A DNA stretch of 64,000 bases, taken from positions 32,290 through 96,289 of the forward strand of contig QPMI01000281.1 in the NCBI GenBank assembly GCA_004431415.1, in the 5' to 3' direction. The translations under genes were made by a program, and so were the position numbers. The notes under the pieces were generated by a model. That model was given only the letters and a program-made list of their open reading frames with translations. It was not told the origin of the DNA and ran no database searches. Below are positions 1-64,000 of this stretch, in pieces. This stretch comes from Cyanophora paradoxa CCMP329. Lineage: Eukaryota; Plantae; Glaucophyta. Every line of letters starts with the position of its first letter. Position 1 is the first letter of the stretch.

Positions 1-1023
1 CGCCATCAAGAAGATGGAATTTGCCGTCATCGTCTACGTGGCCAAACACTACACGATCAACGTCTCCATCGATGCTGGCCATGCGACGACCCTTGTCGAT
101 CGCGCCATCGAAGCCACGGGGCAACCGCTTGTTGACATTGACGTAGTCCGCCCCCACCTCGTAGTTGACCATAGCGCCATCCCCACAATTCCGAACCTCG
201 ACCTTCAGCACGTCGGCGATCTCCTTGGCAAGTCGGGATATCTTAACGCCTCCGACGCCATTTGCGCAGTCGATCACAAGGCTGTTCTCCCAGTGATCTT
301 GGCTAGCGGATGGCCGCAGAGAGATGAGGCGCTTGAATGCCGACGCGAGCTTGGAATAATAGTCATCCTCGTTGAAGATCTTCCCACCGTTGAGGTTGGT
401 CTCTTGAACGATGAGGTGCAGCTGGGGGGTCGTGAGCTGCTCAAAGGACACAGCCTTGGCGGACGTGAGCTCTACGCCAGCACGGACGAGCTCGAGGAAG
501 TGAGCGCCCGTGGTGCGGTTGTCGCGAGCGAGAAAGACAGTAGAGGGGGCTAGAAGGTCGAGGTTCAGCTCGGCTGCGACACGCCGAAGCGTATCAGGTA
601 GCGCATCGTTCTCCGCGTTGCAGATCGCTGTGGCGACGCTCTCCCAGGACGACTCCAACATCTCGCCCGAAACGTCGATGAGCTTAGCTCCGTTGTCACC
701 TGTGGTGGGGTTCGAACGCAAGGCGCGTGGCACGGGTGGATCTGGAGCTCACATGCGGGGTTGTGCGAAGCAGTGATCATAACGCCAGTCACCTTGCCGC
801 CGCTCTTCTTCGACCGTCTACGGCACAGAAATGAAAGAGTTAGCGCAGAGCGCCCCGCGCGTGCCGAAGCGAGGGTTGCGCACAGAGCGGCAACGATGCC
901 AAGCCGGAACATGACGGGCTCCAGATCGTCGGCATGCCCGCGGAAGCCGATGGTTCCATAGCGGAACTGCTTGCCCTCAGGCTTCGGATACTTCTTCGCT
1001 GCTTCGAGAACCGCGTCCATCAT
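1..1023 (-). CDS. PGM3: Phosphoacetylglucosamine mutase, multi-exon, 3' end beyond window
   Basis: N-terminal YGTIGFRG, phosphoserine motif MITASHNP, and metal-binding SIDGDVDR / FHLLDG read on the minus strand near 1-80. Short GT-AG introns join the frames. Confidence 0.92.
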
Positions 1024-1663
1024 GCGCGCCAGCTGCTCCTCGTCTCCGGGGGTGCGTGCCGCGGTCGTGAGCGCGGCCGAAGGTGTCGGTTGGGATGCAG
1101 AGCTGGTCGCAAACTGCCGCGCCGCTACGTAACGCGCCGGCGCCGGGCGCGGGCTGCTGAATCCGAAGGATGCGGCCCGCTGCCTGCGCGCGCTGTCGGC
1201 ACCAGAGTTGAGGCCAGCCGCGGCGCGCGGCGCTTACCGGAAGAGCCGAGCGACGGCTGGCTGAGAGGACCTGCGCCCAAGCGCGCTCAGCGCGCAGCGA
1301 AGTGTGGAACGGTGCAGCGCCAGCCGCACCGGAGCGAGGATCGGATCACGTTGGACGGGGCTTCTTTGCGTGCTGCAACGGGATGCAGCAACGAGACGAA
1401 GGGCATCGAATCGAAAACCGGTTCCCGCCGCGTGAATCCGACGAACTGCCCCCCCTTTGCCTTCTTCCCCCCCTTCCCCCCCCCCCCCCCCCCCGCCTTT
1501 TGTATTTGGTCAATTGGAAGGCCTCTCCGGGTACGTAGTTCTGCAACGACCGGGCAGCAAATTCGAAATCGTTTCCCTGAAGCGCGGCCCCCGGCCCTCA
1601 CAGCGTCTAAATAGCATTCGTAGCGCCCGACGCCGGCTTCCAGTCCGGCCCCAAGGCACTCCT

Positions 1664-1721
1664 AGTTAGCTAAGCGCCACGGCCGCGGGGGCAGTTAGCT
1701 AAGCGCGACGGCCGCGGGGGC
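1664..1721. repeat. Tandem duplication of a 29-bp unit in the divergent promoter
   Basis: AGTTAGCTAAGCGC(C/G)ACGGCCGCGGGGGC at 1664-1692 and 1693-1721, ending 18 bp before ATG 1740. Confidence 0.9.
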
Positions 1722-1739
1722 AAACATTCGGCCGGCCAA

Positions 1740-4700
1740 ATGGATGGCTTCCGCACCCCAAAAGCGCCTGTTACGCCCTCCGCCGACCCCGGCACCGGCC
1801 GCACACCCGGCACGCTGAAGGATGTGGAGTCAGTGCGTCTGCCCCGCCCGCGGCATACTTTCAGCCGCATGCTGACCGTTATCCGCCAGGAGGTCGAGCG
1901 GCTCGGGAAGGTAGCTACACGCGCGCGCGCGCGTGTCAATCAGATTGCCGCAAACGCGCGCTGCTCGGCAGGAGAACTTCAACCTCAAGCTAAAGATATT
2001 CTTTCTTGAGGTTCGGTTCGCAAGCGCAGCTGGCATTTGTAAAATTCAGCGGACGTCGCGCAGGAGAAACTGTACAAGTCGCTTCCCGACAACTTCGAGC
2101 AAACGCTGCAGGAGGTGTGAAGCTCGCTCTGTATCTCCAAACGCCAGTCAACTCCTTCGCAGAACATCGAGCTAAAAATGGAGCTTGCGGGGAAGAAGCA
2201 GGAGCTCGACGAGAAAAACCAGCTGCTTGTTAAGGCGAGAAACGCAATCGAGTCTCTTCAAGCAGATCTCGAGCTGGCCCGAATGCAGCGTTTGACCGAA
2301 AAGCAAAGGCATTCCAAGGGCTGCCGTGCATTCTGCTTCCGTCTCTAATTTCACCTGCAGGTCGAAGTTGGAGGAGATGCCACGGACAATTTCAGGGCTC
2401 GAGATCAAAATTCGCTCTCTTGAAGAAGAGCTTGATCGTGCAAGGCGGTCTGCAACTGAAGCGACCGATGTGACAGCTAGTCAGGTAGCTGACATACAAA
2501 GGCAACTGAGCCGTGAGCAGGAGTCTGCTCGCTCTCTTGAGAAGGTCCAGTTCTTTTGTTATCCCCCTTGGCTGCCATGTGTTCATGTGCTGTTCATCAC
2601 AGGCTCTGCGATCTGCTGAAAAGGATATGGCGGAGCTCCGCCGTGAGAGAGAGGAGTCTCGCCTGGTTATTTCGCAGAAGGAGAGAGAAGTGTCAAATTT
2701 GCGTGAGCAGAAGCAGAGTCTGGAGGACGATTTGAATCGTGTTAGATCTGAAGCGAAGACGATGGCCTCACACCTTCAGAATGAAAAAGAGGTATCAAAA
2801 CATCGGCCTCCCATCTCAAGAGCTCTCTCTTATCTTGTCTTGTAGGAAGTGGCTCGGTTGCGAAATTCGCTTCAATCTGCAGAGATCTCAATGCGCGATG
2901 CTGCGAACGAGATCCAAAAAGCAGCTTTGGAGCGCACTTCATTGGAAACAAAGATGCAGACACTCTCGGATAAACTTGCAGCAGAGCAAGATGCCCGGCA
3001 ACGTGTCAGCCGTCAGACAGAGGAGCTCAAATCTCGTCTAACAGGTGAGGAGGATGAGACCAAACACCTGCAAGAACAACTCCAGGTGCACAATCCAACA
3101 TTCACCCAATGCCAGTTTCCTGATAAGCTTTCCAGCTCCAGAGTGAGCTCGTGGATCAGCTCCAGAAGCAGCTCTCTCAGAAGAGCAAACTACTTACACA
3201 ATCACTTGAGGCCTGCCGGGCCAGCGTATGTGCTTTCCACCTTTCTCCTTATCCATCACACTTACATATCAGCAGGAGGAGTCAAAGAAAACGGTACAAG
3301 ACAAGGCAATGACTCTTCACAAGCAGCTGCAAGATGTGGAGGCAGAGCTCAGGGCGTCAAAGATTCAGATGGATGCCCTTCAAACAGATTGGATTACCCG
3401 GGAACAGGTTCCCAATTGCTGGTGAGTGCGCATGGCCTGCTTTTCTTGACCGCAGAGTTGTGCAGGAACTTCGTCAGGGCCTGCTCAACAAGGAAGAAAC
3501 ACTGAACAAGGAATGGGTATCGAGACATGAGGTCAGTTCTCCGCTGTGTTCATCCTGTGGCTTGCACCTTGAAGGGGATGCAGGCATTGGAGTCGAAGTG
3601 GCAGGCTCGGCTTGAGCAACTTATGCAAGACTGGAGGGTTAGCTGCTCGTTGTTTGTCAATCCCCTTGCATGCTATTGCTCAATCAGTCGATGCAGCTCA
3701 AGGAGATGGAATGGAATACACGCCTTGGCAATCAGCAACGACTTTTACAAGTGTGGCCTTTGTTAGGCAAGCCATGCCCAATTGTGCATTCTGACGCGTT
3801 TTCTCGATCCAGGCATCACTTGCAGAGCAGGAGAACAGCCTACAGGCCCAGCTCATTGACGCACAGGCCCGAGAACAAGAGCAGGCAGCACGCATTCACC
3901 AGCTGCAGATGCAGCTGCAGAAAGCAGCTAGTGCAAATCTTGAAGCAGCAGACAAGGACACCACAGTATGCCTTCGACTGCTTGGCAAATTTTCAACAGC
4001 TATTTGACACAACTGCAGCTTGCGCTGAAGGAACAGGATATTCAGCGCCTGCTCTCCGAGAATGCTAGCCTGAATCGTAAGGTTTGCATTTCGATCAATA
4101 AACCCTCTTCGCTTTTTTTGCTGATATATCCCCAAGATCCAGCAGCAGACTCGCCTGGAGGACGAGGTTGAATCCACGCGAATGTTGAATGGAGAAATGC
4201 AGGCTCTCCGGGACAACCTTAGCAAACTACTTGCTGCTGTGTTCAACTCTGCACTTGTTTGCACATTTCTAGAGATTGACGAGAAAGCTTTCTAACATCT
4301 TGCACAGTCAAGTGAATCAAGCTCTCTTGAGAACATGAATTGGGCACGTATGAGTGTTGCAAACCTATCAAAAGAGGTCATCTTGTCTCCCTCATTTCTT
4401 GGTCGTTGTCTCTTCTGAAAGGGCCTGACTTGTCCTGTAAATCCAGGTGCAGCAGGCACTTGACTTCGTCAGGCGGCTACAGGAGCAACAGGCTGAAGGG
4501 CTTCGGAGGGCGACCAAGGCAGAAGACGAAGCACGCACATCTGCAAGGATAGCTGACACTCTGCGTGTACAGGTGTGCTGGTTTCTCTTTCCTTTATGAC
4601 AAAACAAACATTGCTACAGGCCATGCAGAGTGCGGAGCGTGAGAGGATTCTCAATGAGCAACTCGAGTCGTTGCAGGAGCAGCTTGCCACCGAGTCCAGG

Positions 4701-5324
4701 CTCCGTGCAAACATTTCACTCGCAACAAGCTTGGGTGGTCCAAACAAGACGTCTGCCCACGATGAGCATGTCACGGGTGAGAGTCAAACTCACAAGAACC
4801 TCGAGGAGAGCAATCGGCTGCTGCTTTCTGAACTTCAGCTGGCTCGTGAAAAGTACCACCGCTGGTCTGCCACTAGTGCAAGCGTCTTTCTCTCAATCTG
4901 AATACTTTGCAGTCGTGAAAAACTCTCATGCGAGAAGGAGGACCTTCTCAACCGTCTTCGCGAGAAAGAGGCACTGCTCTCGAAGCACCTAAGCTTGAAG
5001 CTGGGAAAGGTCTGCCAAATGCTTGTTCTGTGCAATGGAAGTAGTTGTTCAATTGATTGGCAGGAGTACGGGGTGGGTGTGTCTTCTGAGAAGCACGACT
5101 CTCCCGCTCTGGCATTGACAAAGCGCAAGAACAAGGTTGAAGTAGTGTTCTTACGTCAGGTATGTTGCAGTGTGCTCAAGTGTTCTGTCTGACAGCAATG
5201 CTTACCTCTTCTGATGCAGATTAATCCCTCACGAGAGGATATGATGAAAGCGAAGCAGCTCCTCGAGAAAACTGGCCACTCTGTCTCTCGAGAACTGTTG
5301 CGCAAGTCTTGTGAATACCCCTAG
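1740..5324 (+). CDS. Long coiled-coil protein of unknown function, many short introns
   Basis: Successive E/Q/K/R/L-rich heptad exons (e.g. LRNSLQSAEISMRDAANEIQKAALERTSLETKMQTLSDKL) bounded by GT/GC-AG sites. Last exon ...RELLRKSCEYP* ends at 5324. Confidence 0.7.
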
Positions 5325-5720
5325 TACTTCCTTCACATTTGTACCTGCATATCATTTTTCGTCAAACCCACAGAGGGGATTCAAGATAGGATGGGGTTGG
5401 ATTAGAGGAATTGGACTTTGAGGGGAGGACTTGTATTTTTAGGAGTTGACTTGGCAAAAAATAGTTGGTTTGGACTCTTATCAATGACGCTATGAAATCA
5501 GCTTCCTTCCCCTTCCCCTCTCTCGTCATCAGCTCTAGAGGCTTTGATTGAGATAATGATGTAGTTTGATCCAGTGATCTCGCAAGTTGCATTCCAGTTC
5601 GTTTCCAGAAAGCAATCAAAACATATTCCAGTTGTGAAATCATGGATGTGTGACGCCAGCCATCTTGATGAAATTCAGCAGCACAGAAACTCGGAATTCT
5701 AGCAAATTCATTGCAGAAAG

Positions 5721-6748
5721 CTACGCATCAGAGCTAGCCTGCGGCGCAGGCTCCTCTGCTCCTTCCGCTGGTACAGTTTCGAAACCGTCCTCAGTTGCAT
5801 ATAGAATCTTCGTCACCTTTTCCACAAGCTCAGGGTCCTTGGATTCTGATGTCTGGCACAGTATCTCGATGTCCCGAAGCTTCGAGAAGTAGAAATCCCG
5901 CTCTTTCTCCAGACCATCCACAGTCGTCTTGAGCTCACTCAACTGCTCCTCAAGCACACGTATTCTAGAGTCATCCGCCCCATCGCTTGGCTTGTCGGAA
6001 CCTGGCCGTGCCGCCTCTGCCGACTTCGTTGCTGCTGCGGGCTTCGCGGCTGTTGCAAAATCAAAAACTCTGCATTGAGGAATACCAACGTTCCAGATGT
6101 ACCTGCGGGCTTCGGCTTCACAACCCCCGAGGGCGCAGCTGCTGCCGGTTTTTTCTCCGCTGCCTTCCGTCGCTCTGCTGCGTTGTACTCGGTCGCTCCA
6201 TTGTGGTGTAGGTCGTAGTAGCGCTTCATCCACTATGCGCGACGTCCACCGTCAGGTCAGGTGTAATGCGAAACGAATAACGCGGCTTACCTGCAGAAAT
6301 TCGAGGTTGTCCTGGTATTTGCCCTTGATGAGCTTCTCCACTTCGATGTATTTCTCAATCTTCACACTATCGAATGCGCTTTGAAGCACTTTGTAGTTCT
6401 TGATGTACTCGTACTCCTGCTTTGCGGTGAAATTGACCTTGCTGAGGGCGACCTGCAGCGCGTTCGGCGCACTGACAACGTGGGAACTCTATGCGCATCT
6501 CGATGCAGCGCGCAGCACCTTGCCCGGGTAGAGCGCGTCCATAATCTGGCAGTAGATTGCGCCGCTGGCGCACTGCTCGATCTTGGTGTAGTTCGCCCCA
6601 AACGTCGTGTTCAACCAGGAGAGGAGCTCTGTACGGGGCACGAAGTACGCCTGATAGTGCTTCAGCCCACGCGGACGCAGCGGCATCGCCTGAGCGAAAA
6701 GCGCAACGCTCGCACCCCGTCCATCATGCCGAAGTCGCCCTTGGACAT
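5721..6748 (-). CDS. EB1: Microtubule plus-end binding protein EB1 (CH + EBH domains)
   Basis: [11 protein letters not shown]|[76 protein letters not shown]. Confidence 0.96.
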
Positions 6749-6987
6749 CGCTGCGCGGGCTTCCAAGCACGCTGCTGACTCGGAAGGTCTGAGGCCGCGG
6801 CCGGAAGGCTGTGCAGAACGACGTTCAAAAAGCTTGTGACGTTCAGTTTTTTTCAAAGCTTGAGCTACAGCGTACCCCGATCGGCAGAGCGAGTCTGAGC
6901 GACGATTGCCAGCACGCTCAGCGCAGCAGTGCCAGCAACGAATAGCTTTCATTCGACCGCCCGCGTGCGGGGGGGCTCGCCGCCGCC

Positions 6988-9900
6988 ATGGAAAGCAACC
7001 TGGACCTTCTGTACGAGGAGGCCATTATTCGGAACCCGCTTAGCTATAAGCAGGTGCCCTGTCGCGCGGGCCTCGCTTCCCCGGCCTGCCGCGTGGGGGC
7101 GCGCTCTCGCACCGCTCAACTATGTCGCAGTGGGTCGCGTATGTGGAGACGAAGCGGAATGCGCATCCCCGCGAGCGTAACACGCTGTTCGAACGGGGTT
7201 TGAAGAAGGTGCCGCGTCCCGCCGACGCGCGCCCTCGCCTTCCAACTCATCCCCGATGGCCCCAGATTCCGATGAGCTACAAGTTCTGGCGGTATTACCT
7301 GAAGGATCGGAAGGACCAGATCAAAGCGCTCCCGATCTCGCACCCGGCGTACGAGACCGTCAACAATGTCTACGAGCGCTGCCTCGTTTTCATGCACAAG
7401 GTGCAGCCCGCGGTCCGCCTTGCGTTGCGTTCTTCCGGCCTGACCGCGCTTTCTCGAAGATGCCGCGCATCTGGATGGAGTATCTGCAGTTCCTCATGGA
7501 TCAGAAGCGCATAACGAAGACACGCCGCACATTCGATCGGGCGCTCCGGGCTTTGCCCATCACGCAGCACGACAAAATCTGGCCCATGTACATCAAATTC
7601 GCTCGCACGTGTGGGTGCCCTGATACTGCGATCCGGATCTACCGCCGGTACATAAAGGTCCGTGGCTTCCCCGGCCCCTCCCTGATTCGTGCATTGACCA
7701 CGCCCCATTCAGCTGGAGCCAGAGCAAATTGAGGAGTTCATCGAGCACCTGCTGAGCGTTGAACGCTATGACGAGGCTGCGAAGCATCTGACTGAGGTGT
7801 TTTGAAATTCTAGTGTGGGCGACGTGTTGGTCTGACCCGATTCCGCAGTGCGTAAACGACGATCGCTTCATCTCCTCCAAAGGCAAGACAAAGCACATGA
7901 TGTGGTCCGAGCTGTGCGAGCTGCTGGCAAAGCACCCCGATAAGATCAAATCGGTCAAAGTAAGTCCGTTCTTGCATTTACTGTGGGGCTTCACTTGACA
8001 CGAATTGATTGCAGGCGGATCTCATCATCAGAAGTGGGGCCATGCGCTTTACGGATGAGGTCGGAAAGATGTGGTCCTCGCTTGCGGATTACTACATTCA
8101 ACTTGGCCACTTTGATAAAGTTTGCGGATTTTTCTGTCGGCATCTCGTTTTTGATAATCTTAATCTGTTCAGGCACGGGACGTTTACGAGGAAGCAATCA
8201 CAACTGTGACGACTGTCAGAGATTTCTCGATTTTGTTCGATGCTTATTCGCAATTCGAAGAGTCTCTCATCGCTGCCAAGATGGAGGGACCTGGTGCTCA
8301 TGCTGACTGTCCTCTATGCCTTGTAGCTCCAGCTCACTTCCAGTTCAGCCTCAGAACCAGGGCAGGAGGACGACATGGACCTGCATCTCGCAAGACTCGA
8401 ATACGTGAGTGCTCTTTGGAGTTTTTTGAATCATAGTCGCTCACAATCTTGTAGCTCATGGAGCGGAGGCCTCTTCTTCTCAGCTCTGTCCTCCTCCGAC
8501 AGAACCCCCATAATGTACACGAGTGGCTCAAGCGCGCCCGTATTTTCAAGGCGGATCCAGTGAAGGCAAGATCTTTCCATTGTAGTGTGCATCTCTTTCG
8601 CCTGTAGTAATTGAACATATTGTATTGCAGACAATCCAGATCTACTCGGAAGCCTGCAAGACTGTGGACCCTCAGAAGGCTACCGGAAAGCCACAAGCAT
8701 TGTGGATCACGTTTGCAAAGGTACAGTCGTCTCTTTGTGTTTTGCAGATCGGTTGCGACTTACAAATGCAGTTCTACGAGGAGCACGAGGATCTGGATAA
8801 TGCACGTCTGGTTTTCGAGAAGGCCACAGAGGTCTGATTTCCTTGTTGAATTCTTAACGTTTGCAAGCCTCGTCTCAGGTGAAATTCAAGGGGATTGACG
8901 AGCTTGCGAGCATTTGGTGTGAATACGCCGAATTTGAACTCCGGCACAAGTGAGCAGCATTCGCTGTGCTCCGCTGCCTTGTGTCTTACGCCGCCATAGA
9001 AATTTCAGCAAAGCGCTGGAGCTCTGCAGACGGGCCACTATGCCTCCGTTCCGCAAACGGCTCGCAAGAGGAGCTCCTGATGAAAAGCCACTGGTGCGAT
9101 GGGCCAGCGTGATGGTTGGGTCCGGGGAGATGGTGTGATAGTCTGCCCAAACACCGCTGACACTCTGCTGCGTAGGAACTCACTGTACAGGAGCGTGTGT
9201 ACCGTTCGACGCGCCTGTGGAGCTTCTACGTGGATCTTGAGGAGTCGCTCGGTTTGCCTTTGGTCCCTCTTGAACTGTTTGTCATCTTTTAATGAGCTCT
9301 TGATCACCCAGGTTCTTTTACGTCCACGCGTGCAGTGTACGACAAAATTCTTGAGCTCCGTATTGCGACTCCTCAGGTGCGTGTTCCAGAATTGATTCCA
9401 ATCCATTCCAATTGAAGCTTTGTTCGCAGATTATCATCAATTATGCGCACTTTTTGGAGGAGCACAAATATTTCGAGGACTCTTTCAAGGCGAGAATTCG
9501 TTCAGAGATGCAATTTTTCGCAATCGTGATTTCGCTCAACAGGTCTACGAGCAAGGCATCGCTCTTTTCCCCTTCCCGCATGCTCTAGACATCTGGATAA
9601 CATACATCAACAAATTCATTGCACGGTATGGAGGCAAGAAACTGGAGCGTGCACGGGACCTCTTCGAACAGGCTATCGAAAAGTGCCCTGTCGACAAGGC
9701 CAAGGTGGCTTCGCTCATATTAAATCAGCTACACGCAGTCTGCTTATCACCCAGCTCAGGTTCTTTACCTTATGTATGCAAAGCTGGAGGAGGATTATGG
9801 CCTCGCACGCCACGCCATGGCTGTCTATGATCGGGCATGCAATGCTCTTGCAGCAGAGGCCAAGTATGAGGTCAGTACCGCCAGTTTGCATCGCTTAGTT

Positions 9901-10996
9901 CATCCTGGCTTCCACTTGATACTCTCCTTGGCAAACAGATGTACCTCACATACATCGCACGGGCGGCTGATCTCTTTGGAGTGGCCAAGACTCGCGAGAT
10001 ATATGAGCAGGCAATTGAAAAGCTCCCCGAGAAGCACATCAAGGATATGTGCCTGCGGTGAGGACATCTCCTGCTCATCCTTATCTTAGAGAATTCGCTG
10101 AGGTTTTCTTGCAGGTATGCCGATCTCGAGCGCAAGCTGGGTGAGGTCGATCGTGCTCGTGGTATTTACATCCATTGTGCCCAGTACTGTGATCCTCGTG
10201 TAAGTGCTTTTCCATTCAAGTGCTCTCATTTTCCCACTCTCTTTAAATCCGCCCAGACGGAGGAGGCATTTTGGAAAGTATGGCACGACTTCGAGGTGTG
10301 AGCCTGCACTTAGCTGCCCTATGTTGCATTTGACGATTTCGAACTAGGTTGCACATGGCAACGAGGACACTTTCCGGGACATGCTCCGCATCAAGCGCTC
10401 TGTTCAGGCGACATACACACAGGTGCGTTTGTCATTCAAGTCACACGATCATTTTTTAATGTATCCACATTAGGTCAGTTTCACCTCGATGGAAATGCTG
10501 GCTGCCACACGGGCGGTGAGGATTTAACTCGTCTGATTTATGTGCTAAAACAGAGCACTCAGCTTCCCTGTTTCCGTGCAGCACGACGAAGAGAACATTG
10601 CCAAACGGCGGAAAATCGACGAGGGTGGGGATGGCGATCTCGCAAAGCTGGAGCGGTCCATCCTCGGCGACAAACCAACTGAGACTCCACGCCTTGGAGC
10701 GGCGCCTGGGCGTCCCGCTCCCCAACAGCGGGAAGCAGAGGAAGTCGAAAGGGAGCCCATGGATGTTGATGGTACTGGAGAAGATGCGGACGATGATAAT
10801 GACGAGGATGGGCCGGGTTCGCCTTCACCTATTTCTTTTGTGCTACGCAGTACTTATTATGCGGGCAGCGGTGCGGGTGGAGCAGAAGGCGGTGCCCAAG
10901 GCCGTTTTTGGCGATCTGGCGGCGCTGGCAGAGAAGCAAGGGACCGATGCCCCGCTGGGTGCCCTTGCCAGGCTGCGTGGGGCAAAGCGAGACTAG
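6988..10996 (+). CDS. SYF1: Pre-mRNA splicing factor SYF1/XAB2 (HAT repeats)
   Basis: MESNLDLLYEEAIIRNP, MHKMPRIW..TKTRRTFDRALRALPITQHDKIW, RQNPHNVHEW, YGGKKLERARDLFEQA, HGNEDTFRDMLRIKRSVQA, C-terminal EQKAVPKAVFG..GALARLRG. Confidence 0.96.
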
Positions 10997-11985
10997 CAGA
11001 ACATGGCTTTTTTTGCAACGTGAAAAAACATCTCTCTGTGATCCAGAAGTGCAAGAGAAGCCACAGGGAATGCGGCTGGGACTGCGTTTGATGTGACGCA
11101 CAATGTTTTTCTAGCGGCTAGCACAGTGGATCACGTAAATCTACACCGGGTAACAATTGAGTAGGATGCTATCGGAATGGATCCGGAAAGGAGCCCTGAG
11201 GGGCTGACAATGAACTTCGGAACATTAACCCCGCTTTAAATTTGTTGGTGATGGTGTGTTTCCCTCTCTCCAGTCTTTTCCGAGGCTTCCAGTGTGCTCG
11301 CGGAGTCGCCCGGCCCTGAGCTCCTTCCACTCACTGTCACAGTGTGCATGTTTTTGAGCGGCTCACCAAAGTGAGCTAGCGCTAGCGCTGCACTGTGCGC
11401 CTGCATTTCTTGCAATTCAAGATCAGTTGAATTCGAACCGTTGAACTTGCATTTATATCAATACTCCCACATATGTACAGGCGTTATTGATGACGCTATC
11501 TATGCTCCTTCATCGGATGCTCCTTGCCCTTGCGGTACTCAGTAGTACTTTCCCCCACTCATACGTCACCCCCACGAGTTGGTTCCGACCTCGTCATGCC
11601 AGGCCTAGGCATTTGCCGCGCCAGTGTACATGTAAAGATCGGGAGTGACTTTTCCCCCTTCCATGAGATGCTGGCAACGGTCTTAAAAGCTTGTAGCTAG
11701 ATTAGAATTGGGCCCCATTCAATCGTAAGCAATTCTCAGACCAAACTCCGAGCCTCAGAGAGCTCGAGGATCGTGGGCCCCGACTCCCCGATCCTGCAGG
11801 AATTCCCGCCACCGCCAAAGATGCGATCATCCACCGTGCGGGCACTATAGCTAGTGTTTGAGGGGAGGCGCATTACTTCCAAGAGGGCCACCCAGCGGCC
11901 GCCCAGCTTGGTGGGCTGGGCATGCGGCACACTGCGATTTCGCAATTCAAGCCCGAGCGTTGTGATTTCGATTCGTGTCCAAATG

Positions 11986-13161
11986 CTATTCTGCAAATGC
12001 ATCGTCTTCCGGCTCTTCTTCAGCAGCCATCTGGCCCAAGCGCTCGGCACGCCGTTTGGCCGATTTGTCCCGGTTCTCAAACTTCGACCCCTTCTGCCGC
12101 TTCATGGCTGCTCGGATCTGCACGAAAAATCGGTTAGGCTCTACACGAGAAACACAAACACTGGGCACAGACAGCTGCAATCACCTCATTAGGGCTGACG
12201 AAGTGTGGGTTGTGCCTGTGTATGCAGAGATTAGAGAGTGCAGTCTGTGCTTTTGAAGACTACCACGAACCACAACACGGGGCCCCCAAAGCTCCCACTG
12301 ATGACCACGATGGGATTCAGGACAAGGCGTGGCCCGATCTCGACCAGGGTGGGCTCCGCCTTCTTGTCCTTCTCATCCCCCAGGCTGATCTATTGCGTAT
12401 CTCAGAGATTTTCAAATGCTCGGACAGTTTAGTCTAGAAAAGCGCAAACCTGGTAGTTTCTGAACCAGATATGATTGTCGACAATGGAGAACGACAACAC
12501 GTGGTCGATGAACGGCTTGCTCTTCTTGTGCTGACGGGGCGTCGCAAAGGTCTGCGCGGATCTGCGTCATAAACTGGTTCAATCGCAAAAAAAGACTAGC
12601 AATGACCTGGCTAAACATCTCCTTCAGCAGCTGCCAATTTGGGGCACTGTCGAAATTTGCGTCGAAAACGAGCACGGGCCGGGAACCCAGCAGGCAGTTT
12701 CCCGTCAGCTTCAGCTCATCCATAGTGTGTACTACGACATCGAACGGATAAGGCAGAAGCTCGAGCACATCACTCCGGCCACGCACTGTTCAGGACCTGG
12801 AACTTCGCCGACGGCCCCTGCGGTGACCGAGCCAGCCACAGGTACAGGTCGGCCTTCTTGCGCGCCTCGAAGTACATCACAGTGTTGCAGCCTTTGAGGT
12901 CGCAGATCTCGTTCAGCACGGAGAGTTGGTCCTTCGAGTCGAGCTTCGCGTCTTTCTTGCTGCAGTGCTCGATCTCAGTACGCAAGCATGAGAAGCAGGC
13001 GTGGGCTCGAACCTATGAGGAAGAAGCCGCTGCAGGTCCTCCAGCAGGTGCCGGTGCCGGTGCAGGAGACCCCGGCTCGAGACGAGGAGAACGCGCTGCT
13101 TGGGGAGCTTCTTGCGGGTTGCGCTCGGCCCTGCTTCCTGCATCTCATCTTCGGAAGACAT
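11986..13161 (-). CDS. BRX1: Ribosome biogenesis Brix-domain protein BRX1
   Basis: KQRVLLVSSRG..RHRHLLEDL, FEARKKADLYLWLARSPQGPSAKF, HTMDELKLTGNCLLGSRP, KSKPFIDHV, IWFRNYQ, LVEIGPR. Confidence 0.95.
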
Positions 13162-13660
13162 CTTGATGATCGATCGCGCGAGGCTAGCTAGCGCTGCCGT
13201 GCGGTCAGTCGGCGATCCTGCTTGTTCCGAAGCAGGACTTTGATTGCAGCGGATTCGCTGCAGCCGCGCGCGTCGCAAGACGCGACGCCGGCTGGTAGTC
13301 GCGAAGTCAGCCCGGCGCTCGATCCACGCGGCTTCGGGCTGTTGCTTCGCTGTAGGTTGCGGCTGCAGGCCTGCTGCACTGCTTAGGGGGCGCTGACTAA
13401 CTGTCTGGCTCAGACTGGCTGGAGTCAGTGGGTACGGCGTTAAAACGGTGTTTGCTTGCCCACAGATCAGGCTACAGATCAGCCGAATTCGATCGGCGCT
13501 GTAGCCGGCCAGAAGTCGGATAATGCTAGCTACAAGCTCGAGATAGGTTGGCTGGAAGAGCACGCTGGCCGGGGAGCTGGCCCTTTGCAGCTGGGCCCGG
13601 CGCGCTACTAGGCTATTCGCGCCCCTGCAGCACGGCCTGCGTCAAGCAGAGATGGCAAGT

Positions 13661-13794
13661 CACATAAGCTGTAAGCTATGGTGTTGAAGTTCCTGCGTTC
13701 ATTAGGTCAGCCCAGCCCGGAGTCTCTGCATCGAAGCCACATAAGCTGTAAGCTATGGTGTTGAAGTTCCTGCGCTCGATAGGTCAGCCCAGCC
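13661..13794. repeat. Direct repeat (~57-bp unit, 77-bp period) duplicating the start-codon region
   Basis: CACATAAGCTGTAAGCTATGGTGTTGAAGTTCCTGCG..TAGGTCAGCCCAGCC at 13661-13717 and 13738-13794. Confidence 0.9.
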
Positions 13795-15772
13795 TGCAGC
13801 CCAAACAGCGAAGCGCTGAAGGCGATGCCGAGGCCCTCGAGGCCGACATCCGGCAGATGGCGCGCTTTCTGGGCATGAACCTCGACGACGAGCTGGACAT
13901 CCAACTCCTGTACATCGCGGAGGAAGCCTATAAGGCGAGTCACCTTCCGCCAGAACGCGAGCTAGCTCGAAAAAACTGAAGACAGCTTGAATATTTTATC
14001 GAAATCGTGTGCCAGGCTTTCGTGTGTGTGTGTGTCTTGTCGAAATCTTCGTCCGCTCTCATGGTCCAAATTGCAGGCACCGCTGCCTCCCTCCTGGACC
14101 GCCCATCGGGATCGAGACGGACATCTTTATTTCTACAATGTGACGACGGATGCTTCACAATACGAGCATCCAGCAGATGCCCTCTACATGCTCAAATTAC
14201 AAAACGAGCGCGCAAAGCGGCAGAAGCTCCGCGAGATAGCGGAGCAGAAGAAGCGTGCCATCTTTGATGCACAGATGAAGAAAACAATCTGCAACCGCCT
14301 TGGAAACAGGCACAGCAATTTCTGCTCAATTGAAGAAGTGTACGATATGGCAAAATATTTGGGGATCTCGATTGACGATGGGCGAGAGTTGACACTGGCC
14401 TGGATCGCCAAGCGAGCAGTGCTCGCCCCGCTTCCTGAGATCTATGACGAGTATGAGGATCAGCAAGGGTCCTCGTACTTCGTGAGTGAACCGCGCACCC
14501 TTCAACCTGTCTTCACATCCTTGTGCTCAACTCATGTTGCTTGCAGCACAATCGGGAGACAGGGGAGACATTTCGAACTCATCCAAATGACTCCATTTTC
14601 TTTGAGAAGGTGCAACGGCCCCGAATAATATAACAACTAGACCTAGCCCCCGCTTTGCCTATCAGCATTTTACAACCCTATCAGGTTGCCACTTTACGGC
14701 TCACTCTCAAAGGAGAGCTTGCGAATGACTCAATTCCACACGAAGATCGAAACGAGATTGAGCTGGCAGCATGGCGAGGCTGTTGGATGGAGATCGCTGG
14801 TCGAGGGTTTTTCAATTTGCTCTCATTTGAGCAGTGCACGGTTCTCTGGTTCACAAAAGCTGAAAGGTTGACGATCTCTTGCTTTTTTTGCATTCATCTT
14901 CTCACTTTTGTTTTCAAGGGTGGCGGCTGCCCTGCTTATCCAACGAGTTTGGCGGGGCTATAAAGTGAGAAGCACTGTTGCAATCGACTTCGTTAGATGG
15001 AGAGCAGCTCGCAAATTGCAACGACAATTTCGTTCGAGCCTGGTGACTCGTCTTCTAAGAACTGTCTTCTTGTCGAAGAAAGGGGCTGGTGAGAAAACGT
15101 TTTTTTTCAACTCTATAACTTGTCTCTAATGGCGATGCAGTGATTCGAATACAAACTGTGTGGCGTCGTGCTTTGGTGAGAAGCCGGCATGACGTTCGGC
15201 TGTGCCTTCAGCTGGCACTGGGTCGGCTGGCAGCTTCCAAGCTGATTTGCGCTGTTGCTCGGCATTATCTGGCAAGGCGCTTGAAGAAACGCCTTCAAAC
15301 CGGAATTCAGGTTGCTAGATTCCATGAACGTGAGTGCAAAGAATACCGACAACAAGTTGACGACTCTGGAACAAGCCCGACCAAGGCAGTCAGGCTCGCA
15401 TTTCACAGACTACCAATGCCAACTGTGGATTCTTCCCGTTTCAATCTCTTCTTTCCATCCGATTTCAGCCCACCATCCAAACCAGCTCAGCACCAGCGTC
15501 CGAGCTTGCCCCAGATCCCGTCCCTCTCATTGCTCGATTCATTTCTCTCGGAAATCGCCTCGCTGCCCTGCAAGGAGCTCGGTCCTGTTCGAGAATCGAC
15601 CAAGAGGCGATCGCTCGTGCCCTCACAGCCACAGTATCAGTATCAATCGTGCGTTCTCTGTTCTTTTTTTCACGACAGCGTTGCCCTCATGGCGGCTTGT
15701 AGCCTCATGGCGGCGTTAAAGGCTGGCGGGGGCTCGGCTGCACTCGTTCTGCGGGCAGGTTTTGGACGATGA
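13755..15772 (+). CDS. Protein with two CEP164-like helical+WW modules and IQ motifs
   Basis: MARFLGMNL..LLYIAEEAYK|APLPPSWTAHRDRDGHLYFYNVTTDASQYEHPAD and a second MAKYLGIS..LAWIAKRAVLAPLPEIY..GSSYF..HPND. IQ-like AALLIQRVWRGYKVR and IRIQTVWRR. 3' end uncertain. Confidence 0.72.
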
Positions 15773-15802
15773 GAAGCATGCACGAACCTAATACCGCATC
15801 AT

Positions 15803-16120
15803 CAAAGCGCTGGAGCTCTGCAGACGGGCCACAATGCTTCCGTTCCGCAAACGGCTGGCAAGAGGAGCTCCTGATGAATAGCCACTGGTGCGATGGGCCA
15901 GCGTGATGGTTGGGTCCCGGGAGATGGTGTGATAGTCTGTCCAAACACCGCTGACACTCTGCTGCGTAGGAACTCACTGTACAGGAGCGCGTGTACCGTT
16001 CGACGCGCCTGTGGAGCTTCTACGTGGATCTTGGGGAGTCGCTCGGTTTGCCTTTGGTCCCTCTTGAACTGTTTGTCATTTTCTAATGAGCTCTTAATCA
16101 CCCAGGTTCTTTCACGTCCA
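15803..16120 (+). pseudogene. 318-bp intron-containing copy of internal SYF1 segment 9009-9326
   Basis: Colinear with 12 substitutions counted by eye. GAA AAG has become GAA TAG (stop). Both introns are retained. Confidence 0.95.
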
Positions 16121-16214
16121 GGTACACACGGGATGCTCAAAGGGTCGGACGAATACACGGAGGGCGAGGCACATCGATCAAGGTTGCACAGTTGTTTTTT
16201 CATTTCGATCTCGG

Positions 16215-16665
16215 GGCTTTTCGATTCCGATCCGACCCTTCGCCTGCATCCTGGCGCAGGCTAAATCCGTATCGGGTCCCCCCCATGAGCTCCCGCCACT
16301 GCCCCAGACGCAATGCTGCTCTCAGTGCGGGTGTGCATTACTCCCCTAAAGAGGCGCATTACTCCCCTAAAAAGGCAACGCAGGGCCCAGCCGGCCAGCT
16401 TGCTGATGAGCTGGACCAGTTCGTGTCCAAATGCTGACTCATCATCCCGTACTTGTAGCCCGGACGTTGTGATTTGGTTTGTGTCCAAATGCCTACTTCA
16501 TGCTAAGCAAGCACCCGCACCCCGGGGCAAGCTAACTTCATGCCGGGTGCCCCAAATTCATAGGAGCTCCCGTCACCGCCCTGAGACGACCCCTCCGCCC
16601 CAACTTGCAAGACGCAATGCCGCACCGGTGCATTGTCCGCAGAAAGGCACATTACTCGCCTTCAG
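16215..16665 (+). repeat. Two diverged direct copies of a dispersed ~150-200-bp repeat
   Basis: Blocks (C)AGGCTAA..CGGGT(C/G)CC..GAGCTCCC..CAC(C/T)GCCC..AGACGCAATGC..CATTACTC at ~16255-16375 and ~16525-16660. The same blocks occur inverted at 23808-23925. Confidence 0.8.
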
Positions 16666-16801
16666 TGCACATGCCCAACTTATTGTTTGCATTCAATTCG
16701 AATTCGAAGGACCTTTCGGGCTACTCAATCAGATAGAGCACACGGTGCACAAGCAGCAGGAACGCCGGAGCTCGAGGAGCCCGAGTCGGCAGGTCGCAAT
16801 G

Positions 16802-17115
16802 AGCCGAATTCGATCGGCGATGTAGCCGGCCAGAAGTCGGATAATGTTAGCTACAAGTTCGAGATAGGTTGACTGGAAGAGCACGCGGGAGCTGGCCCTC
16901 TGCAGCTGGGCCTGGCGCGCTACTAGACTATTCGCGCCCCTAGGCCTGCAGCACGGCCTGCGTCAAGCAGAGATGGCAAGTCACATAAGCTGTAAGCTAT
17001 GGTGTTGAAGGTCCTGCTTTCAATAGGTCAGCCCAGCCCGGAGTCTTTGCATCGAAGCCACATAAGCTGTAAGCTATGGTGTTGAAGTTCCTGCGCTCGA
17101 TAGGTCAGCCCAGCC
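16802..17115 (+). repeat. 314-bp copy of the promoter/start region 13481-13794 of the WW/IQ gene
   Basis: Near-identical from AGCCGAATTCGATCGGCG to TAGGTCAGCCCAGCC, including the internal direct repeat. Stops 40 nt into the ORF. Confidence 0.95.
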
Positions 17116-17172
17116 GTTATAATATTATTTATGAACCAGATCGACCAGACCAGACCAGTGCTAGGGATCTAG

Positions 17173-19170
17173 GAGCGCATTCTGGTCCAAAATTAATACA
17201 GCAATTGGGTTGGGAATTATGTGTTGTGTGATGGCGCAGCGAGGGGGGCAGCGGGCTAGGCGACAGATAGCAGTAATGGAGGTTGCATGCTACTGAACAC
17301 GATACATTAGGCGGCGTCTAGCCCCGTCACCATCGGTTTTCGACCACTGCGGGCGCGGGATTCGCGGCGCGGGATCGGCAAGACAGCTACACGAGTGCTA
17401 GGGAATCGGCGCGCATAGGTCCTTTTTGCTAGCGGATCCCCGCTGCGCGCCCGCGCGCCAAGGTCCCGCGCGCCCGCTTGCGGAGGGGGGGGACAGCGAT
17501 TCCGTCATGCAGTCCGCGCTGCTAGCGCTCTGGTCGCGTTATGCATGCGCGGTACAGCGCAACGATTGCGCTGTGTACCGCTTCGGGTCCTCCGCGCTGC
17601 CGCCGCCGCGCCAGCGCCGGTTTTGGGGCTGCCCAAAACCGGGGGGACAGCGTTACGAGGCACCAGCTCCAGCCACACATCGCCCGGTGTGCGAAACGCT
17701 CGAGCGCGTCGCACTCCCCAGGCGCCGCCGCTATATCTGGCGCCTCCATCTGGCCCCGCTCGCCGCCGCAGTACACGCCGCACATCGCGGCACATGTACA
17801 GCTACTGCTATAGGTCCGTGGCTCACTTTGCATCGTGCTCGGTTCGCTCACCGCGGGCGATCCGGCGCGGCGCATCTGGCGGTTCGTCGCCCTCGCGCCG
17901 CCGCCGCATGTCAACGCGATCCCGTGCGCGCTCCATCACGAGCCGAAAAGCCGGCGCCGAGGTCTGCACACGCCCGCGCCGCCCCCTGCGCCGAGCGCCG
18001 ACCGCGGCCTGCCCGCGCTCATTTGCGCAGGGCGATCTCCGTTACCGCGCGTGCTCTGGGGGCACCTCGCCGTCGACGCATGGGACTCAATGGCTGCTGG
18101 CGTCTTGCGCAGTCAGAGCCAGGATCGCCGACGAGCTGCAGCATGCCTCCTCCGCACGTGGTTGTGGCGAAGCGCGCGCGCGCAGGGCATGGAGGCGGCA
18201 TGCTGCAGCTCGTCGGCGATCCTGGCTCTGACTGCGCAAGACGCCAGCAGCCATTGAGTCCCATGCGTCGACGGCGAGGTGCCCCCAGAGCACGCGCGGT
18301 AACGGAGATCGCCCTGCGCAAATGAGCGCGGGCAGGCCGCGGTCGGCGCTCGGCGCAGGGGGCGGCGCGGGCGTGTGCAGACCTCGGCGCCGGCTTTTCG
18401 GCTCGTGATGGAGCGCGCACGGGATCGCGTTGACATGCGGCGGCGGCGCGAGGGCGACGAACCGCCAGATGCGCCGCGCCGGATCGCCCGCGGTGAGCGA
18501 ACCGAGCACGATGCAAAGTGAGCCACGGACCTATAGCAGTAGCTGTACATGTGCCGCGATGTGCGGCGTGTACTGCGGCGGCGAGCGGGGCCAGATGGAG
18601 GCGCCAGATATAGCGGCGGCGCCTGGGGAGTGCGACGCGCTCGAGCGTTTCGCACACCGGGCGATGTGTGGCTGGAGCTGGTGCCTCGTAACGCTGTCCC
18701 CCCGGTTTTGGGCAGCCCCAAAACCGGCGCTGGCGCGGCGGCGGCAGCGCGGAGGACCCGAAGCGGTACACAGCGCAATCGTTGCGCTGTACCGCGCATG
18801 CATAACGCGACCAGAGCGCTAGCAGCGCGGACTGCATGACGGAATCGCTGTCCCCCCCTCCGCAAGCGGGCGCGCGGGACCTTGGCGCGCGGGCGCGCAG
18901 CGGGGATCCGCTAGCAAAAAGGACCTATGCGCGCCGATTCCCTAGCACTCGTGTAGCTGTCTTGCCGATCCCGCGCCGCGAATCCCGCGCCCGCAGTGGT
19001 CGAAAACCGATGGTGACGGGGCTAGACGCCGCCTAATGTATCGTGTTCAGTAGCATGCAACCTCCATTACTGCTATCTGTCGCCTAGCCCGCTGCCCCCC
19101 TCGCTGCGCCATCACACAACACATAATTCCCAACCCAATTGCTGTATTAATTTTGGACCAGAATGCGCTC
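17173..19170. mobile_element. 1998-bp near-perfect palindrome, putative non-autonomous long-TIR (foldback) DNA transposon
   Basis: Arms 17173-18153 and 18191-19170 are reverse complements (mirror ORFs sum to 36344) with a 37-bp spacer. Termini GAG...CTC, flanked by TAG on both sides (17170-17172, 19171-19173). No transposase recognised. Confidence 0.75.
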
Positions 19171-19253
19171 TAGTGTCCCTGATAGACCAAACCATGGCCA
19201 TGGCCAGACGATTACGATCGTCGAAGCCTTTTGATCTTGTGATAACGATTATA

Positions 19254-19302
19254 ATTACGACGCCTTTGATCTTGCTATATAAAATTACGACGCCTTTGAT
19301 CT
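19254..19302. repeat. Short AT-rich tandem repeat right of the palindrome
   Basis: AATTACGACGCCTTTGATCT twice at ~30-bp spacing, plus a degenerate copy near 19225. Confidence 0.75.
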
Positions 19303-19771
19303 GCGACTCGGCGATTACGCCTATAAAAATTATCGTGCGCCGCCTCGGCCCCGCAGGCTACCGACGGGTCCCGGCCCCGCCGGGCCTGCAGGAACTCCCA
19401 CGTGCACCGCCCAAGAACGTTAACGACGACGCGACTCGGCGATGCTGCACACGACACGCGCGCGGCCTAGGCCGTGCGGGGGTGGAGCGTTACTCCCCTT
19501 ACCGTAGAATATACGTATACGTACGGGCGCCGGCCTCGGGCCGGGGGGGCAACGGCCGGGCCGGCAACGGCGAGGGCCGCACCTTCCTATGCGTAGCCCA
19601 GACAGGCGTAGTACACAGCTAAATAGCTCTGTCTACGCTGAACGCAGATGCATGCATGCGCATGTTCAAGTTTCGATCGTGTCAGTGTGTTCGAATCAGG
19701 GCGAGAAGTTATTTCAAGCTAGTGCGCCCGCGGCCGCCGAAATCCGCGGCGCGGCCGTGGCTGCCTCCAGC

Positions 19772-22700
19772 ATGCCCGGTAAACTCAAGTTCAGAGTCGT
19801 CCATGCAACTTCCGCAGACGAGCAGTTCCCGGCGGCGGAGCTTAACTCGCACACCCCTCAGACCCGCGGCTGGTGCTCGGCCAGGTGCGTACAAGCCGCA
19901 GCATACAGTTGCGGTCTATGGCGCAACGCTGATGCAGCGCAGGTTCTGCGAGTACCCGCAGGAGCTCGTCGTTCAGCTCGAGGCGCCTGCGCTGGTCCAG
20001 CAGCTGCAGATCCTCAGCCATGAAGCGAAGATATCAACGCGAATTGAGCTGTTCATCGGCGAGCCTGGCGCTAGCTCGGACTTCCGCGCCGCCAAGTTCA
20101 AGCGCCTTGGGTTCGCCCATACGCGTGCGCCTCTGTGTCGCTCGCGCGCGCTGATCGCTCTTTCTGGTAGGCATCTTTCGCTCGACAGCAACGAACGCAG
20201 CTCGTACCAAGCAAGAGAGCTGAAGTCCGTCCACATTAACACGCGCGCTGCTTTTGTGAAGCTAGTGCTTCACAAGTGCTACCTAAACAAGATGAACTTG
20301 TTCAATCAGGTGCCTCCTCTGTTTGCGCGAGAAGCCTTCGCATCGCCAGTCACTTAGCTGTGGCGCCACTCAGGTTGGGATCATTGCGCTCAGTTTTGTG
20401 GGAGATGTTGGGCCGGTTCGACGCTCTTCGCCCACCTTCCGAGTTTGTACTCTGAAACCCTGTGCAGGCGGATTCCGTGAGCGATCTCAGCGCACCTGTC
20501 AGCAATCCATCACGTGTCAATCCTGGGCAGCAAATCGCGAGTAATGTGCGTTCTCTCTGTTCTCTTGCTGCCAATTTCAAGCAAATGATTTGGCTTGCAG
20601 CAACCAGCAGCCGACCTGATGATGGACATCACGCTTGATGAGTACGTCTCCCAGCGCATAAGGGAGCTGACTCGCAGCAAGGATGCTGCAGTTGCTAGTG
20701 AGTACATCGCCCTCCACGTCTGCTTCAATGCGTGATCTGCTTTGTAGGAGAGGACTACGATGAGGCTAAAAAGATTAAGGATTCCCTAGGCACGCTGAAA
20801 GATGTGAGATTTTCTGCATTTATTCATACATGGGCCATCTTTACTTGCTGCCCAGCTCGGCATCCAGCTTGCCAAACTGGAGCTTCAAAAGAAGCGAGCA
20901 GTCCAGCGGGAGGACTATGATACAGCCAAGAACCTCAAGGTGAGCGAAACATGTGGAGATAAGCAAGACATTCGTTAATTCCCGTTGTCAGGTGGAGATA
21001 GACAACCTGCGGAATGTAGTTGACCAAATCAGCAGTGGTCTTCGCACAGAATCCCTCTCCGCTGGAAGTCGGTCTGTCTCTATGTTACCATGAGCTGAGG
21101 CTTATAAAGATCTCACACAGTGACACACACTCGTAGGCAGCAGCCAGCATCCAGACAACAGCCTTCACGGGCTTTACAAGAAGCATCGGTGCCAAGTCCA
21201 GCAATCGCTGAAGCTCGGATTCCCTCCCGTGGGCCTTCTCGAGAAGCAGGTAGAGTTGTTGACGGCAGGGTCGACAGGAGTGATGTGGTGGGCTTCCGCA
21301 TGTCTGCTGCTTTTTTTCGCAGTCTGACAGGATGCAGCGACCACCTGTTGGCGACGTGGCTAGTCCTTCTCGCGATCCAATCAGGAGTCCTCCTTCTCGA
21401 CAGGCAGCCTCTGGAGGACTTCCTCCCCAACCACCTCCAGCACGAGTGCCAGAGCCTGATGGTGACGACCGCCCTCTGCCAGCTCTTGTGCGCCGTCAAG
21501 TCAACGCTGACGGGTTTGCTTTTATAATGGGCCAATCCTTGCAAAATTCTGCTTACCTTTGTCTTCAGAGATCCAGTTGATGATGGTGCTTTGTACCCAG
21601 ATGCTGCTGATGATGATCCAGGGGCCCAAGTTGATGATGCTGCTGACCCACAAGGTACCTGCTTTCATGAGATCCATAAACACTGAGGTGTTGATCTCTG
21701 TTTTTGCAGAGGCGGAGCCCCTTTCTGCTGCAGCACGAAAGGAGGCAGGAGCTCTCCTCGATGCATTTGGAGAAGAGCTCACAAGGATGGTCTATTCGAA
21801 GACTTGGACCCTGCGGGAGGCAGGGCTGAATCAGCTTATCGACAGAGCTTCATCTCCTGTGGATCCGGATGTACTTTGGGGTTTTTTCCTATAATGTTTG
21901 CACTCGCTCACTCATCCCACTTCGATGCAGGGCACTTCTTTGAGAGGATATTTCAAAGCTATCGAAAAGGCATTTAATGACAAGATTGCTCAAGTCTTCC
22001 AGCGTGGTCGTCAGCTGTTGGAAGTGGCAATGAGTGCATGGCTTTTTTATCTACTATGTCTGTGTGCACGTTTGACGAAAAGAACGTCTCTCCAGAAGGC
22101 GGCTCCTCCCATTCAAAGCAGGTCGTCCAGGGGCTTCTTGAGCCTGTCCTTGGTGCTGCTGTGAGCAAGTGTGGTGATGCCAACGCAAACGTTAGGCGGA
22201 GCGCAAGCGATTCCGTCGCATTCATTGCTCGTCACCAGGTAACTATTTCAGTCCAACTAAACCACGAGCTTGCTCATCCGGCTTCTAGCTTGGTGGGCCC
22301 GGGCTGGTTATTGCAAGCGTGATCAGAAGTCCAGAGAAGCTGGCAAATCCAAAACTCCTGGTTGGAAGGCTGCAGATTTTGGCGATGATTCTCACAGACT
22401 ACCAGATCTCTCAGGGCATCAACGTTGAGGTTTGAGAGCACTTTCCTGTTGATCTTTTCTTTTCTCACTCGATTCCTCAATTCCTCAGAGTGTTATGCAA
22501 TTCTGTGTCAGCCTCACAAGTCACTCGAGTGGGGATGTTCGGAACGCTGCCACGCGGGCCATTGTCTGTGTGTACAGACAAATTGGTCCCAAGATTGATT
22601 CGTATCTCAAGGGCGTGAAGGATCAAATTCTCCAGTCCATAACCACAGCTATGGAATCTGCTGATGCAGGCCGTCAGTACACTGACCCTCTCCCGGGGCC

Positions 22701-23359
22701 AAGTGCACCTCGAGAGGCACCGGTATGTGTGTGGGCAAGCTACTGAAACGATACATAGCATTCTGCTAATGCATAGCAGCCTGCAGCCAAGCGTGCAGCG
22801 GCAGTCATTGATGCTGCCCCGAAGGAGGAGAATGGAGGCCAAGGTTCGTGCCCATCTTTATCCTCATAAATCTCTTTGATCACTTTCGTGATGCTTTTCC
22901 AGCATGTCAATTCTGCTTGAAGAAGGACCCGAGCTTCAAAGACGATGCTGCTCTGGACCTCCACTTCGTCACGGATTGTACCATGCTGTGTGACTGCGAA
23001 GATTGTGGACAGGTCTGTACAGAATGCAGCACTGCCATCCATTTTTCTAACAATCTTTAGGTCGTTGAAATCGCCACTCTGAATGAACATCGCCTCACGG
23101 AGTGTGAGAAGAAGTTCAAGCAATGCAGTACCTGTGGGGAGGCTTTCGTAACACTTCCACATCAGCCATGTGTGCCTTCAAAACCAACTCTCGCAAGGTG
23201 AGCAGCAACTAAAACCGCATAATCTTTGACGATCGGCATATACATTGTCGTTGACTTGGTCTTCGGTGCAGATGCCCACTTTGCCATACGGACATTGCGA
23301 AGGCTGGATTCAAGAAACACATTTCAAATTGCTCAAAAAACAAGCGTGCTCACAAGTGA
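19772..23359 (+). CDS. CEP104: Centrosomal/ciliary-tip protein CEP104 (jelly-roll, UVR-like coils, TOG, Zn fingers)
   Basis: RGWCSAR|FCEYPQEL..LQILSHEAKISTRIELF, LDSNERSSYQARELKSVHI, NLFNQ|VGIIAL, EDYDEAKKIK, YSKTWTLRE, CQFC..LDLHFVTDC..C..CGQVVEIATLNEHRLTEC, RCPLCH. Confidence 0.95.
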
Positions 23360-23807
23360 TCTTCCAGCTATCTTTGCATTTGACGTCACACGTGATGTTC
23401 TTCTAGCCGCTAGCGCTAGTTGATCACGTAAATCTCCACCGGGACAGCGGCGGCGCGGGGTGGGGGCCCAGCTGCGGCGGCAGGGTGAGGCCTAGGTGCG
23501 CATCAGTAGCGGCGGGGCGAACCTGGAGTCGACGAAGCTGATGCAGCAGGCGGGGCGACGGATAGGGAAGCAGGCAGAGCGGCAGGTGAGGTCGGGCACT
23601 GTGCATAGCGTATATATAGCCTGCGCAGGGCCGGGGCAGGGCGAGGCCCGGGCCCAGCCCGGCGCTGCGTACTCGTACTAGGTTGAATGCAGTCCCTGCC
23701 TTCTCCCAGAAGGCTGGCCATGGGCCGTTCCACCGTGAGGCCCTCAGGGCCTAAGAAAGATCGATGCGACGAGGTGGTTTGTTGGAATCCGGCACCACAG
23801 GCAGTCT

Positions 23808-23925
23808 TGGGGCGGAGGGGTAGCCTCAGGGCGGTGTTGGGAGCTCCTATGAACTTGGGGACCCGGCATGGAGTTAGCCTGCACCCGGATGCGGGCGAAG
23901 GGTTGGATCGAAATCGGAAAAGGAA
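23808..23925 (-). repeat. Inverted copy of the dispersed repeat seen at 16215-16665
   Basis: Reverse complement reads GATCCAACCCTTCGCCCGCATCCGGGTGCAGGCTAACTCCATGCCGGGTCCCCAAGTTCATAGGAGCTCCCAACACCGCCCTGAGGCTACCCCTCCGCCCCAA, matching 16229-16300 and 16515-16603. Confidence 0.85.
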
Positions 23926-23991
23926 TTCTTTTGAGACACTGAATTCGAAAAATGTAGTTTTTTTGCATTTATCGATACATCGGTCATTCTA

Positions 23992-24054
23992 ACTTGCTGT
24001 TCAGCCCGGCATCCAGCTCGCCAAACTGAAGCTTCAAAAGAAGCAAGCAGTGCA
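23992..24054 (+). pseudogene. 63-bp copy of a CEP104 intron/exon junction (20843-20905)
   Basis: ACTTGCTG..CAGC(T/C)CGGCATCCAGCT(T/C)GCCAAACTG(G/A)AGCTTCAAAAGAAGC(G/A)AGCAGT. Confidence 0.85.
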
Positions 24055-24313
24055 CGGAGCACCTGCATGCGGGCACGCGGGGGAAGAGTCAGATCGAAAT
24101 CAAACGGACTGTCGTCGAAATCGAAATCGAGTGCACTTTGATCGGTAGCGTCCCAAAACGAGCGCCTGTGGACGGGCTTTGATCAGGAAAGCTGTGGGCA
24201 TTATGGGCGCGACACGCGCATGCACACACAGACATGGGCGCCCTCCGCCTCGTTGTACATGTGGAGACTCGGTAAACAAAATACAGCCTAATCAGTCGTT
24301 TGTTACTTTGAGA

Positions 24314-24765
24314 TCAGCCACAGAGGGTCTCCACAATGAGCTGCCAGTCCGACTGGCAGGTGTCAAAAGAGAGCTGGAGGGCCGGTGCGGAGGACACTTG
24401 CACCTGATGCTTTGTAACGGATATGGCGAGAAGTGAAACGAGTGATTTCTTATCTGAGTCGCCAACTCTGGTCGAGAACTTAGCGTACTGATCACACATA
24501 CGATCGTCTAGTCGAGTGAGCACCTGAAAAGCGCATGCGCTGCACACGGTTATTGGGCGATTTAAACTGTACACGGTACAAAATGCGCACCAAGCAGATG
24601 CGCGACGTCAGGAGATGGCGTTTTGTGTTTGAGGGATCGCAGGAGCGCGATGGTTTCCTTCAAAAGACCACGAGAGTATTTGTCGGCGGCAGCTTTGTAA
24701 ATATCGGATTCGCCTGGCTCGCGGCCAAGGGATTTGCGGAGGGCAGCGATCTCTTCCTCCTCCAT
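24314..24765 (-). CDS. Small hypothetical helical protein
   Basis: MEEEEIAALRKSLGREPGESDIYKAAADKYSRGLLKETIALLRSL followed by plausible GT-AG introns. No family recognised and exon structure uncertain. Confidence 0.4.
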
Positions 24766-25158
24766 CGCGGCCGCGACGACAGGCCGATCGATGCTCTGAC
24801 GCCGTGCAAGGCCGCCCGTAACCGACTTGTCGAATCCAGAGGATGCGGTGTGCTGGCCGGGGGCACTGTCGAAAGCGACGGCGGGCTGGGAGGAGCACAC
24901 AAGCACGCAGATAGAGCTCAAATTAGCTTGCTAAGCTTAGCTATAGCCGATTAAGCGGTAGTTACACTTCGCTAGAAGCAGAATTCGAACGCCGGCTGTC
25001 CCGGTAATCTGTGTACCCCGCCATCCTGAACGAGCGGGCGGGCCAGCGGCTTAGCGAAAGCGCGCGAATACATCCAATACAGAGGAGCGAGGAGCGCTAG
25101 GCCATCCCGTGCTGCCCAGGCTAGTAAACAGCGCCCCGCGTAGCGGTCCGCCTGAGGC

Positions 25159-26521
25159 ATGGCGGCGCGCGACCGGACAGAGCATTTTCTGAAGCGGAGA
25201 CAGTTCTACAGGTTCTTCCGCATGCGCGGTCCCGCGTGCTTCGTCCGAAGGCCGGCTCACCGCGCGTTCTCTGCAGCACACAGCGCGGCGACAAGGGCGC
25301 GAAGGGCTCTACGACTTATCAGAGGCTTCACGACGATGAGGACGGCGACGGCAAGCGGCACGAGCACCGGAAGCTCATCTCAGGCGACGCGTCGGTTCCT
25401 ATCTGGGTGAACCTCGCTGAGGAAGTCAGCGGTATGATTCCGCAGATTAAGGCAAAGAGTGAGCGATGCTTACTACGTGCTCTCGGAGCGTTTTCTCGCT
25501 CGGTTCGGCGTTCAAACGAAAGCGCGCAGTGTCCGAGCTGCAGAAGAAGTACTCCAAGCGCTTGCTCCCAGGTTTCGTAGACGAAGACAATAAAGCTCTA
25601 GAGGCGGAGATTGAGTTGCTCACGCAGGAGATTACAAAGGTGCGCTGGATAGAATGCTGCTGCCGCTTGCCTTTCTCCGACATTCCGCAGCTACTAGGAG
25701 ACTCGGAGGCGCGGGTAAAGCAGGTTTCCATCATGTCAGATGCAGCGAATAAGCGCAGGACGGATAGCGACAAGCAGGGCCGCATCGGCGCTACTCCGAA
25801 AGAGGCAGTTCGGCTCAATGTACAATCTTCTCTTGCCGTTCAGCTCTCGGACCTATCTTTGCAGTTCCGCAAGCAGCAAAAGCATTATATGTCCAGTACG
25901 CTGACCCTGTACCGAATCTCCAATGTATGCTTAGCCCTTTCCCAATCTTCAGGATTACAGACGGAGTCGGCTGGATTGGTGAACCTTTCTCAGGACCAGA
26001 TTCTCAATCCAGACGAAATACAAACAAGAGATGATGTATCGGTTCGCAGAATCTTTAATGCTGTGGAGGTCCGTTACTCACGAACTTTCTACAGGACCCT
26101 GGAGCTGCCATGTCTGCAGAGGCGACTATTCAGAAGGAGCGGAGTGGAGAGATAACGAAGATCGCGAAGTCGATCAATGAGCTGGCATCAATCATCAAAG
26201 ATCTGAATGGGCTTGTCATCGACCAGGTCATGCCCCGAGATTAGCCTCTCGTAGTTTTCAGTCTGAAACATCCATCAGGGAACCCTTCTCGACCGCATTG
26301 ACTACAACATGGAGCAAGTGAGCCACAACGTAGAGGCGGCAAATAAAGAGCTGGAAAAGGTGATGGGCCCCGCTCTGATGACATTCAACACACCATACTG
26401 ACGATGTTTGTGAATGCAGGCTGAAAAGCACCAGAAGAGTGGCAAGTTCATGGCCTTTGTCATGTGCTGCGGTGTAATCATCATCATTCTTTTCATTCTC
26501 CTGCTGATCAAACACCATTAG
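25159..26521 (+). CDS. STX16: Qa-SNARE syntaxin-16 / Tlg2 / SYP4
   Basis: N-peptide MAARDRTEHF, PIWVN, LLPGF, LSLQFRKQQKHYM, SNARE motif EITKIAKSINELASIIKDLNGLVIDQ|GTLLDRIDYNMEQ, C-terminal TM helix. Confidence 0.94.
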
Positions 26522-26832
26522 CACATGTACATTGCAGCTATAGGTTTTTTTGGTTCTGTTCAGGCGAAACTGAACATTCACCTGTATAAATACATGACTC
26601 CGAAACAATTGACCGTGGCTCTACATAGTGAGCATGCAGTGAGCTTTGCAGCGCGCGGGCACCGCCTCATTCCTAAAATGGTGCTCGCAATCGCTAGCCC
26701 AGCACGCTTGTGCAATGCTCGCAACTTGGCCCTCCCTGCGCAGCAGTTCGAAGGCGAGCAATCGGGATCATTTGGGTGATAGGAATAGAGCGAGCTGAAA
26801 GGGGAAATCTACTATAACTCTGCAACCTACAT

Positions 26833-27237
26833 CTATAGCGCCTTCAGGCCGAGCTGCTTAATGGTCTGGTAGTACACGGCCGGCTTGTCGGATTTCAAGT
26901 AGCGCATGAGGCGGCGGCGCTGGCCGACGAGCTTCTCGAGGCCCTTGCGAGCAGCGAAGTCTTTCTTGAAGTCCTTCAGGTGCTCGGTGATCATCTTGAT
27001 GCGGGCGGTGAGAGTCGCGATCTGGACGGCGGCCGAGCCGACGTCATTCTCGCCCTGGCGGAACGCCGCCAGGTACTCGCCGCGCGACTCCGCGGGGATC
27101 TCGTCCCAGGCGCTGGCCCGGACCTCGAACACCGGGGCAGGTGCGGGCGCCGCTGTGCAGGCCAGGCGCTTGCCGGCAAAGAACGACGGGGCGGAGCCCG
27201 CAGTGAAGACCGCCGACGAGGACGCGAACGCCGACAT
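26833..27237 (-). CDS. rps15: Nucleus-encoded plastid ribosomal protein S15 with transit peptide
   Basis: DVGSAAVQIATLTARI..TEHL..KKDFAARKGLEKLVGQRRRLMRYL. N-terminal MSAFASSS..FFAGKRL..FEVRA is Ser/Ala-rich with an early Phe. CDS intronless. Confidence 0.93.
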   Translation of the reverse strand: MSAFASSSAVFTAGSAPSFFAGKRLACTAAPAPAPVFEVRASAWDEIPAESRGEYLAAFRQGENDVGSAAVQIATLTARIKMITEHLKDFKKDFAARKGLEKLVGQRRRLMRYLKSDKPAVYYQTIKQLGLKAL

Positions 27238-27610
27238 GGCAACCTGCGGTGCGGCGCGAGCGGGTGGGCGCGTGAGCTGCGCGACTTGTGCACCGAGACG
27301 AAATATCTTCGGCGAGGGGCCCCATAAGCGCAAGATGGCAGCGGCGGGACGCCTTCGGAAGGAACAGGGCAAGCTCTAGCGTATCCACGCCGCTCTAAGA
27401 CGCCGGGCGGCCGGAAAGATCTCCACGGCCCGTCCTAGGGCGTGCGGCGGAACGGACGCTGGATCGTACACACGCTGCTTCTCTCCCAGCTCCGTCCCGC
27501 GAGACACATCGGCCCCGCCCGCCGCACGCCACGCACCGGACGAGATTTGGCGAACCGGACGAACTACCCCCCACCAGCTTCTCCCCCCAGGCAGGGTACA
27601 CAGCGAAACC

Positions 27611-30600
27611 ATGGCGGCCCAGCTCGCGCCGGGCGCCGTCTACAAGAGCGCAGTGCAGACGGCGATCGAGGCTGGAGCCAACATCGACCGCGTTCGCGAG
27701 CTTCTCATCGCAAGCCGGGAGCGCCTGGTGCGTACGCGTCAGCGTGTGACGCGCACGCGACCCAGGCTCTAAAACGGCACTCCTCCGTCGTTACCCGTTC
27801 CCCTTGTCGTCGCGCGCCTCCCCGCTCGTGACGCGCTGCTCGACGCCTCACTCCCCTCCGCCGCTTGGGTGCAGGACTGGGAGACGCTCACGGCGGCCAT
27901 CAATACGGGAAATCTCAAGGTCGTGGAGCTGTGCTTCAGTCATGCCCTCGCGTCGCCCCACTCCGACGGCGACAAGGAGATCCGCGTCGCGGGCCATTGG
28001 GTGCAGGCCGCGCTCGACAGGAGCCCCGAGCTTGCGCGGTGCGCGTATATGACTCCCACCTCGGATTTTGAAATCCATTCGGCGCCGAACCCCACCCGGC
28101 CCGCAGGTACCTTCTTGACTTCGGCAAGCGGTTCGCTGGTGGGGGCCTCGGGAAGGATACGCGGGGCGCTGATGCCTTTTTCGTTTCAGTTATGAGTCGA
28201 ATGACTCTGCTCCGGGCCTTCGAGCCCTCGTCCGGTTCATCCGAAAGGGTGACGAAGAGCGTGCCCTGAAGCTCATGGACCTCGGCGTCGAGTGCGACGT
28301 CGACGCCTGCAGGTTCGAGCCGCTTGGTGCGTCAAAGTCTTTCTTTATTTCAGTTTCCTTTCCTTCCAATGCGGACACAATTCCTGAGGCGTCGTCTACA
28401 GATCCACTGGTGGTCGCGCTGGAGGGTGGGCAGCGGAAAATTGCAAAGCGAATTTTGGAGAAGCGCGAAAAGGGCGAGTATGTGCGCAGCAACGAGCGCG
28501 GTGCGCATGGCGTTCGTCGGGCCCGGTCGCTCGGAGGCTGAAAGCAGTCACCCGGCCTGGCGCAGCTGTTGTCCTCCGTCGCGCCCTGCAGAAGCACTAC
28601 GAAGACATTGTCGAGATTCTCCTTGCTTCGCCCGAGTACGGCTCGGTGACCCAGGAGGGAGGGGAGCCCCTGCTCCGAGGTGCGCCCGTGCCCGTGCAGC
28701 CGCCTCCTCCTTCGGGGTTTTTGATCGAGCGCGCGCTACGCAGCTTTTAAGCTGCAGGATGGCTTCCAGACCGTGGACCAGCTGCTCCAGGCGGTCAAGG
28801 GTGACGTGCGGGACAATCTGCTCCTCTTCGGGACGCGCTTCGCCGCCGCGACGGGTGCCAACGCGTTCACCCGCTTCCTCCTCGACCGTATCCAGAACCC
28901 CAGCTGCCTCCACCGTCCGAAGATCATGGGCACGGTGCGCCGCCGACCCGCTCGGCCGCCTCCACGGCGTGTCGACGCGCCGCTCGGCAGTACGAGTCGC
29001 CGCGCTCGTCGCTGGAGATTGCGCTCAAAAAGCGCTACCCCGGCGTCGCGAAGATGATCCTCGAGAAGTGGACATGCTCCGTGCGCGCCTCCCGCCGGCG
29101 CGTCCCCGCTGGCGCTCACACGCGCATGGGGCGCGCAGGCGGAAAATATTGAGGAGGGCTGCAATGCCCTGCGCCTCGCCCTCCATCAGAAGTGCGCGCT
29201 CGCGCGCGCTGCGTCCCCCGCCCCTCCGCCCCCCGCCCCTCACCCCTCACCCCTCATTCCCCCTCAGGTACTTCGACATCGCGGCGGAGCTGCTGGGGAA
29301 GGGCGCCTGCGAGACGGGCGGCGAGTTCGACAACGAGATCCGCGAGACCGCCATCCAGGTCCGCCGCGCCCCCATCGGACCCGCCCCGCCCCGCCCCGCG
29401 GTCTGACAGCGGGCGGCCTTCTCCGCCGCTGCCGCGCAGCTCGTGCTGCAGGAGGCGGGCGACGACTTCGAGCTCACCCGCAAGGTCCTCGCCGCCACCA
29501 AGCCCAAGAACACCACCAAGGAGGCCTGCCCGCCCGCCCGCCGCCGCGCGCCGGCGCGCTCCTAACCCCGCCCACAGATGATGCTCTTCGACGCGATGCT
29601 GGCGTGCTCCTCCCGCGGCCTCGGCGCGGCCGTGCGCTTCATCATCAACGAGGCGCTGTCCCACGACGCCCCGAACTACGCCAAGGTGCGCGGGCGCCCC
29701 GCCGGTCGCGGGCCTCGTCCGCCCCGCCGCGAGCCGGGCCGGCGGCAGTTCGTGGAGGACGCGATCCGCTACGCGGTGCAGAACAAGCACGTCGACGTTG
29801 CCGCCTTCCTCCTCGAGAAGGCGCGCCGGCCGCCCCGGCCCCCGCTCCCCCGCCTGCGCCGCTGACGGGCGGGCAGGCGCTGAAGGGGAAGCCGGAGCGG
29901 GAGGGCCCAATCCTGGTTGCGGCGGTGAACGCGAAGAGCGAGGAGTGCCTGGAGGCGCTCGTGCAGCACGGCTTCAACGTCGACGTCATGGAGACGCAGA
30001 CCGACATGCACCTCTCCCTCCCCTCCCGCGTCCGCACCGGCCCCCCGCCTGCCGGCTCCGGCCTTCGCGAGCCGCCCGGCGCCCCTGAGGCCTCGCGCCG
30101 GCCCGCAGAGCCTGCACCTCTTCGCGTACGCGATCGAGCGCGGCACGCTGCGCCAGGCGGAGCTCGTCGCCCGCACCAAGCCGCGCCTCCTCCTCACCCA
30201 CACCCACTCGGAGGCGCGCCGCGCCCACGGCGGCCTCCGCGCGGCGCGCGACCCCGCTCACGCCCCGCCCCGCCGAGCAGGTCCTCGCGGAGCTGTACAC
30301 GCGCCCGTCGGCGGGCGCGGTGGCGTTCGAGAGCCTGAGCCCCGCCCAGAGCGCCGCCGTCCACGAGCTCTTCTTCACGGTCCGCGCGGAGCACCTCTGC
30401 GCGCCTCCGCCGCCGCGCCTAACGCGGCGCGCAGGCGGACTTTGCGGAGGACTGGAAGCTGCGCGCGAGCGCGGCCGCCGTCATCTACATCCTCGGCATC
30501 GACGGCGCCAAGGTCCGCCCGCCGCTCTGAAGATACAGAAGAGGGGCCCGCCCGAACGGGTCGCGCCCCGCAGGTGAAGAACAGCGCGGCGGACTGGGAC

Positions 30601-31301
30601 CAGGCGCACTACGAGCGGGCCCTCGCCCGCTTCGCCTCGCACACCGACAAGCTCGTCCCGCACATCATCCGCCCCGGTCCGCACCCGCCATCCGCCTCCC
30701 TGCCCGCTTGCCGGCCGCCCGCCCCGACGACCCCTCGCAGTGCGCGCCAAGCGGGGCGAGTCCATCGAGATGAACCTGGAGGGCCTCCTCTACGAGCCCC
30801 ACGAGCGCCCCGCCGCCATCCTCCAGTCGGCCTCCGCCGTGCGCCCCGCGCTGCGCTCTGCCCCCTCGTCCTTGCCCTCAACGCACCCCCGCCAGACTCC
30901 GGGGAGCGGCACCAAGCGCAAGATGCCGCCCTCGGCCTCCTTCGCTGTGCGCGAGCCCCGCCCGATCTCGCGCCATGCCTCGCAAAGCTCACCGGCGTGC
31001 AGGTGGCCCAGAAGAGTGCTCGTGGCATGACCGAGAAGCTGGCGCCCCCGAATGCCCTCAAAGACCGCAAGACCAGCGAGTTCCAGCTCGAGGTGCCTCG
31101 CTTTCAAAGCGTGCCATATGTTGCCCCCATGGCCAGCTCCCCACTGACCGCCCGTGGCTGCGCATACACGAGCAGGCGGTCAGCGAGCTCCTGGCGTGCC
31201 CCTCATGGGTGGGCCTGAACGTCACCACCCGCGACAAGTTCCTCGCCTTCCTCGCCGAGCTCGAGCCCCTCGTCCTTGCCGAGACCACCGCCCAGTTCTA
31301 G
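27611..31301 (+). CDS. Ankyrin-like repeat protein, multi-exon
   Basis: Repeated LTAAINTGNLKVVELC, PLVVALEGGQRKIAKRILEK, YAVQNKHVDVAAFLLEK, ILVAAVNAKSEECLEALVQHGFNVD. C-terminal region unrecognised. Confidence 0.65.
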
Positions 31302-31730
31302 GCTACTAGTGGCCCGTCCGCTTTACATGTCCCCTGAATATGCTGCTGAACATACAGACAACCAAGTACGGGCTTAACTTGACCATGGTTGTGAGACGAG
31401 GTCAGCAGCGCTCAGCAATTTAAAAATTTGCGTTTGCAAATTGCGCAAATCACACGTGCACATGCCTCGTGATCGCGATGATATCGCCATCCATCACTCC
31501 GGATCCGCAACACTCCGTACACGTATAATCCGTTCCATGGCCCTAGCCCACTCCAACGGAGTAGAAGAAGAGCACAGAACCACAACACTCGCCAATGAGT
31601 CGCCATCTACATGTACCCTCCCCGACCTTGCTATATACCAAGCCCAACCTCGTTGTACGTTATCTATTTTATAATAGGTTTATTCCGTGCCAGCAGTACA
31701 GACCAAGCTGCACTACAGACAAGGAGCAAT

Positions 31731-33551
31731 TTACGCCTTCGACTCGAGCACACCCTGGTAGATGGTGGACGAGGTGTACGTGGGCGGGAGCGACATCTTC
31801 TTCGAGTCCTTGAAGGTAGCGTCCTCGATGGCGTTGGTGGAGAGCAGGAGCACGAGGCCGAAGAGGCCCTTGGCGCAGCAGTCGGTGACGGAGAAGACAA
31901 TGATCTCGGCATCAATGTGAATGGACTTGGTGCCCTGGCCAATGATCCAGATGATGGGGTAGATGGGCCAGGTGAGGAAGACCAGGAGGACGAGGATGTT
32001 GTAGGTCTGCAACAGCGTTTCAGAACTACTTCTAGGACGAGGGGGGTTGGGGTAAAGAATCGCTAACCTTCTCAACCTCCGGCGACTTTTCGCGGGCCGC
32101 CTTGCGGAGGGTGGTCACCAGGGAGATGAGGATGGCGATGAAGCCAACGGACGAGAACGCGAACCAGCCCCACTTGGTGCCGGACCTGCAGGGCGGGTTC
32201 AGAAACTCGCACCGCCCATCACAAAAAAGAGACGCACATCGACAGGGCGCCGAGCAGGCCGGTGACGATCATCATGACATCAGCGAAGCAGAGCATCGCG
32301 GCGGTGGCGATCGAGGTGCCAGCCAGGAGGGCGAGGTCGAGGAGGATGAGCGGGGTCGAGAAAGTCCAGTCAATGTAGCGCGCGAAGTAGAACACGCGGA
32401 ACGGCGAGTAGTTCGAGTTGGTCGCCAGCGTGTCGAAGAGCGCAACCGAGCCCTGGCCGCGAGCCATGCAGTAGTACGCGACGGCGGCAATCCACGAGTA
32501 GCAGACGGTGATGTAGTGGAAGCGACGCTTGGTCTCATCGCGGCGGAGGGTGAGGAAGAGGACTGTAGCGAGCGTCAGCTAGCAGCGGCGCAGTGCGCAC
32601 ATATAGCAGGGGGGCGCACAGATCAGGCCGAGGCCAGAGAGGACACCGAAGCCAATCCAGAAGAAGACGACACCGATGGTGGTGCGGTCATCGGGCATGT
32701 ACTGGCCGTAGCCGTTGCCGTTCTTGGCACGGAACATGACGTAGTTCCACTTCTTGATCATGTCGGACACGGAGCTGCAGGTCCTGGTAAGAGACAGCGC
32801 GGAACGAACGCACGGCAAATCGCGAGCGCGGGCGATGCGCACGTGATATCCTTCACGAACGAGCCCTCAGTCATGAGCGACTCGACGAGGGGCTGGCCGA
32901 AGGCGAACTGGTTGTTCGCGTGGTCGCCGGGGATGTACATGGCCGGGCCGCGGGTGGTGGCATCGAAAGTGCCGTCGCCGGGATAAAGGTGGGACACAAC
33001 GCCGTTAGTCGCGCGGACGTAGGTCAGGCCGTTGTACTGGTTCCAGCCAGACGGGCGCAGGTTCCAGAGCAGGTTGCCGGCAGCGTCGGTAGCCTGGTCA
33101 GTGCCCGCGGTGTTGGGGCGGGGGGTGAGGCTGCCCCAAGAACGCTGGCCGAGCATGCCGAGCTGGTAGTCGCCATCGGCCTTGTTGATGGCCTGCGGAA
33201 ACTCCAGTCAGGTGCACACACGCGCCCGTTCTTAGACTACGAGCATACCGAGTACAGGCCAGTAACAGGCGCGCCGGCGCCGTTGGGCTGATAGGTCAGA
33301 TCACGCTGCGCGAAGTCGGCCTTGGTGTTGAGGTTGTAGTCCGCGTAAGTGTTGACATCGCGGGTCTTCAGCGAGGCGAGAGTCGCGTCGATGGCGCGGT
33401 TGGCGGTATCAACCGCCGTCAGGGCCGGGTTGACATCGTTGACTTGGATGCGGCCAGTGGTGTCCACGAGAGTCGCGCCAGCCGGGAGCGCGCCGCCACG
33501 GGGGGATTGAACCGTAACACCGGTTGCTGGATCTTTGGGAATCGCCGACAT
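31731..33551 (-). CDS. Type-1 (microbial) rhodopsin, 511 aa, with ~250-aa N-terminal extension
   Basis: Exons 33551-33249, 33192-32843, 32783-32620, 32562-32238, 32185-32068, 32006-31731 total 1536 nt in frame. Helix C ARYIDWTFSTPLILLDL, helix D ADVMMIVTG, helix F WPIYPIIW, helix G DCCAKGLFG (retinal Lys). Confidence 0.95.
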
Positions 33552-34148
33552 GGTCGCTGTTTATTAGACTGCGCGCAAGCTAGTCAGCGCGGCCTGCAGG
33601 CCTAGCTACTGCGCGACCCGACGAACCGGTTACTACCGCCGAGGACTGACGGTTACAACCGGGGACCACCGCCTCTACCCGTTCTAGACGTGACCCCCCT
33701 CGCTCGAACCCCGGCGGCTCCACTTTCGGCAGTGAGCGCTCTTGCCGCCGGCGCCGGGCCGCACGCACGCGGCGAGCTCCGTAGCATGCGCACGGCTTCT
33801 TGCCACAGTGCGCTTTAAGTTTGTGCGTTCACTTGGGCTTCCCGGAGAGTCCGAAAAAAAGTTCTTGCATGCGCTTGTGCTTCGAGCTCGAGATCTAGAC
33901 GGCGTCGGCAGCTCAGCGCGCGGCTATAGCTATAGCTAGCTGGGGCACATGTACATGCAGATGCACGGCGCGCTCGCATACCATCCGATGATCTTATCGA
34001 TGTCAGTGTGCATAGCCTCGCCGCGCGCGCGCGCCCGCACGTGCACGTGCATGCGCACGTCCACTTGGCACGGCTGCCTGACGCTCCGAGGCTCGGTGCG
34101 AACGATGCCGTTTATTTTCAACACGGCACTCTCACGAACGCTATCTCT

Positions 34149-37100
34149 TCAAGGGATCGGTGAGGGGGTGGGGGAGCGGAGGCGGCGGCGGCAGGGCCCG
34201 CCGCGGGCGACCCCTGAGGAGGGGGCGACGAGCTGCGGGCTGGAGACGGCGAAGATGCTGCCAGCCTTGGAGAGGCCGCCGCGGGGCGGGCGCCCGCGCT
34301 GCGAGGCGGCGGCGGAGGTGGAGCGGAAGGCGCTGGGGGCGACGGGGGTGGTGGAGAGGGTCATGGGGTCCGGGGAGGCGCCGATCGGGACGGGGCCATG
34401 CCCGTCGGCGTCGCTCTCCTCGGGGACGCTGCTGGAGGGTGCCGGTGAGGCGGCCGTGAGGGGCGAGGAGCGGGAGAGGAGCGAGGTGGCCATGGGCGAG
34501 GGCCCGAGGTTCAGCGAGCGCGAGAAGTTCATGTCCCCGACGCCGTCGTCCTCCCGGGCGGCGCTCTCCTCCTCGTCCTCGTCCTCGTCCTCCTCGTCGT
34601 CGGTGGAGGTCTCGGACTGGCTGTCCTTGTGCTTCGTGTCCTTCCAGGTCTGGTAGAGGGGGTCCACGAAGGGGTGCGAGCGCTTCAGGAGGTACGGGTC
34701 GAAGGGGAAGAACGAGTCCAGCTCGTTCGAGGAGCCGCCGGCCGCCGAGGTGCGCGTCGGGATCACCAGCGCCCGGTTCTTGCGCAGCACCGCCGAGCAG
34801 TGCGCGATCTCCAGCGAGTGGCAGACCCGCGCGAACTCCTGCGCGGCGGCTCGCCTCCGTCGTCGCGTGGGGCGGCGGGGCGCGCGGGGCGGGGCGCGCG
34901 GGGCGCGGACCGTGACGACAGTGGGGAGGCACATCTTGAGGGGGTTGAGCCGCGACTCCAGCACGCGCTGCGGGGGGCATCGGCGGGGGCCAGGAGCGCG
35001 CAGCCGAGGCGAGGGGGCACCTGGAGGCGCAGGCCCTTGAGGAAGGAGATGTTGCGGTCGCGCCCGCCGAGGTCCGACGCCTCCTCCAGCAGCTCCCACT
35101 TGTAGCACAGCACGTAGAAGGCCGACTGGCAGACCTGCGCCCCCCGGAGAGTCGGAAGGACGCTCGGAAGTGACGGGAGACGAGGCGGGGAGGGGGCGGA
35201 CGCACCATGTAGAAGACGCAGTGCTTGCCCGCGTCCGGCGCCGTCACGCCCGCGTCGTGCGCGTCGACGTACGCGTGCGCCCAGCGGACCTGTGCGGAGG
35301 CTCGGGGCTCCGGCGGGGCGGATGGGCGGCGGGAAGAGGTCGCACGAGGTGGGAGAGGGCGGCGCGGACGGAGGCGGGCTCGAGGAACGCGGCCCGCCCG
35401 ACGAACGAGCCGAGGTACGCGGCGCTCATCTGCGGGGTAGCCTCGGGAGGCAGCCCCGGGGAAGCGGCGGCGAGGGCCGGTGCAGACCTGGCTCTCCTGC
35501 CTCCCGCCCGCGTCCTCCAGCTTGGCAAAGAGGCGACGCAGGAAGAGGTCGGGGTACTCTCGCGGCCTGGCGCGGCATTGAGGGAAGCCGGGTGGGGGGA
35601 GGGGCGCGCGGGGCCGCACTGGAAGCTGGAGGCGTAGAAGAGGAGGAACTGGACGTACTTGCAGCGCCACGTGGTCAAGACGGTGGACTCGAAGCTGGAG
35701 AGGAGGGCCCGGAAGACGTCCGACCTGCCGGCGGGCGGGGCACGGTCAGGGGCAGGGGCGCCGCGGCTCCGCTTCTCCTCCGAGCTTCGGATCCGGACCA
35801 GGCGACCGTACGCATAAACCGCGACGCAGCGACTCTAGCTGGACCGCCCCCCGGCGACCGCTCTCTCGGAGGGTTCGCGGGAATCGTTAGGCTTCTCCTT
35901 ATGCCCACGCCGCCCGGCTTCATTCAGTGCTTCATATCTCCACTTCTCGAATCCTGGTATAACCGGCGGACCGGACGGTGCGAGGGGAATAGCCCACAGG
36001 CCGCATTAGGGGTCTCGGTCCTCGGCAACGACCAACCGGCTCTCGCGGGCGGGGCGCGGCGGGGCGAGACGCACTGGGAAGGAGGGGAGACGGGGTAGCG
36101 GTGCGTCGTTCGGGAGGTAGGAGGAGAGCCGGAGGGGGAGCGCGGCTGGGAGGAGGAAGGGGAGCCCGGGTCCGACGCGGGGGCGAAGACGGAGCGGAGG
36201 AAGTCAAACATGATGGTCATGAGGTCGTCGAGCTTGTCGGCCTCGACGCTGACCGTCTGCGCGCGGGCGAGCTGCGCCGCGCGGGCCTCCTCGTCCTCGG
36301 GCGCCTGCATGTGCCCGTCCGGCCCGTCCATGTCGAAGAGCTCGTGGTCGTCGTCCGGCGCGTCCTCTAATTTGATCTCCACGTCGATCTCCATGAGCTT
36401 CAGCACCGCCAGGCCGATGATGTCGTCGCGCAGGGACGGCGCGTACTCCGCCACGCGAAGGAAGTTGCGAAGGAAGGCGCGCTGGATGGGCCGCGCCAGC
36501 GCCTTGTAAGGGTAAACAGCCTTCAGAACCGAGAGCAGGATGGAGGAAGAAGAGACGAAGATTGTGAGAAGCTGCTGGAGGATCGAATGAACGTACTCCA
36601 TCGCCCACTTCACCCGTTCTTCCTCTGCGGGAACGCACGCGTCAGCATCATATGCATCCGAGCAGCGCCACATCGCGGGCGGGATCACCGTCTCTCGAGC
36701 GATCGAGCGGCGGGGCGCCCGTCGTCGGATCAACTTGCGCTGTGAACTGGAGAACGAGGACCTCGTAGCACTTGGGCAGGAAGACGGCTGGATTGGAGGA
36801 GATGAATGAGACAACAGTGTTCACAATCAGGTCTCCAATCGCCTCGTCGCCCGTGTGCACGTAAAGCAGCTTGACGAGTTGGTCGAACAGATCCCAGTCG
36901 GCGGCCGTCAGCATATTTATGCACCATGTAAGACCCTTGAGGAGCTTGCGCGCCGACGCAGGCTCCTCCAGCTGCTGCAGAATGTCGGCGAAGGCGCTTG
37001 CGTCCCCCTGTGCGGCAGCGGGCGCATTCAGAAGGCGATCAGGCAAAGAAGAGCGTACATCGCTAATGTGCATCCCGAGGGCGGTTTGCAACCCAGAGAC

Positions 37101-37268
37101 ACGCCATGGGCGCCTCACACGCACCGCTCGCTTAGCGTCAATCGCGTGGGCGACATAAAGACGCAGCGCTTCGCTCCGGGAGCGTTGTCTGCCGCTGCCG
37201 CCCGCGAAATCGCCATCGTTCCCCGCCGCAGCTGCAGATGTCGGCGTCGTCGGGGCAAGCACGGCCAT
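34149..37268 (-). CDS. RRN3: RNA polymerase I initiation factor RRN3/TIF-IA
   Basis: LKLMEIDVEI, ADKLDDLM, CKYVQFLLFY, AAYLGSFVGRA, VFYMVCQSAFYVLCY, SRLNPLKMCLPTVV, LDSFFPFDPYLLKRS. Confidence 0.94.
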
Positions 37269-37407
37269 CTCCTCGCATGCAGCGCAGGCCGACGCAGCGC
37301 GTCAATTGGAACCTCCCGCGCTGATTCAAAGCGGCCCACGCGCGCCGGCGGCCGGAATTCCAATTTCTAATGGCTAAGTGGGTACACCTTCCAGTTCGTG
37401 GAAAAAA

Positions 37408-38133
37408 ATGATCCCGGCGCGGGCCTTCTCTCGCATTTCCAGCCGGCCTCGCCACGCCGTGATCGCCGGCTTTGGCGGAGTAACTGGAGAGCTGTCGCCC
37501 GCGCCGCTTCGCGTAGCTGCGAGGCCCGCGCCCCTCAACTTCACGGCGGCTGCCGGTTCCAGTTCGCAGTCGGCGCGGGCGTACTCGTCGGATTCCCACC
37601 CGGACTTTCAGCCTGTACGGAAGGCCGGCGGAAGCGCGGATGCCGTTCAGGAGAAGATCGCCCAGGTTCGCCTACAGGGAGTCATTGATCCGGCGCGGCT
37701 GACGTACGCACGCGACAGGATGTGAAGGCGGCAAAGGTTGTGCTGTACATGAAAGGGGTGCCGTCCTTCCCGCAGTGCGGCTTCAGCAATGGAATCGTGC
37801 AGGTCCTCAACGCTACAGGTGCTCACCCAAAGGGCGGCGGCCATCCGCCCCGCTCATTGCGGAGTGCAGGCGTCGAGTATATGGCTCACAACGTTCTGGC
37901 GGATCCAAACATCCGGGAGGGCATCAAGAAGTTCTCGTATGCTCCGCTGTTGCTGCTGCCTTTTCGCCGTGGCGACGCCCGAGCTGCGCAGGAACTGGCC
38001 CACTATCCCGCAGCTGTTCGTCGACGGAGAGTTCGTTGGCGGCTACGATATCGTGCTCGACCTGTTCAAGAAGGGCGAGCTGGACGACATGTTCCAAAAG
38101 GCGAACTGCCCCATGCGCGAGGAGAAGAAGTAG
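37408..38133 (+). CDS. GLRX5: Monothiol CGFS glutaredoxin, mitochondrial GRXS15/Grx5 type
   Basis: Arg/Ser/Ala-rich presequence, [33 protein letters not shown]|[17 protein letters not shown]. Confidence 0.93.
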
Positions 38134-38456
38134 ATAATTGGGGCATTTCCGTACATACTTAAGCTTTTTGTCATAACAGCTTCGCCTATTTCAGGTTCAT
38201 TATGGTTGTGCTCCAGGGTTTCGGCCAGTTTCGATGATAGCCTAGCACACAGCTCCCGTAGCGGCTAGCTAGGATCCGGGCTTGAGTGCAGTTCGCCAAC
38301 TGGGCGTTACAGGTACTGTGTTTGTGTTCATGAATGGATGGGTTGAACATGGATACGGAGCAGTGGGGGCGGGGGTGGGGACTCTGGGGAGAGAGGGCAG
38401 AGCCTCGGATCCGGAGGGGAGGCGGGCCGGGGGTTAAGGCTGCAGCTGAGCCGCGG

Positions 38457-40376
38457 CTACTGGATCGGCTTGGTCTCGCCCTGCACCTCGAAGAAAGTCT
38501 TCGCCTGCGCGGCGGCCTGGGCCTGCTCCTCGGAGACATAGACTGCGCCGCCCAAGTCAGCTGCGGCGGCGGCGCGCGGGAGGGGGGCGGGGCGAAGCAG
38601 GGCGGACCGGGGCCCGACGGGAGGCTGGAGGCGCCGCCCGTGCGGGCGACCTCGGCGGCGACGGAGGCGATGGAGCGCCGCACGTTCGGGCCGCACCACT
38701 CCATTCCGATCACCGAGCCTGGGCGGGGCGGCGGCGTCGGCGCGCTGGCGGGGCGGACGGCGGCAAGAGGCAAGGACCGGAGGCGACGGCGGCAGTCAGG
38801 GCTTTGGCGTTCTTGTCCTGCGGGCCGGGTCGGGAGGGCGCGCAGGGGCGGGGCCGGGCCGGGCGTGCCTTCGAGAAGAGGAGCTTGGCCTGGGCGGGGT
38901 CGACGGGGCCCTCCAGCGTCCGCACCAGCGAGAGGCCTGCCGCCTGCGCCGGCGCGTCGGCCGCCGGCAGCGGGCGGCAAGCGGAGGGGAAGGACGCGCC
39001 TTGGCGCGCTGGACGAGGTTGGCGGCGAGGGTGCCGTGCCGGGGCATCACCAGCACGAACGCCGTCTGCGGGGCGGCCGGCCTCTCAGGCAGCGGCCCCG
39101 AGGCGCGGGCTCGAGCGGGGCGCGCCTCGGAGGAGGGGAGGGGCCGGGAGCCGAGGGTGACGGGGACGACCTCGATGTCGGGGGCCTGCGCCGCGGTCGG
39201 CGGGCCCCGCCGGGCCGTGCGCGGCGGCGGGGGGTACGGCGCGCACGCTGTCGTCGAAGCCGGAGACGAGGGAGAAGGCGGACTCGGCGGGGAGCTGCTT
39301 CAGCACGTCCTTCCCCGTCGTGCCCTGCGCCGCCCGGCGTCCCCGCCGCTCAGAACACGGCCGCGCCGCCGGGGCCGGCATGGGCGGCGCTCGCCTCGGG
39401 AAGGAGGGTCCAGTTGGAGCCGTTCGAGAAGTCGTAGACCTGCGGGGCCGCCTTCAGGCCCCCGCCCGCGCCCCGTCCCCCTTGACCCCGCAGCCACCCG
39501 CCCCGCCCCGCGCGCCTGCCACCACTTGTTGTTGTACACGGAGAGACCCGCAGCGTCGAACTGCTCTGCAAAGGGGTCGCTCTCGCAGCCGCCGGGCGGG
39601 GCGGGCTCAGGTACCCTTCAGCTTGGGGTAGAAGTACTGGAAGCAGCCGAAGCGCATGCGCCGGGACGTCTCTATGATCGGGGCGGTGTTCGTAAAAAGT
39701 AGGAAATCGCACTCCTCACAGTCGCGCGTCCTGCCGGCGCGTTTCGCGGCGTGCGGCGGGGGCGCAGCCGCCTGCCAGCGCACCGGAACTGCTGGCAGGC
39801 CACAACGAACTTGCACCCGCTGCAGTTCCGAATGAAGAGGCTGCGCCAAAGCAGCTGAGGAACGGCGCGCGCCGGCGACGGGGCCGCCGCACCTGCCCGT
39901 GGAGGGGGCCATGAAGATGCGGCAGCTCTTGCAGTAGTCGATGGTCACGCTGTCCGTGTTATCGCAAAGAAAGATGTCGCAGTCCTGCGGAAGACCTCAG
40001 CGCTCGCCGCAGGGCGCCCCCGAGCAGCGCAGCGTGCCTCGCATTCCTCCAGTATGAACTGCTGACCGTTGATTGACCTGCGCGGCGCGCCACCCTTTGA
40101 GCCCGCGGGCGCGCGCGGCCACGTACGCGCAATCAATACCGACCCCGGCTGCTTGACGAGCGTCTCGCCCTTGCGCTGCTTGAAGATGAAGTCCTTCGGG
40201 TCGAGCTGCTTTCGCCTGTCCCAGCTGTACTCCTTCTTCTGGGGCGGGGCGCCAAGCTTTGCAGCGCCGCCGCCGTTCTGCTGCGGTTGCGAGCCCTGCG
40301 GCTGCGGCGGCTTCCTGGCCGGCGCTGGCCCGGGCGGGACGGCGCCGGCCGCCGACTTTTTGCTGCAGTTCCCCAG
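38457..40376 (-). CDS. RP2: RP2/XRP2 (TBCC beta-helix + NDK-like domain; ARL3 GAP family); start codon unresolved
   Basis: KEYSWD..LDPKDF..GETLVKQPG|SINGQQFILEECE|DCDIF..VTIDYC, VACQQFR|TRDC, PIIETS..FGCFQYFYP, AGLSVYNNKW, VIGMEWCG, VYVSE. Confidence 0.92.
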
Positions 40377-40793
40377 CGCGCCAGCCGCTTTGTAATGCTG
40401 CGCTGCACGCTACGATGGGTGGGTTTGGCACGCTGCGGGCTTGGCGGGTGGTAACCCGGTTGTTCGTGGGGTACAGTTTCTTAGAAAGTAAAGCTGGCCC
40501 GGTCGACGTCGGAGCGAGAGATGAGCGCCGGCAGGTAGCTCACGTCGGATCCATCAGCGCTACCACGATGCAGCGCGGGGAAGAAACGAGCGCGAGGTTT
40601 GTAATCCGGCCAACGCGGGCCTGTGCTTGTTCCTCGCATGACCCGCGGTGTCGCGCAGCTTTAGCGGCGGGGCTCCGCAGTGCGTCTCTCCCCCGCCCGC
40701 GCGCCCACCGCGTAGCCCGCTACCCTTGAGCACCTAAGGGCCGGAACTGCTAGCTATGGTCTCTCGGAGTGCAGAACAGTCTGATTCTTTCAC

Positions 40794-43700
40794 ATGGCCC
40801 ACCGCGCTGAGCCGGCTAACCCGCGTCATGCCCGCAGAGGTCCCGCCGCGCAGTTGGGCTCCGTGTACAGGACAGGGCTTCCCACGGGAGCGGGACCAAC
40901 AATCCTGCCGCCGCTGAAGGTCAAGCCGCCGAACTTGAGCTTCCTGAACGCCAGCCCCGACAAACCGAAGCACTCCAAGTCCACTTCGGGCCAGGGCCCC
41001 CGCGCTTCCCAGCGAATCATCCGGCAGCAGCCCCGGGAGGATGCCGTGGGTCCGTCCTTTGTTTGAGATCGCCCGCGATGCCAGTGCGCGTGCAGACCGC
41101 TAAGCTCCGGGCGCAGACGCGAGCCGCCCGAAGATGCACGAGCGGCTGCCGCCGCTGGCGGCGACGAACCGCTCGCTCAACTCGGCAGAGGACATCATCG
41201 GCTCTGCGCGGGATGAGTTCCTGCGGAACGGCCGCGGGCTCGACGAGTCCAGGCAGAACCTGACGAACAGCGCAGGCACGGACAAGTGCGCCCGTTGCCG
41301 CCGGCGGGAGGCGCCGCCCCGCCGCCCCCTGACCGCCGCGGGCCGCAGTGGGGAGTTCGAGATGTTCGATCTCTCGAAGCTGCCGCTGGAGGCGTTCGAC
41401 AACGCCGAGTACGAGACGAAGAGCCCCGAGGAGTGGATCGAGGAGGGCCGGGTGCGCCGGCCCTCCTTCCCGGCCGCCCCGCCCCGCCCGCGCCCCGCGC
41501 CGGGCTGACCGTGCGGGGCGCAGGCGATGGGGGGGACGCCGGCGATGTCGCGCTTCTACAACGCGGCGGGGCAGTACGAGTGGGCGGCCTGCGACGTGGT
41601 CGACTACAACGCCGAAGAGGACACGTACCTCATCCGCTGGCGCGACGGCGGCCGCCTCAAGCCCGTCAAGCGGTCCGTTGCCCCGCCGCCCCGCGGCGTG
41701 ATGGCGCCGCCCCCGGCTGAAGCGCCGACCGCAGGCTAAACCTGGTCTTCGACGGGGAGGACCCGGAGCGGTGGAAACGGCGGCGGCAGGAGGCGCAGCG
41801 GCTGCGCAAGGAGGCCAGCGCCGCAGTGGTGCGGCCCGCCGCGGTGTTCCGGCCCCTCCGGATTCCTTTTCATTCCTTTTCCTGCCGCGCAGCGCTACGG
41901 CCAGTACGTGGAGGAGCAGACAAAGGGGGAGACGATCACAATGCAGAAGGAGCAGGTCAGCCGCATCCTCAGGCTCGCCACCACGCGCCTCGCGCCCGGT
42001 GCCGTCGCCGCCGCCTCGAACGGCGCCGCCCGCGGGCCGGCGGCGGCCGGCAACGCCGGCCAGTCCCCGCGGAACGAGGACGAGGAGAAGAGCCCCGAGG
42101 AGGCGCAGGTCCGATCCGACCCTCCCGCCCCGTCCGCCCGCCGCCACTTGACGAGCGGCCCCCGGGGTACAGGTCGAGCTCGTATTCCAGGCGCTGCTCG
42201 AAGTGCGGGAGGGGTACACCCGCGCCGTGAAAAAGTCGATCGTCGACGAGCGGCTCCGCGACTCGGTGCGCGCCCCGACGCCCGGCGGTCCCGCTCCCCC
42301 GCCCCCACGCCGAGCGCCGGGGCGCGCAGGAGGACCGGGCGCGGGTGGCGGAGATGCTGCGGGTCTCGGGCCTGCCGATCCGGGACCTGGCGCCGGCGCC
42401 CGAGCAGGGCTGCGTGATCGTCCCCGAGCGCTCGCTGCCGTACGCGGAGGCGCGGGCGGCGGTGGCGGGCCATCTGTACGCCTCGAGTGTGCCCAAGTTC
42501 CTGGGCTTCCAGGCGCTCTTCGTGGCGGCGTGGCGGGAGGTGCAGGACCACGCGCTCATCGACACTCGCCTCAAGGGCGTCCCGCTGCCCTGCAGCCTCG
42601 AGGCGTACGCCGAGGAGCAGCGGCACGCGCGCAAGGAGACGGCCCTGCTGCTCGAGGAGGACTGGCGGCAGGGCATCGTCAACGGCATCGAGGACCAGCT
42701 CATGGAGTCCTTCGAGGTGCCCGCCCCGCGCCTCCCCCGCGCTGCCCCGCGCCGCCCCGCTGAGGGCGCCCGGGGCGCGCGTGCCAGGTCTTCAGCAACT
42801 CGGTGGAGGACTTCAGGGCGTCGCGGCTGGCGCGCTTCCTGAAGTACCTCTCGCTCCTGATGACGACCTCGCTGCGGGCCATCCACGAGAAGAGCATCGC
42901 CGACGCCCTCGCCTTCTACGGCCAGTACGACCTCGCCCCCGCCGGCCCCGCCGCCCCGGCCCCCGGCGAGGCCGCCGAGGGCGAGGCCGCGGAGCCGGCC
43001 CCGGCCGCCCCGGCCCCGGCCCCGGCCCCGGCGGTGGCGGCGGTGGAGGAGGGCGGGACGGTGCTGACGATGGGGGCGCGGACGACGGAGCGGCCGCCGC
43101 TGTTCGCGGTGAAGCTGGTGGCGAAGGAGGGCGGGTTCGAGTTCGAGCCGAGCATGGGGGAGGTGGCGGAGACGGCGCTCGCGCTCTTCGACGAGATGTT
43201 CACCGAGCCGCCGCGCGTCCGCGAGATCCGCTCCGAGATGGTGCCCCTCCTCGAGGTCCACGCGGGGGACCTCCCCACCCTGCCCCTCTCCCACCCGGAG
43301 GTCCAGGCCGCCCGCGCCGAGCTCGCCCGCCTCCTCGCCGCGAACTGCGCCCAGCCGGCGGCCCTCGCCGCCCTCTACGAGCCCTTCCGGTACCTCCTGG
43401 GGGTGGACCCGCAGGGGTACGCGGAGGAGTTCGCGGCGCGCGAGGGCGTCTCCCTCGTCGACGTCCGCGCCGACGTCGCGCGCCTCCGCGCCGACATCGC
43501 CCGCATCGAGGCCCTGTGCGCCCGCCCCGCCCCGCCCCGCCCCGCCCCTCTGACGCGACGCGCCGCGGGGCAGGACGAACAACGAGGTCTCGTTCAACAT
43601 GGTGCTCGTGCAGGTCGAGGAGCTGAAGGCCGAGCTGGGGGCGCGCGCCGAGGCCATGTGCCAGGCGCACCTGCGCGCGCTCGAGGAGCAGGTCCGGTCG

Positions 43701-46700
43701 CGGAACCGGGAGATCTGCGACGGCTTCGAGGCGGTCCTGCAGCGCGTGCAGCGCGAGTCGGCGAACGTCGAGGAGCTGATGGAGGGGCGGCAGTTCCTGC
43801 AGAAGGCGGTGGCGGGGCTGACGAGCAGCGAGAAGGAGATCCGGCTCGTGGCGGACAAGCTGCGCGTGCTCGAGGAGTTCTGCTACTCCATCACCGACGA
43901 GGACCTGGACCTCAACTGCACCGCCGTCTCCTGGCCGGAGAAGATCCGCGCCGCCCTCTCCTCCAACGAGTACCGCCTCGAGGAGGAGAAGCGCCGCTTC
44001 AGCGGGGACCTCAAGGAGGAGCAGGAGCGCTTCAGCGGCGAGCTCGTGCAGTTCTCCAACGAGGTGGCGGCCCTCGCCAACCTCGACAACGTCGAAAACG
44101 TCGACGACATCGCCGAGCAGGCCCGCCCGCCCGCCGCCCCCTCCCGCTCGTTCGTTCGGCGGCCGCGCTGACGCGACGCGCCCCCCGCAGGTGTTCGACC
44201 TGCAGAAGCGGCTGGAGCAGGCGCAGGAGCGGGCGAAGCTGATCAACTCGCGGGAGACGCTCTTCGCGTGGGGCCTGACGGAGTACCCGGAGCTGGCGAC
44301 GCTGACGAAGGACTTCGAGCCGTACCTGACGCTGTGGACGGCGGCGTCGGAGTGGTCGCGGGCGAACCCCGTCTGGTTCGACGGGCCCTTCCAGGACCTG
44401 GACCCCGAGCAGATGGAGAAGGACGTGACGGGCTGGTGGAAGACCTTCTACAAGCTCGCCAAGGTCTTCAAGGACGTCCCGGGGCCCGCCGGCGTCGCCA
44501 ACGCCCTCAAGGGCAAGCTCGACGAGTTCAAGGTCCACCTCCCCCTCATCACCGCCCTCCGCAACCCGGGCCTCCGCGACCGCCACTGGGGCAAGCTCTC
44601 CGAGGCCCTCGGCTTCACCATCAAGCCCTCGGCCGACCTCACCCTCGCCTTCCTGCTCGAGCGCCGCGTCTCCGAGCGCCTCGAGGAGATCAACGGCATC
44701 TCGGACGTCGCGGCGAAGGAGTTCAGCCTCGAGAAGGCCCTCGACACCATGCTCGCCGACTGGAAGGAGATCGTCTTTGAGTCCGTCGCCTACCGCACCA
44801 CCGGGACCCACGGTCCGCCCCCCCGCTTCTCTCTCGCGCGCGCCCGCTCGCGCCCCCTCGGCGAGCCCCGGGGCGGGCGCAGTGCTCAAGGGCGTGGACG
44901 ACATCACGCTGGTGCTGGACGACCAGATCGTGAAGACGCAGACGATGCAGGGCTCGCCCTTCATCGGGCCCTTCCGGGACCGCATCGTTAAGTGGGAGGC
45001 GACGCTGAAGAATATGCAGGAGATCATCGACGAGTGGCTCAACTGCCAGAAGGCCTGGCTCTACCTCGAGCCCATCTTCGGGAGCGAGGACATCATGCGG
45101 CAGATGCCCACCGAGGGCCGCCGCTTCGCCGGCGTCGACCAGTTCTGGCGCAAGACGATGGAGATGGTCGTCAAGACGCCCTCCGTCCTCGCCGTCTGCG
45201 CCAAGGAGGGCCTCCTCACCTCCTTCCAGAAGTCCAACGCGGAGCTCGACCAGATCCAGAAGGGCCTCAACGAGTACCTGGAGACGAAGCGCCTCGCCTT
45301 CCCCCGCTTCTTCTTCCTCTCCAACGACGAGCTGCTGGAGATCCTCTCGCAGACGAAGGACCCGAAGGCGGTGCAGCCGCACATGCCCAAGTGCTTCGAG
45401 GCGATCACGAAGCTGGACTTCGAGCCGAACCTCGACATCACGGCCATGTACTCGGCGGAGGGCGAGAAGGTCAAGTTCATCCGCAAGATCGTCCCCACGG
45501 CCAACGTCGAGCAGTGGCTCCTCGACGTCGAGGGCGTCATGCGCGCCTCGCTGCGCCAGGTCATCGTCGACTCGATGGCCGACTACAACAAGACGCCCCG
45601 CGAGAAGTGGGTCCTCGCCTGGCCCGGCCAGGTCGTCCTCTGCGTGGGGCAGCTCTACTGGACCAAGGAGGTCCACGAGGCGATCCGCAGCGGGGGCGTA
45701 CAGGGCCTGCGCCAGTACGAGCAGAAGCTCGGGCAGCAGCTGGAGGCCGTGACGGGCCTGGTGCGGGGGGACCTGACGGCGCTGAACCGCATCACGCTGG
45801 GCGCCCTCGTCACCATCGACGTGCACGCGCGCGACGTCATCACGGAGCTCGTCCAGGAGCAGGTCGGCGACGAGAACGACTTCGGGTGGATCTCCCAGCT
45901 CCGCTACTACTGGGAGAACGACAACATGTACGTCAAGATGATCTCCGCCTCGCTCGCGTACGGCTACGAGTACCTCGGCAACTCCATGCGCCTCGTCATC
46001 ACGCCCCTCACGGACCGCTGCTACCGCACCCTCATGGGCGCCCTCCAGCTGACCCTCGGCGGCGCCCCCGAGGGCCCCGCCGGCACCGGCAAGACGGAGA
46101 CGACCAAGGACCTCGCCAAGGCCATCGCGAAGCAGTGCGTCGTCTTCAACTGCTCCGACGGCCTCGACTACCTGGCGATGGGCAAGTTCTTCAAGGGGCT
46201 GGCCTCGTCGGGGGCGTGGGCCTGCTTCGACGAGTTCAACCGCATCGACGTGGAGGTGCTCTCCGTCATCGCGCAGCAGATCCTCTCCATCCAGCGCGCC
46301 ATCGCCGCCTCCCTCCAGCGCTTCACCTTCGAGGGGACGGAGATCGCCCTCGACCGCTCCTGTGCCGTCTTCATCACGATGAACCCGGGCTACGCCGGCC
46401 GCTCCGACCTCCCCGACAACCTGAAGGCCCTCTTCCGCCCCGTGGCCATGATGGTCCCCAACTACGCCCTCATCTCGGAGATCTCCCTCTACTCGTACGG
46501 CTTCAAGGACGCCCGCAACCTCGCCCGCAAGATCGTCGCCACCTTCAAGCTCTCCTCCGAGCAGCTCTCGTCGCAGGACCACTACGACTTCGGCATGCGC
46601 GCCGTCAAGTCGGTGCTCACCGCCGCCGGCCGCCTGAAGCGGGACCTGGCGCTGGACACGCCGGAGGAGATCATCATCCTGCGCGCGCTGAACGACTCGA

Positions 46701-49700
46701 ACCTGCCCAAGTTCCTGTCGGAGGACCTGCCGCTCTTCCGGGGCATCACGAGCGACCTCTTCCCGGGGGTGGAGCTCCCCGAGCCCGACTACGAGAAGCT
46801 CTACAAGGCGATGGACGACGCCATCGCCTCCATGAACCTCCAGGGCGTCCCCATGTTCAAGACCAAAGTCATCCGTGCGCCCGTTGTGCTGTTTATTCGT
46901 GTGCACGCGCGCGCGTCGCCGACGGGGCGCGCCGGGGCGCCGCAGAGCTCTTTGAGACGGTGATGGTGCGGCACGGGCTGATGCTCGTCGGGGCGCCCTA
47001 CTCGGGCAAGTCCGCCAACTACAAGGTCCTCACCCACGCCATGTCCCACATCAAGGACCACCCCGACTTCCAGAAGGCCCGCCCGCCCCCGGCCCCGCTC
47101 CGGCACGCTCGCCGGGCCCGCCCTCCGGTCTGACGCCGCCCTCGGCAGGTGCGGTACCACGTGATCAACCCAAAGTCGATCACGATGGGGCAGCTCTACG
47201 GGCAGTTCGACCCCGTCTCGCACGAGTGGACGGACGGTGTGCTCGCCAACACCGTCCGCATGTGCGCCTCGGACCCCTCGCCGGACCGCAAGTGGGTCGT
47301 CTTCGACGGGCCCGTCGACGCCATCTGGATCGAGAACATGAACACGGTGCTGGACGACAACAAGAAGCTCTGCCTCAACTCGGGGGAGATCATCAAGCTG
47401 TCGCCGCCCATGACGATGATGTTCGAGGTGGAGGACCTCTCGGTGGCGTCGCCGGCCACCGTCTCGCGCTGCGGGATGGTCTACATGGAGCCCTCGCAGC
47501 TCGGCTGGCGCGCCCTCCTCAAGTCCTGGCTCCACAAGCTCCCCAAGACCCTCTCCGAGCTCCACGGCGACCGCATCGCGCGGCTCTTCGACTGGATGGT
47601 GGACCCGTGCCTGAAGCTCGTCCGCTACAAGCTGAAGGAGCCGGTGCCGACGACGGACATGGCGCTCGCGGCGGCGCTCATGCGGCTCTACCAGTCGCTC
47701 CTCGACGAGTTCCCCGAGGAGGAGAAGGACCTGCGCCTCTCCCAGAAGGAGCAGGAGACGCTCGTCGACTCGGCCTTCGTCTTCGCCCTCGTCTGGTCCG
47801 TCGGCTGCACCTCCGACACCCAGGGCCGTGCCCAGTTCAGCGACTTCCTCCGCACCACCGTCGCCAACGGCGGGCCCGGCGGCGCCAAGCTCGCCCTCGC
47901 GCTCCCCGAGCAGGGCCTCGTGCACGACTACCTGTACGAGAAGGAGCGGGCCAAGTGGGTGGACTGGATGAGCTCGACGCCGCAGTACGCGATCCCCGCC
48001 AAGGCGCGCTTCACGGAGATCACGGTGCCGACGGCGGACACCATCCGCTACTCGTACCTCCTGCGGCTCCTCGTGGAGCACCACGTGCACGTGCTCTTCA
48101 CGGGCCCGACGGGCACGGGCAAGACGATCATCGTCAACGACCTGCTGCTCAACGGCCTCGACAAGGAGAAGTGGAACGCCGTCCTCATGAACTTCTCGGC
48201 GCAGACGTCGGCGAACATGACGCAGGACATCATCGACTCGAAGCTCGAAAAGCGCCGCAAGGGCGTCTTCGGGCCGTCCTTCGGCAAGCGCATCGTCATC
48301 TTCGTCGACGACCTCAACATGCCGCAGCGCGAGAAGTACTTCGCACAGCCGCCCATCGAGCTGCTGCGGCAGTGGATGGACCACGGCGGCTGGTACGACC
48401 GCAAGACGACCGAGTTCACGCGCATCGAGGACATCCAGTTCGTGGCGGCGATGGGCCCGCCGGGGGGCGGCCGCAACCCCGTCACGCAGCGCTACCTGCG
48501 CCACTACAACCTCGTCGGCTTCACCGTCCAGAACGACGAGTCCCTCGGCCGCATCTTCTCCTGCATCGTCGACTGGTACCTCGCGGACTTCCCGGCGCAG
48601 ATGCGCGGCCTCGGGCGCCCCATCGTGGACGCAACCATCGAGACGTACAACGAGATCGCCCGCGTGCTCCTCCCCACGCCGGCCAAGTCGCACTACACCT
48701 TCAACCTGCGCGACCTCTCCAAGGTCTTCCAGGGCGTCCTCTCGGCGTACGCCCCGAAGATCACCTCCCAGGACGCGCTGATCCGCCTCTGGGCGCACGA
48801 GCTCTGCCGCGTCTTCCAGGACCGGCTGGTGGACGACGCCGACCGGGGCTGGTTCCAGGGCTTCCTCGAGCAGATGTGCCAGAAGCACTTCAAGCTCAAG
48901 TGGGCGGACGTGCTCCCGCCGGGCCAGGCCCTCGTCTTCGGCGACTTCATGGCGGCGGGGGCGGAGGGGAAGCAGTACGTGGAGCTGACGGACATGGCGG
49001 CCGTCACCAAGGTGGCGGAGGAGTACCTGGAGGACTACAACGCCGTCTCCCACAAGGGCGCCATGCACCTCGTCCTCTTCCAGTTCGCCCTGGACCACCT
49101 CGCCCGCATCTCCCGCATCATCAAGCAGCCCTTCGGCAACGCTCTCCTCGTCGGCGTCGGCGGGTCGGGCCGGCAGAGCCTCTCGCGCCTCGCCGCCCAC
49201 ATGGCGGACTTCAAGTGCGTGCAGATCGAGATCAGCAAGGGCTACGACCGCAACAAGTGGCGGGAGGACCTGCGGAACGTGCTGCGGCAGGCGGGGACGG
49301 AGGAGCAGCAGGTCGTCTTCCTCCTCTCGGACACGCAGATCGTGGAGGAGTCGATGCTGGAGGACATGAACAACGTCCTCAACACGGGCGAGGTCCCCAA
49401 CCTCTTCCCCCAGGACGAGACCACGACGATCGTCGAAAAGATGCGCCCGGCGGCGACGGCGGCGGGGCGGGGGGCGAACAACTCCATGATCTTCCAGTAC
49501 TTCGTGGAGCGCTGCCGCAACAACCTCCACGTCGTCCTCTGCATGTCCCCCATCGGCGACGCCTTCCGCAACCGCCTCCGCATGTTCCCGTCGCTGGTCA
49601 ACTGCTGCACGATCGACTGGTTCTCGACGTGGCCGGAGTCGGCGCTGCGCTCGGTGGCGGCGCACGCGATCTCGCAGGTGGACCTCGACAAGGGCGTGCT

Positions 49701-52700
49701 GGACGGGTGCGTGGACGTCTGCATGGAGATGCACGTCTCGGTGCGGCTCCTCTCGGAGAAGTACAAGCAGGAGCTGCGGCGCTTCTACTACGTGACCCCC
49801 ACCTCCTACCTCGAGCTCCTCTCCACCTTCAAGACCCTCCTCGCCGCCAAGCGGGACGAGCTCTCCAAGGCCCGCCGCCGCTACCTCGTCGGCCTGGAGA
49901 AGCTCCTCACGACGGCCTCGCAAGTGAAGGAGATGCAGCGCGAGCTCGAGGCGCTGCAGCCCGTGCTCATCCGCAAGACCGCCGAGACGGAGGAGCTCAT
50001 GAAGACGATCACGCGCGACTCGGCGGCGGCCGAGCAGACCAAGGTGGTCGTCGAGGCGGAGGAGCGCGAGGCGAGCAAGCAGGCGGAGGCGGCGGCGAAG
50101 ATGAAGGCCGAGTGCGAGGCGGACCTGGCGGAGGCGATGCCGGCGCTCGAGTCGGCGCTCAAGGCGCTGCGCACGCTCAACAAGAACGACATCACGGAGG
50201 TGCGCTCGCTCAAGACGCCCCCGGCCGGCGTCAAGCTCGTCCTCGAGACCCTCTGCATCATGCTCGGCGTCAAGCCCCAGAAGGCGCGCGCCGCCCCGCC
50301 CCCCGCAGCCGCACCCCTCCGCGCCCTTCGCTGAGGCGGGCGTCCGCAGGTGGGCGAGGTCGGCTCCAAGGTGGACGACTACTGGGAGCCGGCGAAGAAG
50401 GAGCTGCTGGGCGACTCGCACTTCCTCGACCGCCTCTACGAGTACGACAAGGACAACATCCCCGAGGCGGTCGTCGCCAAGATCCGCCCCTACATCAAGA
50501 ACCCCGAGTTCGACCCGGCGAAGATCGCGAAGGCGTCGAAGGCGGCGACGGGCCTGTGCCTGTGGGTGCGGGCGATGGAGACGTACGACCGGGTGGCCAA
50601 GGTGGTCGCTCCCAAGAAGAAGGCCCTCGCCGACGCCGAGGCCGAGCTCGCCGAGGTCCGCCTCCCCGCCCCGTGGCCCGCCCCGCGCCGCCCTGACGCC
50701 CGCGCGCCCCCAGGTCATGCAGACGCTGAACGCGAAGAAGTCCGAGCTCGCCGCCGTCGTCGGGCGCCTCGCCGAGCTCACCGCCGCCTACGAGCAGAGC
50801 GTCCGCGAGAAGCAGGAGCTCGCCGTCCAGGCCCGCCCGCCCCCGCCCCCCGCCCGCCCCGTTGAAGGTGGGGGGGACCGCCGGCTGACGCGGGGCCGCG
50901 GGGGCGCAGGTGGACGTGTGCGAGAAGAAGCTCAGCCGGGCGCAGAAGCTGATCGGGGGGCTGGGGGGGGAGAAGGACCGGTGGACGGCGACGGCGGAGT
51001 CGCTGGGGCAGCAATACGAGAACCTGGTGGGGGACGTGCTCCTCTCGTCGGGCATCATCGCGTACCTCGGGGTCTTCACGCTCACCTACCGCCAGTCCGT
51101 CGTCGCCGAGTGGGTCGAGGCGCTCAAGGCGCGGGGCATCCCCTGCTCCCCCGACTTCTCCCTCAGCCGCACCCTCGGCGAGCCCGTCAAGATCCGCGAG
51201 TGGACGATCTGCGGCCTCCCGTCGGACCGCTTCTCGGTGGACAACGGCATCATCGTGAGCAAGAGCCGGCGGTGGCCGCTGCTGGTGGACCCGCAGGGGC
51301 AGGCGAACAAGTGGATCAAGAACATGGAGAAGGCGAACAACCTGATGGTCGTCAAGCTCTCGGACAGCGACTTCGTGCGCTCGCTGGAGAACGCCATCCA
51401 GTTCGGGAACCCGGTGCTCATCGAGAACGTGGGGGAGGAGCTGGACCCCGTCCTCGAGCCGCTCCTCCTCAAGCAGACGTTCAAGTCGGGCGGGCGGATG
51501 GTGATCCGCCTCGGGGACACGACGGTCGAGTACTCCCCCGACTTCCGCCTCTACATCACGACGAAGCTGCGCAACCCGCACTACTCGCCCGAGATCTGCG
51601 TCAAGGTCTGCCTCGTCAACTTCATGATCACGCCGGAGGGCCTGGAGGACCAGATGCTGGGCATCGTGGTCGCCAAGGAGCGGCCCGACCTCGAGGACGA
51701 GAAGGCGGAGCTGATCATCCAGTCGGCGAAGAACAAGAAGGCGCTGAAGGAGATCGAGGACCGGATCCTGGAGCTGCTCTCGTCGGCGCAGGGGAACATC
51801 CTGGACGACGAGACGCTGATCAACACGCTGGCGCAGTCCAAGGTGACGTCGGAGGAGATCGCGAAGAAGGTGCGCGAGGCGGAGGTGACGGAGCGGAAGA
51901 TCGACGAGGCGCGCTCCAAGTACAAGCCCGTCGCCTTCCGCTCCTCCATCCTCTTCTTCGCCATCGCCGACCTCTGCCTCATCGACCCCATGTACCAGTA
52001 CTCGCTCTCGTGGTACATCAACCTCTACCTCTTCGCGATCGCGGACTGCCCGCGCTCGGAGCAGCTGGAGAAGCGGCTGGCGGACCTGAACGAGGCGTTC
52101 ACGTACGTGCTCTACCGCAACGTCTGCCGCTCCCTCTTCGAGAAGCACAAGCTCCTCTTCTCCTTCCTCCTCTGCATCAAGATCCTCCAGTCCGAGAGCA
52201 AGCTCGACCCCGCCCTCTTCCGCTTCCTCCTCACCGGCTTCGCCCCCGTCGCCCACGACGGGCACGGCGCGCACGCCCCGCCGCCCAACCCGGCCCCCGC
52301 CTGGCTCCCGGAGCTCGCGTGGACGCGGCTGCTCCAGCTCTCGACCATCCCGCCCTTCCACGGGCTGGAGAAGGAGCTGCCCGGGCACATCGCGCAGTGG
52401 AAGGCGCTCTTCGACAGCACGGAGCCGCACGAGGCGCACTTCCCGGCCCCCTACGGGGACCTGGACCCGCTGCAGCGGATGTGCGTCCTCCGCGCCCTGC
52501 GCGCCGACAAGGTGGTCCCCGCGGTGCAGGACTTCATCGCGCACACGATGGGCGCCCGCTACATCGAGCCCCCGCCCTTCGACCTCGCCGCCGCCTTCTC
52601 CGACTCCACCAACATGACCCCCCTCATCTTCGTGCTGAGCCCCGGCGCCGACCCCACGGCCGAGCTCCTCAAGCTCGCCGACGCCATGGGCTTCGGCAAG

Positions 52701-54653
52701 AAGCTCGGGGCCATCTCGCTGGGGCAGGGCCAGGGCCGCATCGCCGAGGCGATGATCAAGGAGGCGACCGCCAAGGGCTCCTGGCTCCTCCTGCAGAACT
52801 GCCACCTCGCCGTCTCCTGGATGCCCGAGCTCGAGCGCATCACGGAGGGGATGACGTCGGCCCCGGAGCGCGTGCACCGCGACTTCCGCCTGTGGCTCAC
52901 CTCCATGCCCTCGGAGCAGTTCCCCGTCTCCATCCTCCAGAACGGCGTCAAGATGACGAACGAGCCGCCCAAGGGCCTCAAGGCGAACCTGCAGCGCTCG
53001 TACCTCTCGATCGACAAGGACTTCTTCGCGGCGTGCAAGAAGCAGAAGGCGTGGAAGAAGATGCTCTTCGCCCTCTGCTTCTTCCACGCCGTCGTCCAGG
53101 AGCGGCGCAAGTTCGGGGCCCTCGGGTGGAACATCCCGTACGAGTTCAACGAGACGGACTACAAGATCTCGTCGCGCCAGCTGCAGATGTTCCTCGACGC
53201 GTACCCCTTCATCCCCTACAAGGCCCTCACGTACCTCACGGGCCAGGCCAACTACGGCGGGCGCGTGACGGACGACTGGGACCGGCGCCTGCTGATGGCG
53301 CTCCTCTCCGACTTCTACTGCGAGGCCATCCACGACGACGCGTACAAGTTCAGCCCGTCCCGCACCTACTACGCCCCCGCCGACGGGCCCTACGAGTCGT
53401 ACCTCACGTACATCCGGGCGCTGCCGATCCGGGACTCGCCCGAGGTCTTCGGGCTGCACGACAACGCGGACATCACGTACGCGCTGAACGAGACGGGCGA
53501 GCTGCTGGGGAACGCGCTGAGCCTGCAGCCGCGCACGACGGGCGGGGGCGGGAAGACGATGGACGCGGTGGTGGACGACCTGTGCGGGGACATCCTGGAG
53601 CGGCTGCCGCAGCCGTTCGACGTGATGGCGGTGCAGGAGAAGTTCCCCGTGCAGTACGAGGAGTCGATGAACACCGTCCTCACCCAGGACGTCCTCCGCT
53701 TCAACAAGGCCCGCCCCCGCCCCCGCCCCCGCGCCCCCCTCGCGCCGGGGCCGGCCTGACGCGGCTCGCCCCGGGGCGCAGCTGATCGTGGTGGTGCGCA
53801 ACTCGCTGGCCGAGCTGCGCAAGGCCATCAAGGGCCTCGTCGTCATGTCCGCCGACCTCGAGAAGGTGCGCGCCCCCCCAGAGCCCGCTGCCGCCCTCGC
53901 GCGCGGCCGGCCGAGCGCCCCCCGGCAGGTGGCGAACGCGATGTACGACGGGCTGGTGCCCGTCATGTGGGCCGGCGTCGCGTACCCGTCCCTCAAGCCG
54001 CTCGCCTCGTGGGTGCAGGACCTCATCGCCCGCCTCGACTTCATGCAGAAGTGGTGCGCCCCGCCCCCCGCCGCATCGCGCCGGAGGCAGCGCTGACGGG
54101 CTCGGGGGGAAGGATCGACACGGGGATGCCGCCCGTGTACTGGCTCTCGGGCTTCTTCTTCCCGCAGGCGTTCCTCACGGGGACCCTCCAGAACTACGCC
54201 CGCCGCCACAAGATCCCCATCGACATGGTCCGCCCCGCGCGCCCGGGCCCGCCCCGCCCGCTCTCCGCTCACGCGCCCCCGCCCGCCCCGCCAGATCCAC
54301 TTCGAGTTCGAGGTGCTGGGGGCGGGGGAGAGGCCGGGGCAGGGCCCCGCGGACGGCTGCTACGTGAACGGGCTCTTCCTGGAGGGGGCGCGCTGGGACG
54401 ACGAGCGGCGGCTGCTCGCCGAGTCGCACCCCAAGGTCCTCTACGTCCCCATGCCCGTCATCTGGCTCCGCCCCACCTCGACGGCGGGCGGCGGGCACAC
54501 GCACGGGGGGCACCACAAGGAGCGCCTCGTGTACACGTGCCCCCTCTACAAGACCTCGCGCCGCGCGGGGACCCTCTCCACCACCGGCCACTCCACCAAC
54601 TACGTCATGAGCGTCCTCCTCCCCTCCGAGCAGCCCGAGAAGCACGTGCGCCC

Positions 54654-54685
<32 letters not shown>

Positions 54686-54767
54686 GCCCCGGCAGGGGCC
54701 GTCCTCACGCCGCGCGCCGCAGTGGGTCAAGCGCGGGGTCGCCCTCCTCTGCCAGCTCAACGACTAG
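40794..54767 (+). CDS. DNAH1: Axonemal inner-arm dynein heavy chain, DNAH1-type, ~22 exons
   Basis: P-loops [59 protein letters not shown]-terminal [27 protein letters not shown] resembles the DNAH1 subfamily. Ends [14 protein letters not shown]. Start approximate. Confidence 0.95.
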
Positions 54768-55406
54768 CCGCGGCCCGCCCCGCCCCGCCGCCTGCCTCGG
54801 TCTCCTCCGCTCCCCTTTCCAATCCCCATGCCCTTCGCGCTCAGAGATTAGCCTAGTCGACGTAGCTGTAGGTAGTGCTAGTTTGAGGCGTCCTTTTCAT
54901 GGTTTTGTAAAGATTGCTGAAAACTCGATTGTCAGGGTTGCTGAATCGCAGTGATTCCCGAGTGTCAGGCTCCTCGAACGAGGGAGCCGGATGACATCAT
55001 CATCATCATGGCACTAGGTTTTGAATTGCTCGAAACATGATCATGATGATCATGAACTCGGCTCGCCGCCGGTGCTCTTCAAGGCTTTTCGCTCCCAATT
55101 CGGAACGTGTTAGCTGCAGAGTGGTTTCTAGCCCTCTAGTATCTAAACTCCAAAAGCTTGCGAAATTGGCAAGTTCTCCGAAGTTCAATTTTGATCATGA
55201 CTCAGTGATGGATCGTAAGATCCAAGATCTATATATATATAAAGCTAGCCCCTGCCAGGCTGGCGAAGTCCAGTCCCAGTGGACCCAGTGGAGCTGGCCC
55301 AGCCTGCAGCTGGCCGCGGGCAGGAAGAAAAATGCGTTCGCAGGAGAGGTCATCAGCTAGAGTACACATCATGGCATGTACACCGTGGCACGCACATGCG
55401 TGACAG

Positions 55407-55559
55407 TGAAATTAAATTCAACACATGAAATTAAATTCAACACGTTACTAGTACTAAAGCTAATTTAAAGTTGAAATATGAAATATGCAAGAAAGTTACT
55501 TTGAAACGTACTTTTGAAATATGCAAGAAAGAAACGTACTTTTGAAATATGCAAGAAAG
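55407..55559. repeat. AT-rich tandem repeats
   Basis: TGAAATTAAATTCAACAC x2 (55407-55424, 55426-55443); GAAATATGCAAGAAAG x3; GAAACGTACTTTTGAAATATGCAAGAAA x2. Confidence 0.9.
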
Positions 55560-56722
55560 TTACCCGGTGACCGTAGAATTCGCCTTGGGGCGCGCGGGGA
55601 TGCGGCGGGGCGACTCGCGATCGAGGGGCGCGAGGGAGAGGGCGCCTGGGGCCGCCTCGAGGCCGGGGGGGGGCCGGCGGGGACGGCGGGTGCGGAGAGG
55701 TGCGCGGGGACGCCGCGCAGCGCCGCCGCGTCGCCCGCGAAGACCCTCGCCGGGGGCCTGGCGTGCAGCTCCACCGCATTCCCCCGCCCCGCGCTCCCTT
55801 CCACGCCCCCCCCCCCCCCCCCCTCCCCCCCCCCCCCCCCTCCGCCGCCTGCCCCGGTGAAGGTGCACCGGGCCGGGGGCCGAGGGCGGCGGCGGGCAGG
55901 GGGTGCTCAGAGGCGTTGGAGAGGCGGCGGAGGAGCCGCGCTCCTCGCGCGTGGGCGAGGGGCCCGCCGCCGCCTACCGCGCCTGCCGCGCCGCGCCTGG
56001 TGAGGGCGGGCAGGGAGGGGCAGGGGGGCGATTCTGGAGGTCGGCGAGGGGCGAGGCCTCGGCCCCGTACGCGTGCGGCGTCTTCGATCAGGCTGCTGGT
56101 CACGCTCCCGCCCGGCCTGGCGTCGTCGGCACCACGCTGATTGATATCAGTGCCGGAGGATTGAGCCGGGAGAGGGGCGGAAGGGGCGCCGGGGTGGCGA
56201 GGGCGAGGGGCGGGGGGCGGGGCGCGCGCGTGGGGGCGCGGGGGCGGGGAGGCGTCCTCCTCGCTGGCGCTCGCCGAGCGGCCGCCGCCGCCGGCGAGCT
56301 CGTGGTGCGAACGGCGGCTTTCGCCGTGCTGGAGCTGGAGCTGGGCGATGAGGGGCACGGCGTTGCGGGCCCGAGGGAGGGCAGGTCCGTTGATGGTGTT
56401 CCGGCGCTGCAGCCGCCCCACCCGCTCCCTGGCGTGTACGGCGGCGCTCTCCCGCAGCGTGCGGAGCTCGATACGCACCGCGTTGGACGCGTCCACCACG
56501 GCGTCCACCACGCGAGTCGGGTCTAGCGGCTGTCGACGTCCGTGCCATGGCCAGCTCGGAGGGGCCGCGGCTTTGCTATCGCCGCCCGGCACCGCCGGCT
56601 GCACCTGCACGCCGGCCTTCGTGATGGAAATTTTAAAGCTCGAGCCGTCGCCGCACTGGCCCCGCGGGGCGAGTGGCGATCGCGAGACGTCGCCGAGTCG
56701 ACTCGGGTTCCGGATCCGCCAT
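55465..56722 (-). CDS. Possible hypothetical gene or decayed gene
   Basis: Protein-like stretches (PTRVVDAVVDASNAVRIELRTLRE; AVELHARPPARVFAGD; GEFYGHR) separated by intron-like GC-rich segments. No consistent model or family found. Confidence 0.3.
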
Positions 56723-57476
56723 CGTGGATATCGATGGAGCTTCCGAGCCGGAGCCTGCCTGAGGAGCAAACGAGCGCGAATCCGAACAACCGAGCTGTTG
56801 GCCCAGCTAGGCTGAGAGCTATAGCTAGGTACCGGTGTTCAGGCGTCCGGATCCCGGGCTAGCTATATATAGGCTTCTATCCAATGCAATCGGTTGCCTA
56901 AACTGCGTCGAAGTGAACTACGCTGCGGGCGCTGCGCGCGGGGTCTGATCCTGATGACCCCGGCTGCGCATGCGGCCCGCGGCCGGGCCGCCCGGCACAG
57001 ACGTCGACTGCCGCACAGTGCCGTCAACGCCTCCGAATTCGACTACCCCCCAAGTGGTCGCGGACTTGCGGACTCCGCGGTCCGGTACCTTGAAAAGAGG
57101 CGGCCGCTGCGCACACGCTGCGCTCACCGCAGGGCAACAAAGACACAGCCGAGATAGCTCTAGGCAGCTCTAGACGAGGTAGCCCCGCAGCTCGTCGCGG
57201 CGCCGGAGTCTTTTCCTGGTCAGTTCGGCGGTGCGGATCGCGCGGGCCGCTGGGGAGGGGCTTTTTCCTGGCCCTTTCGTGGGCGTGAGAGTGCTCCTTC
57301 AGCTAGGTATGGCTAGCTAGCAGCTATGCCGCCGGTCTGATCGTCTAAGTACACGACGAAGCGACCCACGGCGTGCCCCGTATGCGGGCTTCTCTGCGTT
57401 CCATTCGAATCAGAGCAGAGCAGAGTGTCGCACGCCGCGAAGCCGCCTCCTCGGCCCCGCGCGGCGCGCGACGACG

Positions 57477-58890
57477 ATGAGGCCGGGGGCGAAGTCCGCG
57501 CGGCTCCGCCTTCTCCCCGAGTCGAAGGCGGCGACCGATTCTGCAGACAATGATTGCGAGGAGGCGCGCCGCTGACCCGCCCTCGCGGGCGGCGCTTGCC
57601 TCTGACGGGACCCGCCGCGCAGTGCAAGGCGTCGGCGGCGGCTCACCGAGCGAGGCACTACCTGTCGGACCTCGCGGTCCGCCTCAGCGGATCTGGAGGG
57701 GCCGTCCCGTCGAGCGAGAGCTTCTGGGGCGCGGCGGTGCGCGACGCGCCCCGGCGGGAAGGCCGCGCTCCTGCCGCCGCCGGCGCGCCGACGCGGGGCG
57801 GGGGCAGGTCTTCGTGGACGTCGTGGCGTCGGTCTCGATCGCGCAGCGGCTGGTGGGGGACGCGGCGGCGCTGGACCCGAGCGCGTCGCCGGCGGAGGCC
57901 GCGCGGCGCGGGGCGGACGCCCTCAGCCGCGCCCTCAACGCATGCTTTGCCGCGGTCCTCGCAATCGCGCGCCTTAACGGCGGCGACTGCCTCCAGTTCC
58001 TCGGCCCGCCCCGCCCCCCTCGCCCCTCCCGCCCCGCCCACCCTGACGCCGCCCCGCCCCGCCCGTCGCCTCCCCGCAGGCGACGCGCTGCTCCTCATGG
58101 TCTACGCCGACGGTGAGCTACAGAACGGTGCGGGGCGGGGGCGCGGGCGGCTGAGGGCCGGGGGCGGGGCGCAGGGGAGCAGGGGGTGCCGGCGGCGTGC
58201 TCGAAGGCGCTGCGGATCGCGGCGGACGTGCAGCTCGCCATCGAGGGCGACCTCGCCGGCGCCGCGGGCCCCGCGTGCGCCACCTCGCCCCCCCTCCGGA
58301 GCGCCGGCGCGGCGTCGAGCGGGGCGTGGCAGGGGCACTCGACGGCGCGGCTGCGGGTGCACATCGGCGCCTCGGCGGGGCGCTTCCACGCGCTGCGCCT
58401 CGGCGAGGACGACCCCGCGGCGGCGGGCGGCGGCGGCACCCCGCGCGCCTCGCGCTCGTCGTCGTGGGGACCCCCTCTCCCGCGTCCAGCGCTGCCTCCA
58501 GCTCGCCGGCGCCGGCGAGTTCTGCCTCGCCCCCTCCGTCCGCCCCCGCCCCGCCCGCCCCGCCCCGCCCCGCCGCCCACGCGCGGGGCCGGCGGGGCCA
58601 GGTGGCGGAGTACGCGGAGGGGAGGCGAGCGCGCTGGCCGGCATCGCGGTGCGGCGACAGGTCGAGGGCTACCTCGTCTGCGGCCCCGAGGCCGAGGGCG
58701 ACGCCCCGGGCGCCGGCCCCACCTCCACCCGCTTCAGCTCCTTCCGCCTGTCCGCCCCGCCCGCCCCGCCGCCCCGCCCCGTCGCTCTGCGCCGGCCGAC
58801 GGACGGGGCGCAGGGGCGAGCTGCGGCCGTCGCGGAGCCTCCTGGACGCGCGCTCGGTCCTCGTCCGCAAGGCGCCCTCCCCCCCCCCCC

Positions 58891-58924
<34 letters not shown>

Positions 58925-61900
58925 CCGCCGCCCCGCCGCCCCCGCCTCAACCGCGCCGCCCTCGGGCAGGTGGCGCGGGCGCTGAACGCCGTCTCCCGCT
59001 CCCGCCGCTCCTCCCAAGTCTCCGTCGAGGCGCCCCCTTGAACCCCCCCCCCCCCCCCCCCCCCCTCCGGCCTCGGCTGAGGCTGGTGGGGGGGCAGCCG
59101 GAGAGCCGGCGGTCGTCGCTGGCGGGGGCCGGGGCACCGGGGAGGCGGGGCGCAACTCGGTGGACTCGGGCATCGGGGGCCCCTCGTGGGCGGGAGGGGA
59201 CGGAGCCCTCGCCGGCCTCGTGCGGCCATCGCGGGCGCGGCGGGGGCCGCCTGCCGGGGCCGCCCCCCGCCCTCGCCCTCCTCCCCTCCGACGTCGCCGC
59301 CTCCGTCTGGGAGGGCGTCCCGTGCGCCCCGCCCCGCCGCCGCGCCACGCAGCCGCCTCGGCACCTGAGCGGGGGCCGGGGGGCAGGTTCCTGGCGGAGA
59401 TGCGGATGGCGACGACGCTCTTTATGAAGATCGGCGCGTACGCCGACGTCCCCGAGGGCGAGCCCGAGCTCCCCCGCGTGCGCTGTACCCCGCCCCGGCC
59501 CTCGGCCCCCGGCCCTGCGAGCCCAACGCCGGCCCCCCCCGCGCGCAGGAGGCGCTGCTGCGGCTGAACGCGAGCGTGGCGGCGGCGGCGGCGTGCGTCG
59601 CCGGCGCCTCCGGCGTCCTCCGCAGCGCCTTCTGCGACGACAAGGGCTTCGTCGTGCCTGCTCCCCCCTCCCCCTTCCCTCCGACGAGGCGCCCGACGCG
59701 GGGCGGGGCGGGCGGCGGGGCGGCAGTGCCTGGCGACGTGGGGCCTGCTGGGGTCGTACTCGCCGGAGAACGCGCTGCGGGCGTGCGGGGCGGCGCTGGC
59801 GATGCGGTCGGCCTTCGCGGACGACGACCTCGGGCCCATCTCCCTCGGCCTCGCCACCGGCCGGCGCGCCTCCTCGCCGCGCCCCCCGCCCCGCCCTCTC
59901 CCCTCGACCCTGCCCCGCAGGGTCTTCTGCGGCGAGGTCGGGGACGACTTCAGGGGGGACTACCAGGCCCGCCCCCGCCCCGCCCGCCCCTGCCCCGCCC
60001 CCCGCAGCGCCCGACTCTGCCCCGCGCAGATCCTCGGCGACGCCTGCAACCTCGCCGCGCGGTGCGCCCAGGCCGAAGCCGCCGGCTGGGGGCGCCGCGC
60101 CGCGCGCTCACGGCGGCGCCCCGGCAGGCTGATGTCGAAGGCGGAGGGGGCGGTGTTCGTGGACGAGGCGACGCAGGAGGCGGTGGAGGGGCGCTTCGAG
60201 CTGCGCCCGCTCCCCGCGCTGCACGTGAAGGGCTACAAGGCCGGCTCCCGCTTCTACGAGCTGGTGGGGCCCAAGGGGGAGAGCGCCGGGGGCCCCGCCC
60301 CCTCCCGCTTCGGCTCCCGCCACCGCCAGATCGCCGACAGGCGCCCGCCCGCCCGCCCCTGCACCCCGCCCCGGACCCCGCTGAGCGCCCCCCGGCAGGC
60401 TCCGCTCGTCGCGGCCCGAGGAGGAGGGCGGCGCTCCGGCCGGGCCCGCGCCGCGGCCGCCCCTCTCCCCGACGCCGAGGCCCCGCGGCCGGCGCGGGCG
60501 CGGCGCCCCTCCTCCTTCGAGGACATGCTCCGCGCCGTGCGCCCCGCGCTGCCGCCGCGCCGCCGGGCGCCGACGTGCCCCGGGCAGGGCCTGCCGGTGG
60601 AGGGCCGGTGACCATGGAGCAGGCCCTCGCCGTCCTCGAGGTGCGCCGGCCCGCGGCCCTCGCCTGAGAGGAGGCGAGCGGGCGGGGCGGGGGCGCAGCG
60701 GGCGGCGGCGGGGACGCCGCTGTACGGGCGGCAGGTGGAGCTGGCGCGGGTGTGCCGCTTCCTGGCGGCGGCGCGCTCGGGGGCGTCGGGGGCGGTGGGC
60801 TCGCAGGGCGGCGCCGGGGTCCTCTTCGTGGAGGCGGAGATGGGCATGGGCAAGAGCTCCCTCGTCTCCGAGGTCCCCCCCCCGCCCCGCCCCGCCCCGC
60901 CGCTTCGGAGGGCCCCGGCCCACGCGCGCGGCGCAGGCGCTGCGGCTGGCGGACGTGGCGGGGGTCCCCTGCGTGATCGTCGAGCAGGACCCGATGAGCG
61001 CCTGGCCCCTCTTCGCCATCACCGACGCGCGCCCGCCCCGCACCCCCGCCCCGGCCCGCAGCGCCCTCACCCGCCGGCCCCGTGCAGAGCGTGGCGACGC
61101 TGTTGGACGTGGAGCGGCTGGTGGCCGAGTGCCAGCCCCAGGCCGTCGTGCCCGCCGGGCTGCCCCCCGACCCCACCAGCCCCGCCGACCCCCTTCTCAC
61201 CCCCCGCTCCTACTCGGGCTCCCCCCTCCCCGACGAGCGGTGCGCGCCGGGGCCCGCGCGGCGGGGCGCCGCCCGCCCCTGACCCCGGGGCGCCCCCGCG
61301 CAGGCATCCCCCCTTCGAGATCGCCCTCCTCTCCTTCGACGGGGAGGCGCCCCCCTCGTCCTCCCTCTCCCCCTTCTCCCTCCCCTCCCCCGCCTACAGG
61401 CGGGGCTCCCTGGGCCGCTCGGGGCAGGGCCCGCCGCCGCTGGCGAACCCGCAGCTCTTCGAGGCGGCGGTGGCGAACTTCCTGCGGGGGGTCGACCCGG
61501 CGCTGGCGGGGGAGGGGACGGTGGGCCCGCTGGCGGGGCACCTGCTCGAGCACGTTGCGCGGCGGCTGCACCCGCACCTCTTCCGCCGGCGCACCTCTTC
61601 CGTGGACCCGGGGCGCCCCCCGCCCGGCCCGGGCCTCGGCTCCATGCTCGCCCCCGCCGCCGCCACCCCCGACGGCCCCGCCGCCGGCCCCTCCTCGGGG
61701 GCGGGGGCAGGGGCGGAGCGGCCGGCGTCGATGCGGGCCGAGATGCTCGCCCTCACGGAGGTCCTCCAGGTGCGGCCGGGCCGCTCCCGGCCGCCCGCCG
61801 CCTCCGGGGGCGGCCTCTGAGGGGGCGGGCGGGGCAGGCGATCCTGCGGCGCACGGGGGCGGTGCTGGTCGTCGACGACCTCTTCGCCCTCGACGGCCCC

Positions 61901-64000
61901 TCCCTCCAGGTCCTCGCCTCCCTCGCCGCCGCCCCGTGCGCCCGCCCGGCTCCCCGCGCCCCCCGCCCCCCGCCCTGCCTTCCACCCCCTGCTGAGCGGC
62001 GCCGCGCAGGGGCACCTTCGCGCTGGTCACGTCGCGGCCGGTGCAGGAGGGGCCATGCCGCCCGGCTTCCGCCGCACCAAGCACGGCCCCCGCGCCGCCG
62101 TCCTCGAGCTGCCGGGCTTCGAGTCCCCGGGTGCGCGCGCCCCGGCCGCGGCTGGCGCTGCGGCGGCTGAGCGGGGCGGGGCGGGGCGCAGAGGCGACGC
62201 GGGGCTTCGTGGCGCGGCTGGTGGAGGTCGAGCCGAGCGGGGTCCCCCTATGGCTCGCCGAGGAGCTCGCCGAGAAGGTCCCCCACGCCCCGCCGGCCCC
62301 CGCTCGCCGCCTGACGGGGGGCAGTCGCGGGGGAACCCCTTCGTCCTCTCCGAGTTCGTCGACTTCCTCACCGAGAACGACTGGGTCACCGTCGCCAAGG
62401 GCCGCGTGCGCGGGGGTCGGGGGCGGCGGCGGGGGCGGGGGCGGCAGGGGCGCTGAGGGCGCCGGCGGGCGCGCAGGTGACGCCCAACTTCAAGGCGTGG
62501 GAGGAGGACGGGGGCGAGGCTGGCCGGGGCGGCGGGGCCCGCTCGCGCCTCCCCATCCCCCTCCCCGACAGGTGCGGGGCCCCCGCTCCGCCCCGTCCCG
62601 CGCCTCGCTCACCGTGACGTCACGCCCCCCGCGGCAGCTTCGAGCGGCTGATCATGTCGCGCCTCGACCGCCTGCCCCCCGCCCCGGCCCTCGTCTGCAA
62701 GCTCTGCTCCGCCCTCGTGCGCCGGCCGCCGCGGGGCGCGAGGCGAGGGGAGAGGGGCCGAGGGGCGGGGCGGGCGGAGCCAGGGCCAGCGGTTCGAGTA
62801 CGGGGCGGCGCTGCACGCGCTCGACGGCATCACCGCCGACATCGACGTCGCCTTCTGCCTCGCCGTGCCCCCGCCCCGCCCCGCCCCGCCCCGGCCCCGG
62901 CCCCGCCCCGAAGCCGGCCGCCGACCGCCGCGGGGCGGGGGCAGGAGCTGGAGAAGCACGGCGTGCTCCTCGTCAACAAGCAGGGCGTCGGCATCTTCGA
63001 GTGCAAGTGCGCCGCCCCGCCCCGCCCCGCACCCGAGGGGGTCAGGGCCAGGGCCCCCGCTCTGCGCCCCGCCCGCCCCCGCTGAGCGCCCCCGCCCCCA
63101 GATTCGTCCAGTCCTCCGTCTTCTCCCTCCTCTACTCCCTCCTCGGGAGCGACGACCGCGCCTCCGTGCGCTGCGCCCCTCCCGCTCCCGCCCACCGCCC
63201 GGGCTGAGGCGGGGGGCTGGCGGGCAGGTGCACCTGCGGGCGGCGCTCTACTTTGAGCGGACGGCCTCGGCGCGCTCCGCGCACGCCTCGGCCAAGGCCG
63301 CGCACCACTTCCTCGAGGCCGGCGAGCCCGACCGCGCCCTCCCCCACCTCGACGCCGCCGGCCCGCCCCGCCCCGCCCCGCCCGCCCCGCCCGCGCCGCG
63401 CCGCGCCGCGCTGACTGTGGGCGCTCGGGGCCGGCAGCGGTGGAGGCGCTGCGGGACGGGGAGCTGGGGGAGGCGGCGGCGATGGCGCGGCGCGCGCTGG
63501 CCGTCGCCGAGCGGCGCGGGGCGGCGCACGCCGAGGGCGAGGAGCCGGCGGCGCGCGCCCTCGCCACCGCCGCCCGCTGCCGCGTCGCCGCCGACGCCCT
63601 CCTCGGCCTCGGCCGCGCCCCCGAGGCCGCCGACGCCGCCGAGCGCGCCCTCGCCGCCCTCGCCGCCCCTCCGCCCGCGCCGCCCGAGCACCGCCGGCAC
63701 CCTGCTCGGCCTCGCGCGGGCCCTCCTGCGCGGCCCGCGGCCACCGCCCCGCCCCGCCGACCCCTGGTGCGCCGCCCTTGGAGCGCTGCCGGGGGCGGGG
63801 CGTCGCTGAGGGGGCGGGCAGGGGGGCGGAGGGTGCGCCGGGGCCCGTGATGGAGGCGCTGATGGCGGAGGGGCTGGCGGAGGCTGCCGGCCCGGGCCAG
63901 GCGCAGCGGGCGCGCGCCGCCGCCCTCACGGCCGCCCTCGCCGCCCACCGCCGCTGCCTCGGCCGCGCCGGCGACACCGCCTCCGCCGTCCGCGCCGGTC
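57477..64000 (+). CDS. Soluble adenylyl cyclase (ADCY10/sAC)-like protein: two class III cyclase domains + STAND NTPase + helical repeats; 3' end beyond window
   Basis: C1 VFVDVV..GADALSRALN..GGDCLQFL|GDALL, LRVHIG. C2 AEMRMATTLF, DDKG, GLATGR|VFCGEVG..ILGDACNLAAR|LMSKA, VKG. P-loop EAEMGMGKS, Walker B VLVVDDL, SRGNPF, IMSRLDRL. Start approximate. Confidence 0.88.

What the first reader, a model, noticed from the sequence alone, without database searches (positions are those of the whole stretch)
31731..33551. Microbial rhodopsin fused to a ~250-aa unrecognised N-terminal domain
Seen: six exons splice in frame to 511 aa. The first hydrophobic helix (IGVVFFWIGFGVLSGLGLIF) begins only near residue 255. 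The preceding region is complex sequence rich in T/G/N/D/Y/W (e.g. NLLWNLRPSGWNQYNGLTYVRATNGVVSHLYPGDGTFD), not a low-complexity linker, and has the same C-ending codon bias as the 7TM part. It lacks an obvious hydrophobic signal peptide. Known: 7TM type-1 rhodopsins have the N-terminus on the non-cytoplasmic side and pumps usually have short N-termini. Inference: a possibly new pump-type rhodopsin architecture with a folded extracellular/lumenal sensing, anchoring or oligomerisation domain, or an unusual targeting route.
Basis: partly seen in the sequence, partly recalled or inferred. Interest (0 to 1): 0.8.

Follow-up and report, generated by a model that had tools for sequence, protein, structure and literature searches.

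The report
Known Cyanophora opsin, long orphan N-terminus
This is a real, highly expressed Cyanophora paradoxa gene for a bacteriorhodopsin-like light-driven pump. It carries an uncleaved N-terminal region of about 250 residues with no recognisable relatives, but the protein is already annotated and was found by published proteomics, so it is not a new architecture.

Summary
Spliced transcript contigs from three studies join all coding exons into one mRNA. The intron 2 acceptor lies 9 nt further on, so the product is 508 aa, not 511. It equals database protein P0001 (Cyanophora paradoxa tig00001206_g7510.t1).

An in-frame TAA 12 nt upstream of the ATG rules out a hidden signal-peptide exon.

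Residues 251-474 are a type-1 rhodopsin with the proton-pump residues (R, D, S, D, E, D, K). Residues 1-250 have no hydrophobic segment, no Cys, and no significant match in any library searched.

The interpretation as a new architecture is not supported. The same protein, N-terminus included, is gene model 37147_cds:7184 in PMC4510345. That study detected it as a very abundant cyanelle protein whose N-terminus starts at residue 2, with peptides across exons 1-2. It is also listed as CyapaRh1 in PMC10865886.

Paralogues and relatives also carry non-membrane N-terminal regions of 60-190 aa:
- The last ~50 aa before helix A are conserved.
- Residues ~133-198 are weakly similar to one paralogue.
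- The first ~130 aa are unique.

Fold and function of the extension remain open; both AlphaFold runs were uninformative.

The parts
33627..33643 (-). End of an upstream non-coding 5'UTR exon. Its true start is unknown.
   Evidence: The 16-letter loose end of an X8 contig behind 33569 equals window 33628-33643 (sequence). This rests on a single contig and is weak.
33569..33626 (-). Putative 5'UTR intron (58 nt, GT..AG on the minus strand)
33249..33568 (-). Exon 1: 17 nt of 5'UTR holding an in-frame TAA, then the ATG at 33551. Codes residues 1-101.
   Evidence: TAILS peptides start at residues 2, 16, 19, 35, 38, 51, 53 and 65.
33193..33248 (-). Intron 1 (56 nt)
   Evidence: Joint seen in X1, X2 and X8 and absent from DNA run X15
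32843..33192 (-). Exon 2: residues 102-217 plus two bases of codon 218
   Evidence: A TAILS peptide starts at residue 103.
32775..32842 (-). Intron 2 (68 nt).
   Evidence: Joint 32774/32843 in X1, X2 and X8
32620..32774 (-). Exon 3: the end of the conserved segment next to the membrane, and most of helix A
32563..32619 (-). Intron 3 (57 nt)
32238..32562 (-). Exon 4: helices A (end) to D. Holds R331, D334, S338 and D345, which correspond to BR R82, D85, T89 and D96.
   Evidence: Pfam PF01036; alignment to archaerhodopsin-3; coordinates
32186..32237 (-). Intron 4 (52 nt)
32068..32185 (-). Exon 5: helix E and the E-F loop
32007..32067 (-). Intron 5 (61 nt)
31731..32006 (-). Exon 6 coding part: helices F and G, with D459 and the Schiff-base Lys K463 (codon 31871-31869), the conserved C-terminal tail, and the TAA stop at 31733-31731
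31678..31730 (-). 3'UTR, at least this far
   Evidence: The X1 contig ends at 31678
33100..33551 (-). Coding span for residues 1-132 (interrupted by intron 1): the part of the extension unique to this gene
   Evidence: No similarity to any relative (z 0.7 against P0011). Not found by the word search. Residues 102-132 were also covered by the exon 2 HMMER search.
32902..33099 (-). Residues 133-198: weakly similar to residues 57-118 of paralogue P0011
   Evidence: BLASTP E 0.02-0.06. Smith-Waterman z 4.6 on a sub-window chosen after the fact; z 2.95 for the whole regions.
32678..32898 (-). Residues 200-250 (interrupted by intron 2): segment next to the membrane, conserved across the glaucophyte opsin clade (invariant G211, S212, D216, S219)
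   Evidence: z 8.1, 5.1 and 4.7 against P0008, P0007 and P0009; alignments

Best explanation
This is one gene, Cyanophora paradoxa tig00001206_g7510 (older model 37147_cds:7184; 'CyapaRh1'). It encodes a 508-aa protein.

The C-terminal half, residues 251-474, is a bacteriorhodopsin-type retinal protein. It keeps the Schiff-base lysine, the proton acceptor and donor aspartates and the retinal-pocket aromatics. It most likely acts as a light-driven outward proton pump (inferred).

The N-terminal 250 residues are a lineage-specific extension. They have no signal or transit peptide and are not cleaved off.

The extension has three parts:
- a ~50-aa segment next to the membrane, shared by the whole glaucophyte opsin clade;
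- a ~65-aa stretch faintly shared with the Cyanophopsin_1 paralogue;
- ~130 residues found nowhere else.

The loops follow the usual positive-inside pattern of type-1 rhodopsins. Published proteomics places the protein, very abundant, in cyanelles even after a Triton wash. I therefore infer that the protein sits in the cyanelle inner envelope with its C-terminus in the stroma. The extension would then lie in the peptidoglycan-containing space between the two envelope membranes. On this reading it only has to cross the outer membrane, which would explain the lack of a cleavable signal. What the extension does there (spacer, wall or partner contact, oligomer organiser) is unknown.
For: One mRNA: an X1 contig spans 33566-31678 with all five coding introns removed. 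X2 and X8 agree, and DNA run X15 keeps the introns.

No upstream coding: an in-frame TAA precedes the ATG.

Identity: the translation equals P0001, EukProt C. paradoxa tig00001206_g7510.t1.

Rhodopsin:
- PF01036 scores 144.6 bits against a 24.6 cut-off.
- The best solved relatives are the proton pumps archaerhodopsin-3 (7e-39), Coccomyxa CsR and bacteriorhodopsin.
- R331, D334, S338, D345, W430, Y433, W437, E451, D459 and K463 sit at BR positions 82, 85, 89, 96, 182, 185, 189, 204, 212 and 216.

Protein-level evidence (PMC4510345):
- The N-terminal peptide starts at residue 2, with further peptides starting at residues 16-103, from isolated cyanelles.
- Abundance values are 14-23, in the range of a phycobilisome linker. 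The Triton-washed to whole cyanelle ratio is 1.16, so the wash does not deplete it.
- The authors call it an unprocessed opsin without a canonical transit peptide.

Topology:
- There is no hydrophobic segment in residues 1-248.
- The A-B loop, E-F loop and C-tail carry about 13 Lys/Arg. The B-C, D-E and F-G loops carry about 3-4 (my count on the P0001 sequence).

Family trait: relatives P0011 (446 aa), P0008 (442 aa), P0007 (334 aa) and P0009 (313 aa) have N-terminal regions of about 190, 185, 80 and 60 aa.
Against: - Pumping, membrane and orientation are all inferred. Nothing here measures them.
- Thr89 is Ser, and Glu194 aligns with Gln, so proton release may differ from BR.
- The three closest relatives have Asn at the donor position. 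The clade may therefore be sensory rather than energy-converting.
- Cyanelle localisation rests on fractionation and on immunolabelling of a paralogue, as cited in PMC4510345. A co-purifying membrane is not excluded.
- No fold could be predicted for the extension (pLDDT 31.6), so 'domain' may be the wrong word for it.
- Contigs cannot exclude an additional shorter transcript from an internal start.
Confidence: 0.65

Rival explanations
1. The extension is a flexible, fast-evolving tail with no stable fold. It would act as a spacer or as an uncleaved sorting region. This is compatible with the gene identity above and differs only in what the extension is.
For: - Residues 1-200 are unrelated to the N-termini of the closest relatives (z -0.5 to 2.2).
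- Extension lengths differ widely among relatives, from 60 to 250 aa.
- AlphaFold gave pLDDT under 50 throughout.
- All TAILS neo-N-termini fall within residues 16-103, which suggests a protease-accessible region (my reading).
- Composition is poor in Glu, Lys and Cys and rich in Thr, Gly, Asn, Ala and Asp.
Against: - The charge-hydropathy index is slightly on the folded side (0.10).
- About 28% of residues are hydrophobic or aromatic, with Trp, Tyr and Phe spread through the region.
- It is not low-complexity sequence.
- A single-sequence AlphaFold failure says little.
- Codon bias is as strong as in the 7TM part.
Confidence: 0.3
2. The extension stays in the cytosol. Either the protein sits in the outer envelope or another membrane, or it is inserted the other way round. 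The extension would then serve as a cytosolic docking or targeting region.
For: - There is no signal peptide and no N-X-S/T sequon in 252 residues.
- The N-terminus carries only Met removal, as in cytosol-made proteins.
- Moving a 250-aa N-terminal region across a membrane without a signal is unusual (established knowledge).
Against: - The Lys/Arg distribution in the loops fits the canonical orientation, with the N-terminus on the far side (sequence).
- The protein is not depleted by the Triton wash. By the table legend, that wash should remove the periplasm.
- Type-1 rhodopsins with a cytoplasmic N-terminus have an extra TM0 helix. None is present here.
Confidence: 0.15
3. Parts of the extension are very divergent beta-sandwich (Ig-like) modules, of the kind found in bacterial surface proteins.
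For: - Pfam He_PIG matches residues 6-38 at E 0.013-0.046.
- Residues 158-199 resemble the last strands of a 91-aa Ig-like-looking tandem repeat in P0004 (BLASTP 2e-5 per repeat; my reading of the repeat).
- The other weak hits in the large HMMER search included repeat-rich surface-type proteins such as P0006, which carries Big_6 and Big_13.
Against: - He_PIG scores below its gathering cut-off (16.4 against 24 bits).
- hhalign against the P0004 repeat profile gives only 16% probability over 37 columns.
- Multi-repeat hits inflate E-values, and the shared Thr/Gly/Asn/Asp composition can produce such matches.
- At least one hit, P0003, is junk repeat sequence.
Confidence: 0.12
4. Exon 2 encodes a SOUL/HEBP-like heme-binding half-domain.
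For: The only PDB sequence hits for exon 2 are human HEBP2 chains, covering residues 8-102 of the exon (E 0.18-0.77).
Against: - The hits are not significant, and all five are one protein.
- The Pfam SOUL model does not match even at E 10.
- Only about half of a SOUL domain could fit.
Confidence: 0.03
5. The gene model is mis-joined: exons 1-2 belong to another gene, or translation starts at an internal Met.
For: None found. Contigs alone cannot exclude a minor internal start.
Against: - A single contig spans all exons.
- A peptide begins at residue 2, and further peptides cover exons 1-2, in the same proteomic entry.
- An upstream in-frame stop fixes the ATG.
Confidence: 0.02

Closest known systems
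Cyanophopsin_1, the Cyanophora paradoxa opsin of Frassanito et al. 2010 (ACV05065 as cited in PMC10865886 and PMC8292405). Most likely P0007 (334 aa); its 2019 model is P0011 (446 aa, tig00000663_g3005).
   Same: - Same organism.
- 58% identity over the 7TM part.
- Same conserved segment next to the membrane and same C-terminal tail.
- Also has a non-membrane N-terminal region, with faint similarity to residues 133-198 here.
- Also counted among the abundant cyanelle opsins without a transit peptide.
   Different: - It is a separate locus.
- It has Asn at the proton-donor position, where this protein has Asp.
- Its N-terminal region is shorter, about 80 or 190 aa depending on the model.
- It lacks anything like residues 1-130 of this protein.
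- Equating P0007 with ACV05065 is my inference from length, UniParc origin and the Asn. I did not check it against GenBank.
Archaeal and algal BR-type proton pumps: archaerhodopsin-3 (7ZY3, 6GUX), bacteriorhodopsin, and Coccomyxa subellipsoidea rhodopsin CsR (6GYH)
   Same: - Full-length 7TM alignment at E 7e-39 to 5e-37.
- Acceptor Asp, donor Asp, Arg82, Asp212, Lys216 and Glu204 equivalents are all present.
   Different: - These have N-termini of about 10-20 aa before helix A; this protein has 250.
- Ser replaces Thr89, and Gln aligns with Glu194.
Leptosphaeria maculans rhodopsin (PDB 7BMH, 324 aa)
   Same: A eukaryotic BR-like pump with a moderately extended N-terminus. The alignment starts at chain residue 54.
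   Different: Its extension is about 50 aa, not 250. No sequence similarity outside the 7TM part was seen.
Rhodopsins fused to recognised domains: histidine-kinase rhodopsins, rhodopsin cyclases and phosphodiesterases, and the N-terminal fusions listed in PMC10865886 (PPR, 2OG-Fe(II) oxygenase, EI24, Spo11)
   Same: A type-1 rhodopsin with a large extra region in one polypeptide.
   Different: - No recognised effector domain is present here.
- There is no extra TM0 helix.
- PMC10865886 did not list CyapaRh1 among the rhodopsins with an N-terminal effector domain.
C. paradoxa 'opsin 2' (gene model 10704_cds:3399 in PMC4510345)
   Same: Also has about 190 non-membrane residues before helix A, rich in Gly, Asn, Tyr and Gln, and is also abundant in cyanelles.
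   Different: - By the sequence printed in the supplement, it has Gln at the acceptor position and an altered Schiff-base site.
- The exon 2 HMMER search did not pick it up.

Membership tests
Type-1 (microbial) rhodopsin, Pfam PF01036 | Profile match above the curated cut-off | tested here: met
   144.6 bits against 24.6, residues 254-474. Exons 4 and 6 also match on their own.
Type-1 (microbial) rhodopsin, Pfam PF01036 | Seven transmembrane helices | tested here: met
   The hydropathy scan flags helices A, C, D, E, F and G directly. Helix B is placed by the end-to-end alignment with archaerhodopsin-3 helices A-G.
Type-1 (microbial) rhodopsin, Pfam PF01036 | Schiff-base lysine in helix G, and retinal-pocket Trp/Tyr | tested here: met
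   K463 aligns with the Lys216 equivalent. W335, W430, Y433 and W437 are also aligned.
BR-type outward proton pump | Acceptor Asp85, Thr89 and donor Asp96 (the DTD motif) | tested here: inconclusive
   D334, S338, D345: the motif reads D-S-D. Ser is a conservative change.
BR-type outward proton pump | Arg82, Asp212 and the Glu194/Glu204 release pair | tested here: inconclusive
   R331, D459 and E451 are present. Gln441 aligns with the Glu194 position.
BR-type outward proton pump | Light-driven proton transport | not testable with these tools
   Needs expression and a pH or current assay.
Glaucophyte opsin clade (Cyanophopsin-like) | At least 50% identity over the 7TM part, plus the shared pre-helix-A motif and C-terminal tail | tested here: met
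   56-59% identity to P0007, P0008 and P0009. Invariant G211, S212, D216 and S219, and the shared tail.
Glaucophyte opsin clade (Cyanophopsin-like) | Cyanelle (muroplast) envelope location | not testable with these tools
   Literature only: quantified in isolated and Triton-washed cyanelles. Envelope labelling was reported for Cyanophopsin_1.
Domain-fused (enzyme or effector) rhodopsins | A recognisable effector domain in the same chain | tested here: not met
   Pfam, NCBIfam, PHROGs, PDB and ESM Atlas gave nothing significant for residues 1-252.
Domain-fused (enzyme or effector) rhodopsins | An extra N-terminal helix (TM0) that puts the N-terminus in the cytoplasm | tested here: not met
   The highest 19-residue hydropathy in residues 1-240 is 0.68.
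SOUL/HEBP heme-binding proteins | Match to the family profile or a significant sequence match | tested here: not met
   No Pfam SOUL hit at E 10. HEBP2 scores E 0.18 at best.
He_PIG / bacterial Ig-like domains | Profile match above the cut-off over a whole domain | tested here: not met
   16.4 bits against 24, covering one third of the profile. hhalign probability is 16%.

The most novel reading that the evidence does not exclude
The ~200-residue orphan part is a folded module specific to Cyanophora. It sits in the cyanelle's peptidoglycan-containing intermembrane space and ties or organises one of the most abundant envelope proteins, a working light-driven proton pump, against the wall or outer membrane. 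That would mean a primary plastid runs a retinal-based proton-motive system beside photosynthesis, using a wall-contact fold not seen elsewhere.
Probability: 0.1. Interest if true: 0.7.

Novelty: already known. Interest (0 to 1): 0.3.

Why it matters
The gene and its long N-terminus are already in the literature, so the finding does not add a new kind of rhodopsin.

What remains open is real but narrower. One of the most abundant proteins recovered with Cyanophora cyanelles is a pump-type rhodopsin that reaches its membrane without a transit peptide. It carries 250 residues that match nothing known.

Three things would be worth knowing:
- where that region sits;
- whether the protein pumps protons across a plastid envelope;
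- how such a protein is imported.

The answers bear on early plastid evolution and on non-canonical plastid targeting. This gene is also the only member of its clade found here that keeps the proton-donor Asp, which makes it the best candidate for a true pump.

Tried and rejected
Searches for relatives of the N-terminal region (all blank):
- Word search with exon 2: no hit.
- Word search with P0001 residues 1-250: only itself.
- Full HMMER search of 1.84 billion representatives with exon 2: itself plus five repeat-rich proteins. Their matches are short local motifs multiplied by repeats.
- Metagenome scan with exon 2: none.
- ESM Atlas with exon 2 and with residues 1-250: no usable hit.
- Pfam, NCBIfam and PHROGs: nothing above threshold.
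- tblastn of all exons against the window: no paralogue here.

Internal features of the extension:
- Internal repeat between exon 1 and exon 2: z 1.8, rejected.
- Beta-strand alternation is no stronger than in shuffles, and the charge-hydropathy index is borderline.

Leads rejected:
- The SOUL/HEBP lead from PDB (E 0.18) was rejected after the Pfam check.

Structure prediction:
- AlphaFold of residues 1-252 without an alignment gave pLDDT 31.6.
- AlphaFold of residues 190-508 with a 4-sequence alignment gave pLDDT 49.6.
- Both are too poor for fold search, which I therefore did not run.

Not done:
- The Frassanito 2010 paper is not held. Its details are quoted only through papers that cite it.
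- The spliced model was never typed or sent as letters. I searched exon by exon by reference. The joined product was used only after one search returned it as database protein P0001.
Full report
**Gene model**

The feature is a minus-strand gene.

I then laid public runs on window 31300-34000.
- Contigs of three runs from three studies (X1, X2, X8) skip five short stretches with GT..AG ends on the minus strand. The DNA run X15 carries the stretch unspliced.
- One X1 contig of 1595 nt covers 33566 to 31678 in six pieces, that is all coding exons in one molecule.
- The acceptor of intron 2 is at 32774 rather than 32783. This removes three codons, giving 508 aa instead of 511.
- The runs are only guessed to be RNA by the tool. 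The removal of introns that the DNA run keeps is what identifies them as transcript-derived.

The translation of the transcript-supported model is identical to database protein P0001. P0001 is EukProt Cyanophora paradoxa P007762, tig00001206_g7510.t1.

A 16-letter loose end of one X8 contig matches window 33628-33643. This implies a 58-nt GT-AG intron in the 5'UTR (33569-33626). The evidence is one contig, so this is tentative.

The 17 nt between that acceptor and the ATG at 33551 contain an in-frame TAA. No upstream exon can therefore add a signal peptide.

**How the spliced model was handled**

I searched the model exon by exon, by reference. I did not type or send a joined sequence. The joined product entered the work only as P0001, which the large HMMER search with exon 2 returned. 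From then on I used it by id.

**The rhodopsin half**

- P0001 matches Pfam PF01036 at 144.6 bits over residues 254-474.
- Against solved structures, the best matches are proton pumps: archaerhodopsin-3 (7e-39), archaerhodopsins 1 and 2, Coccomyxa CsR (5e-37), Leptosphaeria rhodopsin and bacteriorhodopsin.
- In the printed alignment, the positions of BR Arg82, Asp85, Asp96, Trp182, Tyr185, Trp189, Glu204, Asp212 and Lys216 are kept. They are R331, D334, D345, W430, Y433, W437, E451, D459 and K463 (coordinates).
- Thr89 is Ser338, and Gln441 aligns with Glu194.
- Lys and Arg cluster in the A-B loop, the E-F loop and the C-tail (about 13). The B-C, D-E and F-G loops hold about 3-4 (my count on the sequence). 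This is the usual orientation, with the N-terminus on the far side of the membrane.
- I infer a light-driven outward proton pump. This is not shown.

**The N-terminal 250 residues**

- There is no hydrophobic stretch. The highest 19-residue hydropathy mean in residues 1-240 is 0.68, against 2.35 for helix A.
- There is no Cys and no N-X-S/T sequon.
- Codon third positions are as C-biased as in the 7TM half: 58% and 63% C, 2% and 0% A. The other frames lack the bias.
- Nothing significant was found in Pfam, NCBIfam, PHROGs, PDB sequences or the ESM Atlas.
- Nothing was found in the word-indexed protein collection with exon 2 or with residues 1-250.
- Nothing was found in metagenome contigs.
- Reading all 1.84 billion representatives with exon 2 gave only P0001 and five repeat-rich proteins.

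I followed the repeat-rich hits.
- They share an 18-40-residue motif with residues 158-199, repeated many times in the targets.
- A profile of the 91-aa repeat of P0004 aligns to only 37 columns at 16% probability.
- A He_PIG match at residues 6-38 stays below the Pfam cut-off.
- An HEBP2/SOUL match in PDB has E 0.18 and no Pfam support.

I treat all three as unproven leads.

AlphaFold gave no usable model, either for residues 1-252 alone (pLDDT 31.6) or for residues 190-508 with four sequences (pLDDT 49.6). I did not run fold searches on such models.

**Relatives**

Searching with the 7TM part found four relatives at 53-59% identity.

| Protein | Length | Source |
|---|---|---|
| P0008 | 442 aa | transcript-like Logan contig |
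| P0007 | 334 aa | UniParc entry |
| P0009 | 313 aa | Cyanoptyche transcriptome |
| P0010 | 315 aa | a second C. paradoxa locus; the model looks broken |

P0007 shares a 90% cluster with P0011, the 446-aa 2019 model of a third C. paradoxa locus.

All of these have non-membrane residues before helix A: about 185, 80, 60 and 190 aa for P0008, P0007, P0009 and P0011.

Similarity to this protein falls into three zones.
- Residues 200-250 are clearly conserved: z 8.1, 5.1 and 4.7 against shuffles, with invariant G211, S212, D216 and S219.
- Residues 133-198 resemble P0011 residues 57-118 weakly. BLASTP gives E 0.02-0.06. Smith-Waterman gives z 4.6 on a sub-window chosen afterwards and 2.95 for the whole regions.
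- Residues 1-130 match nothing (z 0.7).

So the '250-aa domain' is a conserved membrane-proximal piece, plus an old and fast-diverging piece, plus a unique piece.

Among these proteins only this one keeps Asp at the donor position. The others have Asn.

**What is already published**

PMC4510345 is a study of protein N-termini in isolated Cyanophora cyanelles.
[quoted passage not shown] Its sequence is this protein from the first residue on.
- Its TAILS table lists an N-terminal peptide starting at residue 2. It also lists further peptides starting at residues 16, 19, 35, 38, 51, 53, 65 and 103, all labelled cyanelle.
- Its quantification table gives values of 14-23 in whole and Triton-washed cyanelles, with a ratio of 1.16. 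This is comparable to a phycobilisome linker in the same table.

PMC10865886 lists 'CyapaRh1 BR' of C. paradoxa CCMP329.
- It gives the motifs YADY, YVMF, YSPF, YIDW and DLALL. All occur in this protein, and the first lies in exon 1.
- That survey did not count CyapaRh1 among rhodopsins with an N-terminal effector domain.

The protein and its architecture are therefore known. The N-terminal region has simply never been analysed.

**Most likely working**

Shown:
- one mRNA and one polypeptide;
- an N-terminus kept apart from Met removal;
- recovery with cyanelles.

Inferred:
- The rhodopsin has the canonical orientation in the inner envelope, pumping protons out of the stroma.
- The extension then lies in the wall-containing space between the two envelope membranes. 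A protein coming from the cytosol reaches that space by crossing only the outer membrane, so no cleavable signal is needed.
- What the extension does there is open.

Rivals, scored in the report sections:
- a flexible tail without a fold;
- a cytosolic location;
- divergent Ig-like modules.

**Verdict**

Interest is modest. It lies in an orphan extension on a very abundant plastid-associated pump-type rhodopsin whose function has not been characterised.

Noticed in passing
window 33569-33643 (-): A probable 58-nt GT-AG intron inside the 5'UTR. It is implied by a 16-letter loose end of one X8 contig that matches 33628-33643. The transcript start lies further upstream and is unknown.
   Followed up: partly
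window 32620-32650 (-), residues ~262-270: The 2012 gene model printed in PMC4510345 (37147_cds:7184) lacks nine residues of helix A. The transcript contigs and the 2019 model P0001 both contain them, so the older model used a different donor for intron 3.
   Followed up: partly
P0001 residue 345 (window 32338-32336) against P0007, P0008, P0009: Only this protein keeps Asp at the BR Asp96 (proton donor) position. The three closest relatives have Asn. P0008 also has Glu at the acceptor position.
   Followed up: partly
P0001 residues 477-505 (window ~31740-31830, -): The cytoplasmic C-terminal tail is strongly conserved across the clade: an AIED..FKD motif, then LP..YT..TI..GVL. Such conservation in a tail suggests a binding or sorting motif.
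   Followed up: no
PMC4510345 supplementary table 1, entry 37147_cds:7184: All extra TAILS N-termini of this protein fall at residues 16-103 and none later. This may mean that the first ~100 residues are exposed to proteases.
   Followed up: no
P0007 (334 aa) against P0011 (446 aa), C. paradoxa tig00000663_g3005: The older 334-aa opsin entry begins at an internal Met of the 446-aa 2019 model. Either the early cDNA was 5'-truncated or the newer model is over-extended.
   Followed up: no
P0010, C. paradoxa tig00000734_g3759 (315 aa): This paralogue's model lacks helix D and helix G in the alignment. It is probably a mis-predicted or partial gene model.
   Followed up: no
window 34152-35108 (-): The next ORF upstream on the same strand matches the C-terminal part of RRN3, the RNA polymerase I initiation factor (Pfam PF05327, 5.9e-17).
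   Followed up: partly
window 33079-33108 and 32160 (loose ends): Contigs of X2 and X8 branch here into other sequence. These are probably k-mers shared with paralogous opsin transcripts rather than alternative isoforms.
   Followed up: no
whole window: No tRNA gene and no Rfam family at gathering score in the 64 kb.
   Followed up: yes
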